Origin: Pseudomonadota bacterium
GTDB taxonomy: Bacteria; Pseudomonadota; Alphaproteobacteria; UBA1280; JAAZVW01
Reading direction: 5' to 3'
NCBI GenBank assembly: GCA_018623135.1
Contig: JAAZVW010000001.1
Location: forward strand, 23,024-87,023
Length of the DNA: 64,000 nt
Shown here: positions 1 through 64,000 of the stretch, piece by piece
Position numbering within the stretch: the stretch's first letter is position 1
Layout of the letters: every line of letters begins with the position of its first letter
Made by a program: the position numbers and the translations under genes
The notes under the pieces: generated by a model
Told to the model about the DNA's origin: nothing
Seen by the model: only the letters and a program-made list of their open reading frames with translations
The model's database searches: none

Positions 1-282
1 ATCGCCTGCGCCGTCTGATGTGTTTTTGTTAAAATCTCTAATTAATACTTCGGCGGCTAAGTTAATCGCTGAATAGCTATTGTATTTAAGCTGTTGAGAT
101 TCTGTAATTGCACTAAGCCTTGTTGTGCTTTGGTTTAGGTTTGTCATTTGCAAGGTCATAAATACGGCAACTAAGCCTGTAACACCTAAAACAGCAATAA
201 GAATTAATCCTGAATTATGTGCCGATTTTAAGACAAATTTAGGTGCACATAGTAGGTATAAACATCTGTTGATAAAAGCCAT
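1..282 (-). CDS. gspK: type II secretion minor pseudopilin GspK-like, N-terminal part (gene continues beyond the window start)
   Basis: Reverse-strand translation from the ATG at 282 gives MAFINRCLYLLCAPKFVLKSAHNSGLILIAVLGVTGLVAVFMTLQM..., a hydrophobic pseudopilin-like N-terminus. It lies immediately downstream of gspJ in the operon and the start is 1 nt from the gspJ stop. Confidence 0.5.
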   Translation of the reverse strand, partial: MAFINRCLYLLCAPKFVLKSAHNSGLILIAVLGVTGLVAVFMTLQMTNLNQSTTRLSAITESQQLKYNSYSAINLAAEVLIRDFNKNTSDGAGD

Positions 283-283
283 G

Positions 284-844
284 TTATTTAAGCTCCACAA
301 CAATAGGGAAGGTGCGCGACCAACCAGTTTCAACATCGTTACCTAAGGTAAGTTTAATAGCGATAGGTGTTTTATTATTTAGCCAAGTATTCAGCCATTG
401 TTTTTTATCATTTAGATATTTAATACTGTAGTCATCTACGGGGATAAGATAGGTTGTGAGAGGCTCTTTGCCGTTTAAATTGGTCAACTTATCTACCGCT
501 GTGCGGGTAAGGTAGGTTTTACCATCTTGCGGATGAGACTCAAATTTATAAGAGAGTAATTCTAGACCAGATTTAGGCATAGGCTCATCTTCTTTAATGC
601 TTGCAACTTTGATATAGCGCGTAAATGAGAATCCTTGGGTATCGCCTTTAAATCCAGATCTGAAATTTTCAATGTCTTCTTCTATTTTAAGCAAAGTATA
701 ATAGGTTTGTTCTTGCTGTTGCAAACGCTCATCTGCATGGTTGGTGAATGTTTGGAATAAAACAGACCCTAGGCTTGTCATTAAAATAGCCATTAAAGAA
801 AGTGCGATAAGCACTTCAATAAGTGTAAAACCTTTAATTTTCAT
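284..844 (-). CDS. gspJ: type II secretion minor pseudopilin, GspJ-like, with prepilin-type N-terminal methylation motif
   Basis: N-terminus MKIKGFTLIEVLIALSLMAIL fits the G-F-T-L-I-E prepilin cleavage/methylation motif. Its 186 aa size and position after gspH support GspJ rather than GspI. Confidence 0.55.
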   Translation of the reverse strand: MKIKGFTLIEVLIALSLMAILMTSLGSVLFQTFTNHADERLQQQEQTYYTLLKIEEDIENFRSGFKGDTQGFSFTRYIKVASIKEDEPMPKSGLELLSYKFESHPQDGKTYLTRTAVDKLTNLNGKEPLTTYLIPVDDYSIKYLNDKKQWLNTWLNNKTPIAIKLTLGNDVETGWSRTFPIVVELK

Positions 845-1352
845 CGCTAAAGCTTTCTACAACAAGTGGCATTTGTGTGCTGTTACTTATAAGTTTAAAA
901 CCTTTGTGATTGTCGTTGTTATCAATAAGAATAAGTTCAAAAGCAGGGGGTGTTGTAAAGCCTGAAAGGTTAAAGATAAAAGGCTCATTTTCATAGTCTT
1001 TATCAGCAATAATTTTTTGGATGCTTAAACGACTTGGTTTAAACTCTTTTGGTTCAAAACGCTCGATTTTGATTTCTTCAGAGCTTTCTTTAAAGGGGTC
1101 TATAAGCAGGTTTTGGTTTTTATATGTTGCAGTAATACTGTTTTCTGCAGGGTTTATCTCTATGCTTACAGATGCGTTTTGTTTTATACAGTCTTTACGC
1201 AATTGCTCCATAAAGGCGCGCAGCTGATTAGCTTCTTGTCTTGGGTTTAAGTGGTCTGCAGACGGGAATTGAGGCACTAAAAAGGCGGCCATTCCCCCAA
1301 TAATTGCAAGAACAACCAGCAATTCAAGAAGAGTAAAGCCGCCAATTTTCAT
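834..1352 (-). CDS. gspH: type II secretion minor pseudopilin, GspH-like
   Basis: N-terminus MKIGGFTLLELLVVLAIIGGMAAF is a prepilin motif. It is 172 aa and sits directly downstream of gspG. Confidence 0.6.
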   Translation of the reverse strand: MKIGGFTLLELLVVLAIIGGMAAFLVPQFPSADHLNPRQEANQLRAFMEQLRKDCIKQNASVSIEINPAENSITATYKNQNLLIDPFKESSEEIKIERFEPKEFKPSRLSIQKIIADKDYENEPFIFNLSGFTTPPAFELILIDNNDNHKGFKLISNSTQMPLVVESFSDEN

Positions 1353-1382
1353 GAGTATATTCTACTTTCTATAAAAGAAAGA

Positions 1383-1805
1383 TTATTCCCAGTTTGTGAT
1401 ATCAGCGTTATCTTCTGTACCACCTTTTTTACCATCAGCACCGTAAGACATAAGGTCATAGCCTGATTTAGACTGAATACCAGGGCTTAAATAAATATAG
1501 TCATTATCCCAAGGGTCTTTAGGTAGTTTTTGCATATAACCACCATCTTTCCAGTTTTTAGCGCCAGCTGGTTTTTCAACCAGTGCTTTAAGACCTTGGT
1601 TTGTTGTTGGGTATTTACGATTATCTAGCTTGTAAAGTTCAAGCGCTTGCTGAATTCCTTTAAGCTGCATTTCCGCTTGTGTGCGGCGTGCTTTTTCAGG
1701 CGCATCAAAAATTTTAGGGGCAACAAAGGTTGCTAGCACACCAATAATTACAATAACAACAAGTAGTTCCATAAGTGTGAAACCTGAAAGGCGATTATTC
1801 TTCAT
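1383..1805 (-). CDS. gspG: type II secretion major pseudopilin GspG
   Basis: MKNNRLSGFTLMELLVVIVIIGVLATFVAPKI is the canonical GspG N-terminus. The protein is 140 aa. Confidence 0.9.
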   Translation of the reverse strand: MKNNRLSGFTLMELLVVIVIIGVLATFVAPKIFDAPEKARRTQAEMQLKGIQQALELYKLDNRKYPTTNQGLKALVEKPAGAKNWKDGGYMQKLPKDPWDNDYIYLSPGIQSKSGYDLMSYGADGKKGGTEDNADITNWE

Positions 1806-1807
1806 TT

Positions 1808-3067
1808 TTATCCTCCAGCGAGTGTGTTTAGTTCAAAAATAGGTAGTAAAACAGCAATCATAATAAAGGCAATAAGCCCACCCATAAGCATAAGAAGTAA
1901 AGGCTGAATAAGTGTAGTTAAACCTTTAAGACTATTTTTAAGCTCGGTGTTATTTGCGCTATATAAACGCGCAAGCATTTGTGGCAATCTGCCAGAACTC
2001 TCGCCCACACGTGTCATATTAATAAGTAAGCTTGGGAAGCATTTTGCTTCTTTCATAGCGCGAGCTAAGGGCACACCTTCACGTACTTGTGTTTGCATAT
2101 GGTCAATCTTATCACCAATATAAGCATTTGGCATAAGTTTTTTAGAAATTTCTAATGATTTAAGCATAGGCACACCTGCACTTAATAAGGAAGAAAGAGC
2201 ACCTGTAAAACGTACCAATGCAATTTGTTCAAAGAGCTTACCGATTTTAGGAAGTTTTAGCAGTGTTCTATCTTGTATTTTTTTAGCCTGAATGTTTTTA
2301 CGTATAAATATTTTATAGCTGAAAGCCAGTAGGCACAGGCCAATTAAAAGCAGTAAGCCATGGTTTTGTAGCCAGTTACTTGTATTGAGTAAAAATATTG
2401 TGGCTTCTGGCAGAGCTTGCCCCATATCTGCAAACATTTCAGTTATTTTAGGCACAACAGAAACTAATAAAAAGCTGATAAGTGCCAAACCAACAACAAG
2501 CATTAAAACAGGGTAGGTAAGTGCAGATTTAAGCTCTGCAGTTAGCGCCTGCCTTTCTTCTAAAATATCAGCAAGTTCTAATAAAACACTACCCAATTTA
2601 CCTGTGCTTTGTGCGGCGTAGACCATATTTACATAAAGGTTGTTAAAGTACTTAGGGTGTTCTAGTAGTGCTTCATCTAAGCGTTTGCCTTCAGAAACTT
2701 CCGTACGTACTTGTTGTAGCACCTGAATAAATCCTCGGCTTTCTGCCTGATCTATCAGCGTATCTAAAGATTCGATAACCGGCATGCCCGCATCTACAAG
2801 TGTGGCAAATTGTCGTGTAAAGGCAACAAGTTCTTTAAAGGATACTTTACCACCACCAATTTCTAAAGCCATAATATCAGCAAGTTGCATGGTTTTAAGC
2901 TGGCTTACGTTAAAAGAGGCAGACTTTTTAGAGCTTTCTGAAATATGACTTACGAAGAGGCCTTGGTTTTTGAGTGTACTTTTTGCAGAAGATAAAGAAG
3001 CCGCTTCTAGGTTTCCTGAAACTTTTTTTCCATCAGCATTAAAAGCGTTGTACTTAAAAAATGCCAT
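1808..3067 (-). CDS. gspF: type II secretion inner-membrane platform protein GspF
   Basis: 419 aa polytopic membrane protein located between gspE and gspG. It shows the GspF/PilC-family duplicated-domain pattern. Confidence 0.85.
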   Translation of the reverse strand: MAFFKYNAFNADGKKVSGNLEAASLSSAKSTLKNQGLFVSHISESSKKSASFNVSQLKTMQLADIMALEIGGGKVSFKELVAFTRQFATLVDAGMPVIESLDTLIDQAESRGFIQVLQQVRTEVSEGKRLDEALLEHPKYFNNLYVNMVYAAQSTGKLGSVLLELADILEERQALTAELKSALTYPVLMLVVGLALISFLLVSVVPKITEMFADMGQALPEATIFLLNTSNWLQNHGLLLLIGLCLLAFSYKIFIRKNIQAKKIQDRTLLKLPKIGKLFEQIALVRFTGALSSLLSAGVPMLKSLEISKKLMPNAYIGDKIDHMQTQVREGVPLARAMKEAKCFPSLLINMTRVGESSGRLPQMLARLYSANNTELKNSLKGLTTLIQPLLLMLMGGLIAFIMIAVLLPIFELNTLAGG

Positions 3068-3079
3068 TTATATACCTTT

Positions 3080-4747
3080 CTAAGACGCTTTTGTTACGCG
3101 GAAAACTTCTTCAAGGGTTGTTTTACCCTGTGAAGCAAGTAAAAGCGCTTCTTGAAAGAGTGTGAGCATGCCTTCAGATTGAGCAAGTTCACGCATTTGT
3201 GTATCAGAAACATTGTCATTTACTAAGCGGCGTAACCCTGGCGTTACTTCTAGCATTTCACAAACAGCGGCACGACCTAAATAGCCTGTTGTTGATGAGC
3301 CAGAAGGCACGGGCGCATAAAGTTTAAGTGGTCTTGGTATTAAATCTTTTGGCAAATTATCTGTAAAGATTTTACGGATTTCAGGTGTTATTTTAATTTC
3401 TTCTTTGCTGCTGTCATCTAACGTACGCAATAGACGCTGTGCAATAACCGCACGCAGTGATGAGCCAACTAAGAAGGGCTCTATACCCATATCAATAAGC
3501 CTTGTTACAGCAGAAGGTGCATCATTGGTATGAATGGTTGTAAGCACTAAATGACCAGTAAGTGAGGCTTGCACTGCAATTTGCGCTGTTTCAGTATCAC
3601 GTGTTTCACCAATAACCACAACATCAGGGTCTTGCCTTAAAATAGAGCGTAAACCTTCTGCAAAGGTAAGCCCGATTTTTGTATTAACTTGTATTTGACC
3701 GATACCATCGAGCTGGTATTCCACTGGGTCTTCAACAGTAACAATGTTAATGTCTGGCTTATTAATCTCACGAATACCAGCGTACAGGGTTGTTGTTTTA
3801 CCAGAACCTGTTGGGCCAGACACTAAAATAATGCCGTTAGGTTCTTTTAAAAGGTTTTGTAATTTTATAAGTTGAGAATCCCTTAGTCCCATATCTTTCA
3901 GCAAAATTGCTTGTTCATCTCTACCTAATAAACGCATAACCACACGTTCACCATGAGATGTTGGTAAAATAGAGATACGCACATCCATTTCTTTACCAGC
4001 AAGTGTTATTTTAAAACGACCATCTTGTGGGAGCCTTGTTTCTGCAATATCAAGCTCAGACATAACTTTTAAACGTGCAGACATAGCGGAATGTAACTTT
4101 TTAGAAGGGGTTACAATCGTGCGTAAAACACCATCTACCCTAAAGCGAATCACAACTTGTTTTTCAAAAGGTTCAATATGGATATCAGAAGCTTTTTCTT
4201 TAATCGCTTGCGCAAGAATAGAGTTAATTAAACGGATAACAGGCGCATCATCGTTTGCATCTAGCAAGTCTTCAGTTGCTTGCAGATCATCTGTTAAACT
4301 TGGTTCTTCAGATAAAGAAGAGGCGACATCTTCAGCTGATTGTTGGATGCGATCAAATGTTGCATTAATAAGGTTTTTAAGTGTACCTTCTGGCATATAC
4401 ACAGGTCGCACACGTAAGTTATGCTCTTTTGCATAATCATCCATAATATCGCTACCTAAATCAGGGTTCGCCATAGCAAATATAATTTGGGTATCATTTT
4501 GGGCCAGGGGAAGGCACTTGTACTCTTTACAAATGCTTAAGTTTAAGGGTGCAACAAGCTCGGCTGTAATGTCATCTGTTACCTCTGTTACCAAAGGTAA
4601 ACCATAGTAATCTGCCGCTTTTTGTTGGGTGTGTGCATCAAATTGCCCTGTGCTTTCTAAAAAGCGATTTAGGGTGAAAAAATCATGCCCAAGATCCGCA
4701 GGGATTTGAATATCAAGTTCTGTTTTAAGGTAATCTGCGTATGTCAT
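3080..4747 (-). CDS. gspE: type II secretion ATPase GspE
   Basis: Walker A GPTGSGKTT is present. It has the secretion-ATPase architecture, is 555 aa, and sits between gspD and gspF. Confidence 0.9.
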   Translation of the reverse strand: MTYADYLKTELDIQIPADLGHDFFTLNRFLESTGQFDAHTQQKAADYYGLPLVTEVTDDITAELVAPLNLSICKEYKCLPLAQNDTQIIFAMANPDLGSDIMDDYAKEHNLRVRPVYMPEGTLKNLINATFDRIQQSAEDVASSLSEEPSLTDDLQATEDLLDANDDAPVIRLINSILAQAIKEKASDIHIEPFEKQVVIRFRVDGVLRTIVTPSKKLHSAMSARLKVMSELDIAETRLPQDGRFKITLAGKEMDVRISILPTSHGERVVMRLLGRDEQAILLKDMGLRDSQLIKLQNLLKEPNGIILVSGPTGSGKTTTLYAGIREINKPDINIVTVEDPVEYQLDGIGQIQVNTKIGLTFAEGLRSILRQDPDVVVIGETRDTETAQIAVQASLTGHLVLTTIHTNDAPSAVTRLIDMGIEPFLVGSSLRAVIAQRLLRTLDDSSKEEIKITPEIRKIFTDNLPKDLIPRPLKLYAPVPSGSSTTGYLGRAAVCEMLEVTPGLRRLVNDNVSDTQMRELAQSEGMLTLFQEALLLASQGKTTLEEVFRVTKAS

Positions 4748-7700
4748 TAACGAACCCTTAATACATGCACAGCGTTTTGTTCAATTGCTTTTTGGTTATC
4801 TGAGCTTAAAGCATAAATGTCAATTTTAGATTTTGAAATACCAGATGCAACAAGAAAATCTTGCACTTGCGAAGCGCGTTTAATGGCTTGTTTACGACCT
4901 GCTGCGCCTTTTGTGGCAGCAGAAAAAGCTCTTACTTCTAAGCGGATAGGTGACCAATCTACAAAAAGATTAGGTATCTTACTCAGTTGAGTTAAGTAAG
5001 CTTCCGCAATTTTGCTAGAGCCATCTTCAAATCCAATAAAAGCAAGTGGGTAAGGTAAGCTTTGTGCTTTTTGAGCGAGGTTCGGTTGTGTGAACAAAGG
5101 CTTAACAAGCTGTGTTTCTTGCAACTGAATTGGCGCTGGATCAATAGGTTTTGTAAGGTTAATAGCTGCTTCTGGCATATTAAGTTTTTTAAGTTCTTTA
5201 GGTTGTGCGAGCTTAACTTCTGGCTGTTTGAGTTTAACAGCATCTTGTTGTACTAATTTAGGTTCTTGGTAAGTAAGATTCGTTTCTGTTGTAGAAACCG
5301 CCGTACCTGTAGAAATTTTTGCTTGCGCTACGGCTTGTTGGCGTTCTTCAAGCAATGGTGCAGGAGCAGAAAATTCTTCTGCAGATGTTGCTGTATTTGT
5401 TTTTTGACCAAGCGGAGCGGATGTTCTTTTCGCCGTAAGCTCAGAAGGAATAGAAGGTGCAAATTCAGCAGATGTACGCATGCGTAAAACATCTATATCC
5501 ATAGCTGCGTTTGAGATCACTGAGTTTTGCGTAAGTAAAGCAGTTTCAGGCATTAGCATAGGCTGTTCACCATCTTCTAGCTGCTTTGCGGCTACAGGTT
5601 GAGCAGGTTTAATAAGTGTTACAGGCTCTTTTGCAATAGGGCGCGCAACTTGCGCTACCTTAATTTCTTTTGGAGCTGCAATGCGGTAATTTTCTGTTTG
5701 TGGGTTTACCTTAACTTGTTTTTGCTCAAGTTTATAAGCTTGGGGCTTTTTTGCACGGCTTTCCTCCTGAATCGGCGTGTTTTGCTGATGGACTTCAGGT
5801 GTTTGATTCGGCTCAATAACAGGCATTATTTGCTGAGCGTTTGTTGGTTTTGGTGTTTTAAATAAACCACGATTTTCATCACGCAGGTGGTTAGGTACCA
5901 TATCTGCTTCTGGGATTTCAACACGTTTTACAAGCGCAGAACCTTTGCGTGGTTTTGTTTTTTGACGCTCACGAATTTGTGTGTATTTATCATTTGTAAT
6001 GCTGTCTAGATCACCGAATGTATTGATGATTTGCGGCTTTAAGAAAACCATAAGGTTTGTTTTGCTATTTTGAACGCGCGAGGATTTAAAGAGTTGACCT
6101 AAACCCCAAATGTTAGCAAGACAAGGGACAGCGGAATTTGCTTCTGTTACATCGTCACGAATAAGACCACCAAGTACAACCATATTGCCGTTTGGTACAA
6201 CAACAGAAGTTTTGATAGAGCGTTTACGTGTAATCAGGTCGGCGGCATTTTCGTTATTTGGCGCGACAGATGAAATTTCTTGATAGATTTTCATTTGGAT
6301 AAAACCGTTTTCAGAAATTTGAGGGGTCATGCGCAATGTCAGACCGATATCCTGACGTTCGATTGTTTGAAATGGATCGGCGCTACCTGAAGAATTTGAG
6401 TAGGAACCAGTCACAAATGGTACGTTATCACCGACAATGATTTCTGCTTCTTCGTTATCCAGTGTTAGAAGCTGAGGTGTTGATAGAATGTTGATGCTTG
6501 ATTCTGACTTTAAGGCATTGATTAACATACCAATATTTGCAAATTCGGTGCCGTTAAAATCAATTGTTCCGCCCGCTAAACCGAATGAAAAACCGCTTGG
6601 TAATGCTAAAGGATTTGAGGCTAAGTTATTAATAAGACCATTAGCAGATGAGGTGACACCACCAAAAGGTACAATGCCAGAGCCTGAACCGATACCTTCT
6701 GTCGCGCGCCATTCGATGCCAAATTGGTCTGCTGTATCTGCGGATACTTCCATAATAAGGGCTTCAACATAAACTTGAAGGCGGCGGATATCGAGACGAC
6801 GGATAACTTCTTGCAGGGTGACCATGTCGACAGGATCTGCTGAAAGAACAAGAGCATTTGTTGTTTCATCTGCAACCACAGAAACAGGTGCACGAAATGC
6901 TGTAAGAGAGGCTAAAGATGATTTTTTAACTTGGTCGTTGTTGTCTTGAGCGTCTTCTTCTGCTTCTTCGTTACGTGTAATAACTTCGTTAAGTACTTCA
7001 GCTAAGTTTTTAGCATCTGCATGTTTAAGGTAGAAAATTTCTACAGATTTTACTTTAGCATTTGTGTCTAGATCTAGTTTATCCACAAGGCGTCTGATCG
7101 CTTGCAAATCTGAATAATCAGCAACTACAATAAGTTTATTACTTGTTACTTCAGGAATAATTTGAACGGGTGTACCTTCACGCGATTTAACTTCGTAGAT
7201 ACGGTCAATAATATCAGCGACTTGGGCTGCATCGGCATGGTTAAGTGGTACAAGCTCGATAGCACCTGCCGATGATGGTGTATCAAGATCTTTAATAATG
7301 CTTTCTAAGCGTGAAATATTTGCAAAATTTTCTGTAATAATAAGGCTATTTGTTGGCCTAAATGAGCTCAAGTTAGCTGATTTTGAAAGAAGAGGCTTTA
7401 TGATAGGAATAACAGAATCCACGCTTAAATATTTAAGTTTAAGAATGCGTGTGATGATTTCTGCCGGGCGGGCATCATCGGGTTCTGCTCGGCCTTTAAT
7501 TGTTTGAATTTGCTCGGATGTTGCTTCAGATGAACGGATAACTTTAAAGCCATTGCCCCCATCTTCGACTAATGCGTAGCCAACACCTTGAAGAAGACTT
7601 TCGTAGACTTCTAGCACAGCGTCTTCTGGTACTGGGTTAGGGCTAATAATGCTTACTTTGGCAGAAGCGTTAGAATCTAATGTAAAATTGTATCCTGTTA

Positions 7701-7857
7701 CTTCTGCCACGTAGCGTGTTAAATCTGTAATTGCAACGTTTTCAAAGTTAAAAACCACGCCTTCACTTGGTTGGGCATAGGCATAGCTAGAGCCTAAAGC
7801 CGTAAGGCCAAGTGCTAGTGTTTTTAAAGAGCTTTTTATTGTTGTTGTAAGGCTCAT
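4747..7857 (-). CDS. gspD: type II secretion secretin GspD with a roughly 375 aa C-terminal extension (Pro/Gln/Lys-rich linker plus OmpA-like peptidoglycan-binding domain)
   Basis: The N0/N-domains and secretin core are recognisable (VVVPNGNMVVLGGLIRD...NLMVFLKPQIIN). After about aa 660 comes a long low-complexity tract. The protein ends IRLEVRAFSAATKGAAGRKQAIKRASQVQDFLVASGISKSKIDI...NAVHVLRV, an OmpA C-terminal-domain-like pattern. Confidence 0.85.
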   Translation of the reverse strand: MSLTTTIKSSLKTLALGLTALGSSYAYAQPSEGVVFNFENVAITDLTRYVAEVTGYNFTLDSNASAKVSIISPNPVPEDAVLEVYESLLQGVGYALVEDGGNGFKVIRSSEATSEQIQTIKGRAEPDDARPAEIITRILKLKYLSVDSVIPIIKPLLSKSANLSSFRPTNSLIITENFANISRLESIIKDLDTPSSAGAIELVPLNHADAAQVADIIDRIYEVKSREGTPVQIIPEVTSNKLIVVADYSDLQAIRRLVDKLDLDTNAKVKSVEIFYLKHADAKNLAEVLNEVITRNEEAEEDAQDNNDQVKKSSLASLTAFRAPVSVVADETTNALVLSADPVDMVTLQEVIRRLDIRRLQVYVEALIMEVSADTADQFGIEWRATEGIGSGSGIVPFGGVTSSANGLINNLASNPLALPSGFSFGLAGGTIDFNGTEFANIGMLINALKSESSINILSTPQLLTLDNEEAEIIVGDNVPFVTGSYSNSSGSADPFQTIERQDIGLTLRMTPQISENGFIQMKIYQEISSVAPNNENAADLITRKRSIKTSVVVPNGNMVVLGGLIRDDVTEANSAVPCLANIWGLGQLFKSSRVQNSKTNLMVFLKPQIINTFGDLDSITNDKYTQIRERQKTKPRKGSALVKRVEIPEADMVPNHLRDENRGLFKTPKPTNAQQIMPVIEPNQTPEVHQQNTPIQEESRAKKPQAYKLEQKQVKVNPQTENYRIAAPKEIKVAQVARPIAKEPVTLIKPAQPVAAKQLEDGEQPMLMPETALLTQNSVISNAAMDIDVLRMRTSAEFAPSIPSELTAKRTSAPLGQKTNTATSAEEFSAPAPLLEERQQAVAQAKISTGTAVSTTETNLTYQEPKLVQQDAVKLKQPEVKLAQPKELKKLNMPEAAINLTKPIDPAPIQLQETQLVKPLFTQPNLAQKAQSLPYPLAFIGFEDGSSKIAEAYLTQLSKIPNLFVDWSPIRLEVRAFSAATKGAAGRKQAIKRASQVQDFLVASGISKSKIDIYALSSDNQKAIEQNAVHVLRVR

Positions 7858-7900
7858 TTAAGGCGCTCCTAATTTTTTAACAAAGAACTAAACGTTGTAA

Positions 7901-8707
7901 TTAAGCTTCCCCATGCAGGGTTTTAAGTAGGCGGGCATGCAATGTTGGGTTTGATGCCACCATTGTTGTGCTTTCTGCTGTTAAAGGTTCACCTTTAATA
8001 TCGGTTACTTTACCACCAGCTTCGACCATAACAAGACGACCAAGAGCGATTTCGATAGGGCTTAAACCTACAGCAACAAAACCATCTGCACGACCAGAAG
8101 CGACTTGTAAAATATCGGCTACTGGGTTTTGAGTCATACGACAAGAAACGCCTGTTTTTAAGAAATCTGACATTGCAGAAATAACGTAAGAGGCATCTTT
8201 ATTCGGTTTGCCTTCTAGACGTGAAGGTACGTGAAAGTGGAAAAGACCTTGTACAAGAGATGTACGGCCTGTTACACGGTAACGCATTTCGTTATCTTTT
8301 GCGCCTTCGCCTTTTGCACAAGTAAAGTCTGTATCTTGTACAAAGTCGTAAACAAGAGCCTCAATAGGTTCGTCTTTTTCTGTAACTACGTATGCAGAAA
8401 GACCAGGTTCGATTGAGTGCATAAAGTTTGCGTAGCTTGCAATAGGAGACGCCATGATTTTAACAGAGTCGGTACCTTCCTGCTGAAGACCTTCTTTAAT
8501 ATCAATTGTGCTTTCTGGGTATGTTTCACTTAAAACATTAAATTGAAAGCCGTTTACCTTGTTAATTGCCTTTTCTAGAGATTGTTCTAGACCAGCTGTT
8601 TTAACTTGTTGACGTGCCATATCACCAAAAAAGCGGTTAAGGTCTTTAGATGATTTGTGACACATGCGTAGAAGATTTTGCAAACGCGGTGCTGTGTTAA
8701 TAGCCAT
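7901..8707 (-). CDS. inositol monophosphatase family protein (SuhB-like, divergent)
   Basis: C-terminal region ...VASGRADGFVAVGLSPIEIALGRLVMVEAGGKVTDIKGEPL resembles IMPase/SuhB motifs (WDxAAG...EAGGxVTD). Confidence 0.55.
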   Translation of the reverse strand: MAINTAPRLQNLLRMCHKSSKDLNRFFGDMARQQVKTAGLEQSLEKAINKVNGFQFNVLSETYPESTIDIKEGLQQEGTDSVKIMASPIASYANFMHSIEPGLSAYVVTEKDEPIEALVYDFVQDTDFTCAKGEGAKDNEMRYRVTGRTSLVQGLFHFHVPSRLEGKPNKDASYVISAMSDFLKTGVSCRMTQNPVADILQVASGRADGFVAVGLSPIEIALGRLVMVEAGGKVTDIKGEPLTAESTTMVASNPTLHARLLKTLHGEA

Positions 8708-8709
8708 AA

Positions 8710-9273
8710 TTATTTAGCCCTTTCAACGTAAGTGCCATCGGCTGTTGAAACAACGATGCGTTCACCCGTTTCGATGAATTGTGGCACCATGACTGTTTCG
8801 CCGTTTTCGACTTTAGCTGGTTTATAAGATGAAGAAACAGTTTGACCTTTAATAGCGGCATCTGCTTCTAAAATTTCCATTGTAACTTGAGAAGGAAGCT
8901 CAACACCGATTGGGTTTGCTTCGTGCATTTCAATTTGGATTTCCATATTTTCTTGAAGCCATTTGGCTGCGTCGGCAATAACATCTTCTGCAATGGCGAT
9001 TTGTTCGTAAGATTCCATATCCATGAAGTTATGCATATCGCCTTCTGAGTAGAGGTATTGCATTTGCTTTTGTTCTAGCACGGCACGCTCAACTGATTCT
9101 GTTGAACGGAAACGCTCATTAAGTTTTGTGCCTTGAGTGACTTCTTTCATTTCTGCTTGAACGTATGCGCCGCCTTTACCCGGCTGTGTGTGTGAAATTT
9201 TTAGAACGCGCCATAGTTTGCCTTGGTGCTCAAGAACATTACCAGGGCGGATTTGGTTTGCATTGATCTTCAT
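8710..9273 (-). CDS. efp: elongation factor P
   Basis: MKINANQIRPGNVLEHQGKLWRVLKISHTQPGKGGAYVQAEMKEV... is the canonical EF-P KOW-domain N-terminus. The protein is 187 aa. Confidence 0.9.
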   Translation of the reverse strand: MKINANQIRPGNVLEHQGKLWRVLKISHTQPGKGGAYVQAEMKEVTQGTKLNERFRSTESVERAVLEQKQMQYLYSEGDMHNFMDMESYEQIAIAEDVIADAAKWLQENMEIQIEMHEANPIGVELPSQVTMEILEADAAIKGQTVSSSYKPAKVENGETVMVPQFIETGERIVVSTADGTYVERAK

Positions 9274-9380
9274 CTGAAACTAACCTTAAAGAATATGTTA
9301 TGTAATTTAGCTAAATATATTTATATCGCGCAAATTTAACAGTATAGCGTTTAAAATGCAACAGTATATTAAGGTGGTTT

Positions 9381-10181
9381 ATGAATATTAATTTTATGAA
9401 AAAGATGTGTTTTTGTTTTGTTTCAATGGGTTGTGCTGTTGTTGCAAGTGCCGAATCTGTGGTGGAAAAAACATCTTGGCAGCTTAAAGGGGTTTGGGCG
9501 CAAAAAGAGCTAGATATTAAAATACATCAAAAAGATGAGTGGCTTATACTGGATAACTTTTTGCCAGAGATGAATGTTTTATATTCTGCTCAAAAAGAGG
9601 TGTTTTACATTGATGCGACTTGGCAAGAGCAGGGGGTGTTTAGGATTTCTGTCATTAATGATTTGCCTAAATTTCAGATGGGGCGTTTTAAGGCTGTTTC
9701 TGATAAAAATAAAGATAAAATAAGGTATTCTCACTTTGTAAATCGTAAAAACTGTGGCTTATTGGAGACGAGGGCGCCTAAAAAGAATGAAGAAGTTTTG
9801 TTGGGCTTAAGGCAGGTAAACCAAATTTTATTCTTAAGAGAGTTTTTGACAAAACCTATTGAGGGACCACTTGGTGATTGTAGTTTGTTTGAGGTGAAAG
9901 AAGTTGTTTCTGAACTTGTAGGAGAGCCTATGTCATACTATTCAGGCAAGAACCAATATAATTTTTCTAAAACCTATAAGGGTGATTTGTATGATGAATT
10001 TGAGGTAAATATGATACAGGGGGATAAGTCTCTTTCTGCTAAGGATTTAGAGGTTATTAGGCTTTATTACCAATCTGATAAGATTAAAAAGTTTTTTAAA
10101 CAAGAGGTTGTTCAGCAATTAACAGAGCAGGAAAAGTCTAGGTCTTTAAAGGTGTTACAGGCCATTGAACAAGAAGAATAA
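9381..10181 (+). CDS. hypothetical secreted protein (signal peptide)
   Basis: RBS aaggtgg lies 4 nt upstream of the ATG. The N-terminus is hydrophobic (MKKMCFCFVSMGCAVVASA) and ends in an AxA site. No recognisable domain. Confidence 0.4.
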   Translation: MNINFMKKMCFCFVSMGCAVVASAESVVEKTSWQLKGVWAQKELDIKIHQKDEWLILDNFLPEMNVLYSAQKEVFYIDATWQEQGVFRISVINDLPKFQMGRFKAVSDKNKDKIRYSHFVNRKNCGLLETRAPKKNEEVLLGLRQVNQILFLREFLTKPIEGPLGDCSLFEVKEVVSELVGEPMSYYSGKNQYNFSKTYKGDLYDEFEVNMIQGDKSLSAKDLEVIRLYYQSDKIKKFFKQEVVQQLTEQEKSRSLKVLQAIEQEE

Positions 10182-10352
10182 TTTAAGAAAAACTCTGGAA
10201 ATATAATCTGTTTTAAAGAGGTTATATATAAAGAGGTGGCGGTGCTAAGTATAGATATTACTGTTTTCTTATAAGCTTAGCCATGTTAAACAAATAGCTA
10301 AGCATAAATAAAGATCAAATATAAAAAACTGGTGAATAGGTTACTATTACTT

Positions 10353-10378
10353 TTGACCTAATAAGTTGGTGCTATAAT
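10353..10378 (+). promoter_or_regulatory. candidate sigma70 promoter (TTGACC ... extended -10 TGcTATAAT) for the DUF4154-TBDR-MCP operon
   Basis: ttgacc at 10353-10358 and tgctataat at 10370-10378, about 110 nt upstream of the 10488 start. The 14 nt spacer is short. Confidence 0.3.
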
Positions 10379-10487
10379 AGTGAATATGTTAATCTTTATA
10401 TTGTTAACTAACTAGAATAATAGTCAGCACTAGTAAGATATGTGCTAAACAATAATAATAAGTGAAAATAATGTAAGGGAAAAAATA

Positions 10488-11021
10488 ATGAAGAAAACCC
10501 TTTTATCTCTTTCTGCACTTGCTCTTTGCGCTATGTCATTGGATGCCAATGCGGCGACAGAAGCTAAAGAAATGCAGGTTGTTGGGAAAGTTGCAGGTTT
10601 TGCAAATTCTATTGATAAATCTAAACCCGTTCAATTAGGTGTTGTTTTTGATGGCGCGAATGCTACGTCTCAGGCTGATTTTGATGCTGTGAAAGGCATT
10701 ATTGGTGCTGGGCTAAAAACGGGTAAGGTCACAATTAATTTTGTACCAGTAGCTATTTCTGAGCTTGGCTCTAAAGTGACTTCTGTTGATATGCTTTTTG
10801 TAACAGAAGGTCTTTCTGGTAAAATGGCAGAAATTAATTCTGTCGCTAAAAATAATAAGAAATTAACAGTTTCTACAGATATGTCTTGTGTTGAAACTGG
10901 TAACTGCCTTGTAGGTGTAGATGTAAGTTCTGGTGTTAAAGTATTTTTAAACCGTGCTTCAGTTGACGCAATAGGTATTGAATTTGATGCCGCATTTAAA
11001 TTCATGGTTAAAGAAATCTAG
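10488..11021 (+). CDS. periplasmic protein, possibly YfiR/DUF4154-like
   Basis: Signal peptide MKKTLLSLSALALCAMSLDANA. It is about 177 aa and is translationally coupled (20 nt gap) to a TonB-dependent receptor. The YfiR/DUF4154 family assignment is tentative. Confidence 0.35.
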   Translation: MKKTLLSLSALALCAMSLDANAATEAKEMQVVGKVAGFANSIDKSKPVQLGVVFDGANATSQADFDAVKGIIGAGLKTGKVTINFVPVAISELGSKVTSVDMLFVTEGLSGKMAEINSVAKNNKKLTVSTDMSCVETGNCLVGVDVSSGVKVFLNRASVDAIGIEFDAAFKFMVKEI

Positions 11022-11041
11022 ATTTTAGGAGATACATTAAA

Positions 11042-13102
11042 ATGGATATGAAAAAGTTATTTGCAGGTTCAATGCTTGTGGCAGCTTCTACAGCGCAGGC
11101 CTCAGTTGTTGATTACTCTTCTTTGCAAGACTTATTTGGTGAGCCAGTAACGCTTTCTGCAACTGGTAAGCCGCAACGTGCATCTGATGCTCCAGCTTCT
11201 ATGGAAATTATTGATGCTGAAACAATTCGTCGTTCTGGCGCTCAGAATATTACAGACGTACTTCGTCGTGCGACTTCTGTATCTGTTCGCTCTGGTTTTA
11301 AAGGTAATGCGGATGTTTCTATTCGTGGTATGAACCAAGCTTACTCAAACCGCCTTCTTGTATTGATTAATGGTCGTCAAATGTACCAAGATCATTACGG
11401 TGTGACATTCTGGGATATGCTACCTGTTCAGCTATCTGAAATTCAGCAAATTGAAATCGTGCGTGGCCCGAATACAGCGCTATTTGGTTTTAATGCTGCT
11501 TCTGGTGTAATTAACATTGTGACATACTCACCGCTTCTTAAAGATGTGGATGAGGTAACAGCACGTATTGGTACGCAAAATTATACAGAAACAAATGCTG
11601 TTTTAACGCATAAGATTTCTGATAATTCTGCTGTGCGTATTTCTGCAGGTATGAAAGATGGTGATGATTACAGCCGTGATACAATGCAGACACCAATTAG
11701 CGAAACAAATGCAATTAGTGGCCAAGTTGTGAATGTTGATTTTCAATCTACGCTGAAAAATGGTGGTGTTGTAAGTACAGAATTGAACCATGGTTACTCT
11801 CGTGGTGATCTTTATGCTCCTCCTGGTGCGGGTCGTTCTGCGCGTCATACTACATCTATTAAGGGTGAATATTCTAAAGATACAGACTTTGGTTTGGTGT
11901 CTCTTTCAGCTTACTACAACTCATTTAATGAAGATTTAGATTTAGGTAGTTTAGGTTCACCACTAGGTGTTTTTGAAATCGATAATGACCTTTATGTTGT
12001 AAAAGGTGAGTTGCTTAAAAAATTAAATGCAGACCATACACTTCGTGTAGCTGCTGAATACCGTCGTAATAATATTAACTCTAACTTAACAGATGAAGAT
12101 GAGTTAGATAACCTTTACTATGATGTGTACTCTGTTTCTACAATGTGGGACTGGCAAGTTAACTCGAAGCTTTCTTGGACAAACTCATTGCGTTTTGATC
12201 ATCTAAAACTAGGTCGTGATGATGAGATTGACCCGAATATTACAGCTTCACCTATTGGTGGCCTTGTAGGTCTTTCTAGTAAAGAATCTTACAGCCGTCG
12301 TATTGATGAAGTAAGCTTTAACACAGGTCTTCTTTATAAACACACAGATAAAGATACATTCCGTGCCTCTATCGCACGTGGTTTGCGTGTGCCTGCATTG
12401 CTTCAGTTAGGTAATACGTCGTTACGTCCTGATAATATTGCATTGTTAACAAGCCCACAAACAGAGCTTGAAGTGAATATGACTTATGAAGTTGGTTATA
12501 CACGTAAGTTGCCTGAACTGAATGGTGAAATTGGTGCTAATATTTTCCACCAACGTATTTCTGATGTGATTGGTATAGGTGTAATTCCTGCAAGCCCAAC
12601 AACAGATATTGGTGGTACGCAGTACACAGTTATTTCTGAGTTTAACTTAGGTGATACTGAGAGTGTTGGTGTTGAATTATTTATGAATGCTAATCCGACT
12701 GAAAACCTAGAATATGGCTTCAACTATACTTATAATATATTTGAAGATGAAAGTGATTCAAGAACAGCTGCAATTCAGCCATTGACGACATCAACAAGCC
12801 AGAATAAACATCAGGCTACTGTTTGGAGCCGTTACACAATGGGTAAATGGGAGCTAGATGGTGCGCTTCATTACGTATCTAAAGCTTTATACCCTGGTAG
12901 CGTTCTACCAGATGAGCAAGTTGATGATTACTTTGTACTTAACACTCGTGTAGGTTATAACCTAACAGATGCAACATCTATCGCATTAGATGGTGTAAAC
13001 TTGTTAGAAGAGCATAACGAGTGGGGTCAATCAGCGTTACTTGGTAATGGTGCCAACGAGCTGGGTCGATCTGTATTCTTAACTATTAACCATAAGTTTT
13101 AA
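11042..13102 (+). CDS. TonB-dependent outer-membrane receptor
   Basis: Signal peptide is present. Plug-domain motifs are DVLRRATSVSVRSGFKGNADVSIRGMN and IEIVRGPNTALFGFNAASGVINIVTY. The protein ends in a terminal Phe and is 686 aa. Confidence 0.85.
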   Translation: MDMKKLFAGSMLVAASTAQASVVDYSSLQDLFGEPVTLSATGKPQRASDAPASMEIIDAETIRRSGAQNITDVLRRATSVSVRSGFKGNADVSIRGMNQAYSNRLLVLINGRQMYQDHYGVTFWDMLPVQLSEIQQIEIVRGPNTALFGFNAASGVINIVTYSPLLKDVDEVTARIGTQNYTETNAVLTHKISDNSAVRISAGMKDGDDYSRDTMQTPISETNAISGQVVNVDFQSTLKNGGVVSTELNHGYSRGDLYAPPGAGRSARHTTSIKGEYSKDTDFGLVSLSAYYNSFNEDLDLGSLGSPLGVFEIDNDLYVVKGELLKKLNADHTLRVAAEYRRNNINSNLTDEDELDNLYYDVYSVSTMWDWQVNSKLSWTNSLRFDHLKLGRDDEIDPNITASPIGGLVGLSSKESYSRRIDEVSFNTGLLYKHTDKDTFRASIARGLRVPALLQLGNTSLRPDNIALLTSPQTELEVNMTYEVGYTRKLPELNGEIGANIFHQRISDVIGIGVIPASPTTDIGGTQYTVISEFNLGDTESVGVELFMNANPTENLEYGFNYTYNIFEDESDSRTAAIQPLTTSTSQNKHQATVWSRYTMGKWELDGALHYVSKALYPGSVLPDEQVDDYFVLNTRVGYNLTDATSIALDGVNLLEEHNEWGQSALLGNGANELGRSVFLTINHKF

Positions 13103-13137
13103 TAGTTAAATAATAAGACTAATAAAGGAGATTATAG

Positions 13138-15012
13138 ATGGGCGCACGTGGTATTCTTATTGCCTTAGTTGTTTTCATGACTACGCTAGTTTTTGTATTC
13201 GCTACGCAAGTAATTAACAATATTACACTTGAGCGTAGCTATGCAGAAGCATTTACAGAATCTAACAAATATGTGGATGAGCTAGCGTTAGATAGCTTTG
13301 GTTTTACAGTAGAACGTACATTAGGTGTTACGCTTATTGCATCTAGTGATAAACCAGAGGCTCTTGTAAAACGATTTAAGGCTAAATCGCAAGAAAATGA
13401 TACTCGTCTAGTTAAGCGCCTATCTGATCTTCGTTCTTTTGGTGAAGCAAACGATAGCTTGTCTTATTCTGAAAACTTAAAAGATCTTGAAAAATCTATT
13501 ATGGCTCTTCAGGAACTTCGTAAAGGGGTTCTTGAAGGTTCATTAAGTTCTCAAAAATGGATGGAAGGCATTAATGCTGTTATTACATCTATTGGTCTTA
13601 TGACTCAGAGTGTTTTTGTGCCGCAAAATGGTGTGCAAGATGCGATGTTCCAAAACTTGGTACTTAAGAATTTTGCAAACAAAACTGTTGAGTATATGAC
13701 ACTTGAACAAGCTTATCTTGGTGAAATTATTGCTGAGAATAAAGAAGAAATGACAGATGATGAGAAAAACAAACTTGTTGTTGTGCGCGGTTTAGCTGAT
13801 AACGCACTACAAAATGTTAAGTTTTTTGCTCGTCAATATTCGAAAGATGATGAGATTAAAAAGGCGTTATCTTCTTTAAATGAGCAGTTAGGTACTTTAG
13901 AAGAGTTGCGTCGTAGTATTTATGCGGCTGCGAGCTTTGGTCTAGGGTTTCCTATGTCTGCGACAGAATGGTTGGAAAAATCTGATCCTATTATGATGTC
14001 TCTTGTTGAATTGGAGCACAAATTAAGTGCACCAACAAAAAACAAACTTAATGATTTAAATGCTGAACTTGGTGCACGCTATACAACAATATTAGTTGGT
14101 GGCGGTGTGCTAGTGCTATTACTTGCAGGTGTTTGGGTTGTACTTAATGTGAAGATTTTACGCCCATTAAGTAAACAAAAAGAAGTAACAACAACATTTG
14201 AACGTGATATTAGTGAGCGTGTGACAATGTTGCGTAACTTTGCTGACCAAATGACAAATGCGGCCAATTCTGTATCACATTCTAATTCAGATGTAACAGG
14301 TCGTGCATCTGATATGCAGGGCGCTGTAGCAGGTTCGGAAGAAAACGTACAAGCTGTGGTAACTGCGATTGAGGAAATGCTTTCTTCAATTCAGGAAATT
14401 ACCTCTCGTTTAGCTGAAGTGGCTGATATGACATCTAACGCTGCGCGAGAAACACAGCAAACAACTGTTATTATGAATGAACTTGGTGATGCATCTAACC
14501 GTATTGGTGAAGTAACTAAGATTATTAATGATATTGCAGACCAAACAAACTTGCTTGCACTTAACGCATCTATTGAGGCGGCGCGTGCTGGTGATGCTGG
14601 TCGTGGTTTTGCCGTGGTTGCCGAAGAAGTGCGTAAGCTTGCAGAAGCGACAGCACAGGCAACAACTGAAATCCGTACAACAGTTGATAATATTCAGACG
14701 GGTTCATCGGGTGCGATTCATGCGATTCATAGTATTTCTGATACGATTGTTAAAATTAATGACATTGCGCAAGCGGTGGAAACTTCTATGCAACAACAAA
14801 ATATTGCAACGGAAGAAATTTCTGCCAACGCTGCTGGTGCTGGTGAAAGTACCAATGTTGTTGGTAATAACATTGCATCGGTTATGGAAGCGCTTACAAA
14901 TTCGAGTGAATCTATTAACATGATGAACACAGCAGTTGATGAAGTGAAAGAACAAGTTGATAGCCTAGATAAAACGGCACAAAATGTTTTGACACAAATG
15001 AAGAAACTGTAG
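13138..15012 (+). CDS. methyl-accepting chemotaxis protein with a roughly 290 aa periplasmic helical sensor
   Basis: Two TM segments are present. The signalling domain is [44 protein letters not shown] aaggag precedes the start. Confidence 0.9.
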
Positions 15013-15026
15013 TTTTTATTCGTCAT

Positions 15027-15057
15027 AAAATAGGGGTGCTTGCGCCCCTATTTTTGT
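15027..15057 (+). terminator. rho-independent terminator after the MCP
   Basis: Hairpin aaaataggggtgcttgcgcccctattttt. Confidence 0.6.
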
Positions 15058-15079
15058 GGCATAACCTAGGAGTAAAACA

Positions 15080-15604
15080 ATGTTTGGAAAATTATTAAGC
15101 TACAAAGGCATAATACCAACAATAGAAAAGGATGTTTTTATTGCTGAAGGTGCTGTTGTGATAGGAGATACGCACATAGGTGAAAAAACGAGTATTTGGT
15201 TTAATGTAACGGTGCGCGGTGATGTTAATAAAATTCGTATTGGTAAAGAGACGAATATTCAGGACAATGCCATGTGCCATGTAACCCGTAAAACAGGGCC
15301 TTTAACTATTGGTGATAGGGTAACGATTGGTCATAGTGCTGTTTTACATGCTTGTACTGTTGAAGATGAATGTTTAATTGGTATGGGTGCTGTGCTTTTA
15401 GATAAAGTTGTTGTTGAAAAAGGTTCTATGGTGGCAGCAGGTTCGGTGGTGCCGCCTGGCAAGGTTGTGAAGTCGGGTACATTATGGGTAGGCAACCCAG
15501 CTAAATACGCACGGGAGCTCACGGAGGATGAAAAAGCATTTTTAGCGGTATCGGCACAAAATTATGTGGAGCTTTCTAAGGACTATATGGAGTATACTAA
15601 GTGA
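15080..15604 (+). CDS. gamma-class carbonic anhydrase family / hexapeptide-repeat protein (YrdA/PaaY-like)
   Basis: Left-handed beta-helix hexapeptide repeats (IGDTHIGEKTSIWFNVTVRGDVNKIRIGKETNIQDN...). Confidence 0.8.
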   Translation: MFGKLLSYKGIIPTIEKDVFIAEGAVVIGDTHIGEKTSIWFNVTVRGDVNKIRIGKETNIQDNAMCHVTRKTGPLTIGDRVTIGHSAVLHACTVEDECLIGMGAVLLDKVVVEKGSMVAAGSVVPPGKVVKSGTLWVGNPAKYARELTEDEKAFLAVSAQNYVELSKDYMEYTK

Positions 15605-15668
15605 TTGAATTTTTCTTTTTGTATGCTAAAACTTTATTTAATCAAATAAATACCCTATTGGGGGATAT

Positions 15669-16037
15669 ATGACTTTTACACTTAAAGACCATGAGCGTTT
15701 TATTGAAAGAGAGGGGTTTGGCCCCTGTGTTAAACAAACAGTAACAGCAAGAATTGTTGCTACTACAGGTGAAGAGTTTGTTTCTACAAATTATTGTAAA
15801 AAACCTCAAACCCTGTGTCCTCGCCAAGATATGCCAACAGGACAGGGGTATGAAAAATGCAAAAATATATGTCATCAGGATGGGCATGCAGAAGAAAATG
15901 CTGTTGCCTTAGCAGGCGATAAAGCAAGGGGTTCTGTGTTGTATTTGACAGGTCACTATTATGCATGTGATAATTGCCAAAAAATTTGCAAAGGTGCTGG
16001 TGTTAAGGAAATTATTTTGTTAACACCAGAGGAATAA
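15669..16037 (+). CDS. CMP/dCMP deaminase zinc-binding family protein (small, dCMP-deaminase-like)
   Basis: HAEENAV (H-A-E zinc-binding motif), then 27 aa, then ACDNCQKIC (PCxxC-type motif). The protein is 122 aa. Confidence 0.5.
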   Translation: MTFTLKDHERFIEREGFGPCVKQTVTARIVATTGEEFVSTNYCKKPQTLCPRQDMPTGQGYEKCKNICHQDGHAEENAVALAGDKARGSVLYLTGHYYACDNCQKICKGAGVKEIILLTPEE

Positions 16038-16053
16038 CGAAATTATTTACTCA

Positions 16054-16084
16054 AAAAGGGCTCCATATGGAGCCCTTATTTTAT
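16054..16084. terminator. bidirectional intrinsic terminator between the deaminase-like gene and fba
   Basis: Palindrome aaaagggctccatatggagcccttatttt, flanked by A/T runs on both sides. Confidence 0.6.
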
Positions 16085-16102
16085 GTAGATGGCATATGAA
16101 TA

Positions 16103-17104
16103 TTATTTAATTTTATCGGCCATGCCACAAGCACCGAAAGCTTCGTAACGGGCAATACATTCTTTTTCCATAGCTTCGATAGCTGGTTTTAAATAGTGAC
16201 GTGGGTCAAAAGCGCCGGGTTGTTCTTGTAATGCTTTGCGTATGGCGCCTGTCATCGCCATGCGATTGTCGGTATCAATATTTACTTTGCGTACGCCAAG
16301 TTTAATACCTTTAACAATTTCTTCTAAAGGTACGCCAAATGTTTGTGGCATATTACCGCCATATTGGTTAATGATGTCCTGTAGTTCTTGCGGTACAGAT
16401 GAACTACCGTGCATAACTAAATGTGTGTTTGGAATAGCGGCGTGGATTTTGGCGAGTTGATCCATCGCTAGCACTTCGCCATCGGGCTTGCGTGTAAATT
16501 TATAAGCGCCGTGGCTGGTGCCGATAGCAACAGCAAGAGCATCTACGCCTGTGCGCAAAACAAAGTCTTTTGCTTGCTCAGGGTCTGTTAAAAGCATGTC
16601 TTTATCCAGTTTTCCTTCAAAGCCATGGCCATCTTCTTTATCACCTTCACCTGTTTCTAGGGAGCCTAGGCAACCTAGTTCACCTTCTACCGATACGCCT
16701 TTAGGATGTGCAAGATCTACAACTTTTTTAGTGATTTCAACGTTGTATTCGTAAGATGCTGGGGTTTTACCATCTTCTTCTAATGAACCATCCATCATGA
16801 CAGATGTAAAGTTGTTGGCAATGGCAGAGGCACAGGTTTCTAGTGAGTTACCATGGTCTTGATGCATAACAATAGGAATATGAGGGTAAGATTCTACCGC
16901 TGCTTGGATCATATGTTTTAAGAAAATATCACCAGCATAAGAGCGGGCACCACGGCTTGCTTGTAAAATAACAGGTGCGTTGCATTTTTCTGCCGCTTGC
17001 ATAATAGCACGTACTTGTTCTAGGTTATTTACGTTAAAAGCGGGTAGGCCGTAGCTGTGTTCTGCGGCATGATCTAAAAGTTTTCGTAATGAAATAAGAG
17101 CCAT
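16103..17104 (-). CDS. fba: fructose-bisphosphate aldolase, class II
   Basis: [40 protein letters not shown]... is the canonical class II FBA. The protein is 333 aa. Confidence 0.9.
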
Positions 17105-17134
17105 GGTGTTACCTTTTATATTTTAAAAATTTAC

Positions 17135-18316
17135 TTATTGTTTAAGGGCTTCGACAGCAGCTAAAGGCGTGCCTTCTAGAAGTTTAAGCATAGCGCCACC
17201 ACCTGTTGAAACAAAATCTATACCTTTGGTAATGTGCGCGGCTTTTAGGGCTGCAAGAGTATCGCCACCGCCGACTGTTGAGTAGGCATTTACGCCTGCA
17301 ATAGCACGGGCAACAGCTTCTGTACCTTTACAGAAAATAGGTGTTGCTCCGACAGGGCCATTCCATAATATACCGCCAGATTCTTTACAGTGAGCAAGCC
17401 ATGCTGCTTGTGTCTTAGTCCCGATATCAACAGCCACCATAACAGGTGGGATGTCTGTTTTTGTAGAGACGTCTCTGGTTGCTACACCTGGTTTAATTTC
17501 GATTGCGACGCTTAAATCGTCCGGAAGTACAAGCTTTGTTTTTTTCTCGTAAGCGAGGTCTATAAGTTCTTGAGCAAGTGGTACTTCGCTTGGCTCGTAC
17601 ATGGATTTACCTACTTTAGTACCCTGTGCAACAAAAAATGTATTGGCCATAGCGCCACCAATAAGCACACGGTCTACCATTGGAATAAGGCGGGCAAGTA
17701 GTTTTGCTTTTGTTGCCACTTTTGCACCGCCAATGATAAGGGTAATTGGCTTTTTAGCTTTTTTTAAGAAACCCATAAGGTTTGTGAGCTCTTTTTCCAT
17801 AAGTAAGCCAACAGCGGCGTTAGTGTTCATAAATTTGACAATGCCTTCTGTTGAGGCGTGAGCACGGTGCGCTGTTGCAAAGGCATCGTTAATAAAAATA
17901 TCGATACCGAAGGCAAGTTTTTCTGCAAATGTGGCGTCATTCTTTTCTTCTTCGGGGTGAAAACGTGTGTTTTCGAGCAGAAGAATTTGCCCTGCAGTGA
18001 GCTCTGCGATAGCGTGGGTGCGTTCCTCGCCAATGCAATCTTTCGCAAAGGCGACTTTTTGATGTAGTAAAGCTGCAAAATGATGTGCCACAACTTCTAG
18101 GCTTAAGTCTTTCACATATTCGCCATTAGGGCTTCCAAGGTGAGACATAAGCACAATTTTTGCGCCTTTGGCTGATAAGAAGCGAATGGTATCTATATGG
18201 CAACGAAGTCTTGTATCATCGGCGACTTTACCATCTTTAAGTGGGACGTTAAAATCGACACGAACGAGAACGACTTTATCTTTATAATCATCAAATGAAC
18301 GTAGTGTTTTGATCAT
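17135..18316 (-). CDS. pgk: phosphoglycerate kinase
   Basis: VVLVRVDFNVPLKDGKVADDTRL... matches the PGK N-domain. The protein is 393 aa. Confidence 0.9.
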   Translation of the reverse strand: MIKTLRSFDDYKDKVVLVRVDFNVPLKDGKVADDTRLRCHIDTIRFLSAKGAKIVLMSHLGSPNGEYVKDLSLEVVAHHFAALLHQKVAFAKDCIGEERTHAIAELTAGQILLLENTRFHPEEEKNDATFAEKLAFGIDIFINDAFATAHRAHASTEGIVKFMNTNAAVGLLMEKELTNLMGFLKKAKKPITLIIGGAKVATKAKLLARLIPMVDRVLIGGAMANTFFVAQGTKVGKSMYEPSEVPLAQELIDLAYEKKTKLVLPDDLSVAIEIKPGVATRDVSTKTDIPPVMVAVDIGTKTQAAWLAHCKESGGILWNGPVGATPIFCKGTEAVARAIAGVNAYSTVGGGDTLAALKAAHITKGIDFVSTGGGAMLKLLEGTPLAAVEALKQ

Positions 18317-18355
18317 TTATTTTAGCCTTAGTTAAGTTATATCTGTTGTTGTGGT

Positions 18356-19366
18356 TTAAAGTTTTGCCAAATAGGCGGCTGTATCGAGCATGCGGTTAGA
18401 AAAACCCCATTCGTTATCGTACCAAGATAGAATTTTAACCAGCTTACCATCTGTTGAAACACGTGTTTGTGTGACATCAAATACAGAAGATGCAGGGTTA
18501 TGGTTAAAGTCGCAAGAAACAAGGGGGCGTTCGTTAATATCGAGTACGCCTTTAAAGGCATCTGTATCTGCGGCTTTACGGATAAGTTCATTTACTTGCT
18601 CTACCGTTGTAACCGTTTGAGAAACAAAGCTTAAATCTACCACAGAAACATTAATAGTTGGCACGCGCATAGAAAAACCATCTAGCTTGCCATTGAGTTC
18701 TGGTAGCACAAGACCAACGGCTTTTGCTGCGCCTGTTGTTGATGGAATCATTGACTGGGCTGCGGCACGGGCACGTCGTACATCTTTGTGCGCGACATCT
18801 AGTAATGATTGGTCGTTTGTGTAAGCGTGAATGGTTGTCATAAGACCTGATTCTATACCTAATGCCTCATGCAGGACTTTAGCAACTGGTGCAAGGCAGT
18901 TTGTTGTACAAGACGCATTAGAAATGATTGTATCTTCTGCGGTTAAATCGGTGTGATTTACGCCGTACACAACGGTATTATCCACATCTTCACCTGGTGC
19001 AGAAATAATAACTTTTTTGGCACCGGCTGTAAGGTGTTTACCTGCTGTTTCTTTGGAACGGAACAGACCTGTGCATTCCATAACAATATCAATACCAAGT
19101 TCTTGCCATGGTAAATCTTCTGGATTACGTTCTGAAAAAACAGAAATTTCGCTGTTGTTGACAATCATTTTATCGTCTTTAAAGCCGATATCTGCATTAA
19201 ATTTGCCATGAGTGGTATCAAATTCTAGTAGGTGTGCATTTGTTTCCATTGGAGCGAGGTCGTTAATGGCTACAATTTCGATATCTGTACGTTTAGATTC
19301 ATGCAATGCGCGTAATACGTTGCGTCCGATACGGCCAAAACCGTTAATAGCTACTTTAATTGTCAT
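18356..19366 (-). CDS. gap: glyceraldehyde-3-phosphate dehydrogenase
   Basis: [20 protein letters not shown], the catalytic SCTTNCLAP and 336 aa size. Confidence 0.9.
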
Positions 19367-19383
19367 GGTTTTGTTCCCTTTAT

Positions 19384-21393
19384 TTAGTATTTATGCGTTT
19401 TAATTTTGTTGTTCTCGATGATCTGTTGGGCTGTTTCGCAAATATTTTCAACAGTTAGACCAAAATGTTGGTAGAGGTCTTCTGCTGGAGCGGAGCTACC
19501 AAAAGAATCTATTGCGATAATGGCACCTTTATCGCCCACGTAGCGGTCGAGCCCGAAAGAAGAGGCGGCTTCTACAAAAATGCGATTAGGGTTATCTAGT
19601 GAGAGTATTTGCGCTTGTGTATCATCGTCTTGTTCTTCAAAAAGTTCGACACAAGGCATAGAAACTACTTTGGCTTGAATGCCTGATTGTTTAAGTTTTT
19701 GTTGTGCTTCTAGGCATAGGTGAACTTCTGAGCCTGAGGCGATAAGTACAACATCGGCTTTTGTTTCTGGCTCAGACAAAATGTAGGCGCCAGTACGGCA
19801 GAAGTTTTCTTCTGTATATGTGTTACGCAATGCGGGTAGGTTTTGCCTTGAAAGAATATAGGCAGAAGGTGCAAAAGTATCTTCTAAACCAATTTGCAAG
19901 CATTCGATTGTTTCTGTTAAATCCGCAGGGCGGTAGGTGTATAAATTAGGAATAGCACGTAAAGAGGCTAAATGCTCAATAGGTTGGTGTGTTGGACCGT
20001 CTTCCCCTAAGCCAATAGAATCATGTGTAAAAATATACTGTACGGGAATTTCCATAAGTGCAGAAAGGCGCACAGCTGGTTTCATGTAGTCTAAAAAGCT
20101 TAAGAATGTGCCGCCACAAGGTCTTAACCCGCCGTAAAGTTGCAGACCATTCATAATAGCGGCCATAGCATGTTCACGTATACCGTAATGTACGTATTGA
20201 CCTGAAGCGTCATCTGCTGAAATAACCGCCATCTTTTGTGTTTGCGTGTTATTAGATGGTGTTAAATCTGCTGAGCCAGAGATAAGTTCCGGCATATGAG
20301 GGGCAATAGCTTCTAGGCAAGCACCAATTGCTTTACGTGTTGCCATACTGCTTTGGTTTTGACTGGCTGTTTCTTTTAAATTATCTAGCGCTTCAAAAGC
20401 TTTATCGGGTACCTGATAGCTGATAGCATTTTGGATGCTAAGTTGTTCGGATGCTGGTAGTTTTTGCCATTTTTGCAGCCATTCTATATACATATCACGT
20501 GATTTATCCGATGTATTAAGCCAAGCTGAGTGAATATCTTCTGGGATATCAAAAGGCGCTTCTTGCCAGTTGAAGGCTTTGGCAACTTTCTCACGTTCTT
20601 CTTGCCCTAAAGGAGAACCATGTGCAGATGATTTACCTGCATGTAGCGGGCTACCTAAACCAATTGTTGTTTTAAAACGAATAAGTGTTGGCTTATTTTT
20701 GGAGGCTCTGGCTTTTTTAATTGCGGCGTGGATATCATCTGTATTATGGCCATCGGCTTCAAGTACTTGGAAGCCGTATGCTTTAAAACGAGCGGTAATA
20801 TCTGTTGATTGTGTAAGCTTTGTTGCACCATCGATAGATATGCCATTGTCATCAAATAACACAATGAGTTTATTAAGTTTGTGGTGGCCTGCGAATTCGC
20901 AGGCTTCGTGGCTAATGCCTTCCATAAGACAGCCATCCCCAACTGTTACGTAGGTATAGTTATCAAAAAGTTCTGTGCCATGTTTTGCTGCCATTATTTT
21001 TTGAGCAAAAGCCATGCCGACTGCATTTGCAATACCTTGCCCAAGTGGACCTGTTGTAGTTTCGATACCTGGAAGGGCACCAAATTCGGGGTGGCCTGCT
21101 GTAAGGCTACCGAATTGGCGGAAGTTTTTAAGGTCATCGAGATGAACATCATAGCCTGTTAAATGTAGTAGACTATATAACAAAGCAGACCCATGGCCGT
21201 TTGAAAGCACAAAGCGATCTCGGTTTGGCCATAGAGGATCATCTGGATTAAAATGCATAAAGTCTTTAAATAAAACGGTGACAATATCTGCCATGCCAAG
21301 AGGCATGCCAGGGTGACCTGAATTTGCTTGGTTGACCATATCTATGCTTAAAAAGCGAAGAGCGTTAGAAAGTTGTTTGTAATTTGTGCTCAT
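19384..21393 (-). CDS. tkt: transketolase
   Basis: [22 protein letters not shown] matches the TPP-binding N-terminus. The protein is 669 aa. Confidence 0.9.
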
Positions 21394-21531
21394 AAAACCA
21401 CCGTTTGATTTTTTATTGTTAAATAGCCTTTATATTGTAAGAGTTCTGGCGAAAAAACTCAATAGAAGGTATATTAGTATTTATCAATGTTTAGATTTTA
21501 TAACTAGAGACGTGTTGAAAGGGATACAGCT

Positions 21532-21798
21532 ATGGATTATACCAGCTCTGAGGCTGTGACGCGTTTGCAAAGAGCGCTATCTGATTTAGAACAAAAGATT
21601 GCTGAAGGTGCTGTTGGAGCATCTGAAGCTACAGAGGTGGCAATTGCTGAAGGTTCAGTTGAAGAAAATACTGTTTCTTACGCGTTAAAAGAAGCCTTTG
21701 AAAAATTACAAAAAGACCATGAAGATTTGCAACAAAAGCAAGCGCAAAGCCGCTTGAAAGTGGAACGTTTGATTCAGAAAGTAGAAGAGGCGCTGTAG
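21532..21798 (+). CDS. small coiled-coil protein upstream of zapA (ZauP/ZapB-like, DUF4164-like)
   Basis: 88 aa with predicted coiled coil, immediately 5' of zapA as is typical in alphaproteobacteria. The assignment rests on context only. Confidence 0.4.
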   Translation: MDYTSSEAVTRLQRALSDLEQKIAEGAVGASEATEVAIAEGSVEENTVSYALKEAFEKLQKDHEDLQQKQAQSRLKVERLIQKVEEAL

Positions 21799-21801
21799 GT
21801 T

Positions 21802-22098
21802 ATGGATAAGCAAATAGAACTTTATATTGGTGGTCGTACTTATAAAATGACGGTGGAACAGAATCAGGAAGAACGTCTGATGGAGGTTTCTGGTTATTTG
21901 GATAAGCAAATAGATGTAATGCGTAAAGCGACAGGGAATTCTGTTGATCGTGATAATTTGCTGATTTTAACAGCTATGATGATGACGGATGAGCTTTTTA
22001 ATTTAAAAGAAAAAGATGAAAAAGCCCAAAAAATGCTAGATGCTCTGCATAATAATATTGCTGAACGTATTGAAGGTATGGCACGCAAAATATCTTAA
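21802..22098 (+). CDS. zapA: cell division protein ZapA
   Basis: About 98 aa. IELYIGGRTYKMTV...LLILTAMMMTDELFNLK fits the ZapA pattern. Confidence 0.7.
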   Translation: MDKQIELYIGGRTYKMTVEQNQEERLMEVSGYLDKQIDVMRKATGNSVDRDNLLILTAMMMTDELFNLKEKDEKAQKMLDALHNNIAERIEGMARKIS

Positions 22099-22126
22099 AA
22101 TTTAAGTAGTGAGATAGATTATATAT

Positions 22127-22726
22127 ATGCCTGAGTTATTAGGCGCTTCTAAAAAAGAGTTGCGCAAAACATATTTGAACAGACGTGTGCAACGCTCCTT
22201 TAGTGGGCATGAAAATGCCAGTCTATTTAACTTGTTACAAAAATTACTACAAAATACTTACTCTCAGGCAAAAACAGAAGATACGAAAAGGTTTTGTGTT
22301 GCCTTGTATGTGCCTATAGAAAAAGAGGTGGATGTTTTCTGTTGTGCTGAAAAGCTGGAAAAAGAGTATCAGCTATGTTTACCTAAAACAGTACATAAAA
22401 ATACAGCCCTTGTCTTTAATGCTTATCGCTCTGCTGAAACACTGCTAGAAAAAGATTCCTTTGGAATTTTAACAGCTTGTGGTAAAGAAATAACCCCAGA
22501 TATTATTATTGTACCCTTAGTTGCTTTTTGCAGAAATGGTCATAGAATAGGCTATGGTGCAGGGATGTATGACAGGACTTTTGAAAGCTATGAAAAATTG
22601 GGTAAAAAAGTTTTGAAAATTGGGGTCGCTTACGCTTTTCAGGAATGTGAAGCTTTTGAAACAAATAAACATGATATTCAGTTAGATTATGTTGTGACAG
22701 AGAAAGAGATTATAGAGTGTCGTTAA
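22127..22726 (+). CDS. ygfA: 5-formyltetrahydrofolate cyclo-ligase
   Basis: RIGYGAGMYDRT (GYGxGxYDR motif). The conserved zapA-ygfA neighbourhood supports the call. Confidence 0.75.
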   Translation: MPELLGASKKELRKTYLNRRVQRSFSGHENASLFNLLQKLLQNTYSQAKTEDTKRFCVALYVPIEKEVDVFCCAEKLEKEYQLCLPKTVHKNTALVFNAYRSAETLLEKDSFGILTACGKEITPDIIIVPLVAFCRNGHRIGYGAGMYDRTFESYEKLGKKVLKIGVAYAFQECEAFETNKHDIQLDYVVTEKEIIECR

Positions 22727-23526
22727 ACGTACTTTTTTTAGGTGATGTTGTTGGTAAACCCGGTCGGAGGGTGATTAAAGACGAGCTACCAAAATTTAGA
22801 GAAGAAAAGAATATTGATTTTGTGGTTTGTAATGCTGAAAATGCCGCAGGTGGTTTTGGTTTAGATCATAAATCCACAAGAGAGCTTTTTGAAGCAGGGG
22901 TAGATGTAATTACTTTGGGTGACCATACTTGGGATAAACATGAAATTAACTCTGTTTTTGAGCAGTATTCTAAGGTGTTGCGTCCGTTAAACTTCCCGAA
23001 ATCCGCTCCTGGTAAGGGGTTTGCTATTTACACAACGGCAGAAGGTAAGCGTATTGCTGTGCTTAATATTATTGGTCGTTCTTTTATGAATGGGGCTTAT
23101 GATTGCCCGTTTCAGGTCTCTCGTGCTTTACATAAAGAGTATCGTTTGGGTGAAGACTATGATGCGCTTGTGATTGATATTCATGCAGAAGCGACAGCGG
23201 AAGCTGTTTGCTTGGGGCATATTTGGGATGGTAGAGCGTCACTTATTTCTGGTTCTCATACGCATATCCCGACAGCAGATTACCGTATTATGCCCAAAGG
23301 TACAGGCTACCAGACAGATGCTGGGATGTGCGGCTTTTATGATTCTTCTTTAGGATCGGAATTTAAAGCGCCACTTCATCGGTTTGAAAATGCAGGTAAG
23401 GCAATGCTGCAAATTGCATCGGGTCCTGGGACAATGTGTGGTGTTATGGCTAAAGTGGCGGATAATGGTTTATGTGAAGAAATTACACCTGTTCGTGTAG
23501 GTGGGGTTTTGCATCAGGCGCGTTAG
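22717..23526 (+). CDS. YmdB-like metallophosphoesterase (TIGR00282 family)
   Basis: MSLNVLFLGDVVGKPGRRVIKDELPKFREEKNIDFVVCNAENAAGGFGL is the characteristic N-terminus. Confidence 0.8.
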   Translation: MSLNVLFLGDVVGKPGRRVIKDELPKFREEKNIDFVVCNAENAAGGFGLDHKSTRELFEAGVDVITLGDHTWDKHEINSVFEQYSKVLRPLNFPKSAPGKGFAIYTTAEGKRIAVLNIIGRSFMNGAYDCPFQVSRALHKEYRLGEDYDALVIDIHAEATAEAVCLGHIWDGRASLISGSHTHIPTADYRIMPKGTGYQTDAGMCGFYDSSLGSEFKAPLHRFENAGKAMLQIASGPGTMCGVMAKVADNGLCEEITPVRVGGVLHQAR

Positions 23527-23554
23527 TTTGCTGTTTATTTAAAAGTTTATTCAT

Positions 23555-23587
23555 AAAAAAGCTCCCGAAAATACGGGAGCTTTTTTG
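23555..23587. terminator. bidirectional intrinsic terminator (between the ymdB-like gene and tolC)
   Basis: aaaaaagctcccgaaaatacgggagctttttt. Confidence 0.6.
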
Positions 23588-23608
23588 TGTAAAGATAAGC
23601 TTAAGAGA

Positions 23609-24952
23609 TTAATCTAGCTCGTTCGTTGTTTCTTTATCGGCTTCAACATATTTGTTAATACCTTCCATGTCCAGAAGACCAATTGCAGCAGCAAGTCTGA
23701 AGCTTGAAGAGACAATGGCATTGCGACCTTGTGTATAAGAAACTTGGGCTGCAAGATATTCTTGTCGTGCATCCAAAACATCTAGTGTTGTGCGTTGACC
23801 AACTTCTGCTTCTTTAGAGACACCGTCGTAAGCCAAACGGTTGGCTTGTAATGATTCTTTTAAAGATTCAAAACGTGCGCGAGATGTGCGGTATTGGTGG
23901 TAAGAATCAATAAATTCTCGTTTAACTTCACGTTTAACTTGCTCTAGATTTTCTTCTGCTGATTTTAGGTTTGCTTTAGCTTCTTTTACAGCTGAGAAAA
24001 TGCGTCCGCCTGCAAATAGTGGTAAAGAGGCGCTTAGTGTAAAGCTTGTGTCTTCTGTTTCGCCTGATAAAAAGCGAGACGAATCTTGCGATGTTGTATA
24101 GCTTGCTTGGGCTTCAATATCAAATAAATGTTGTCCGCGTGCTGAATTTAAAAGGTTTTTAGCACGTTTAACTAACATTTCTGCTGCTTTGATATTTGGG
24201 TTTTGAGTCATTGTTTGCTCTAGCCAGTAGTCGTACTCTTCTGTAAAGAAGTCGTAAGTAACTTTTGGCCAAGTTAAGCCATCGCTTGAATCAATGCCTG
24301 AAATTTCTGTATAAAATGCGCGTGCTGTTTGTAGCTGTGCTTCTGCTTCTACAAGGTCTGCTTTGGCAACTGCGGCACGTGCTTCTGCTTGGCGTACGTC
24401 TGTTTGTGTAACTTCACCAACTTCATAGCGGAGTTTTGTTGCTTTAAGCTGTTCGTTAAGAACTTTAGATTGTTCTTCATTGAGTTTATGAACTTGCTCT
24501 GCTGTAAGTACGTTAAGGTAGGCCGCAGCGGCATTATTAAGAACTGTGATTTTTGTTGCTGTTAAATTAAGTTCCGTTGCCTCTAGGTTGCGTTTAGCAC
24601 TTTTAAAGTTATGGAAATTCTGGCCACCTTTAAATAGGCTTTGCGTTGCTTGAAATCCATAAGATTTAGGGTTTAACCTTGTTGTGCCTGTGTCGGTCTC
24701 ACTTTTGGTATAGCCCATGCCTGCTGTGGCAGAAATTTGGGGCATGAAATCAGCACGAGAAGCATTCTTTTGCGCTTCTGCGGCCTCTACACTTGCCTGA
24801 GCTTGCAGAAAATCAGGGTTATGTTTAAGGGTTTGGCTAAGCATATCGTTAAGATTCATCGCCTGTGATGAAAGCGCAGTTAAAGAAAGTGTTGCGCAAA
24901 GTAAAGCGTGACGAAACATTATTTGTTTTCCTCTTCTAAGAGTTGATACCAA
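23609..24952 (-). CDS. tolC: TolC-family outer membrane efflux protein
   Basis: Signal peptide, two repeated alpha-helical/beta-barrel halves and 447 aa size. Confidence 0.8.
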   Translation of the reverse strand: MVSTLRRGKQIMFRHALLCATLSLTALSSQAMNLNDMLSQTLKHNPDFLQAQASVEAAEAQKNASRADFMPQISATAGMGYTKSETDTGTTRLNPKSYGFQATQSLFKGGQNFHNFKSAKRNLEATELNLTATKITVLNNAAAAYLNVLTAEQVHKLNEEQSKVLNEQLKATKLRYEVGEVTQTDVRQAEARAAVAKADLVEAEAQLQTARAFYTEISGIDSSDGLTWPKVTYDFFTEEYDYWLEQTMTQNPNIKAAEMLVKRAKNLLNSARGQHLFDIEAQASYTTSQDSSRFLSGETEDTSFTLSASLPLFAGGRIFSAVKEAKANLKSAEENLEQVKREVKREFIDSYHQYRTSRARFESLKESLQANRLAYDGVSKEAEVGQRTTLDVLDARQEYLAAQVSYTQGRNAIVSSSFRLAAAIGLLDMEGINKYVEADKETTNELD

Positions 24953-25233
24953 GCGAGTATACCGCCTTGGATATTATAAACTTGTTCATAACCCGCAACT
25001 TCTGCAAGTTGGCAGGCCATTGCGCTTCTGCCACCGACGTGGCAAAGAAAATACAAAGGCCTATCTGGCAGGCCTTGTACTTTAGCTGATAATTGGTTTA
25101 ACGGAATATGTGTGGCAGAACCTTCGATAAAAGGCATTGCAGTAAGTTCATCTGCTTCACGGACATCTATAATAAGCGGTTTTTGATTACTTTTAATGAG
25201 ATGCCTAAGTTCTTTAACTGTAATAACTTCCAT
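24919..25233 (-). CDS. rhodanese-domain protein
   Basis: IIDVREADE...CHVGGRSAMA...GGILAW rhodanese fold, with a catalytic Cys in CHVGGRS. Confidence 0.8.
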   Translation of the reverse strand: MEVITVKELRHLIKSNQKPLIIDVREADELTAMPFIEGSATHIPLNQLSAKVQGLPDRPLYFLCHVGGRSAMACQLAEVAGYEQVYNIQGGILAWYQLLEEENK

Positions 25234-25886
25234 TAAAATACAAAGCTTTCTTCTTTTTTGAAGTTTTCTAGCACTTGACCGTGGGTTTCTAGCAGAGCTT
25301 CTTCAAAAAGGGTGTTGCCTTGTTTTGTGTAAATTGTAGCTTCTAGAACATGACCTTCAAGCTCAACAACTGCGGCTATTTTACCGCCATCTTTTACTTG
25401 CTCAATAAGTGTTTCAGAAATGGAAGCTGTTGGTGCATCTACAAAAATAACATCGTATGGCGCCTTCTTTTTAAGGCCTTTTTCTGGTTCGCTACAAATA
25501 AGTTCTGCATTGCTACATTTACAATCACTTAATGCGCGTTTACCCGCATCTGTTAAGTAACTATCTGATTCTACGGCATAAACCTTTTTAACGAGCTTAG
25601 AGGCAACTGCTGCTGTGTAGCCTGTGTTTGCTGCAATAACAAGCATTGTTTCATTGCCGCTAAGCTTAAGATCATTTAATAATCGTCCAATAATCATAGG
25701 GCTAAGAAGTGGGCGGTTTTCTGCTACAATTACTTGCTCTTCTGAGTAGGCAGATGTTTTACAAGATGAATCTACAAAGTATTCACGCGGGATAGAGCGG
25801 AAGGCATTTAAGACATCTGGGTTGCTTACTTTGTTAGGTTTAAGTTGGTTGAGGACCATATTTTCGCGTGCTGTTTCGTAGCTCAT
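25233..25886 (-). CDS. protein-L-isoaspartate O-methyltransferase-like paralog (PCMT family)
   Basis: PCMT-like SAM methyltransferase (LVIAANTGYTAAV..). It is clustered with a rhodanese gene and tolC, as often seen in alphaproteobacteria. Confidence 0.7.
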   Translation of the reverse strand: MSYETARENMVLNQLKPNKVSNPDVLNAFRSIPREYFVDSSCKTSAYSEEQVIVAENRPLLSPMIIGRLLNDLKLSGNETMLVIAANTGYTAAVASKLVKKVYAVESDSYLTDAGKRALSDCKCSNAELICSEPEKGLKKKAPYDVIFVDAPTASISETLIEQVKDGGKIAAVVELEGHVLEATIYTKQGNTLFEEALLETHGQVLENFKKEESFVF

Positions 25887-26009
25887 GCTTCTTCAAAAGC
25901 TCCATGTTATTGTTATATTTAGAATTTATTATGGTAAGCGCTATTATACAACAGATGGCGCTGAATTCCAAGGTGATAAAAATGGATAAAAAAGTAAAAA
26001 AATGTACTT

Positions 26010-26040
26010 TTTTGTGTTGACAATAACAAAGAGAGAGGAT
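26010..26040 (+). promoter_or_regulatory. candidate sigma70 promoter for the tRNA-Cys/tRNA-Asn pair
   Basis: ttgaca at 26010-15, then 17 nt, then taaaac. The tRNA begins about 55 nt downstream. Confidence 0.3.
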
Positions 26041-26097
26041 AAAACATATCCACAGTTGGAACGGCGAGTAGCCTTGGTTTCGACCGAATGAATAGGT

Positions 26098-26172
26098 GGC
26101 CGAGTGGCGAAGTGGTAACGCTGCGGACTGCAAATCCGCCATGCATCGGTTCGAATCCGATCTCGGCCTCCA
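26098..26172 (+). tRNA. tRNA-Cys (anticodon GCA)
   Basis: Hand-folded cloverleaf. Acceptor ggccgag/ctcggcc, anticodon loop ctGCAaa, T-arm atcgg-ttcgaat-ccgat, U73 discriminator (Cys identity), encoded CCA. Confidence 0.85.
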
Positions 26173-26175
26173 TGT

Positions 26176-26251
26176 TCCCGCATAGCTCAGTTGGTAGAGC
26201 ACTTGACTGTTAATCAAGTTGTCACAGGTTCGAGCCCTGTTGCGGGAGCCA
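26176..26251 (+). tRNA. tRNA-Asn (anticodon GTT)
   Basis: Acceptor tcccgca/tgcggga, D-arm gctc-agttggtaga-gagc, anticodon loop ctGTTaa, T-arm acagg-ttcgagc-cctgt, G73, CCA. It lies 3 nt after tRNA-Cys. Confidence 0.85.
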
Positions 26252-26255
26252 CTAA

Positions 26256-26287
26256 AAGCCCTTAGAGAAATCTAAGGGCTTTTTTGC
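26256..26287 (+). terminator. intrinsic terminator after the tRNA pair
   Basis: aagcccttagagaaatctaagggctttttt. Confidence 0.7.
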
Positions 26288-26481
26288 ATTGTCTTAAGCA
26301 TTTTGTTTGATGAATGTTGAATGTATCTAAATAAATCTTCTGTAAGATGTCTTTGTTTGTTAAGCTGTTGTTTTTAATGGTTTATTATTTTTTTTTATTT
26401 ATTTTGGGGTAGTTTTAATTACATAAATAAATTCCATAATGTTTAGTATGTAAAATAATAATAAATAATGATGGCTGGGTC

Positions 26482-28545
26482 TTGCTGATGTTTTCAAATC
26501 TTTCATTAAAGCATAAAATTTTATATGGCTTTATAACTGTGAGCCTTGTTCCGTTATTTATTGTTTCGGCGGCGACTTTTTTTGTATCGGTTGATGCACT
26601 TGAAAAAGAGGTTGAAAAAAAATTACATGCAACAACAATTGCTAAAAAAGAACATCTGGAGAGTTATTTTATTTTAGCGCAGCAGCAGCTTATTACTTGG
26701 GCGCGAGGCGGAACTTTTATAAAAGCGGTGCAAGAGTTTACGGTGGCGGTAAATGATTTGCGACCAGCTGATGAATTTTCTCCTAAATTAAAAGGGCGAT
26801 ATGGTTACCAAGAGACAAATACAAAAGATTTGGAAATTTCTGCTTTAAGGCGTTGGGAGCAAATCGATGGTATTGCTATTAAAATGCAGGACTTATATAT
26901 TGCCCAAAATTCAAATAAAGTTGGTGAAAAGCAAAAATTGTTAAATGCTAATGATGGTAGTAAATATTCGGCATTGCATGAAAAGTATCATCCTTATTTT
27001 AAAGATATTCAGCAAAAATTTGAGCTATATGATTTGTTTTTGATAGAGCCGAAAACGGGTCGTATTGTGTATTCTGTTTTTAAAGAATTGGATTATGGTA
27101 CCAAGCTTCTTTCAGGCCCTTATAAAGATTCAGGTTTGGGTGAGGTTGCAAAAAACGGGATTAAAGCGAAACCTGGGCAAATTGTAACATCTGATTTTAG
27201 AAGCTATGAGCCTTCTTATAATGATCAGGCTGCGTTTAGTTCTATCCCTATTTATGATAATGGTGAGCTTGTGGGTATTTTGGCTATTCAATTCCCGCTA
27301 GATAGGATTACTGCGTTGATGCATTCTCGTACTGGTATGGGAGAGACAGGGCATTTTTACTTTGTAGATGCAGAAGGTGAAATGAGAAATAATACTGTTT
27401 TATCAAAAGATTCAACGATTGGGTTTAAAATGGATAATAAAGCTGTTGAGCAGGTTTTAAGACGCGAAACGGGTATTATTAAAACAGTTGGTTACTCTGG
27501 AAATGAAGTGATAGCATCTTATGTGCCTATGGATATTAAAGGATTAAATTGGTTTTTAATTGCAGAGCAAGATATGTCGGAGGCTTTAGCTTCTGTGGAC
27601 TTTATGAAAATGGTTATTGTGATTGTGGTGCTGGTAACCGTAGGTTCTATTATGTTTTTAAGTATTGTTATAGGTAATAATTTGCAAAAGCCTTTTTATG
27701 ATTTAATGACAGAATTTGGTAGACTGGCTCAGTATGAATTGGATGCAAATCTTTCTGCTTTAGGGGGTAAAGAGATTAAAGAGCTTTCGGGGCGATTTAA
27801 TGGATTTATTGAGCGTTTGAATTCGATTGTTAAAAACGTTAAAAGCCTTTCTGATAATGTAAATGGCTCTTCTGATGGTATTTCTAAGCGTATGCAGCAA
27901 ATTAGCGAGTTAAGTGAGCAACAAATGCGTGCGGTTGGAGAGATTGAAAATGCTGTAGAAGGGGCAACTATTGTAACGGAAGAAATTAATAACTCAACAG
28001 CGCAGGCGGTGCAAAGTGCCTCTTATATTACAGAAAAAACAAGTTTAACATCTAATAATATGAGAGAGCTTTCTGACAGTGTTAAAAATATTACTGAGGT
28101 GATTGCTGTGATTAATGATATTTCGGATCAGACAAATTTGCTGGCTTTAAACGCGGCTATTGAGGCTGCTAGAGCTGGTGATGAAGGTAGAGGCTTTGCT
28201 GTGGTTGCAGAAGAGGTGCGTAAGCTTGCAAGTAACACAAGTGAATCCACACAGATGATTGCCGATACAGTTCAGAAACTTGTTGCCAAAAGTAAAGAAG
28301 CTGATGCTGCTATGCAGGAGATTCAGGATCAGGTTGCGCAGGTTGAGAAGGTGTTTAAAACTGTAGGTGAATCAGTGGATACACAATCTTCGATGATTCA
28401 ACAAATTAGTGCGAGTATGCATGAGTTTTCTAAAGCTGTGCAATCTGTAACCAATGATGTTGATGATGCAAATAAAGATAGTGAAAGAATGGCTGGTATT
28501 GCTAAAAATTTGAAGGATACAGTGAATATATTTAAAACGCATTAG
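26482..28545 (+). CDS. methyl-accepting chemotaxis protein with a large periplasmic (Cache-like) sensor
   Basis: TM1, a roughly 330 aa extracytoplasmic region, TM2, then [41 protein letters not shown]. Confidence 0.9.
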
Positions 28546-28565
28546 GTGTTTGTTGTTGTTTTAAC

Positions 28566-28632
28566 TTGACAAATGCCCCATTAATATGCTTTAATATTAA
28601 AAATCGCGGATTAAAACTCTGCGATTTTTTTT
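28566..28632 (+). promoter_or_regulatory. promoter-plus-terminator leader cassette, copy 1
   Basis: The cassette reads cTTGACAaatgcccca...TGcTTTAAT, then hairpin aatcgcggattaaaactctgcgatt plus a T8 run. The core is near-identical to the copy at 31018. Confidence 0.45.
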
Positions 28633-28696
28633 GTTTGTGATTGAGGTGTTTATTTGGTATACAGCTTATAACTTAATTATATCCCTTGGTGATATT

Positions 28697-29182
28697 ATGA
28701 CTTTTTTAATTTTGCGAACAAAATTTGCTTGGCTTAATAATATATCGATTGTTGTTTTTGTTCGATATTGGTTGTTTCAGGCCAAAATCCTTATGTGGAA
28801 GTATAATCCACCACAGTTTATTCTGGATAATCTTATTTTAGAATATGTGTATTACCATGAAGGTGTTGTAGAAGGCGCCGCAAGACCGCATTCTCATTTA
28901 TGGGATAGATTGAGATACGCGACCATTTTATTAACGGATGATGAAAAGCGTATTTATATTTTCTCTCGGAAAATGAGATGGAATTTATGGTGTGATTTTT
29001 GTTGTGAACCAGAGTTTGCCCGGTTTCATGCACATGGTTTACCAGGGCAAGGACCTGAAGATGAGGTTGCCAATATTTATTTTTGGTTTGAGCGTGATTA
29101 CCTTATTGTTTTTAAAAGGCTTATTGTTGCTTCATTTGCTTGTTTGGTAATGTCTTTACTGCTGTTTCTTGTGGGGCTGTAG
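28697..29182 (+). CDS. hypothetical Trp/aromatic-rich protein with a C-terminal hydrophobic anchor (start uncertain; the ORF opens at 28631)
   Basis: ORF immediately downstream of cassette 1. No recognisable domain. The C-terminus LIVASFACLVMSLLLFLVGL is TM-like. Confidence 0.3.
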   Translation: MTFLILRTKFAWLNNISIVVFVRYWLFQAKILMWKYNPPQFILDNLILEYVYYHEGVVEGAARPHSHLWDRLRYATILLTDDEKRIYIFSRKMRWNLWCDFCCEPEFARFHAHGLPGQGPEDEVANIYFWFERDYLIVFKRLIVASFACLVMSLLLFLVGL

Positions 29183-29199
29183 TTTTTAGCGAGTTATAA

Positions 29200-29239
29200 A
29201 CAAAGGTGGTGTGTGGTGCACTACCTTTGTTTTTTTTGT
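29200..29239 (+). terminator. intrinsic terminator
   Basis: caaaggtggtgtgtggtgcactacctttg followed by T8. Confidence 0.5.
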
Positions 29240-29330
29240 TATTTAAGCCACAGATATAAGGTTTTGTTGGTGGTAAAGCTTGATTATTATTTTAATTTAC
29301 AGCAGTATATTTTTAGAAAAATTGTAAAGG

Positions 29331-29675
29331 ATGATAAAGATGCTGCTTACAACAACATTTTATGTAGAAGGTTACCGTATTAGAAAGTATGGTCCTTTAG
29401 TGGCTGCCGAAGCTGTAATGGGTACCAACTTATTTAAAGATTACTTTGCAAAAGTACGTGATATTGTGGGTGGTCGCTCTGGTGCATTCCAGCAAGCGAT
29501 GTCGGAAGCCCGTGAAAATGTATTAATGGAAATACAGGAGCAAGCTCTTGAGATGGGATGCAATGCTGTTATTGGTATTGATATTGATTATGGCGAGGTT
29601 TCTGGTAAAGACAAAAACATGCTTATGGTTGCGGCACAGGGTACGGCTGTTTATATAGAACCTATAGAAGACTAA
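29331..29675 (+). CDS. YbjQ/UPF0145 family protein
   Basis: MLLTTTFYVEGYRIRKYGPLVAAEAVMGTNLF...GCNAVIGIDIDYGEV is the typical UPF0145 pattern. The protein is 114 aa. Confidence 0.8.
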   Translation: MIKMLLTTTFYVEGYRIRKYGPLVAAEAVMGTNLFKDYFAKVRDIVGGRSGAFQQAMSEARENVLMEIQEQALEMGCNAVIGIDIDYGEVSGKDKNMLMVAAQGTAVYIEPIED

Positions 29676-29692
29676 ATTTATATTTTAAGTAC

Positions 29693-29724
29693 AAAAAAAG
29701 CCCGCATTAAGCGGGCTTTTTTTG
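29693..29724. terminator. bidirectional intrinsic terminator
   Basis: aaaaaaagcccgcattaagcgggcttttttt lies between convergent genes. Confidence 0.7.
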
Positions 29725-29729
29725 TCGTA

Positions 29730-30164
29730 TTATAGTTGAAGAATTAGGGGTGCCAATTCTTCAATACTGCTGGGGTTGTGGTCGTACTTAACGGCGCCAC
29801 GTCTGAAAAATTCAGGTGTGTAAATGCAAATATGCATTTCTCGTGCACACCAGAATAAATCTGTATGGGTGCCGATAAAGACCGACTTTTGCCCTTTGTA
29901 GGGCTTGATCTTACTTAAAAGCTTTGGGAGATCTCGAGTCTCGTAATTGGGCAAAGTGTGTATAATTCGCCCAGCAGAGAGTAGATCAATACCGTTTTGA
30001 TAGTACTCTGTAATATCATCTCGGCTACGTGAGGTGCAGTAGTAAATTTCTCCGTTTTGCTGAAATTCTTTCAACATATTGATGAAATTTTCATTTATTT
30101 TACGGCTTTTACCCATAGTGTCGAGTAGGCCGTCAAGATCTATAAAAAGGGTATCATATTTCAT
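29730..30164 (-). CDS. HAD-superfamily hydrolase (putative nucleotidase-like); start taken at the internal ATG with RBS
   Basis: MKYDTLFIDLDGLLD carries the DxDG HAD motif I. IGTHTDLF is a motif IV-like Asp pair. AAGGA RBS lies before the ATG at 30164. The upstream 45 codons of the ORF are unlikely to be coding. Confidence 0.45.
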   Translation of the reverse strand: MKYDTLFIDLDGLLDTMGKSRKINENFINMLKEFQQNGEIYYCTSRSRDDITEYYQNGIDLLSAGRIIHTLPNYETRDLPKLLSKIKPYKGQKSVFIGTHTDLFWCAREMHICIYTPEFFRRGAVKYDHNPSSIEELAPLILQL

Positions 30165-30503
30165 GATAAATCCTTGTGAAGTTTTTTTAGTGAAAGGGAA
30201 TAAGGTTTGAGACTTATATATATGCTTTTTTTTTAGAATTTGTATAGTCTGACTTACAAAAAAATACAAATTAATGCGTGTTTTTTGATTTTTATGCAAA
30301 AATATACTTGCATAGGTTGTAAGTAATATGTATTATCCATCCTAGATTGGCATATACCTCTTTGAGGATATGACCGGGGTTATATAAATAATGAATATCG
30401 CACTTCTGCGATGTTCTTCTTCCATATACGTGTGTGAATGATTTGATGGGCTTGGCCTGCCTATTGTTGACGCATTTTGTTAATAAAAATAAGGAATATA
30501 AAC

Positions 30504-30995
30504 ATGGAATATCAATTTTCTTCTGCAAACCAAGCTTTAGATTGGACTGCGAACGTGCTAAGGAAAAAACTTTTTGCTCAGGTGAGCTCTGCTTATAGGT
30601 TTATTGAAAAAGAAGTGACAGATTTGCCTTCTGAAAGTAAAGAGTATAGCTTTTTACCTAGAAATGCTGAAGATGCTTATGATTTGGCGTTGGATATGGA
30701 TAAGTTATTAAGGTCTTTAGATGAAGAACATCATTTATTGTTGCGCATGAAGCATTGGGGTGATTTTTATACAGTCGATAAAATGAAAAAAGCTTTTGCA
30801 GAACAAGAGCTTTTGAGGCGCAAAGGTATTAGGGTGCGTGTAAGTTATCAGTATTCAAATCGTCAGATGGGTGTTTTGTTGGATTGTTGCCATAAAACTG
30901 TGCAACGTAAGTTGGCAAAAGCTTATCAGCAATTTGAAGAGCTTCTTATAAAAGAGGGGTATATTGCTGAAGTGAGTTATAAAAAATCTGCTTAA
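30504..30995 (+). CDS. putative phage-type late transcriptional regulator with sigma-70 region-4-like C-terminal HTH (RinA/ArpU-like or Q-like role)
   Basis: The C-terminus NRQMGVLLDCCHKTVQRKLAKAYQQFEEL resembles a sigma region 4 HTH. The gene sits directly upstream of the promoter-terminator leader of the terminase operon. The function is inferred from architecture only. Confidence 0.35.
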   Translation: MEYQFSSANQALDWTANVLRKKLFAQVSSAYRFIEKEVTDLPSESKEYSFLPRNAEDAYDLALDMDKLLRSLDEEHHLLLRMKHWGDFYTVDKMKKAFAEQELLRRKGIRVRVSYQYSNRQMGVLLDCCHKTVQRKLAKAYQQFEELLIKEGYIAEVSYKKSA

Positions 30996-31017
30996 ATAAA
31001 AAAAGATTATTTATATC

Positions 31018-31088
31018 TTGACAACTGCCCCAATATTCTGTATAGTAATTAAATAATCAGGAGAGCTAATAACAGCTCTCCTTTTTTT
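31018..31088 (+). promoter_or_regulatory. promoter-plus-terminator leader cassette, copy 2 (candidate late promoter with leader terminator before terS)
   Basis: cTTGACAactgcccca...TGTATAGT at 17 nt spacing. The predicted +1 is followed within about 7 nt by hairpin ggagagctaataacagctctcc plus T7, then the RBS aaggagg and the terS ATG at 31111. Confidence 0.5.
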
Positions 31089-31110
31089 ATGTCTAAAGGA
31101 GGTTGTTAAT

Positions 31111-31512
31111 ATGTTGACTAAAACAGGCTCTAAGATGAATCGTAAAATAAAACAAGAACTTATTACGATTTTAACAAATCCGGAACATGATGGATTATCC
31201 CAAAAAGAAATTGCTGAAAAAGTAGGTGTTTGCCGCGAAACTGTCTATAGATATTTAACGGCAGAGTTTTGGGCTGAGGTGCGCAGATTGCGTTTGGAGG
31301 TGATCTCCAAATCATTAGCTATGGTTGATAGAGCTTTATTTGAAAAAGCAGCAAAAGGCGATGTGCAAGCAGCTAAGCTGATTTACAGTAGGTGGGATAC
31401 AGAAGTAGAGCAAATTGAAAAGTTTCTGAGCTATGAACAGCTGGAACGATTAAATGAAGAGATTGCCGATGTGCAAAAACAAATTACAGAAATTGAAGAT
31501 ACAGCAGCTTGA
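31111..31512 (+). CDS. putative phage terminase small subunit (HTH-containing)
   Basis: HTH LSQKEIAEKVGVCRETVYRYL. 133 aa, immediately upstream of and overlapping the terminase large subunit. Confidence 0.45.
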   Translation: MLTKTGSKMNRKIKQELITILTNPEHDGLSQKEIAEKVGVCRETVYRYLTAEFWAEVRRLRLEVISKSLAMVDRALFEKAAKGDVQAAKLIYSRWDTEVEQIEKFLSYEQLERLNEEIADVQKQITEIEDTAA

Positions 31513-32854
31513 GTTGCTTAGTAAAAAGATAGAATTATATAAACAATACAATATTTTAAGGTACAAACCTTCAAGTAAACAGTTAAGTTACCATGATTTA
31601 GGCGCTCAGTACAAAGAGCGCCTTTTTTTGGCGGGTAACAGGTGTGGTAAAACTTTTTGTGGTGCGCAAGAAATGGCCATTCATTTAACGGGGCTTTATC
31701 CTAAATGGTGGCAAGGGCGTAAATTTGATAAATCTATTAGGGCATGGGCAGGATCGGTAACCGCTGAAAGCACACGTGATATTTTGCAGATTGCTTATTT
31801 AGGTGATGAAGATAGTTTTGGAGCAATACCTAAGGATTTAATTTTAAAGAAAACTTATAAAAAATCTGTTACTGATGCTATTGATTTTGTTTACGTGCGC
31901 CATGTAAGTGGTGGTGTGTCTAAATTGGGTTTTAAATCTTACGATCAGGGGCGTGAAAAATTCCAAGGTACGAGTAGGCATGTGATTCATTTAGACGAGG
32001 AACCTGATTTACGTTTATATGAAGAGTGTTTAATGCGAACGATGGATTGTGATGGGTTAATTATGTTAACGATGACGCCCCTTAAGGGGATGTCGGATGT
32101 CTGTTTACATTATTTGGATGAAGCGGCAAGTGATAAAGTTTATGTGCAGGCAACTTGGGAAGATGCGCCGCATTTGGATAAGTCTGAAATTGAAAAAATG
32201 CGTAAATCATTAAGGCCGCATGAGCGTGAGGCACGCGAAAAAGGGATTCCAAGTTTAGGATCTGGTCGTGTATTCCCGATTAAGGAGGAAGAGGTTCTGA
32301 TAGATAAAGAGCATATTCCTAAAGATTTACCTTTGGCAGCGGGTATGGATTTTGGTTGGCATAACCCTACTGCGATTGTTTGGGGTGCTTATGATAAGGA
32401 TGCGGATGTTCTGTACATTGTAGATAGTTACAAAGCTTCTGAAAAAACGCCAGAGCAGCATGCTTTGGTTCTTAAAGAAAAGGGGTTGTGGATACCTGTT
32501 GCTTGTGACCCAGCAGGACAAGCTGTGAGTCAAAAAGATGGGGAATCCCTAATGCTGGCGTACGAAAAGCAAGGGGTGTATTTGAATAAGGCAAATAACT
32601 CTGTTGAGGCGGGTTTAATGGAGATGCTTGAGCGGATGCGTTCTGGCCGGTTAAAAATTGCGAGCCATTTAACAGCATGGTTTGATGAGTTTAGATTGTA
32701 TCGGCGCAACGAACGAGGCGTGATTGTTAAGGATAATGACCATTTAATGGATGCGAGTCGTTATTTGGTTGTTTCTGGTTTAATGCTTGCGAAGCATAAA
32801 CCCTGCGTAAAAGGCAAAATTATACAAAGAAAGTTAGATTGGGTAACTCTTTAA
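31454..32854 (+). CDS. phage terminase large subunit (start uncertain; alternative TTG at 31514)
   Basis: Walker A-like GNRCGKT and Walker B-like VIHLDEEPD, with a C-terminal nuclease-like region. The protein is 466 aa. Confidence 0.75.
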   Translation: MKRLPMCKNKLQKLKIQQLELLSKKIELYKQYNILRYKPSSKQLSYHDLGAQYKERLFLAGNRCGKTFCGAQEMAIHLTGLYPKWWQGRKFDKSIRAWAGSVTAESTRDILQIAYLGDEDSFGAIPKDLILKKTYKKSVTDAIDFVYVRHVSGGVSKLGFKSYDQGREKFQGTSRHVIHLDEEPDLRLYEECLMRTMDCDGLIMLTMTPLKGMSDVCLHYLDEAASDKVYVQATWEDAPHLDKSEIEKMRKSLRPHEREAREKGIPSLGSGRVFPIKEEEVLIDKEHIPKDLPLAAGMDFGWHNPTAIVWGAYDKDADVLYIVDSYKASEKTPEQHALVLKEKGLWIPVACDPAGQAVSQKDGESLMLAYEKQGVYLNKANNSVEAGLMEMLERMRSGRLKIASHLTAWFDEFRLYRRNERGVIVKDNDHLMDASRYLVVSGLMLAKHKPCVKGKIIQRKLDWVTL

Positions 32855-33186
32855 TGGAAATTAATCAGAAAATAATATCGGTAGGTGCGCAAGCGCCTAT
32901 TTTTTTTGCGCCAGATGTTGATTGTGTTGATGTGAAAATAACAAGTAAAAACACTTTTAAAGCAAATGTTTATATTGGTTATTCTAAACCAACATCTTAC
33001 AAAAAAATAAGAGATAAGGAAGGGCTGGTTTTGCTTTCTGGTCGTGCAATAGATGGAGATTATATTGGCGAAATATTAGCGCAGCCTAAGTACTTATTTA
33101 TGAATGTAAGTGAGATAACGGAACCCATTGAAGTTGTTTTAATAACCCATAAACAAAATGTAGAGCAAAAGGATATGGCTGCATGA
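32839..33186 (+). CDS. hypothetical small phage protein
   Basis: ORF between terL and the portal gene with overlapping stop/start. No recognisable domain. Confidence 0.3.
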   Translation: MGNSLMEINQKIISVGAQAPIFFAPDVDCVDVKITSKNTFKANVYIGYSKPTSYKKIRDKEGLVLLSGRAIDGDYIGEILAQPKYLFMNVSEITEPIEVVLITHKQNVEQKDMAA

Positions 33187-34874
33187 GTACATATATAAAA
33201 GATAAATCGCAAATAGAGCAGGATGTATTAACAAAGGTTAAGGGTTATTTTGAAAAAGCTTATATGAACCCTATTTACCAAAAATGGTATACCTCTGCCC
33301 TTAATAATTGGCGTTTTTACGAAGGTGACCAATGGGCTGAAGAAGAGATTGATGCTTTAAGTGAAAAAGGCCAACCTGCGATAGTGATTAATAAAATTGC
33401 GCCGAAAATTGATAATTTATCGGGTGTTGAAGTTGCTGGACGCACACGGGTTGTTTATAGGTCTCGTTCTGGTGATGTGGAAGAAGAAAAAAAGGCGCGC
33501 CAACTTTCCGATGTGGCGTTGTATGTTGCAGAAAAAGCCGCGCAGGATGTGGAGGTTTCTTTTGCCTTTAAAGCGGGTTTAATTACTGGTATGGGGTGGT
33601 TAGACGTTGGTGTAGAACCCGCGGAAGAAGGCCCACGTATATTTAATACCGCAGAAAATGAACTTGATGTTGTTTGGGATACTCATGCTAAGCAGGATGA
33701 TTACTCTGATGCCCAGTTTGTGTGTAGACAACGTTGGTTGGGTGAGGCTGAGTTTAATAGATTGTTCCCGAAGCATAAAGGCGTTTTTGTAAATGGTGAA
33801 GCTCAGCTTTATGCGGCTGTTGATCAGGGCTTTTTAAGTAAAGAACCTGAGATTGGTTATGTAGATGCTGAGCGAGAGCGTGTACGTGTTGTAGAGGTGC
33901 AGTATAAGCAAATGGCAAAAGAATATAAGGTTACGCTTGAAACAGGTGAGATTTTTGTAACTTTTGATAAAGCAAAAGCGCAGATTACAAATGCTAAGGT
34001 TGAACAGGCTTATAAGCCAAGGGTTTATGTGGCTTATTATGTAGGTGACACTTTACTTTCTCATCAGCCATTAAACTATGCCCACGGCATGTTTACTCTA
34101 GTACCTTTTTATTTTAAGCGAGAACGACAAACAGGCTGCCCTTATGGTTTAGTAAAAGCGGCGATTGATCCGCAACGTGAGTTTAATAAGAGACGCTCTA
34201 AAGCAATGCATTTACTGAATACGGCACAGGTGATTGCAGATGTTGATGCGGTAGATGATCCGCAAGTTTTAGCAAGAGAGGCTGCAAGACCTGACGGTAT
34301 TATACTTAAACGACCAGGTAAAGACTTACGGATTATGCGTAATACTGACCTTGCTGCGAGCCAGGTTTCTGTTATGGAGAAAGCCTCTTACGATATTCAG
34401 GAAGTTATGGGTGTTTTTGATGAAGCTATGGGGCAAAAGACCAATGCGACTTCTGGTGCGGCGATTCGGGTGCGTCAGCAAGCAAGCAATATGAACCAAA
34501 TGTTTGCATACGATGCTTTAAGGCGTACGAAGAAAATTTTAGGTGTGCAGATTATGTCTCATATTCGACAATTTTTTAATAACAACATGATGATGCAAAT
34601 TACAGACAGCTTTTTACCAAAAGATGAAATTAGGCTCACAACCACGGCGGGGGAGCCTTTGACAATGCTGGATGTAAGAACCAGTCATTTTGATGTGCAT
34701 GTGGAAGAGGTGAAGGATGTGCATAGCTCGAGAGAGTTGGAGTTGGATCAACTGGAGGCGTTAAGGCAGGCTGGGATACCTGTACCTGCGGAAATGCTTA
34801 TTGATGCAACAAGCTTAAAAGATAAAGAAAAGCTAAAAAAATATTTAGCTGAACAACAAAATAAGGAGCATTAG
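33183..34874 (+). CDS. putative phage portal protein
   Basis: 563 aa, positioned right after terL and before the scaffold and capsid genes. Acidic composition fits a portal, and the start overlaps the previous stop (atga). Confidence 0.55.
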   Translation: MSTYIKDKSQIEQDVLTKVKGYFEKAYMNPIYQKWYTSALNNWRFYEGDQWAEEEIDALSEKGQPAIVINKIAPKIDNLSGVEVAGRTRVVYRSRSGDVEEEKKARQLSDVALYVAEKAAQDVEVSFAFKAGLITGMGWLDVGVEPAEEGPRIFNTAENELDVVWDTHAKQDDYSDAQFVCRQRWLGEAEFNRLFPKHKGVFVNGEAQLYAAVDQGFLSKEPEIGYVDAERERVRVVEVQYKQMAKEYKVTLETGEIFVTFDKAKAQITNAKVEQAYKPRVYVAYYVGDTLLSHQPLNYAHGMFTLVPFYFKRERQTGCPYGLVKAAIDPQREFNKRRSKAMHLLNTAQVIADVDAVDDPQVLAREAARPDGIILKRPGKDLRIMRNTDLAASQVSVMEKASYDIQEVMGVFDEAMGQKTNATSGAAIRVRQQASNMNQMFAYDALRRTKKILGVQIMSHIRQFFNNNMMMQITDSFLPKDEIRLTTTAGEPLTMLDVRTSHFDVHVEEVKDVHSSRELELDQLEALRQAGIPVPAEMLIDATSLKDKEKLKKYLAEQQNKEH

Positions 34875-34876
34875 GC

Positions 34877-35419
34877 GTGGAAGAGCTTAATAAACCCAAG
34901 ATGATGCAATTAAGGGAATTGTTTTCAGGTAAAAAAACACCTGAGGCAAAAGAAGCCCAGAATATTGAAACTGCACAAGAAACATTAGCAGATGATTATG
35001 CTGATGTACCAGCTGCGTTGATGCAAAAAATTCAGCAGACAGAGCCTTTGGTTCGGCAAGTGCTTGCGCTTGTGCAAGTAGATTATGATGCGCTTATTAA
35101 AATGGATGGGAAATCACCTTATGCGCAAGCAATTAAAGCAAATAAAAATGTGCTTAATGAAGTTGCTAAGGCGGATAATCCTGTGCTTAGGGCGTTGGAA
35201 ATTTCTTTAAAATACAAACCAATTGCGGAATTTAAAGAAAAATATGGCAATACGCCTGATGATATTAAACAAAAAATGAAGCAAGAACTTATGGAAGAAA
35301 TGGCGAGAAAAGAAGTGCCGACACAAAACCTTGCACAGATGGAGTTTAATAAAAAATCTGCTGAGAATGTGAAAAGTACAGAACAAGATGTACAAGAATT
35401 AAACAAATTTTTTAAATAA
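34877..35419 (+). CDS. putative scaffolding protein
   Basis: Acidic, helical/coiled-coil 180 aa protein between the portal and capsid genes. Confidence 0.4.
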   Translation: MEELNKPKMMQLRELFSGKKTPEAKEAQNIETAQETLADDYADVPAALMQKIQQTEPLVRQVLALVQVDYDALIKMDGKSPYAQAIKANKNVLNEVAKADNPVLRALEISLKYKPIAEFKEKYGNTPDDIKQKMKQELMEEMARKEVPTQNLAQMEFNKKSAENVKSTEQDVQELNKFFK

Positions 35420-35445
35420 TAAATTACTTTAAAAGGATTTTATAA

Positions 35446-36480
35446 ATGGTTGCTACTATTGAAAAAACACATGGTGTTTCTGCTCAAAAATGGTCGGAAG
35501 AAGTCTTTTCTGAATATTTAGGGCAAAACCCTTTTTATAACTTTATGGGTACAACATCTAATAATGTGATTCAGGTAAAAGAAGAGCTTACAAAAGCACC
35601 TGGTGATGCGATTACAGTTCAATTACGTGCGCGCTTAACAGGAAATGGTGTTGCTGGTGATGCGAAACTTAAAGGTAATGAAGAAGATTTGATTTTTCAT
35701 GACCAAAAGATTTCGGTAGATACATTGCGTCATGCTGTTATTTTGCGTGGTGAAATGTCTGAAAAACGTGTGGCATTTGATTTGCGTAACCAAGCGCGCG
35801 AGGCTTTGGTGGATTGGTCTAACAATAAGTTACGTCACTCCATTATTTCTGCTTTAACGGATACATCTAAGGGGCGTGATGCTTCTCGTTATATGTATGG
35901 TGCTACGGATGCAAATTTTGATGCAGACCATGCGACAGCACTTGCAAATGTGGATGCAACAGCAGATAAGCTTACAACAAAAATGATTTCTGTTGCTAAG
36001 CGTAAGGCAATGCTTGAGGGTAGCCGAAAAGTACGCCCGTTTACGCATAAAAAAGGTAATAAAACAGAAGAGCTTTATGTGTTATTTGCACATCCTTATG
36101 CTGTGCGTGACTTAATGGAAGACCAGTCTTTTAAAGATGTAAACACGCAAATTCCGACAACTTTTGATGATTCTGTATTGGTGCATGGTCAGCGTTACAA
36201 AGGTATGTGGGACGGCGTTATGATTTTTGAATGCGAAGAAATGCCAGTAGATGCAGCCGCAGGTGCTGCGGGTGTAGATGTTGCGCATAATGTACTTTGT
36301 GGTGCACAGGCTGTTGCCCTTGCTTACGGTAAGCGCACAAACTATAAAGAAGATTCGGATGATTATGGCCATGAAAATGGTTTTGCGATTGACGAAATTC
36401 GTGGTGTAGAGAAGCTTGTGTTTAATGGCATTGACCATGGTGTTGTGAATATGTTTGCGGTTGCTGAATCTGACCAGTAA
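35446..36480 (+). CDS. putative major capsid protein
   Basis: 344 aa, located after the scaffold gene, with RBS aaaggatt. Terminator-like hairpin downstream. Confidence 0.55.
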   Translation: MVATIEKTHGVSAQKWSEEVFSEYLGQNPFYNFMGTTSNNVIQVKEELTKAPGDAITVQLRARLTGNGVAGDAKLKGNEEDLIFHDQKISVDTLRHAVILRGEMSEKRVAFDLRNQAREALVDWSNNKLRHSIISALTDTSKGRDASRYMYGATDANFDADHATALANVDATADKLTTKMISVAKRKAMLEGSRKVRPFTHKKGNKTEELYVLFAHPYAVRDLMEDQSFKDVNTQIPTTFDDSVLVHGQRYKGMWDGVMIFECEEMPVDAAAGAAGVDVAHNVLCGAQAVALAYGKRTNYKEDSDDYGHENGFAIDEIRGVEKLVFNGIDHGVVNMFAVAESDQ

Positions 36481-36499
36481 AAATATAAAGCTAAAACGA

Positions 36500-36535
36500 A
36501 AATGGGGCACTCAAAAAAATTGGGTGCCCTTTTTA
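36500..36535 (+). terminator. possible intrinsic terminator after the capsid gene
   Basis: ggggcac ... gtgccc stem followed by ttttt. The loop is rather large. Confidence 0.35.
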
Positions 36536-36547
36536 TGGAGTTTTACA

Positions 36548-37162
36548 ATGAATGTACTTGATTTACAAAAACAGGTAACCAGTTTAAGCCATCAGGAAGA
36601 TAGCTTAAATTCTGGTTTAAAAATGAAATCGCTCCAATGGTTAAACCATGCATATCAGGAAATTATGGAAGAGATTGCGCCGTTTTTATCTGAAATTTAT
36701 ACAAAAATGGTTGATTTAACGTTAGATGAGCTTGGCCGAGCTGTTTTACCAGATGATTTTTATAAAATTGAGAAGGTCTTTCTTTCTGGTACAGAGTTAC
36801 CAAAGCTAACAATTGCTGAAGCTGTGATTGCAGAGGATAAAAAAGGTTATTGGTTAGAGCGTAACTATATACACATTTTACCTAAAAACACTGTTGGTCA
36901 TTTAGTTATGTTATACCAATCGACAATTCCGAAATTAACGGAAAGTAGTTTGGAAGAGGATATTTTGATACCTAAAAACTTCCATTATGCCTTGGTTTGG
37001 GGTGCTCTTGTATGGGCATCGGTTCAGGAGCGTGGGTTTTCAGCGCAATCAGATTTGAAATTATTTCAGCAAAAATGGTTAGAAGCTAAGCAAAGTCTTA
37101 AACTTTCTTTAGCCAATAGAGCTGATCAGAAGTTAAGCGTTGCGCCTTCTGAAAATTTTTAA
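36548..37162 (+). CDS. hypothetical virion protein (possible head-tail adaptor / tail tubular A-like)
   Basis: ATG at 36548 (MNVLDLQKQ...). 204 aa. The call rests on position after the capsid gene. Confidence 0.3.
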   Translation: MNVLDLQKQVTSLSHQEDSLNSGLKMKSLQWLNHAYQEIMEEIAPFLSEIYTKMVDLTLDELGRAVLPDDFYKIEKVFLSGTELPKLTIAEAVIAEDKKGYWLERNYIHILPKNTVGHLVMLYQSTIPKLTESSLEEDILIPKNFHYALVWGALVWASVQERGFSAQSDLKLFQQKWLEAKQSLKLSLANRADQKLSVAPSENF

Positions 37163-37590
37163 GCCTTTTTAGATCTGGTATTTTTGGCTTCTTTAGAAGG
37201 TTTTTTCAGAAATTTATTTAAGTTTTCAACGCCGATAGACATTTCTGAAACTAAAGAGTTACGCTGGTTTGTCATTTCTGATTTAAAGCAGCTTTCAAGG
37301 TCTTTAAGTGTCTCTAATCTGATTTGGTCGTTAATTTCAGGTAAGAGATAAATAAAAGAACTTTGTTTTTCAAATTCATTTTTTACAAGAGGATGGTTTT
37401 GGAAGTGTTGCTCAAAATTAGCGCAAGTGCCCATGCCTTTAATGTAATCCATACTTAATCCATAAGGGTTTGAATTGCATTCAATAATAAAATAAACACC
37501 ACCACACTTAGGTAGAGTAAAATTACCTTTAGGATTAAAAACACTAAATAAATGCTTTTTTTGTTTACCAGATACCGAAATGGTGGCCAT
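37159..37590 (-). CDS. opposite-strand moron ORF, possibly GIY-YIG/T5orf172-like
   Basis: RBS agggag before the ATG at 37590. The motif GGVYFII...YIKGMGTCANFEQHFQNH weakly resembles the GIY-(10 aa)-YIG...R..H core. This is the only reverse-strand gene inside the structural module. Confidence 0.3.
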   Translation of the reverse strand: MATISVSGKQKKHLFSVFNPKGNFTLPKCGGVYFIIECNSNPYGLSMDYIKGMGTCANFEQHFQNHPLVKNEFEKQSSFIYLLPEINDQIRLETLKDLESCFKSEMTNQRNSLVSEMSIGVENLNKFLKKPSKEAKNTRSKKA

Positions 37591-37704
37591 TGGCTTAACT
37601 CCCTTTAACTCGCTTATAAGTAAAATTATGATAAATACACTCATTAAGTGCAATTACTAATTGGAGTTAGCTAATAAGAGTAATAAATATGAAGAAGGAT
37701 AATT

Positions 37705-39465
37705 ATGAGTCGTATTGAAGAATTTAAGTTACCTTTTCCACCTAAGTTAATGTCTACAGATAAGAGTCCTGCAACAATGGGTGCAAGTTATGCACGTGAG
37801 ATTGTAAATATGTACATAGACCAAGATGGAGCAGGTTCTAAGCGAGGCGGATTTTCTTGCATTGTAAGAGATACGATAAACGATGATATTGTGAAGCTTG
37901 TTGAATTTGTACCTACAACGGGAGATAAACAGCTTTTGGCTTTTTGCGCATCGGGCGATGTTTTGAAAAAGGTGAATGATGCGTGGGAACTTGTTGACGC
38001 ACCCTTTAGCGCAATAACAAATTTAAGTAGTGTTGAATTTGGTAACAAACTTATTTTAGCTAATGGTGTAGACCCTGTAAAAAGTTGGGATGGAACATCT
38101 TTTAACGATTTAGAACAGGAGATATATGACTTTAGTGACAGTTTGAGTATTGAAAATACAACGATCATTAAAGTAAACAGTGACATAAGCTTGTATAAAC
38201 CTGGTACGAAATTAAAACTGATGTTGGAAGATGAAAATACGGCTGAAGTAACAGTTGTATTAACAGATGTGCTAAGTGCCACTGAAGATGATAATGGCTT
38301 TATAGATGTTGAATTAACAGATGCTGTGGCTGTGGGGATACTAAAAAATGTATCGGTTTATTTAAAACCACCCGCCTTTAGAAGTTTGTATGTATGCCAA
38401 GACCGTTTATGGGGTATGGGGGAAGGTGCTTTTAGCACGACAGAATATAGTAATTTAGCGACCCGAGGGGTCGTTTTTTTTACGCAAGCAGGCACAAACC
38501 CTAATGATTGGTATACGGATACGGGGGCTCTTTCTTACATTGATTTAACAATGAAGATGCCGATGAATGACGAATTGGTTTCTATGGCAGAAAAAGATGG
38601 TCTGATTCTGTTTTTGTTTAAAAAGAATATGCAGATTTGGAAAGGTTATAACCCTTCGGAACAGGGGAGCTTTGGTTGGTATAAAACATTGCCTGTTGGG
38701 GTGGTGCATCCGGAGCTTATTCTTTCTTTACCAAATGATTTGGCTTTTTTTACATCGTCGGGCGCGCGGAGTTTAAGTCGTATTTTACAAACAGAACAAT
38801 TAGATGTAACTGATTTTGCTAGAGATATAGACCCGAGCATACTCGCTGCTATAGAACATATTAAACAAAACCCTGATGCTAAGGTGGGTCGGTTTACTTA
38901 TGAAAAAGAAGGTTGGTATGCCTTTAAGCTTGGGCAAGATGTTTTTGTGTTTCAGACCAACGGTAGTTCTTATGGTTGGAGCAAATTTACGGGGCTATTT
39001 GCAGAAGCAACGGCTTTTTTAAACACACGAGATGCAGGGTTATATATTGCCAAGGGTAGGTGTTTGTACCAATACGAACCCAATACATACAGTGATGATG
39101 ATGTGCCCATAAAAACAAAATGGTGGACGCCTTGGTTACGTATTAATACTAAGAATAAAAGGTGGGCGAATAAATATGTATCGGTTATTACGGAGCAAGG
39201 TGTTTATATGCCGATAGAGGTGAAACGCTATAAAGACTACGATAGTTTTTCTTACCATAAATTAGAAACGGCGCAGATGTCTTCCCCGAGTTATATGGAT
39301 ACGGCTTATTGGGATACAAATACCTGGCAGGGTTTTAATGCGCAGGCCGCTAAAAAAGAAGATAAATTTATTTGCCAGATTTTTTCTTACGCAGTGGAGA
39401 CGGAATCAATTAAAGGACCATTTAAAGTACATGGTTTGACAATACAGGGGATTATAGAAAGATGA
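37705..39465 (+). CDS. putative tail protein (tail tubular/tailspike-like)
   Basis: 586 aa, located between the adaptor-like gene and the tail-fibre gene. No tape-measure-like gene is present in the module. Confidence 0.4.
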   Translation: MSRIEEFKLPFPPKLMSTDKSPATMGASYAREIVNMYIDQDGAGSKRGGFSCIVRDTINDDIVKLVEFVPTTGDKQLLAFCASGDVLKKVNDAWELVDAPFSAITNLSSVEFGNKLILANGVDPVKSWDGTSFNDLEQEIYDFSDSLSIENTTIIKVNSDISLYKPGTKLKLMLEDENTAEVTVVLTDVLSATEDDNGFIDVELTDAVAVGILKNVSVYLKPPAFRSLYVCQDRLWGMGEGAFSTTEYSNLATRGVVFFTQAGTNPNDWYTDTGALSYIDLTMKMPMNDELVSMAEKDGLILFLFKKNMQIWKGYNPSEQGSFGWYKTLPVGVVHPELILSLPNDLAFFTSSGARSLSRILQTEQLDVTDFARDIDPSILAAIEHIKQNPDAKVGRFTYEKEGWYAFKLGQDVFVFQTNGSSYGWSKFTGLFAEATAFLNTRDAGLYIAKGRCLYQYEPNTYSDDDVPIKTKWWTPWLRINTKNKRWANKYVSVITEQGVYMPIEVKRYKDYDSFSYHKLETAQMSSPSYMDTAYWDTNTWQGFNAQAAKKEDKFICQIFSYAVETESIKGPFKVHGLTIQGIIER

Positions 39466-40727
39466 GTAAGAAGTTTCAACGTCCGTTAGAAGTATATGAG
39501 GGCGACTCTAACCTTTTATATAGAGATAAATACCAAGTAGATGCTGTGGCTGAGCCACCAGTACCCATTTCTAGCGAGAAGATTGATGGCGACTTTAATT
39601 ACTTAATAGACGTAGTTAATGAGATAAATGCAGCAGCTGGAAGTTATAACAGTATTGCAGAGCGATTAGATAAAGCGCTAAATGCAGACGGTACACTTAA
39701 AAGCAGTATTGAAACGACTTTAGAGGAGTGGGTTACTTTATTACCTGAAGAGATAGAGTACGTAGCTGCCAATAGGTTTAATATACAGGGGGATAAAACA
39801 AACCTTTTAACGATAGGTAGGGTTTTAAAATCTGCATTGTTAACCTTAGAGCGTACAGCTGTAATTATTGAGAGTTTATATAATAGTTCTTCTGATAAGA
39901 CAGAGATTTTATTATCGGCTGATATTTGCTTAAACGATACTGACGTAAAATATTTATATAGCTCATATACACCTAGTGCTGTGCCAATTTGTTCAGATAG
40001 ACTGTATGCCTATACAGACACGACAGAAGCCTCGGTTGATTTTAAAAATGATACTGCGGCTGCTAAGGTTGCTTTAAATGGTAATAGTCTTTCTGTTGTG
40101 TTTAACATGGGAGATTTACTTAACCCAAATTGGCAAAGTGCTTTAGAAATTACCAATACAGGTTTGGATGGTGCTGGCATTAAGGATGCTTCTATTGATG
40201 CGCAAAAACTCGCAAGTGGTGTTTTAGGTACTGTGGCCTCTAAAAATACAGGTGTGGAAGTAGGGGAAGTTCCTTTATTGCAGGCGGGTGGTGTGCTTGA
40301 TACAGCTGTGTTGCCTACTATGGGTGCACCTGTTGGTTCTGTGGGTTTGTTTGTGACAGAATCATCGGTACCTAGTAATTACCTTATTTTAAATGGTGCG
40401 GTGTTTGATGAAACTTTATACCCAGAGCTGTACCAACTTTTAGGAGATTCTAACCAATTACCTGATTGGCGTGGTTATTTTGTGAGAATGTCGGATATGG
40501 GGCGCGGTGTTGATACTGGCCGTGTTACGGGCAGTTTTCAGGAGGATGCTCTTAAAAGCCATAGTCATGAAGTTTACGCTTATGCCAATGGTTCTGGTTT
40601 TTCTAATATTTCTAGCTATGGTTCTAACGGTACGGCAGGAGCTGTTGTAAAAGATACAGAAGCAGTTGGTGATGCAGAGACAAGACCTAAAAACGTTGCT
40701 GTTGTTTATGCAATTCGTGCTGAATAA
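39462..40727 (+). CDS. phage tail fibre protein with C-terminal tail-collar domain
   Basis: NGAVFDETLYPELYQLLGD...WRGYFVRMSDMGRGVDTGR matches the phage tail collar pattern (L.cnG...s...Yp.Lf..lG...lPDlRGrf). Confidence 0.6.
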   Translation: MSKKFQRPLEVYEGDSNLLYRDKYQVDAVAEPPVPISSEKIDGDFNYLIDVVNEINAAAGSYNSIAERLDKALNADGTLKSSIETTLEEWVTLLPEEIEYVAANRFNIQGDKTNLLTIGRVLKSALLTLERTAVIIESLYNSSSDKTEILLSADICLNDTDVKYLYSSYTPSAVPICSDRLYAYTDTTEASVDFKNDTAAAKVALNGNSLSVVFNMGDLLNPNWQSALEITNTGLDGAGIKDASIDAQKLASGVLGTVASKNTGVEVGEVPLLQAGGVLDTAVLPTMGAPVGSVGLFVTESSVPSNYLILNGAVFDETLYPELYQLLGDSNQLPDWRGYFVRMSDMGRGVDTGRVTGSFQEDALKSHSHEVYAYANGSGFSNISSYGSNGTAGAVVKDTEAVGDAETRPKNVAVVYAIRAE

Positions 40728-40733
40728 GGAATA

Positions 40734-41150
40734 TTGAAGATGATAAAATTTGTAGATGTTTATGCTTATAATGAGCAAGGCTTGTATGTAGGTTGCGTTT
40801 CGGCTCAAAAAGATAAAAAAGGGCAAGTAATGTTACCTGCAGGTGCGACAGAAAAAGAGCCTCTCGTATCAATTGAGGGCTGTGATGTTGTTTTTGACGG
40901 TAATAACTGGGTTTATGTGCAAAAAGAAGCTGAGAGCCCAGAGGAGCCTATTCGTGATGAGGGTGATGTGTCTTATAAAGAAAAAAGGGCAGCAGCCTAT
41001 CCTTTTGTTGGTGATCAGCTAGATGCCATTTATAAAGGCTTAAAAGAGTTAAGTAAAACAGTTGCTATGCCAAATGATGTTGAGAGTTGGTTTGCTCAGA
41101 TTGAAGCTGTTAAAGCCATGTTCCCTAAAGATGAAGGGAGTAGTGCATGA
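40734..41150 (+). CDS. putative tail fibre assembly protein
   Basis: 138 aa, immediately after the tail-fibre gene. The N-terminus VDVYAYNEQGLYVGCVSAQ is Tfa-like. Confidence 0.4.
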   Translation: MKMIKFVDVYAYNEQGLYVGCVSAQKDKKGQVMLPAGATEKEPLVSIEGCDVVFDGNNWVYVQKEAESPEEPIRDEGDVSYKEKRAAAYPFVGDQLDAIYKGLKELSKTVAMPNDVESWFAQIEAVKAMFPKDEGSSA

Positions 41151-41581
41151 TTAAGAAAATGCCATTTCACCAACTGCCAAGGTTGTATTTTTTAATGAAA
41201 GAAGTTTCGTTCCCGAATGTGGAGCAAGGCTTGTGGCGTTGTCTATGGGATTTACTTTATGTTGATGTGTATGCTGTTTATAAAGAAGGTCGCTTAATTG
41301 CGGCCTTTATTTATGGGCAAGATGGTATGAACGGTGCTTTTTTAGATTTAGTGGCCGCGCAGAATCAGCAAAAAATATGGCTAAATAAAACAGTACTTAA
41401 AAGCATTTTAGAGCAGGCACAAAAATATTCTGTTTTATGGGTAGAACCTAAAAATAGTCATGCATTAAGACTGTGTTTGAAGGCAGGTTTTAAAATGGTG
41501 GAAGGTTGTTTTACCAACCCCTTACTTGTAACAACACCAAAGCAATTACAAACCAGATTTAATAAAAATAATAAGCTTTAA
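41147..41581 (+). CDS. possible GNAT-family acetyltransferase-like protein
   Basis: The C-terminal ...ALRLCLKAGFKMVEG weakly resembles GNAT motif B. Confidence 0.25.
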   Translation: MIKKMPFHQLPRLYFLMKEVSFPNVEQGLWRCLWDLLYVDVYAVYKEGRLIAAFIYGQDGMNGAFLDLVAAQNQQKIWLNKTVLKSILEQAQKYSVLWVEPKNSHALRLCLKAGFKMVEGCFTNPLLVTTPKQLQTRFNKNNKL

Positions 41582-41605
41582 TAATATATATAGGGAGAAT
41601 ATGTT

Positions 41606-42319
41606 ATGGGATCAGTTTTTGGAGGATCTAAACCTTCTGCACCACCTACACCGCCGCCAAGTCGTTACCGAGATGAGGTTGCAGGTGTAGAGCAAGTGCC
41701 CGTTAAAAACCCAGATGGTAGTATTACATATATTACACGCCAAATTCCGCTTACAGAAGAACAGCAAAAAGAAAAAGAGCAATATGACAAAATTATGTCG
41801 GAAGCTTTGAGTGAAATAGAAAAACTTTCTTCGAGTGATTATGAATTTGATGAGGCGACTAAAGCTCAGTTAAAGGCTTATAAAGAAGAGCAATTGAGTC
41901 AGCTCAGTTCTATACAGGGGCAACGTGAACGTTCTGAAGAAGAGGCGTTGGCCGCAAGGGGATTGAGTCAATCAAGTATTGCAGATTCTTTAAGGCGTCA
42001 GCGCAATTTAGATGAATCTAATATTAAACGCTCTATTGACCGTGAGACCGAAATGATTGGGCAAGATTTAAGGTCTCAGCAATTAAATTATCAGCAAAAT
42101 CTTTATAGCTTAGCGGCTCAGGAAGAGCAAATGGATGCTGTAAATGCACAAAAAAGCCTGGCGAATGGCTTTAGTGCTACGGGAATGCTTAATAAGTACC
42201 AGCAAGATTCTATTGTTGATGCATATAAGGCTCAGCCAAGTGCTGGTGGGTTTGTACAACGCACTTTTGATGCTGTTGCTGAAAACCCTTTGTTTGATAT
42301 ATTTGATGGGATTTTTTAA
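41606..42319 (+). CDS. hypothetical phage protein (Pro-rich N-terminus, coiled coil)
   Basis: ORF with RBS gggaga. No domain recognised. Confidence 0.3.
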   Translation: MGSVFGGSKPSAPPTPPPSRYRDEVAGVEQVPVKNPDGSITYITRQIPLTEEQQKEKEQYDKIMSEALSEIEKLSSSDYEFDEATKAQLKAYKEEQLSQLSSIQGQRERSEEEALAARGLSQSSIADSLRRQRNLDESNIKRSIDRETEMIGQDLRSQQLNYQQNLYSLAAQEEQMDAVNAQKSLANGFSATGMLNKYQQDSIVDAYKAQPSAGGFVQRTFDAVAENPLFDIFDGIF

Positions 42320-42630
42320 TGGATATTGCAACATGGAAAAATGAGGTTTTTATGCCTTGGATGAAATCTGTTGAGGCGAGAAGTGAAGCACAAAAAAAAC
42401 AAGTGCAAAGTCTTAAGCTTTATAAAGGACGCATTATAGAGGTTATAGGGTTGCTTTTGGATGGTAAAAACGAGTTGGCAGTTAAATTATGGAATGCCAT
42501 TACTGATTTGCCAACATTGGAAACCGCTGAATATATGACGTCGCAAAAATTGTTTAAGCTTAAGTTTGTGAATGGGCAAGTGCAAAGCATTGCGCAAGAA
42601 CAGCTTTTTAAAGAGCTGAATAATTTGTAA
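42319..42630 (+). CDS. hypothetical phage protein
   Basis: 103 aa ORF whose start overlaps the previous stop (taatg). Confidence 0.3.
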   Translation: MDIATWKNEVFMPWMKSVEARSEAQKKQVQSLKLYKGRIIEVIGLLLDGKNELAVKLWNAITDLPTLETAEYMTSQKLFKLKFVNGQVQSIAQEQLFKELNNL

Positions 42631-42644
42631 AGGACTGAAATATT

Positions 42645-42833
42645 ATGGACAGTCATCAACAAATGTTACACCAAGAAATAAAAGAAATTCGTAAAGATAT
42701 GAGATCTTTACGAGAAGAAATAACAAAATATAAAGGTTTTGTTGGTGGTGTTTTTTGGTGTTTTGCAGCTTTTATAACGGCAGCTAATTTTGCTTTTACC
42801 TATATTAAACAATGGGTTTTAGGGGTTCATTAA
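42645..42833 (+). CDS. holin-like small membrane protein
   Basis: 62 aa. It has a charged/coiled N-terminus and one C-terminal TM (FVGGVFWCFAAFITAANFAFTYI). It is translationally coupled (taATG) to the endolysin gene. Confidence 0.4.
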   Translation: MDSHQQMLHQEIKEIRKDMRSLREEITKYKGFVGGVFWCFAAFITAANFAFTYIKQWVLGVH

Positions 42834-43207
42834 TGAGAAAAATACAAGAGCACATTATCCATTGTTCGGATAGCGAAATAGGGGATGCGACAACAATTGA
42901 TAAGTGGCATAAAAAGCGTGGTTTTAGAAAAATTGGCTACCACTTTGTGATTTTGCCAGATGGTAGGGTGGAAATAGGCAGAGATGTATCTGAAATTGGT
43001 GCGCATTGTAAAGGGTTTAATAGATACTCTGTAGGGACTTGTTTGATTGGTGTTAATAGGTTTACGCAAGCACAGTTTGAATCTTTAAAAAAAGTGCATC
43101 AGTTTTTGCAGTCTATCTGGCCTTCTATCCACATTAAAAACCATTATGAACACAATAGCCGTAAAAGTTGCCCTAATTTTGATGTTCACCTTAAAATAAA
43201 AGGATAA
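42833..43207 (+). CDS. endolysin, N-acetylmuramoyl-L-alanine amidase (Amidase_2/T7-lysozyme/PGRP type)
   Basis: IIHCSDS, GYHFVILPDG, GAHCKGFNRYSVG and SCPNFD match the zinc amidase motifs. Confidence 0.8.
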   Translation: MRKIQEHIIHCSDSEIGDATTIDKWHKKRGFRKIGYHFVILPDGRVEIGRDVSEIGAHCKGFNRYSVGTCLIGVNRFTQAQFESLKKVHQFLQSIWPSIHIKNHYEHNSRKSCPNFDVHLKIKG

Positions 43208-43210
43208 AAA

Positions 43211-43489
43211 ATGAAAATAAAACATCTATTGCCTTTGCTTAACCAGATTTTGGGCTTTTTAGTGCAAAAGGGAAAGTTTAATACAGCTTTTGCAACAACA
43301 ACGGTTGCAAGTTCCGTTGTGTATTCGGATGAACTTATTGCTTTTGTAAAAAATACATCTGAGCTTTTTTTTGATACGGTAACAAGCCAAATGATTGCTC
43401 AGAGTTTAACAACAGGCGGTGTGGCTACTATTGTTGCAGGTGTTTTTGCTACAATAAATTTATTTATGAACCTTAAGAAAAAACAATAG
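43211..43489 (+). CDS. small membrane protein (possible second holin/antiholin or spanin-like)
   Basis: 92 aa with a C-terminal TM (GGVATIVAGVFATINLFMNL). It follows the endolysin gene. Confidence 0.3.
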   Translation: MKIKHLLPLLNQILGFLVQKGKFNTAFATTTVASSVVYSDELIAFVKNTSELFFDTVTSQMIAQSLTTGGVATIVAGVFATINLFMNLKKKQ

Positions 43490-43597
43490 CTTGGCAGGTG
43501 TGTTGTAATTTTTTATAAATAAATTGCGCTTTTTTGTAAAAAAAGACTAGACAAGAGGGCGTTAAATGGGGTAAAAACATCCTCGCATTAGCTTTGC

Positions 43598-43687
43598 GGA
43601 TGAGTGGCAGAGTGGTTGAATGCACCGGTCTTGAAAACCGGCATGTCTGAGAGGGCATCGGGGGTTCGAATCCCTCCTCATCCGCCA
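43598..43687 (+). tRNA. tRNA-Ser (anticodon TGA)
   Basis: Acceptor ggatgag/ctcatcc, anticodon loop ctTGAaa, long variable arm, T-arm ggggg-ttcgaat-ccctc, G73, CCA. Length 90 nt. Confidence 0.85.
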
Positions 43688-43695
43688 CTAATGTC

Positions 43696-43735
43696 AAACA
43701 ACGCCCCAAATTATTTTGGGGCGTTGTTTTTTTGT
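43696..43735 (+). terminator. strong intrinsic terminator after tRNA-Ser
   Basis: aaacaacgccccaaattattttggggcgttgtttttttg. Confidence 0.75.
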
Positions 43736-43893
43736 TTTATGACAATGTTCTTTGTCTATCAATTATCATCTTATTTTTAGGGCTTTTTATAGCCTTTATT
43801 CAGCTTTTAACCTTTAGTTGTTGTAGTGTTTTATATGTGTGTATTAGCCTTAATTTGATCTGTTATTTTGTGATTTAAATTAGGGAAGGTAAC

Positions 43894-44472
43894 ATGTATA
43901 TGTACAAACTGATTTTGTTTGTCTTGTGTTTGGGGACTACTTTTACGATGTCATCCCTAGCTGGAGCAAGGATGTATGTTGAGTATGGATTTACACCTAA
44001 CCATGTTTATGCGCTTTGGGATGGTGTAGATGTTGCTTTGACTGAATTGGAGAATAAAATAGCAGAGGAGCAGTCGGTAGAAATACCTCAAATAATAGCG
44101 CAAAAGTATTCGGGTAAAAAACCAGCAGATGTTTTGGTTTTGGTTGAGGCTTTTTATGAGAAATTAGGGAAGTTAAGAGCTTATTACCAACTACCTTATA
44201 AAGCTTTGGATATTAAAAGTTCTAAGTCTCGCTCTTATGAGGTTACACCTAGTATCGTTTATACTTTTAGTGGTGAAGTTGTTGATAATTTATCTGAAGT
44301 ATTAATTAAAGCCGTGCCGAATGAAACTGTTTCTCGTTATTATCCTACCGAGTATTACCAAGGAAAAACGCCTTCGGATGTTTTTGGTTATGTGGAAAGA
44401 GCAAATAAACGCTTGATACAGTTATTAGCATATGTGGAGGTAGAGGATAATGACTTTAAAAACCTTAAGTAG
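43894..44472 (+). CDS. hypothetical secreted protein co-transcribed with the hybrid histidine kinase
   Basis: Signal peptide LILFVLCLGTTFTMSSLAGA. The stop overlaps the kinase start. Confidence 0.4.
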   Translation: MYMYKLILFVLCLGTTFTMSSLAGARMYVEYGFTPNHVYALWDGVDVALTELENKIAEEQSVEIPQIIAQKYSGKKPADVLVLVEAFYEKLGKLRAYYQLPYKALDIKSSKSRSYEVTPSIVYTFSGEVVDNLSEVLIKAVPNETVSRYYPTEYYQGKTPSDVFGYVERANKRLIQLLAYVEVEDNDFKNLK

Positions 44473-47308
44473 AATTATCTTTTTATCTATTGGCTTTATA
44501 TTTGGGCTTTTTATATTTGCCTCTTTATTTATTAATTCTAGAATTGATAATTTAAGTAATCAATGGAATTCCTTTGACCAAAAAACAGTTGAAAAGGTTG
44601 CATTGTTAACTGATATACGCCAGCAAATAGGTTATGGCGGTATGATTCATAATTTTAAAAACTACTTATTAAGGCAAAACCCTGAGCTTTTAGTGAAGGT
44701 ATATAAAAACATTCGCCTTGCTGGTATTGCAATCGCAAAATACAGAGTGCTTGGCACTTTTTATGAAGAGGAAAAGGCTTTAAGAGAAATTGAAAGTGTT
44801 ATTTTAACATATCGTAATAAAATACCAACGTTAGAAGCGATGGTTTTAAATGGTAAGGCAATTAAAGAGATAGATGGATTTGTTAAGGTAAGTGATATTT
44901 CGGCTATTTCTGCTATAGAATCTTTACAAAGCCAGCTTTTAGCTGTAAGAGCGTCTGAAAAAGCAGGGCTTTCTGAAACGATTAAGTCTATAAAAACAGA
45001 TACATCTTGGGTTACTATTGTTGTTTCCGCCTTATTGGTTCTGAGTGGTTTTTGTATTTTTTATTTTATGAGTATTAAAGTACTAAAGCCATTGTTTAAG
45101 CTAAAAAATACGATGCTTAAAGTAACCGAAGGTGATTTGAGAACTAAAATCCCGTATCAGGATAATTATGATGAGGTTGGTGATGTTGCAAAATCTTTAC
45201 AAATCTTTTTAAACCAAGCTAAAGAATTAAAAGAAAAAGATGGTAAAATTAAGGCTTACATAGAAGAGCTTGAAAATAATAAAAAAGAACTTCAGGAACA
45301 AATAGAAAAAGCCAAAGAGGCGAACCGCCTTAAAGATAGTTTTTTGGCGACGATGAGTCATGAAATTAGAACGCCTTTAAACGGTATTATTGGCACAGCA
45401 GAATTGATTTTACAAAGTGAAGATAAAGCTGTTGATAAAGATTTGCAGATTATTCTTAAATCTGCCGAGAGTTTGTTGCAGATCATTAATGAAATACTAG
45501 ATTTTTCTAAAATTGAAGCAGGGCAAATTGTTTTAGAAGAAGGACCATTTGATGTAAGTGAGGTGGTTGAGGATGTTGCTAATATTGCATCTGTTGCTGC
45601 AAGGCGCAAGAATTTAGATTTTCTGGTGAAATTAGATCCTCTTATTAAAAATTCTTATATTGGTGATGGGTTTAGGTTAAGGCAGGTTCTTTTAAACCTT
45701 GCCAATAATGCTGTTAAGTTTACCGAGGCTGGTTATGTTGTTATTGAGGTGTCGTTAGCAAATAATAGCAAGCCTATAGATGATGTTCAGCAAATTTGTT
45801 TTGAGGTGAAAGATACGGGGATTGGTATTTCTCATGAGAACCAAAAAAGAATATTTGATAATTTTGTTCAGGCTGATTCTTCTACCACAAGAATGTATGG
45901 TGGAACAGGGTTAGGCCTTTCTATTTGTAAACAGCTTGTAATGTTGATGGGAGGAGAGTTGAAATTAGAAAGCGCTCCTGCTAAAGGTTCTGTTTTTTCT
46001 TTTATTTACACCTTACCTGTGAATAAAGAAGGGGGTGCTTCTGAAAGTCTTGGGCATGTTAATAGCTTAAAAGGCTTAAAGGCCTGTGTGGTTGATGACA
46101 TTAAAATTAATAGAGATATTTTAATGGGGCAATTGAGCCATTTAGGGATTAGTTCTATAGATTTTGAAAGTGCGACAGAAGCTCTTAATTATATTAAAAT
46201 GGATAATGATTCTAGTTTTGATATCATTCTTTCTGATTTTAATATGAGGTATATGAATGGCGCTGTGTTTTGTAAAGAAATACGCAAAAACCCTAGTTTT
46301 AGTAGTACGCCCTTTGTTATTTTAACATCGTCGGATAGTCTTGCGACAATTTCTGAAATTAAAGCTTCTGGAGTGGATGCTTATTTAGCGAAACCTGCGT
46401 ATCAGTACCAACTTGAACGTGTTCTTTTGAAAGTTTTGGGTAAAAAAGATTCTGGTTTAGAACTAGAGGATGTAAAACCTTCAAAACAAATATTGGAAAG
46501 TTTGCAAGGCAATAGAGTACTCGTTGTTGAAGATAATCAGGTAAATAGAGATATTATGGTACAGATGCTTAACCGCTTAGGGTTGGAGTCTGACACAGCG
46601 GAAGATGGTTTGCGGGCGCTAGATATTCTTAAAAAAGATAGTGATTTTGATTTTATACTTATGGACTGTCATATGCCGCGTATGGATGGCTATGAGGCGA
46701 CAGGTAGAATAAAAGAAGACGAGACATTAAGTGGTATTCCGATTATTGCAGTTACTGCCAATGCAGGACCAGAAGACAGGCAAAAATGTTTAGATGCACA
46801 GATGGATGACTTTTTAACAAAGCCTGTTAGATTAGGTGATTTACAAGCTGTTTTTTGTAAATGGAAATCTATAAACAAAGATAATGAGAGAGTTTCGGGT
46901 GTTGTTGAAGAGGTTATTGAGCAAAAGTCTGGAACAAATGACTCGGTTGATAAATCAATTATTACTGATGTGAAAGATTTATTAAATGAGGGATTTGAAG
47001 ATATGATTGAAAAATACTTAGAAAATTCAAAACTACATATTGCAGAAATTATAAAAAATAAAGATGCTCAAAATGTTTTAAATACAATTGAAGCTGCTCA
47101 TAAATTAAAGTCAATTAGCAAGAAAGTTGGTGCGCTTCAATTAGGAGAAGATGCAGATAAGATTGAATCTATTTTAAAAAATGAGCAAGATGTGCATAAA
47201 GCAATGCGTGATTCTGTTGTTTATGTTGATAGTTTAGAAAAACATTATCAAGAGACTGAAAAAGAACTGCGTGAATATATTGCTTTTAAAGAGCGGCTTA
47301 TACACTAA
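44450..47308 (+). CDS. hybrid sensor histidine kinase/response regulator (periplasmic sensor, HAMP, HisKA, HATPase, two REC domains, C-terminal HPt)
   Basis: The H-box is FLATMSHEIRTPLNGIIG. ATPase N/G boxes are present. The REC domains are VVDDIKINRDIL... and VLVVEDNQVNRDIM...LMDCHMPRMDG. A C-terminal HPt-like helix is present. The protein is 952 aa. Confidence 0.9.
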   Translation: MTLKTLSRIIFLSIGFIFGLFIFASLFINSRIDNLSNQWNSFDQKTVEKVALLTDIRQQIGYGGMIHNFKNYLLRQNPELLVKVYKNIRLAGIAIAKYRVLGTFYEEEKALREIESVILTYRNKIPTLEAMVLNGKAIKEIDGFVKVSDISAISAIESLQSQLLAVRASEKAGLSETIKSIKTDTSWVTIVVSALLVLSGFCIFYFMSIKVLKPLFKLKNTMLKVTEGDLRTKIPYQDNYDEVGDVAKSLQIFLNQAKELKEKDGKIKAYIEELENNKKELQEQIEKAKEANRLKDSFLATMSHEIRTPLNGIIGTAELILQSEDKAVDKDLQIILKSAESLLQIINEILDFSKIEAGQIVLEEGPFDVSEVVEDVANIASVAARRKNLDFLVKLDPLIKNSYIGDGFRLRQVLLNLANNAVKFTEAGYVVIEVSLANNSKPIDDVQQICFEVKDTGIGISHENQKRIFDNFVQADSSTTRMYGGTGLGLSICKQLVMLMGGELKLESAPAKGSVFSFIYTLPVNKEGGASESLGHVNSLKGLKACVVDDIKINRDILMGQLSHLGISSIDFESATEALNYIKMDNDSSFDIILSDFNMRYMNGAVFCKEIRKNPSFSSTPFVILTSSDSLATISEIKASGVDAYLAKPAYQYQLERVLLKVLGKKDSGLELEDVKPSKQILESLQGNRVLVVEDNQVNRDIMVQMLNRLGLESDTAEDGLRALDILKKDSDFDFILMDCHMPRMDGYEATGRIKEDETLSGIPIIAVTANAGPEDRQKCLDAQMDDFLTKPVRLGDLQAVFCKWKSINKDNERVSGVVEEVIEQKSGTNDSVDKSIITDVKDLLNEGFEDMIEKYLENSKLHIAEIIKNKDAQNVLNTIEAAHKLKSISKKVGALQLGEDADKIESILKNEQDVHKAMRDSVVYVDSLEKHYQETEKELREYIAFKERLIH

Positions 47309-47340
47309 GTATATAAGGGTGAAGTAACTATGAAACTTTA

Positions 47341-47718
47341 TTAGACGCCAAAAGAGTTACCGCACCCACAGCTAGATGTTGCGTTTGGGTTGTTGATGAC
47401 AAATTGAGAGGCTTCTAATGTTTCAATAAAATCAATTTCGGAGCCTTTGATAAGCTCGTAAGAAATGGCATCAACAAGTAAAATAGCATCACCATTTTTG
47501 ATTTCTATATCTGCAGGGCCTTTTTTATCTTCAAATTTGAAAGAGTATGAATAACCATTGCATCCGCCACTTAAAACAGAAACACGTAAGAAATCTGTGC
47601 CTTCTGGTTCTGTTTCCATAAGTTTTTCAATGCGACGGGCAGCAGAATCTGTTAAAACAAGATCTATTTTTATATCGTCAGAATTGGCTACTTGTGGTTC
47701 TTCAAATGTGATTTTCAT
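47341..47718 (-). CDS. erpA: iron-sulfur cluster insertion protein (HesB/IscA/ErpA family)
   Basis: VLSGGCNGYSY...CGCGNSFGV gives the three conserved Cys residues. Confidence 0.85.
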   Translation of the reverse strand: MKITFEEPQVANSDDIKIDLVLTDSAARRIEKLMETEPEGTDFLRVSVLSGGCNGYSYSFKFEDKKGPADIEIKNGDAILLVDAISYELIKGSEIDFIETLEASQFVINNPNATSSCGCGNSFGV

Positions 47719-47816
47719 AAAAATACCTAACTAAAGCTTGAAATAAAACATTATTTATACCTATTATATAAGGGATTTTTAGATCACAAACAACCACAAA
47801 TTATAAGGGGTTTATT

Positions 47817-48968
47817 ATGACCTTAGCAGAATATGCAACAGATTGGCGCAAATCTCGCGGCCGTAAATATGAAGAATCTGAATCAGCAACGCGTACGCCG
47901 TTTCAAAGAGATAGGGATCGTATTATTCATTCAGAGGCTTTCAGGCGCTTGCAATATAAAACCCAAGTATTTGTGAACCATGAAGGGGATCATTATCGTA
48001 CTCGATTAACGCATACGATTGAGGTTGCCCAAATTGCACGCTCTATTTGCCGCGCACTTAATTTAGATGAAGATTTAGGGGAGTGTATTGCTCTTGCCCA
48101 TGACTTGGGTCATCCTCCTTTTGGACATGCAGGTGAAGATGCTTTAAATGAAGTAATGAAAGACCTTGGAGGTTACCGCCACAATGAGCAAACACTACGT
48201 TTGGTTTGTGAGCTGGAAAAACGCTACCCTGGCTTTGAAGGCCTTAATTTAACATGGGAAGCAAGAGAAGGTATTGCTAAGCATAATGGCCCAATTAAAA
48301 ATAAACTAGAATTGCAAAACCCACATGTGCAAGCAGTTGAGCCCCATACTTTTGCGGGTTTAGAGGCACAGGTAGCAGCTATTTCTGACGATATTGCTTA
48401 TAATCACCATGATTTGGAAGATGGTTTAACAGGTGGCACGCTTACGTTACAGGAAGTGCGCTCTCGTTTAGCGATTTTTAATAAGTTTTATGAACAAACA
48501 GAAAAAGCTTACCCAGATGCGGACGAGTATGCTCTTATTAGAGAGTCTATTCGCCAAATGATTAATAGATGTGTTGGCGATGTTATTGCAGAAACAACAA
48601 AACGATTAGCTGAAGATAAGCCTAAATCTGTAGAAGATGTTCGTGCTAACAGCCGTCCTTTTGTTGATTTTTCTGATGAGGTTATGGCAGATATTAAAGA
48701 AATGCGTAAGTTCTTATTCCACCGTATGTATCGTCATTATCGTTTAAATAGAATGTCTTTAAAAGCGCACCGTGTTGTTAAATCATTATTTGAAACTTTT
48801 ATGGAACACCGTAGGTGTTTGCCGCATGAAATTCAACATCATCTACCAGAAGACAAGTTTGATGAAGTTGGTAAAGCTAAAGAAATTTGCGACTATATTA
48901 GCATGATGACAGATAGAACGGCTAAACAAGAGTATGAAAAGCTGTTTGATCTTTCTACGCGTACGTAA
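47817..48968 (+). CDS. dgt: dGTP triphosphohydrolase-like HD-domain protein
   Basis: FQRDRDRIIHSEAFRRLQYKTQV...RLTHTIEVAQIARSI...HDLGHPPFGH matches the dGTPase family. Confidence 0.85.
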   Translation: MTLAEYATDWRKSRGRKYEESESATRTPFQRDRDRIIHSEAFRRLQYKTQVFVNHEGDHYRTRLTHTIEVAQIARSICRALNLDEDLGECIALAHDLGHPPFGHAGEDALNEVMKDLGGYRHNEQTLRLVCELEKRYPGFEGLNLTWEAREGIAKHNGPIKNKLELQNPHVQAVEPHTFAGLEAQVAAISDDIAYNHHDLEDGLTGGTLTLQEVRSRLAIFNKFYEQTEKAYPDADEYALIRESIRQMINRCVGDVIAETTKRLAEDKPKSVEDVRANSRPFVDFSDEVMADIKEMRKFLFHRMYRHYRLNRMSLKAHRVVKSLFETFMEHRRCLPHEIQHHLPEDKFDEVGKAKEICDYISMMTDRTAKQEYEKLFDLSTRT

Positions 48969-48977
48969 TTTGAAAAG

Positions 48978-49646
48978 ATGCTAAATAAAATACAATCTTT
49001 TGCTGTAAATACGTTGAGCCGTGTCTTAAATAAAGATGCGGCTTCTCTTTGTTCTGAAATAGAATTTAAAGTAAAAGATGGTCGATATTGCTTTTATATA
49101 GCGCATTTGTTTACGGAACCAACACAACAAAAAATCTATGTTGAAGAGCTTATTAAAAACGCATTTATACAAGAGGTTGTTGTTTTAAAAGGCTTTATTA
49201 ATATAACTTTCTCTGAAATCTTTTTCCAAGATGTACTTGATCAGGCTTTTAGGCAAGGGTTAGGTCGTATGGCATCTGTTTCTTTTAGTGAAACATTGTA
49301 TCAAAAACTCTTATTACAAACGGGTAATGAAGAGTTATCTTATAAACTTACATTTTTTATGTATCGACTAGAGCTTATTCTTACCTCTTATAATTTTATC
49401 CATGAAGATTTTCAAAGCATAATGGTACCAGAGGCTTTAAAAGCTTTTCTTATTGAAGTTATCTATCGTTGTAATCGTATAGAAAAAGCGCATGATTTAT
49501 CTGAAAATAGGATAAATACTCTAAATTATATTTCTAATGTATTTAATCAGAAATATTTATACGAAACAAAGGATCAGCAAAGTTTAATTTTTTATTGTGT
49601 TGCTAAGTTTATTTATAAAAGTTTTGCTTTAAATAATACAGAATAA
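48978..49646 (+). CDS. truncated arginyl-tRNA synthetase-like protein (N-terminal add-1-like domain plus a C-terminal helical region; catalytic core absent); possible argS remnant or pseudogene
   Basis: KVKDGRYCFYIAHLFTE...VVVLKGFINITFSEIFFQDVLDQAF resembles the ArgS N-terminal domain (..GPGFINIFL..). It occupies the syntenic argS position between dgt and the SPOR protein but encodes only 222 aa. Confidence 0.4.
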   Translation: MLNKIQSFAVNTLSRVLNKDAASLCSEIEFKVKDGRYCFYIAHLFTEPTQQKIYVEELIKNAFIQEVVVLKGFINITFSEIFFQDVLDQAFRQGLGRMASVSFSETLYQKLLLQTGNEELSYKLTFFMYRLELILTSYNFIHEDFQSIMVPEALKAFLIEVIYRCNRIEKAHDLSENRINTLNYISNVFNQKYLYETKDQQSLIFYCVAKFIYKSFALNNTE

Positions 49647-49737
49647 GGCCGTTTGAACTTTACACTTTTTAAGTGAGGTGCTAATCTACAGCTTGTATAG
49701 AATTTAATAGAAACAAAAATAAAGAAGGTGACAAAAG

Positions 49738-50556
49738 ATGCGCCACTCTAAGTACGCAGCTTATGCAAAAAATACAAAACCTTATGCCATGTTTAAACGC
49801 GGCGCTTTGCTTGTTGCATTTGCAGGTTTTGTAAGTTTGATCTGGTACACAACAGCCAAAAAAGATGATATTGAATCTGAATTTCTTGAGCCTCCTCTCG
49901 TGAAAGCGCCACAAATGGCCTATAAGGAACGTGCAGAAGATGAGGGCGGTATGAAAGTGCCAAATAGAGATAAGCAGGTGTTTGACCTTTTAAATGCTGT
50001 TTCTGATAAGGTTGATGTGAATTCACCTGAAGCTCAAGAGCAAATTAAACAAGCAGAAGAAAAGCAAAAAGAACTAGCTGCGCAACAAGCTAAGTTGGAT
50101 GCTGAAGCAAAAGCTTTAAAAGAAAAGCAAGCGCAAGAAAAGGCAAAAGCAGTCGCCGCTATGGAAAAAGCGAAAGCAGATGCTAAAAAAGCTGCCGAGT
50201 TAGCTAAATCTGCTGTGGTGACAGAAACGAAAAAAACATCAGAAAAAGTCGCTAAAGTTGTCAATAAAGCAGAGGAAAAAGTAAAAGAATCTGCTAAAAC
50301 TTTAACGGTTGAATATGGTATCCAAATGGGTTCATATCGCAATGCTGCAGATGCAGAACGTGCGAATGATTACTATCGTAAAAAATTCCCAGATGTTCTG
50401 AAAAATATACCGAGCACAGTTAAACGTGTTGATCTGGGCGCTAAAGGTGTTTATTACCGTGCTTACATGAGCGGTTACCCTGATAAAGCATCTGCTAAGG
50501 CGGACTGTGATAAGCTTAAAGCGTTAGGGCATAATTGTTTCTATGCTAAACTCTAG
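49738..50556 (+). CDS. SPOR-domain protein (septal peptidoglycan binding), Lys/Ala-rich coiled linker
   Basis: N-terminal TM. C-terminal SPOR domain YGIQMGSYRNAADAERANDYYRKKFPDV...VYYRAYMSGYPDKASAKADCDKLKALGHNCF. Confidence 0.75.
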   Translation: MRHSKYAAYAKNTKPYAMFKRGALLVAFAGFVSLIWYTTAKKDDIESEFLEPPLVKAPQMAYKERAEDEGGMKVPNRDKQVFDLLNAVSDKVDVNSPEAQEQIKQAEEKQKELAAQQAKLDAEAKALKEKQAQEKAKAVAAMEKAKADAKKAAELAKSAVVTETKKTSEKVAKVVNKAEEKVKESAKTLTVEYGIQMGSYRNAADAERANDYYRKKFPDVLKNIPSTVKRVDLGAKGVYYRAYMSGYPDKASAKADCDKLKALGHNCFYAKL

Positions 50557-51607
50557 GCCTATTTCTCCTTTTATTGTTGCTGTACCTGGACCAGAGCTTG
50601 ATGCACGCACAAAAGAAGCTATAGATAAACTCCGCCCAGCGGGGTTTATCCTCTTTGGTTGGAACTGTAAAGAGCATGCTCAGCTAGAAAAACTTGTTGC
50701 TGAGCTTAAGGAGCTAAGCCCTTTTGCAACACCTCTTATTCTGATTGATGAAGAAGGTGGCCGCGTACGCCGTATTAAGTGGACGCCTTATCAGGCACCA
50801 GCAGCAGAAAAAATAGGTAATCTTTATAATAAAGACCCTAAAATAGCTGTGCGTGCTGCAATGCTTAATGGCTTTTTAACTGCAGCTCAATTGCTTAGTT
50901 ATGGTATTACTTGTACTTGCGCACCTGTTGCTGATGTTAAGTTCCCTGAAACAGATGATGTCATTGGAAATCGTTCTTTTGGATCAGACCCTGAAAAAGT
51001 AGGGCACCTTTGTGGGGCAACAATTTCTGGCTTACTAGCAGGTGGGGTCTGGCCAGTTATTAAGCATGCGCCAGGGCATGGGCGAGCAATGGCAGACTCT
51101 CATAAAGAATTACCAGTTGTAGATGCAATGGCAGGACAGCTTGTTAAGGTTGACTTTAAACCTTTTGAAATGAATGCGGCGGTGCCTTTTGTTATGACAG
51201 CGCATGTTAAATATACGGCATTAGATGCTGAAAATTGTGCAACTCAATCAGCTAAAATAATTCAGATGATGAAAGAAGATATTGGCCTTGAAGGACTAAT
51301 TGTAAGCGATGATCTTACAATGGGCGCTCTTGAAGGTGATATTATTAGTCGAGCAGAAAAATCGTTAAATGCTGGCTGTGACTTGTTATTATATTGCCGT
51401 GGGGACTTGTTCTTAAATGAACTTACAGAAGAAGCCCTTGAAAGTTATTATAATGATTTAAGTGCTCTTTCTGGTAAATTTGAACTTAGCGGTAAAGCAC
51501 ATGCTAAAATACAAAAATTGCCAGCGCTTATGCCACCTAACCCCGATGTTCTTAAAGATTCATATAGAGAATTACTCCAAATTTATGCAGAAAACGGGAT
51601 CGCCTAG
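50543..51607 (+). CDS. nagZ: beta-N-acetylhexosaminidase NagZ (GH3)
   Basis: LILIDEEGGRVRRI and HAPGHGRAMADSH are GH3 NagZ motifs. Confidence 0.8.
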   Translation: MLNSRPISPFIVAVPGPELDARTKEAIDKLRPAGFILFGWNCKEHAQLEKLVAELKELSPFATPLILIDEEGGRVRRIKWTPYQAPAAEKIGNLYNKDPKIAVRAAMLNGFLTAAQLLSYGITCTCAPVADVKFPETDDVIGNRSFGSDPEKVGHLCGATISGLLAGGVWPVIKHAPGHGRAMADSHKELPVVDAMAGQLVKVDFKPFEMNAAVPFVMTAHVKYTALDAENCATQSAKIIQMMKEDIGLEGLIVSDDLTMGALEGDIISRAEKSLNAGCDLLLYCRGDLFLNELTEEALESYYNDLSALSGKFELSGKAHAKIQKLPALMPPNPDVLKDSYRELLQIYAENGIA

Positions 51608-51610
51608 TTA

Positions 51611-52258
51611 ATGGATATACATAGCATTTTACAAACTATTAGTATTGTATCTATTCCATTAGTGCTTGCAATTACATTGCATGAGGCCGCTCATGGTTAC
51701 ATGGCAAAAAAATGTGGTGATAATACAGCAGAAATGATGGGTAGGCTTACCCTTAACCCTGTTAAACATATAGACCCTATTGGTACTATTTTAATTCCGG
51801 CGGTACTGTTATTTACAGGAGCAGGCTTTTTGTTTGGTTATGCCAAACCAGTACCAGTTAATTTTAACAGATTAAGAGATATTAAATGGGATTCTATTAA
51901 AGTTGCACTTGCAGGCCCGGGGGTTAATCTGTTTTTGGCAATATTATCTGTTTTACTTATGAATTTTGTTACTTTTTTTCCTGAGTATATAGCAGAACCT
52001 CTTGTGCAAATACTGTTGTTTTCAGTTCAAATTAATGTAATTTTAATGGTATTTAACCTGCTTCCTTTATTGCCTTTAGATGGCGGACGTGTTTTGCATG
52101 CTTTATTACCAGAACCCTTTCAATCCAAATTTGGCCAGACAGAGCCTTTTGGTATGTTTATTCTTTTGGGCTTAATGTTTTTAGGTCTTTTGTTTACAAT
52201 TATTCAGCCACTGTATATATTTACAGTGAATATTTTACAAAATTTAGTTTTTGTTTAA
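51611..52258 (+). CDS. site-2 protease family zinc metalloprotease (peptidase M50)
   Basis: HExxH motif in LHEAAHGYMA, multi-TM, and LDGGRV downstream. Confidence 0.75.
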   Translation: MDIHSILQTISIVSIPLVLAITLHEAAHGYMAKKCGDNTAEMMGRLTLNPVKHIDPIGTILIPAVLLFTGAGFLFGYAKPVPVNFNRLRDIKWDSIKVALAGPGVNLFLAILSVLLMNFVTFFPEYIAEPLVQILLFSVQINVILMVFNLLPLLPLDGGRVLHALLPEPFQSKFGQTEPFGMFILLGLMFLGLLFTIIQPLYIFTVNILQNLVFV

Positions 52259-52277
52259 ATGAGCAGAGGTCTAGCTT

Positions 52278-53087
52278 ATGAAACTATTAATTATGTCTCT
52301 TATTACGCCACCGGGAATTTCTATTTTCCTATGTCTTTTGGCGCTTTACTTTTTTGGCTATAAACGTAAGCTTTCTGCCTATTTATTATTGGCTGCAATT
52401 GTTTTTGGTTGGGTGTTTTCAACTTCAGCAATGGGGCGTTTGCTGGCGACAGGCTTAATAGCACATACTCCAACACAGCCAACATACGAGCGTTTAAGGC
52501 GTATGGATTTAGATATGATTATTGTGCTGACGCGTGGTAATACCCTAACGGGTTCAGGCGAGTGGATTCCTTCTGCTGATACGTACCAGCGTGTGGCACA
52601 GTCATTTGAAATTCAGGATAAAGTAAGCTCACGCGTGCCGGTGCTTATTTCTGGTGGTAAAACCTATGGTCACAGGTATCCCTCAGAGGCGGCTGTAGCT
52701 AAGAATTACTTTACAAGATCTCGCGCACAAGTAACTCCTGTATTAATAGAAGAGACCTCTTTAAACACAAAAGAAAGCGCGCTTGAAGTTTCTCGTATTT
52801 TGAAAGAAAATGTAGCAAAAGATGTGCTTTTAGTCACAGATGAACTGCATATGTTAAGGTCTTTAGCGGCTTATAGAGCGCGTGGCATTAACCCAATTGC
52901 CTACCCAGTTTATGTGTTGCAACGTGGCGAAATGGGGCTTGCAGATTATTTGCCAAGCTGGCGTGGTGTTACGTTAAATGCTAAAGTATTAAGAGAAATT
53001 TACGGTATTGCAGGTTATGTGCTTTCTGGAGATATGCGCTTAGCTGATGTTTTTGATGATGGTGTTGTACCAGTTATTGTAAAGTAA
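52278..53087 (+). CDS. DUF218/YdcF (ElyC)-family membrane-associated protein
   Basis: N-terminal TMs and the DUF218 core (...LLVTDELHMLRSLAAYRARG...). Confidence 0.6.
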   Translation: MKLLIMSLITPPGISIFLCLLALYFFGYKRKLSAYLLLAAIVFGWVFSTSAMGRLLATGLIAHTPTQPTYERLRRMDLDMIIVLTRGNTLTGSGEWIPSADTYQRVAQSFEIQDKVSSRVPVLISGGKTYGHRYPSEAAVAKNYFTRSRAQVTPVLIEETSLNTKESALEVSRILKENVAKDVLLVTDELHMLRSLAAYRARGINPIAYPVYVLQRGEMGLADYLPSWRGVTLNAKVLREIYGIAGYVLSGDMRLADVFDDGVVPVIVK

Positions 53088-53099
53088 AGGAGTAACCAG

Positions 53100-53300
53100 A
53101 TGTTTGGTTCTACTGAGTTAATTATTATCCTTATTATTGTATTTGTTATTTTTGGTGCAGGTAAACTGCCAAAAGTAATGGGGGACTTTGGTAAGGGTGT
53201 GTCTTCTTTTAAAAAAGGTATGAAAGAAGAGGGTTCTGCACCTGAGAACAAACAAGAATCTCTTTCAGAACAAACAGATTCAGATAAAAAAGAAGGTTAA
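53100..53300 (+). CDS. tatA: twin-arginine translocase TatA
   Basis: [40 protein letters not shown]. Confidence 0.9.
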
Positions 53301-53306
53301 CTCCCT

Positions 53307-53489
53307 TTGTTTAATATCGGTCTTGTAGAACTTTTTATTATTATGGTTATTGCCACTATTTTTGTTGGCCCTGAACGTATACCCGAAGTGGCGCGCCAGT
53401 TAGGTAAATTTAGCCGTAAAGTTAAAGGTTTTATGAGAGAACTCACAGAGTCTGACCCTTTAAAAGATGATGATGTTGCTGGGAAATAA
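53307..53489 (+). CDS. tatB: twin-arginine translocase TatB (short form, TTG start)
   Basis: (M)FNIGLVELFIIMVIATIFVGPERIPEVARQLGKFSRKVKGF. It sits between tatA and tatC and is only 60 aa. Confidence 0.65.
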   Translation: MFNIGLVELFIIMVIATIFVGPERIPEVARQLGKFSRKVKGFMRELTESDPLKDDDVAGK

Positions 53490-54226
53490 TGATGGAAGCA
53501 ACTTCTCTTTCTTCTCATTTTAAAGAACTTAAAAGCCGCTTGGTTAAAATGATTTTGGCGATTATTATCGCTTTTTCTGCCTGCTATTATTTTATTGAGC
53601 CTCTTTTTTCTATTTTACTCTGGCCTCTTGATATTGCCCAAAACGCAAAACCAAATCTTATTTTTACAGAGGTTCATGAAGCTTTTTTCACACAAATAAA
53701 ATTAGCTTTTATTTTAGCTCTTTATGTGGCGATGCCAGTTGTTTTTTATCAGCTATGGGCTTTTGTTTCCCCTGGATTGTATAAAGAAGAAAAAACTTTT
53801 GCTTGGCCGATGATGTTTTTGGCGCCTGTTTTGTTTTATGCAGGCGGTGCTGTTTGTTTTTACTTTGTGTTGCCGGTTGTTATAGAATTCTTTTTTGCTT
53901 TTCAGACCGAGCTTGTAACGGCCTTACCGACAATGAAAGCTTATTTAAATTTTTGTACAAAGCTTTGTTTTGCCTTTGGCTTGGCTTTTCAATTGCCATT
54001 GGTTCTTATAGTTCTTTTAAAAATGGCTGTGATTTCAGTTGCTAAGCTTAATTATTTTAGGCGTTATGCTATTTTGATTATTTTTGTTTTTGCGGCTATT
54101 TTTACACCGCCAGACCCAACATCTCAATTGCTTCTTGCAATCCCTATGTGGCTTTTATATGAAGTCTCAATCCTCTTTGGATATTTTATTGAAAAAAGAC
54201 GCCAAGTGACTAGCGAATCCGCATAA
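53489..54226 (+). CDS. tatC: twin-arginine translocase TatC
   Basis: Six-TM TatC pattern (HFKELKSRLVK...). The start overlaps the tatB stop. Confidence 0.9.
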   Translation: MMEATSLSSHFKELKSRLVKMILAIIIAFSACYYFIEPLFSILLWPLDIAQNAKPNLIFTEVHEAFFTQIKLAFILALYVAMPVVFYQLWAFVSPGLYKEEKTFAWPMMFLAPVLFYAGGAVCFYFVLPVVIEFFFAFQTELVTALPTMKAYLNFCTKLCFAFGLAFQLPLVLIVLLKMAVISVAKLNYFRRYAILIIFVFAAIFTPPDPTSQLLLAIPMWLLYEVSILFGYFIEKRRQVTSESA

Positions 54227-54302
54227 TATTTGGTAGTATCTTTCTTTAAGATGAAATCAGAATAATTTCTTCAAAATACAGCGTAAAAAGAGATAAAAAA
54301 TA

Positions 54303-55571
54303 ATGTTAGATATTAAACTTATTCGTGAAAATCCAGAAGTACTGGATAATGCTCTTAAAGCTCGTGGTGCAGAACCAAAAGCTCAAGAGTTACTTGCTTT
54401 AGATGAAAAACGTCGTCAAGTTATGACAGACTTACAGGAGCTGCAACAGCGCCGCAACGAAATTTCATCCTTAGTAGGTAGCCTTAAAGCTAAAGGTGAA
54501 GATGCCTCTCATTTATTTGAAGAAATGAAAACTATTGGCCCTAAAATGAAAGATCTTCAAGAAGTAGAGCGCCAAGCGCAAGAAGATTTTACAGGCTTAC
54601 TTGAAGGTTTGCCTAATATTCAGGATGCAGATACACCAGAAGGGCAAGATGAAGAAAACAACGTTGTTGTGCATACATATGGTGAGCCAACTTCTTTTGA
54701 TTTTGAGCCAAAAGCCCATTATGATTTAGGTGAAGAATTAAACCAAATGAGCACAGAACTAGGTGCTAAAATCGCAGGTAGCCGTTTCACATGGCTGCAG
54801 GGTGATATTGCACGCCTAGAACGTGCTTTAGGCCAATATATGCTAAATAAACAAACAGAGCAAAATGGCTATACAGAAGTAAACCCACCACTTATGTGTA
54901 ATGCAGATTCTATGTATGCTGTTGGGCAACTTCCTAAGTTTGAAGAAGATTTATTTAAAACAGCGGAAGGCTATTACTTGCTACCAACGGCAGAAGCGCC
55001 ACTTACAAACTACGCACGTAATGAAATTTTTTCAGAAAAAGATTTACCAATTCAGTTAACGGCACTGACACCTTGCTTCCGTTCTGAAGCAGGCTCTGCT
55101 GGTCGAGATACGCGTGGTTACTTACGTCAACACCAGTTCATGAAAGTAGAAATGGTTTGGTTTGTAAAACCAGAAGATTCTATGGAAATTCATGAAAAAA
55201 TGCGCCGTCATGCAGAAGAAATTTTGGAAGACCTTAAACTACCATATCGTACAGTGCGTTTGTGTGCGGGAGACCTTTCTGCCAATGCGCGCCGTTGTTA
55301 TGATTTAGAAGTTTGGTTACCAGCTCAAAATAAATACCGTGAAATTTCTTCTTGCTCTAACTTTGGTGATTTCCAAGCACGACGTATGAAAGCACGCTAC
55401 CGTGATGAAGAGCGTAATACACAGTTTATTCATACACTAAACGGTTCTGGTTTAGCTGTGGGTCGTACTCTTATTGCAGTTATGGAAAACTACCAACAGG
55501 CCGATGGTTCTATAAAAGTACCAGAAGTGCTTATCCCTTACATGGGTAAAGACATTATTAAGGCTTCTTAA
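54303..55571 (+). CDS. serS: seryl-tRNA synthetase
   Basis: MLDIKLIRENPEVLDNALKARG matches the N-terminal coiled coil. Class II motifs are present. The protein is 422 aa. Confidence 0.9.
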   Translation: MLDIKLIRENPEVLDNALKARGAEPKAQELLALDEKRRQVMTDLQELQQRRNEISSLVGSLKAKGEDASHLFEEMKTIGPKMKDLQEVERQAQEDFTGLLEGLPNIQDADTPEGQDEENNVVVHTYGEPTSFDFEPKAHYDLGEELNQMSTELGAKIAGSRFTWLQGDIARLERALGQYMLNKQTEQNGYTEVNPPLMCNADSMYAVGQLPKFEEDLFKTAEGYYLLPTAEAPLTNYARNEIFSEKDLPIQLTALTPCFRSEAGSAGRDTRGYLRQHQFMKVEMVWFVKPEDSMEIHEKMRRHAEEILEDLKLPYRTVRLCAGDLSANARRCYDLEVWLPAQNKYREISSCSNFGDFQARRMKARYRDEERNTQFIHTLNGSGLAVGRTLIAVMENYQQADGSIKVPEVLIPYMGKDIIKAS

Positions 55572-55574
55572 AAA

Positions 55575-56258
55575 ATGACATCGAGACTTTCACGCGCACG
55601 CCATAAACTACTTACAGAGCTTCAAAGCCATGGCTTAGATAATAACGTTGTGTTAGATGCAATGGATTCTGTTGCGCGTGAAAGTTTTGTTGCAGGCTCC
55701 TTTGAAGAAGAAGCTTACGCAGATAAATGCTTCCCAATAGGGCATCAGCAAACGATCTCATCGCCTTATGTAGTGGGGTGGATGACACATAAATTGGATG
55801 TTCAAAAAACACATAAAGTCCTTGAAATAGGTACAGGTTCAGGTTATCAAACAGCTATTTTATGTAAACTTGCTCGTCGTGTTTATACTGTTGAGCGTGT
55901 GGAGTCTCTTTCCCAATCTGCTGAAAAACGTTTGCATGCTATGGGGTTCTTTAACTTTTCCACAGAAGTGGGTGATGGCTCATTAGGGTGGAAAAATCAA
56001 GCACCTTTTGATCGTATTATGGTAACAGCAACAAGCCCAACTGTGCCCCAAAACCTTATAGATCAGCTAGCGCCTACAGGCATTATGGTTATTCCTGTAG
56101 GGCATTCAGATGATACTGATCAGCGTTTAATGAAAATTACTAAAGATGAAGAAGGCCAAGTAACGCAAGAGTTGCTTGGTTATGTTAAATTTGTGCCACT
56201 TGTTGGTGAACAAGGGCATACAGATAAAGACCTAAAATCCAGCGTAAGGAGTTCTTAA
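55575..56258 (+). CDS. pcm: protein-L-isoaspartate O-methyltransferase
   Basis: VLEIGTGSGYQTAIL, the SAM-binding PCMT signature, in the conserved serS-pcm-nlpD context. Confidence 0.85.
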   Translation: MTSRLSRARHKLLTELQSHGLDNNVVLDAMDSVARESFVAGSFEEEAYADKCFPIGHQQTISSPYVVGWMTHKLDVQKTHKVLEIGTGSGYQTAILCKLARRVYTVERVESLSQSAEKRLHAMGFFNFSTEVGDGSLGWKNQAPFDRIMVTATSPTVPQNLIDQLAPTGIMVIPVGHSDDTDQRLMKITKDEEGQVTQELLGYVKFVPLVGEQGHTDKDLKSSVRSS

Positions 56259-56263
56259 AGGTT

Positions 56264-56851
56264 ATGATCAAACAACTTTATGATATGGTGCTTAAGCTAG
56301 CAAGTCACCCTCGTGCAGAGATGTGGCTATTTATTGTTGCCTTTGCAGAATCTTCTTTCTTCCCAATTCCACCTGATGTATTGCTTATCCCTATGTGTTT
56401 AGTTGCCTTTAATAAGGCTTTTAGGTATGCGGCCGTTTGTACTGTAGGTTCTGTTTTAGGTGGTGTGTTTGGTTACGCAATTGGTCGTGTATTCTTTGAT
56501 AGCGCAGGTGCTGCTGTAATTGATATTTACGGCATTTCAGATAAATTTGCGCAATTCCAAAGTTGGTACGATGTGTATGATTGGGCGATTATAGCTGTTG
56601 CAGGATTCTCACCCATCCCTTATAAAATTTTCACAATTGCGAGTGGCTTTGTAGGCATGAATATCGCCACATTTGTTGGAATGTCGCTTATTTCACGTGG
56701 TTTACGCTTTTTCCTAATCGCTTGGCTATTATGGCGTGGTGGGTTACCATTTAAAGCGTGGATCGAAGATAACATGTACCCACTTACAATGGCTGCGGCG
56801 GTTGTACTTATTTTGGGTATTGTTGTTTATAATTTGGTAATGGGCGGATAA
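56264..56851 (+). CDS. DedA/YqaA-family inner membrane protein
   Basis: Multi-TM protein with DedA-like core (FFPIPPDVLLIPM). Confidence 0.55.
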   Translation: MIKQLYDMVLKLASHPRAEMWLFIVAFAESSFFPIPPDVLLIPMCLVAFNKAFRYAAVCTVGSVLGGVFGYAIGRVFFDSAGAAVIDIYGISDKFAQFQSWYDVYDWAIIAVAGFSPIPYKIFTIASGFVGMNIATFVGMSLISRGLRFFLIAWLLWRGGLPFKAWIEDNMYPLTMAAAVVLILGIVVYNLVMGG

Positions 56852-56869
56852 AAGGGAAGTATAAAAAAT

Positions 56870-57982
56870 ATGGCGTGGCAAATTAAAGTAACATCTAGCT
56901 TATTGATTGCAGCTTTTACAACAGGTTGCACAATTAAGGATTCAACTGATTTTCTTAATAATTTGTTGCCTTCTAAACCTCAGCCTATGCTTTCTAAGTC
57001 TATTCAGGCAAAAAGCTATTCAAAGCCTCGTGTAGAACGTAGCAGATTACGTACATCTGTTGCTAAAGTACCTGCGGTTACGCATAAGGTTCAGCAGGGT
57101 GAATGGCTATATAAAATTGCCAGAGACTATAACGTTACGCCATCAGAGCTTATGAAACTTAATAATATGAATCGCTCATCTCAGCTAAGTCCTGGTGATG
57201 TTATTATTATTAAACCTGCAACGGAAGTCACATCTGCTGAAAATACCAAACGTGTTTATGGGTTTACAAATCGCGTTACGTCATCAGCTTCTTCAAAATC
57301 ATTAACAGCAACGCCACAGGGTAAAAAAGAGGCTTCTTTAACACCTGTTGTTTCTAAAACAAAACAAACAGAAGAAGTTGTTACTTTTACAACACACGCT
57401 GTAAAACGTGGCGAAACACTGTATCGCATTGGTCGTCAATATAATGTATCTCCGTTTGACCTTATGGCTGCAAACGAATTTGATAAACCGCAAGATCTTA
57501 AAGCAGGTATGCGCATTCAAGTTCCAATGACACGTCGTGTGGTTAAAGGTGATGTTACAAGCCCAATTATTCGTGAAGATTTACGCCGTGCTAAGGGTAT
57601 GATATGGCCTGCAGAAGGTCGTGTTATTAGCCGTTTTGGTAAAAAAGAAAATGGTATTGAAAACACAGGTATTAATATTGCAGTAGATGAGGGGGCACCT
57701 GTTTTTGCTGTAGATGGTGGTAAGGTTATTTATGCCGATAGTGGTTTAGAAAAATACGGTAATCTTGTCCTGTTGCGTCACAAAAATGGTGTTATTACAG
57801 CTTATGCGCACGCTAGCAGGTTGCGCGTCAAGCGTGGTCAAACTGTAGCGAAAGGCCAAGTTATTGCTCTGGCAGGGCAAACAGGTAATGTGGATAAACC
57901 ACAACTTCATTTTGAAGTGCGCAGAAATGCACGTGCGATTAATCCTTTAAAGGTTTTACCTAAAAAAGGTAAACAAGGTTAA
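56870..57982 (+). CDS. LysM-domain M23 peptidase (NlpD/LytM-like)
   Basis: Lipoprotein-like signal with TGC. Two LysM repeats (HKVQQGEWLYKIARDYNV... and HAVKRGETLYRIGRQYNV...). M23 catalytic region is present (HASRLRVKRGQTVAKGQVIALAGQTGNV). Confidence 0.85.
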   Translation: MAWQIKVTSSLLIAAFTTGCTIKDSTDFLNNLLPSKPQPMLSKSIQAKSYSKPRVERSRLRTSVAKVPAVTHKVQQGEWLYKIARDYNVTPSELMKLNNMNRSSQLSPGDVIIIKPATEVTSAENTKRVYGFTNRVTSSASSKSLTATPQGKKEASLTPVVSKTKQTEEVVTFTTHAVKRGETLYRIGRQYNVSPFDLMAANEFDKPQDLKAGMRIQVPMTRRVVKGDVTSPIIREDLRRAKGMIWPAEGRVISRFGKKENGIENTGINIAVDEGAPVFAVDGGKVIYADSGLEKYGNLVLLRHKNGVITAYAHASRLRVKRGQTVAKGQVIALAGQTGNVDKPQLHFEVRRNARAINPLKVLPKKGKQG

Positions 57983-57994
57983 GTTAGTTAAATT

Positions 57995-58023
57995 AAAAGG
58001 GAGCTTAAAAGCTCCCTTTTTTA
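57995..58023. terminator. bidirectional intrinsic terminator between the M23 peptidase gene and nadK
   Basis: aaaagggagcttaaaagctccctttttt. Confidence 0.7.
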
Positions 58024-58034
58024 TATCTGTTTAT

Positions 58035-58892
58035 TTATTGAGGTGATCCCCAGCCTAACTTAGTGTTAAGCAGGTAGAAGAAAGAATGCTTATCTTGACT
58101 AAATAATCGTAAATAATTTTTAGATTTGGTTACTTTAATATGATCATCTATCTGAAGTTCTATTTGTTTTTTACCATCTAAAAAGAGTGTTGCCTTACCC
58201 TTTGTAAGGCGTAATCCAACCGTTTGTGGCGGGATAACAATTGGCTTTAGGCTTAAATTATGTGGGCAAATAGGCGAAAGAATGACAACATCTAAGCTTG
58301 GGTGTACTAATGGCCCACCAGTAGAAAGATTATACGCAGTAGAGCCTGTTGGGCTTGAAATAATAAACCCATCACCACTGCCAGATGTTACAAACTCATC
58401 TGCAACACAAAGGTTATAGCTCATCATATTATTGTCTGCACTACGGTGCATAACCGCATCGTTTAAAAAATGACCGCTTAAAATTTCTTTGCTATTACGT
58501 GTCACCACAACATCTAAATAAGGTCTTTTATGGGCTTGGATTTTGCCATCTTTTATGTTCTGAATAACAGTATCAAAATCGCTACATTCTTCCAGCTCAG
58601 TTAAAAACCCTAAATGGCCTAAATTAATGCCTATAAGCTGGGCTTCACTTGCATATATTTTATTTGCAGCAACTAAAAATGTGCCATCTCCCCCAAGTGC
58701 GAAGACTAAATCAATTTTCTCACGAATTTCTGCATCTGTTATAAAAGGAGCTGTGGTTTCAAACTCCTCTTTATGATCATCAGAAATATATGCGTTAAGT
58801 CCATGTTTGATAACTGAATTAATAAGGAGTTTTGCAGCTTTTTGGGCGCCTGTATCACCTTTTTTTAGCACGAGAGCAATATTTTGGATCAT
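58035..58892 (-). CDS. nadK: NAD kinase
   Basis: GGDGTFL motif. The protein is 285 aa. Confidence 0.9.
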   Translation of the reverse strand: MIQNIALVLKKGDTGAQKAAKLLINSVIKHGLNAYISDDHKEEFETTAPFITDAEIREKIDLVFALGGDGTFLVAANKIYASEAQLIGINLGHLGFLTELEECSDFDTVIQNIKDGKIQAHKRPYLDVVVTRNSKEILSGHFLNDAVMHRSADNNMMSYNLCVADEFVTSGSGDGFIISSPTGSTAYNLSTGGPLVHPSLDVVILSPICPHNLSLKPIVIPPQTVGLRLTKGKATLFLDGKKQIELQIDDHIKVTKSKNYLRLFSQDKHSFFYLLNTKLGWGSPQ

Positions 58893-59040
58893 CTGTTATC
58901 TCTTTTTGTTGATTAAAAAATATGCATAATTTTTAGTTTGTTTTTGCCTTTGTCTGCGCTTTATATAGACAACAATGCTCAAATAGCCTAATCTAGGGGC
59001 GCTAAAGATACAAATAAAAATTAAGGATTAGACAACAATT

Positions 59041-59424
59041 ATGTTTAGTACAACTGCATATGCTCAAGAAGTTGCACCACAAGCAGCGCAAGGTGGCGCA
59101 ACTGGCTCTTTATTTATGATGTTGGCACTTTTTGCCATCTTTTATTTTCTTGTTATTCGTCCACAAAGCAAGCGTGAACAACAACACCGTGATATGACAC
59201 AAAACCTAAACAAGGGTGATAAAATTATTACGCAAGGCGGTGTGCTTGCAACAGTTACAAAGCTTATTGATGATAAACTTATTCAGGTAGAAATTGCTGA
59301 AGGTGTTAAAGTTAAATTAGCACGTAGTTTTGTGTTTGGTTTGCAAAGTGACAAACTAGAAACTGAAGCAAAAACAAATAAAACGGATAAGAAAGAAGAA
59401 GCTAAAGAAAAGAAAGCTTCTTAA
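59041..59424 (+). CDS. yajC: preprotein translocase subunit YajC
   Basis: LFAIFYFLVIRPQSKREQQHRDMTQNLNKGDKIITQGGVLATV. Confidence 0.85.
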   Translation: MFSTTAYAQEVAPQAAQGGATGSLFMMLALFAIFYFLVIRPQSKREQQHRDMTQNLNKGDKIITQGGVLATVTKLIDDKLIQVEIAEGVKVKLARSFVFGLQSDKLETEAKTNKTDKKEEAKEKKAS

Positions 59425-59479
59425 ATTTCTGTAAGCTCACTTAACTTTTTTCAATTAAGGCAAAACAAAAGGTAACGAT

Positions 59480-61069
59480 ATGCTTAAATTCCCATTATGG
59501 AAAAAAATCGCAATTTTTTCTGTGCTTGTTTTTGGTTTAGTTAACGCTCTACCAAACGTACTTTCAGAAAAAGCCATTACAAACTTACCGTCATTTTTAC
59601 CTAAAGATAAGATCAATTTAGGTCTAGATTTGCAAGGTGGTTCTCATTTAGTGTTGGAGGTTGATGTGGATGCAGCTTTCTTACAAGCGAATGAAAACCT
59701 TGAAGATGATATCAGGAATGTATTGCGCCGTAAGGGTGAGCGTATCGGTTATCGTGGTTTAAAATCAGATAAGTCGGAAGTTTCTTTCTTAGTTACAAAT
59801 ATTGCAAACGCAGAAGAAGCTTATAAGCGTTTACGTAAAGAAATTTCGCGTGAATATTATATTGAACGTGAAAATGCTGCTTTTAAGATTTACTTAACGG
59901 ATGACGCTAAGTTAAATAAAGAGCGTTATGCGTTAGAACAAACTCTAGAAATTTTACGTTCTCGTGTGGATGAATTTGGTGTTTCTGAACCTGTGATACA
60001 ACGCCAAGGTACGCGCCGTATTATTATTGAGCTTCCGGGTGTTGAGGATGCAAGCCGTGCAAAATCTATTATAGGTCGTACAGCTATGCTTTCATTCCAC
60101 TTGGTGGATACACGTATGACAGCGGAAGAGGCGATGCGTCGCCGTGCACCAGCAGGTACAAAAATTTATTATGAACAAGTTGTGTCTGGGGATGGTCAGG
60201 TATACGAAATACCCTACTTACTGAAGCGTCGTCCAGCCCTTACTGGTGAAAACTTAAATTCAGCTTCTGCAGGTTTTGATGAATCTAACCGTCCAGCTAT
60301 TTTTATTGGTTTTGATACACGCGGTACTCGCAAGTTTGCAGACCTTACTACAAAACATGTCGGCGAACGCATGGCCATTGTGCTTGATGGTAAAGTCTAT
60401 TCAGCACCAAATCTACGTGAGCCTATTTTAGGCGGTAATGCTTCTATTACAGGTAGTTTTAGTGTGAAAGAAACAGAAGACCTCGCCGCTATTTTGCGTG
60501 CAGGTGCGCTACCAGCCCCAGTTAAAGTTATTGAAGAACGCACAATAGGTCCTTCATTAGGTGCAGATTCTGTGAATGCTGGTACAACAGCCGTGGCTTT
60601 AGGTTTTATAGCTGTGCTGGTTGTTATGGTTTTATTTTACCTAGGTTTTGGCTTAGCTGCAAATATGGCCTTGCTTGCTAATGTTGTACTTATTGTCGGT
60701 GTCATGACTGCTTTAGGCGCAACACTTACATTGCCTGGTATTGCAGGCATTGTACTTACGATTGGTATGGCGGTAGATGCAAACGTACTTATTTTTGAGC
60801 GTATTAGAGAAGAAACACGTGCAGGCCGCAAACCTACTAGAGCTTTAGAAGAAGGTTTTAAATCGGCATTTGGTACAATTCTGGATGCCAATATCACAAC
60901 GCTTATTGCAGCGGTGGTGTTATTTGCTATTGGTTCTGGTCCAATTAAAGGTTTTGCACTTACATTAAGCGTAGGTATCGCAACCTCTATTTTCACAGCG
61001 ACAATGGTAACAAGGTTTATTCTTGTTGCTTGGATAAAAACAGTTAAGCCTAAAAAACTTAAAGCTTAA
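59480..61069 (+). CDS. secD: protein translocase subunit SecD
   Basis: LGLDLQGGSHLVLEVD plus the C-terminal 6-TM bundle. The protein is 529 aa. Confidence 0.9.
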   Translation: MLKFPLWKKIAIFSVLVFGLVNALPNVLSEKAITNLPSFLPKDKINLGLDLQGGSHLVLEVDVDAAFLQANENLEDDIRNVLRRKGERIGYRGLKSDKSEVSFLVTNIANAEEAYKRLRKEISREYYIERENAAFKIYLTDDAKLNKERYALEQTLEILRSRVDEFGVSEPVIQRQGTRRIIIELPGVEDASRAKSIIGRTAMLSFHLVDTRMTAEEAMRRRAPAGTKIYYEQVVSGDGQVYEIPYLLKRRPALTGENLNSASAGFDESNRPAIFIGFDTRGTRKFADLTTKHVGERMAIVLDGKVYSAPNLREPILGGNASITGSFSVKETEDLAAILRAGALPAPVKVIEERTIGPSLGADSVNAGTTAVALGFIAVLVVMVLFYLGFGLAANMALLANVVLIVGVMTALGATLTLPGIAGIVLTIGMAVDANVLIFERIREETRAGRKPTRALEEGFKSAFGTILDANITTLIAAVVLFAIGSGPIKGFALTLSVGIATSIFTATMVTRFILVAWIKTVKPKKLKA

Positions 61070-61093
61070 ATAAAGTTAAGGAGAATATTAACC

Positions 61094-62032
61094 ATGTTAC
61101 GTCTTGTACCAACACATACAAACTTTGACTTTATTGGTAAACGCATTATGTTTGTTGGCCTATCTGTTTTTATGATTATGGCAACAGCTGTGCTTTTGGC
61201 TCTTAAAGGCTTAAATTATGGTATTGATTTTTCAGGCGGTACGCTTGTGCAACTTCAGCTACAGCAGCCAACAGAAATATCTAAAATGCGCGATGCATTA
61301 TCAGAAGCAGGTTTTAGCCCTGTTATCCAAGAATACGGTAGCCCAACCGAAGTTCTAGTAAGGCTTCCAGCTAAAGAAACAGAAGGTATGAATGATACCA
61401 TTGCACAGCAAATTAGTAATGCTGTTGCAACAGTTTCAGGCAGTGCAGAAGTGCGCCGTGTAGAATTTGTCGGCCCACAAATTGGTGAAGAGCTTAAAGA
61501 GAAAGGGCTCCTTGCAACTGTTGTTTCTCTTATCGCTATTTTGGTTTATGTAAGTGCACGATTTGAACTGCGTTTTGCTGTAGGTGCAATTGCAGCACTT
61601 GCGCATGATGTAATTATTACCGTAGGTGTTTTTTCGTTAACGCAGAAGGAAATTAGCTTACCTGTGCTTGCGGCAATTTTAACAATTATTGGTTATTCAT
61701 TAAATGATACGATTGTTGTATTTGATCGTATTCGTGAAACGATGCAAAAATATAAAAAACTTGCCTTTGCAGAAATTTTAAACTTAAGCGTAAATTCTAT
61801 GCTAAGCCGTACACTTATGACATCCCTCACAACACTTGTTGTGTTGGCTATGCTATTTATGTTTGGCGGTGAAGTTATTCATGATTTTGCTTTTGCATTA
61901 TTATTTGGTGTAATTGTAGGTACATATTCATCTATATTTGTAGCAGCACCTGTCGTGATGTGGCTTGAGGGTAAATTAAAAATTAATTTAGAAGATGATG
62001 ACGATGAGGGCTTTTCATCTATCGATGCATAA
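61094..62032 (+). CDS. secF: protein translocase subunit SecF
   Basis: INYGIDFSGGTLVQL, 6 TMs and 312 aa size. Confidence 0.9.
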   Translation: MLRLVPTHTNFDFIGKRIMFVGLSVFMIMATAVLLALKGLNYGIDFSGGTLVQLQLQQPTEISKMRDALSEAGFSPVIQEYGSPTEVLVRLPAKETEGMNDTIAQQISNAVATVSGSAEVRRVEFVGPQIGEELKEKGLLATVVSLIAILVYVSARFELRFAVGAIAALAHDVIITVGVFSLTQKEISLPVLAAILTIIGYSLNDTIVVFDRIRETMQKYKKLAFAEILNLSVNSMLSRTLMTSLTTLVVLAMLFMFGGEVIHDFAFALLFGVIVGTYSSIFVAAPVVMWLEGKLKINLEDDDDEGFSSIDA

Positions 62033-62084
62033 GTTATTATTGTTTAAATATTTTTCAGATAAGAAAAAGAAGTAAGGAAATATT

Positions 62085-62702
62085 ATGGATTATAAAGTTC
62101 AGGAACATCTAAAACCAACTCGTTTACAAGGTATTTCAGAAGCACAGATCGATGATCACTGGAACCTATACGCTGCATATGTTGTGCAAACAAATGCATT
62201 AAAAAAGGAACTAGAAGAGCTTCGTGCAGAAGGTAAAGGTGGTACACCTAATTATGCCGATCGTCGCCGTCGTTTTGGTTTTGAATTTAATGGTATGGTG
62301 CTTCACGAATACTATTTCGCTAACTTAAAACATAATGTACCAGAAACAACAGCGGCTGATTTTATTGCAGCGGTTGAAAAATCTTTTGGCTCTTTTGATG
62401 CTTGGAAAGAAGATTTTATGGCAACAGGTAAGTCTCGTGGTATTGGTTGGGCTATTTGTGCAATGGACCCTGTAACAGGTGACTTGAACAACCACTTCGT
62501 ACAATTACATGAAGATGGTAATATTGCTGGTTTTAACCCTGTTTTAGTTATGGACTGCTGGGAACACGCTTATATGGTGGACCACAAAGCAGGTGGCCGC
62601 CCTGATTACATTAACGCCTTTTTCGGTAATGTTGCTTGGGATGTTGTAAACCGTCGCTTCCGCGATGCACAATCAAAACACGCTTCTATTCGTAATATTT
62701 AG
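62085..62702 (+). CDS. Fe/Mn superoxide dismutase family protein with a divergent N-terminus
   Basis: Metal-ligand context is present: ...DDHWNLY..., ...VLHEYYF..., DCWEHAYMVDH...RPDYI. The canonical HHxKHH motif is altered. Confidence 0.65.
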   Translation: MDYKVQEHLKPTRLQGISEAQIDDHWNLYAAYVVQTNALKKELEELRAEGKGGTPNYADRRRRFGFEFNGMVLHEYYFANLKHNVPETTAADFIAAVEKSFGSFDAWKEDFMATGKSRGIGWAICAMDPVTGDLNNHFVQLHEDGNIAGFNPVLVMDCWEHAYMVDHKAGGRPDYINAFFGNVAWDVVNRRFRDAQSKHASIRNI

Positions 62703-62714
62703 TTGTGTGCTGTT

Positions 62715-62743
62715 AAAAAAGGGGCTTCAATGCCCCTTTTTTA
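62715..62743 (+). terminator. intrinsic terminator after the SOD-like gene
   Basis: aaaaaaggggcttcaatgcccctttttt. Confidence 0.7.
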
Positions 62744-62807
62744 TTGTATTAAAATATTATTATTGTTAATGTTTTTTTGAAATTAATTCCTTTTTTAGGT
62801 GAATCTT

Positions 62808-63473
62808 ATGACTGCTTATAAACCTCTCTTTATTTCTGTTGAAGGTGTTGATGGTTCAGGTAAATCAACACAAATTCGTATGTTAAATGAAAAACTTTTA
62901 AGCTTAGGTATTTCGGTTGTTTTAACACGTGAGCCTGGTGGGGTAGCGGTTGCAGAAGAAATTCGCAACCTGCTTTTAAAAGGCGATAGTGATAAGTTTG
63001 ATGCAAAATCAGAAGCGATGCTGTTTTATACAGCGCGTAATGAACATTTGCGCCAACTTATTTTACCATCATTAGAAGAAGGTAAAATTGTTCTTAGTGA
63101 CCGTTTTGCAGATAGTACGATGGCTTTTCAACATTATGGCCGTGGTTTTGATCGCAACTTTATTGATTTACTACACCAGCAAACTGTAGGCGATAATAAC
63201 CCTGACCTTACCCTTATTTTTATGATTTCTGCAGATGAAGCGCATAATCGTGCTCTTGCACGTATGTCTGCTGTGGCAGGTGCAGAAGATCGTATGGAAA
63301 AAGAAGGTGTTGAATTCCAAAAACGTATTGCCAAAGGCTTTAAAGAAATTGCTCAGCAAAACCCAGAGCGTTGCGTTATTATTAATGCAGAAGGCTCGGT
63401 AGAAGAGGTGGCAGAACGTGTCTGGTCTGTTGTTTCTAAACGTTTAGAGCTGAAAGATAGCTCAATTGCTTAA
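62808..63473 (+). CDS. tmk: thymidylate kinase
   Basis: MTAYKPLFISVEGVDGSGKSTQ P-loop, with RBS aggtga 6 nt upstream of the ATG at 62808. Confidence 0.9.
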   Translation: MTAYKPLFISVEGVDGSGKSTQIRMLNEKLLSLGISVVLTREPGGVAVAEEIRNLLLKGDSDKFDAKSEAMLFYTARNEHLRQLILPSLEEGKIVLSDRFADSTMAFQHYGRGFDRNFIDLLHQQTVGDNNPDLTLIFMISADEAHNRALARMSAVAGAEDRMEKEGVEFQKRIAKGFKEIAQQNPERCVIINAEGSVEEVAERVWSVVSKRLELKDSSIA

Positions 63474-63477
63474 TTAA

Positions 63478-63849
63478 ATTATAATCGTCGGAGCAGGTGG
63501 TGCATTAGGTGCAGTATTGCGCTACCTGCTAATGATTTCTATCGGCACATCAAGCTTCCCTTGGGCAACAATGACAGTGAACTTTATTGGTTCATTTGTA
63601 CTTGCGCTCCTTGTGGAAGCTTTTGCTTATTTTGCACCTGTATCGCAAGAAATCCGTTTGTTACTTGTAGTGGGCGTTTTAGGCTCGTTTACAACATTTT
63701 CTACGTTTAGTTTGGATAGTATTTCTTTAATTGAACGTGGCGATATAAAACAAGCCGCCTTATATATAGGCGGCTCGGTTATACTTTGCTTAACAGCTTT
63801 TTGGCTAGGTTTAAAGCTTTGTCGTTTGTTATTTAAGCAGATGCTTTAG
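63478..63849 (+). CDS. crcB: fluoride ion transporter CrcB/FluC (likely begins upstream of the listed TTG at 63517; no canonical start codon found)
   Basis: The in-frame upstream sequence IIVGAGGALGAVLRYLLMISIG...FPWATMTVNFIGSF matches the CrcB N-terminal consensus. The only in-frame codons after the preceding stop are ATT/ATA/ATC. Confidence 0.6.
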   Translation: MIIVGAGGALGAVLRYLLMISIGTSSFPWATMTVNFIGSFVLALLVEAFAYFAPVSQEIRLLLVVGVLGSFTTFSTFSLDSISLIERGDIKQAALYIGGSVILCLTAFWLGLKLCRLLFKQML

Positions 63850-64000
63850 CTTGTGCTTTTTGCCACTGTCGTTGCTTATTCTTGTCCATTTTACTTTTTA
63901 AGGCTTCTTCTAAATTTACATCACAAAGGTTTGCAAGTTCTGCTAAGTAGGTAAGTACATCTGCAAATTCATGAGCAAGAGCTTCTTCTTGTGTCGAATC
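63833..64000 (-). CDS. MazG-like nucleotide pyrophosphohydrolase, C-terminal part (gene starts beyond the window end)
   Basis: The reverse translation ...EEALAHEFADVLTYLAELANLCDVNLEEALKSKMDKNKQRQW...* has a MazG-type EExxE/helical pattern. It is convergent with crcB and overlaps its 3' end. Confidence 0.4.
   Translation of the reverse strand, partial: DSTQEEALAHEFADVLTYLAELANLCDVNLEEALKSKMDKNKQRQWQKAQAKASA

Follow-up and report, generated by a model that had tools for sequence, protein, structure and literature searches.

The 64,000-nucleotide stretch of alphaproteobacterial DNA analysed here (the window) carries, directly behind dgt and ahead of a SPOR-domain gene, an intact open reading frame of 222 codons (X; protein P0001) that very probably is the displaced ancestral gene for arginyl-tRNA synthetase (ArgRS; gene argS) with its catalytic core deleted. 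Two types of ArgRS, A and B, occur in the class, and the fuller account, which we consider likely, is that X is a relic of a type B argS left by in-frame loss of the core, that a type A enzyme is in charge, and that the frame of X is weakly selected. On this account the charging of tRNA with arginine in this lineage would fall to a type A ArgRS, whose gene lies on a different contig, and the old type B gene between dgt and the SPOR gene would have lost its entire Rossmann core by in-frame deletion. X would now consist of the ArgRS N-terminal (Add1) domain fused to a helical C-terminal part that is most likely derived from the DALR anticodon-binding domain. It would still be translated as an intact frame close behind dgt, with purifying selection acting weakly overall and most of all on the N-terminal domain, while drifting to very low G+C.

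Gene order at the locus

X is an ATG-initiated ORF that occupies exactly positions 48978..49646 of the plus strand. The locus and the parts of X are laid out as follows.

47341-47718, minus strand: erpA-like Fe-S carrier (Pfam)
47738-47767: promoter-like site 5' of dgt (consensus scan)
47817-48968, plus strand: dgt (HD phosphohydrolase, dGTPase-like), the upstream anchor (Pfam HD and HD_assoc)
48978..49646, plus strand: X, very probably a core-less ArgRS relic in the ancestral argS slot (ORF call)
48978..49262, plus strand: residues 1-95 of X, a diverged ArgRS N-terminal (Add1, D-loop-binding) domain (BLASTP, HMM, hhalign, AF2, VIA)
49191..49202, plus strand: G72-F73-I74-N75 of X, the aromatic-x-Asn motif of strand beta4 (family alignment)
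49284..49643, plus strand: residues 103-222 of X, helical, probably the remains of a DALR anticodon-binding domain (models and superpositions; sequence profiles non-significant)
49738-50556, plus strand: SPOR-domain protein, the downstream anchor (Pfam SPOR)
50543-51607: nagZ (GH3 NagZ), the 3' neighbour of the SPOR gene (Pfam)
Beyond nagZ, in this order: M50 peptidase, DUF218, tatABC

The order erpA-dgt-[222-aa ORF]-SPOR-nagZ, which a preliminary description of this DNA had read from the sequence, was matched by the Pfam assignments of the neighbours and by the ORF coordinates. The dgt stop codon and the ATG of X are 9 nt apart in the window. The corresponding junction measures 3-5 nt in two loci with orthologues of X (L007 and L008), and the frames overlap in one genome of the same order (G002) and in four metagenomic contigs (L068-L071); in all lineages the slot gene follows dgt tightly or overlaps it, as in the ancestral dgt-argS pair. 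In the interval between X and the SPOR gene, a scan for consensus sites detected neither a terminator-like nor a promoter-like one. The order dgt-slot-SPOR is common to L005, L007, G002, G013, G028 and L068-L071. The locus is also present in the sequencing runs SRR29936167, SRR29936175 and SRR19664650. The G+C content of X is 28% (18% at third codon positions, GC3), compared with 38% for the window.

A working argS of another type

The preliminary description had supposed, as one of two possibilities, that a functional argS lies elsewhere and that X is a decaying paralog. The assembly that contains the window comprises 1.52 Mb in 70 contigs; scanned with PF00750, it showed a single catalytic domain, on contig 26 (G000:C26), and the gene there is complete: it encodes a 589-aa ArgS (P0002) with Arg_tRNA_synt_N, tRNA-synt_1d and DALR_1. 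The assembly is 85% complete, and a second argS in the missing part is conceivable. A search of 40 relatives with P0002 split the ArgS proteins of the class into two types. Type A, defined by a full-length match to P0002 at 40-50%, was present in all five genomes of the same order and in a few other families, and type B, the form of most Alphaproteobacteria, matched P0002 at 25-33% over the first ~170 residues only. In a PDB sequence search type A was closest to the Neisseria and E. coli enzymes (6ao8, 4oby), and type B, the ArgS of the slot, to the Campylobacter enzyme (3fnr).

Type B argS lay immediately 3' of dgt in 15 of the 20 class loci fetched, and type A was next to dgt in none; dgt-argS(type B)-SPOR is the norm for the class. 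Since the working argS of the window's genome is of the E. coli/Neisseria-like type, X is best taken as the displaced ancestral alphaproteobacterial copy and not as a simple paralogue. The earlier wording of a paralog thus needs refining, and decay of this copy is one of two readings taken up below. A maximum-likelihood tree, built quickly, placed the type A enzymes of Alphaproteobacteria in one clade (SH-aLRT 90), apart from 22 sampled sequences of other classes in the phylum; type A is therefore old in this part of the class and no recent import. Among the type-A-bearing relatives examined, full-length type B was absent save for one genome with both.

The N-terminal domain of X

A likeness of the N-terminal ~90 aa to the ArgS N-terminal domain had been noticed from the letters, and BLASTP, HMMs, hhalign scored against shuffles and structure searches agree on it. 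Residues 71-83 of X read K-G-F-I-N-I-T-F-S-E-I-F-F and pair with the strand P-G-F-I-N-I-K-L of ArgS, both in the enzyme of the same genome and in others. BLASTP aligned X residues 35-93 with residues 38-97 of P0004, the type B ArgS of a 0.5-Mb relative, at 33% identity (E 2e-6), and X residues 51-89 with residues 66-100 of the type A ArgS of its own genome (E 0.017). Of two HMMs made for this analysis, the one based on 10 type A enzymes gave 5-7 bits and the one based on 17 type B enzymes 12-14 bits for all four proteins of the X family. These matches were colinear in every member; they covered the helix and hairpin with which the N-domain ends, and nothing was matched beyond the N-domain end. 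With hhalign, the X alignment matched type B at 86% probability (E 5e-6) and type A at E 8e-5. The N-terminal part of X scored 49.9 against type B ArgS N-domains, compared with 11.5 ± 2.2 (maximum 19.7) for 100 column shuffles, none of which reached the score. Curated and general searches returned less: Pfam (including PF03485, Arg_tRNA_synt_N) and NCBIfam gave no relevant match for X, whole or in halves, and a PDB sequence search with X gave a chance match alone (E 1.3). The stretch of X similar to ArgS is short, about 35-60 residues.

Structure prediction points the same way. AF2, run on the four-sequence alignment, modelled residues 1-92 with a pLDDT of 75-88 and the topology H-H-E-E-H-E-E-H, that is, the Add1 alpha/beta fold with two beta-hairpins. 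When the X model was compared by VIA with 48,161 PDB representatives (no prefilter), ranks 1-3 were all ArgRS: 6ao8_A (Z 9.5, 161 residues, model residues 1-219), the isolated ArgRS N-domain 3gdz_A (Z 9.1, rmsd 2.5 Å, 90 of 106 residues) and 4q2t_A (Z 8.6). With 2zuf, 5jld, 1iq0 and 1bs2, seven ArgRS entries stood in the top 17. A shape search of the ESM Atlas returned ArgRS-related clusters only, the best three being full-length enzymes (TM 0.51-0.53, 173-180 of 222 residues); rows 4 and 6 of its output agreed with the N-domain fold. Foldseek with the whole X model gave no match at E<=0.001, with ArgRS among the weak rows only. We accept residues 1-95 of X as homologous to the ArgRS N-terminal domain, though they fall below the curated Pfam cut-off.

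In ArgRS an aromatic residue stacks on the identity nucleotide A20 of tRNA(Arg) and an Asn reads A20 (PMC3956977, PMC8975779). The G, F and N of G72-F73-x-N75 are invariant in all four members of the X family, as are the hydrophobic-core positions, and through this retained G-F-x-N strand X may still grip the elbow of tRNA(Arg) around A20. The G-D..N hairpin, which forms the rest of the A20 pocket, has been replaced in X and is retained in the 220-aa relatives (see below); the loss of half of the pocket weakens the case for tRNA binding by X.

The missing core and the C-terminal half

The claim that the whole Rossmann core is absent stands. PF00750 (tRNA-synt_1d) gave no match at E<=10 to X, whole or in halves, and neither a HIGH nor a KMSK-type motif is present. 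At 222 aa X is too short to hold the Rossmann core, the ArgS proteins of relatives measuring 574-613 aa, and it lacks the succession of N-domain, core and DALR over about 550-610 aa seen in functional ArgRS. X cannot activate arginine or aminoacylate.

The C-terminal part had been described as helical and as a possible counterpart of the DALR region. Its helical nature was confirmed in the predicted models (residues ~103-222), and the correspondence to DALR was borne out in part, with superpositions and a language model in favour and sequence profiles and a model of the C-terminal half alone against. The whole X model superposed on ArgRS over residues 1-219/222 (161, 151 and 173-180 residues). 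The language-model neighbours of X residues 97-222 taken alone, which we count as a lead only, belonged exclusively to DALR/ArgRS families (0.76-0.81) and comprised DALRD3, phage and cellular ArgRS and bacterial N-domain+DALR proteins. Residues 108-156 aligned in hhalign colinearly with the start of the DALR region, non-significantly, and the ORFs that take the place of X in G002 (P0008) and G028 (P0009) pass the DALR_1 cut-off. On the other side, Pfam DALR_1 (PF05746) had no match in X, and hhalign of the C-terminal half with the type B DALR region and with the C-terminal half of the 220-aa family did not rise above shuffles (22 of 100 and 34 of 100). The AF2 model of this half alone (pLDDT 73) retrieved generic helix bundles by VIA and Foldseek, with no ArgRS in the top 50. 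A six-frame check of the DNA that encodes the C-terminal half found no frameshifted ArgS remains. We conclude that the C-terminal half probably descends from the DALR anticodon-binding domain.

Reduced forms of argS in relatives

The slot between dgt and the SPOR gene was found in several states among relatives. In G013 it holds a full type B argS of 574 aa, flanked by erpA and in the order dgt-argS-SPOR-nagZ by Pfam, and a divergent type-A-like copy lies elsewhere in that genome. In G002, of the same order as the window's genome, it holds a 322-aa ORF (P0008) that overlaps the dgt stop and matches DALR_1 with 41 bits (E 2e-10). In G028, a type A host of another family, a 220-aa ORF (P0009) lies between dgt and SPOR. 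P0009 matched the type B HMM in two pieces (E 2.6e-24), residues 55-94 on profile positions 69-108 and residues 113-218 on positions 452-578, and passed both Pfam cut-offs (Arg_tRNA_synt_N 26.8 bits, DALR_1 32.2 bits); it is exactly two ArgRS ends with the core missing. Its relatives measure 210-220 aa, are 50-56% identical, lie in the same synteny, retain both halves of the A20 pocket and have many invariant residues. In the type A genomes G009 and G018 dgt adjoins SPOR across a gap of 165-230 nt, in G003 and G005 dgt is gone too and erpA adjoins SPOR, and in G001 and G004 the synteny is broken. Five more type A genomes of Alphaproteobacteria, scanned for DALR_1, yielded ArgS and a 700-800-aa protein only, and no relic. 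Intermediate deletion stages of argS are thus seen in the same slot of relatives, one of 322 aa with DALR_1 and one of 220 aa with both end domains.

The X family itself comprises three other versions in the same synteny, one of 222 aa at 93% identity (L005/L006) and two of 213 aa (L007, L008) that are 28-29% identical to the X of the window. A word-indexed homologue search retrieved the 93% orthologue only; an exhaustive search of representatives brought in both 213-aa orthologues as well as a repeat protein judged spurious. Beyond this family X was absent from 40 relatives and 401 genomes of the class, which gave weak ArgS N-domain matches only. With hhalign, X and the 220-aa family shared 32 columns, confined to the G-F-x-N..F-W stretch (E 0.0024), the X HMM failed to retrieve P0009, and X and the 322-aa P0008 had no similarity; a search of the protein collection with P0008 retrieved no relative. 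The 222-, 220- and 322-aa forms may stem equally well from a single old deletion that they share or from several that arose convergently.

Evolutionary rate and selection

Between the window and L007, X is 30% identical and the flanking proteins 67-89%, with a dN of 0.84 for X compared with 0.08 for dgt; X evolves about 10-13 times as fast as dgt, and the 220-aa family about 3 times as fast. Between L007 and L008, X is 42% identical, compared with 93% for the dgt end, with zero indels across 213 codons. For this pair ω was 0.50 (bootstrap 0.30-0.76); taken separately, the N-domain had 0.35 and the C-terminal half 0.63. The frame of X is intact in four lineages, and in a neutral simulation of X 0 of 5000 frames stayed open at d>=0.5. 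Since neutral frames fail to survive such divergence, selection has kept the frame of X and, partly, its sequence. The closest pair behaved differently from the wider comparison: between the window and L005 ω was ~1 (17.5 non-synonymous and 4.5 synonymous differences; CI 0.41-3.4; computed with the gene's own dS), and constraint in the window's own lineage may therefore have lapsed. Overall, constraint on X is relaxed but non-zero.

Two features of the same close pair were observed in passing. The dS of X (0.035) is 4-5 times below that of its neighbours (P about 2e-5), and there is at most one difference across positions 49453-49880.

Why the frame persists

A retained binder and a forced frame fit about equally as the cause of the persistence of X. 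That ω below 1 is concentrated on the N-domain, together with the well-conserved 220-aa cousins, favours a role of some kind for the protein itself; decay is favoured by the fast rate, by the loss of half of the A20 pocket and by the repeated outright loss of the gene. We put the case for some retained tRNA-binding role somewhat below even; X would otherwise be a tolerated, foldable leftover heading for loss.

DALRD3, a non-catalytic eukaryotic protein with an ArgRS-type anticodon-binding domain, is the tRNA(Arg)-targeting adaptor for the METTL2 methyltransferase (PMC7237682), and it sets a precedent for a reading that we consider unlikely, in which X would be a domesticated tRNA(Arg) adaptor that recognises elbow and anticodon without charging and hands over or shields the tRNA. 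The preservation of the frame across deep divergence (ω 0.5 overall, 0.35 in the N-domain), the invariance of G-F-x-N in the X family, the appearance of DALRD3 among the language-model neighbours, and the 210-220-aa relatives, with both Pfam domains above cut-off, the A20 pocket whole and numerous invariant positions, would all suit such an adaptor. A protein kept for this work sits poorly, however, with a rate ~10-13 times that of dgt, with an ω of ~1 in the closest pair, with the disappearance of the G-D..N half of the pocket and with outright loss in sister lineages (G001/G004, G003/G005, G009 and G018); nor is a conserved partner gene seen besides the inherited dgt and SPOR neighbours.

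We are likewise doubtful that X is a translated spacer with a functionless product, whose frame is kept since a premature stop or frameshift within the dgt-SPOR-nagZ unit would uncouple translation and exert polarity on the genes downstream. Only in-frame internal deletion or clean removal would then be tolerated, so that chimeras of the N-end and C-end should shrink stepwise. The series of 574, 322, 220 and 0 aa agrees with this, as do the tight or overlapping junctions in every lineage, the lack of terminator- or promoter-like sites between X and the SPOR gene by consensus scan, the ω of ~1 in the closest pair and the strong G+C decay. Against a spacer it counts that ω between L007 and L008 is significantly below 1, with the C-terminal half less constrained than the N-domain, that the hydrophobic-core positions and G-F-x-N are invariant, and that four sequences are enough for AF2 to fold the N-domain with confidence. 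The conservation pattern of X could, however, be imitated by selection for a product that is non-toxic and foldable.

That the slot holds an unrelated conserved hypothetical protein, like ArgS by chance, is highly improbable: the want of a curated-family match, the empty PDB sequence search and the shortness of the similar stretch would allow it, but 0 of 100 shuffles reached the score, the matches are colinear in 4 of 4 members, independent structure searches rank ArgRS first, and X lies in the exact syntenic slot in which relatives have unmistakable ArgRS relics of the same length.

Comparison with known proteins

For a displaced argS with its core deleted, the closest comparison is type B ArgRS itself, whose nearest solved structure is that of Campylobacter jejuni ArgRS (PDB 3fnr). 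The two have in common the slot, the orientation and the tight coupling to dgt; Add1 with its G-F-I-N strand and the following F-W/F-F-Q turn is homologous, and the C-terminal helical domain is probably the same. X differs in lacking ~350 residues, which amount to the whole Rossmann domain, the signature motifs and the insertions, in evolving ~10 times faster and in having lost half of the A20 pocket. The 220-aa proteins (P0009-P0015; G028 and the metagenomic contigs L068-L071) share with X the slot and the length, and their junction is similarly placed, from N-domain to DALR at about profile positions 108/452, in a type A host; unlike X, they pass both Pfam cut-offs and keep both halves of the A20 pocket.

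DALRD3 is among the nearest language-model neighbours, a resemblance that is an analogy and a lead only, without sequence-level homology. Unlike X it is eukaryotic, measures about 480-550 aa and has METTL2 as a partner, whereas X is without a methyltransferase partner. Bacterial stand-alone paralogues derived from aminoacyl-tRNA synthetases (aaRS) include HisZ, YadB/GluQ-RS, PoxA/GenX, AlaX and Trbp111 (covered in part by PMC7373986 and PMC3542578). Like X, these are pieces of synthetases that survive as separate genes. They are well conserved, have defined functions and mostly retain a catalytic or editing module; X, unlike them, keeps the tRNA-recognition ends only; it is no duplicated paralogue but the orthologue itself, displaced in situ.

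Significance of the slot series

Synthetase genes are swapped among lineages, and the fate of the displaced gene is seldom visible. In the slot studied here the succession of full enzyme, 322 aa, 220 aa, 222 aa and nothing, taken with the incoming E. coli-type enzyme, amounts to a stepwise record of aaRS displacement. The survivors each time are the tRNA-reading ends without the catalytic core, in a frame long preserved. This raises the question of whether an Add1+DALR module has been recruited for tRNA(Arg) binding or whether operon coupling and polarity force in-frame shrinkage. The case touches known kinds, namely aaRS gene displacement, non-catalytic proteins derived from aaRS, and gene relics; a literature search of partial coverage returned no description of bacterial core-less ArgRS proteins. 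For annotation, ORFs like X are now 'hypothetical' and invisible to Pfam, and recognising them averts false calls of a 'missing argS' or a 'second argS' in small genomes.

A broader proposal, which we think quite unlikely, is that core-less ArgRS proteins (Add1 plus DALR) emerge anew each time one ArgRS type replaces another and are kept by selection as a class of bacterial proteins that bind tRNA(Arg), its candidate members being X, the 220-aa alphaproteobacterial family and possibly the ~200-aa proteins of Bacillota and Actinomycetota. If so, the class might by analogy consist of non-charging tRNA(Arg) adaptors or sequestrators of the DALRD3 kind. Among the Atlas clusters flagged with the whole X protein are some of 202 and 319 aa from Actinomycetota; its nearest language-model clusters are proteins of 178-213 aa, mostly from Bacillota (0.92).

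Core-less ArgRS proteins in other lineages

The combination found in the relic's genome, a type A (E. coli/Neisseria-like) ArgRS together with a core-less protein in the argS slot between dgt and the SPOR gene, recurs elsewhere in the Alphaproteobacteria. A conserved family of 210–220-aa proteins, in which both Arg_tRNA_synt_N and DALR_1 exceed the cut-off and the catalytic core is missing, was found in a lineage other than that of the window, and this lineage likewise relies on type A ArgRS. In every case the gene is flanked by dgt and SPOR, followed by serS.

L066:863-1522 (G028:C13), also L068-L071: 210–220-aa family, conserved

Proteins made of truncated ArgRS ends may be widespread. In the ESM Atlas, stand-alone Arg_tRNA_synt_N proteins form bacterial clusters, mainly from Actinomycetota, of 202 aa and of 319 aa; among the 319-aa members, 15% carry DALR_1. 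The closest language-model neighbours of the relic itself (0.92) are unnamed clusters of 178–213 aa, mainly from Bacillota.

Other states of the argS slot

Both argS types are present in G013, a 1.6 Mb relative from the same class, which possibly represents a living 'both copies' stage of argS displacement. The type-A-like protein of this genome has a very long branch.

L051:4129-5853 (G013:C5): full-length type B (Campylobacter-like) argS, in the dgt-SPOR slot
G013:C9:15672-17216 (L018): type-A-like ArgS, 547 aa

Within the same order as the window genome, the slot of G002 holds an ORF, P0008, that passed DALR_1 at 41 bits. Its residues 1–200 matched nothing, and no relatives of it were found in the protein collection searched. 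P0008 is a relic of intermediate size. In two further genomes of this order, both of one family, dgt and the argS relic are both missing, and erpA and the SPOR gene are separated by about 230 nt in G005 and by about 120 nt in G003.

L042:4726-5694 (G002:C9): P0008, 322-aa ORF in the argS slot
L049:6781-8137 (G005) and L050:2441-3718 (G003): erpA-SPOR region without dgt or argS relic

Sequence features at the relic

A stretch of ~430 nt, which runs from the 3' end of the relic across a spacer of 91 nt into the 5' end of the SPOR gene, shows at most one difference from the sister strain (L005), whereas the flanking genes differ by ~3.5%. Between the same two strains, the dS of the relic is 4–5 times lower than that of its neighbours. 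Possible readings of the stretch are a recombination tract and a regulatory region under constraint. Relic codons 13–25 contain a terminator-like hairpin, which may be a chance occurrence; the scan gave 3 such sites vs 1.6 expected.

Window 49453-49880: low-divergence stretch
Window 49016-49044, (+): terminator-like hairpin, 12 pairs, 5 of them G-C, T-rich tail

Separately, in the same-order genome G001, a nagZ-like stretch interrupted by two internal TGA and one internal TAG (G001:C42:5569-5925, L048) adjoins an intact nagZ-like gene and is probably a pseudogene duplicate.
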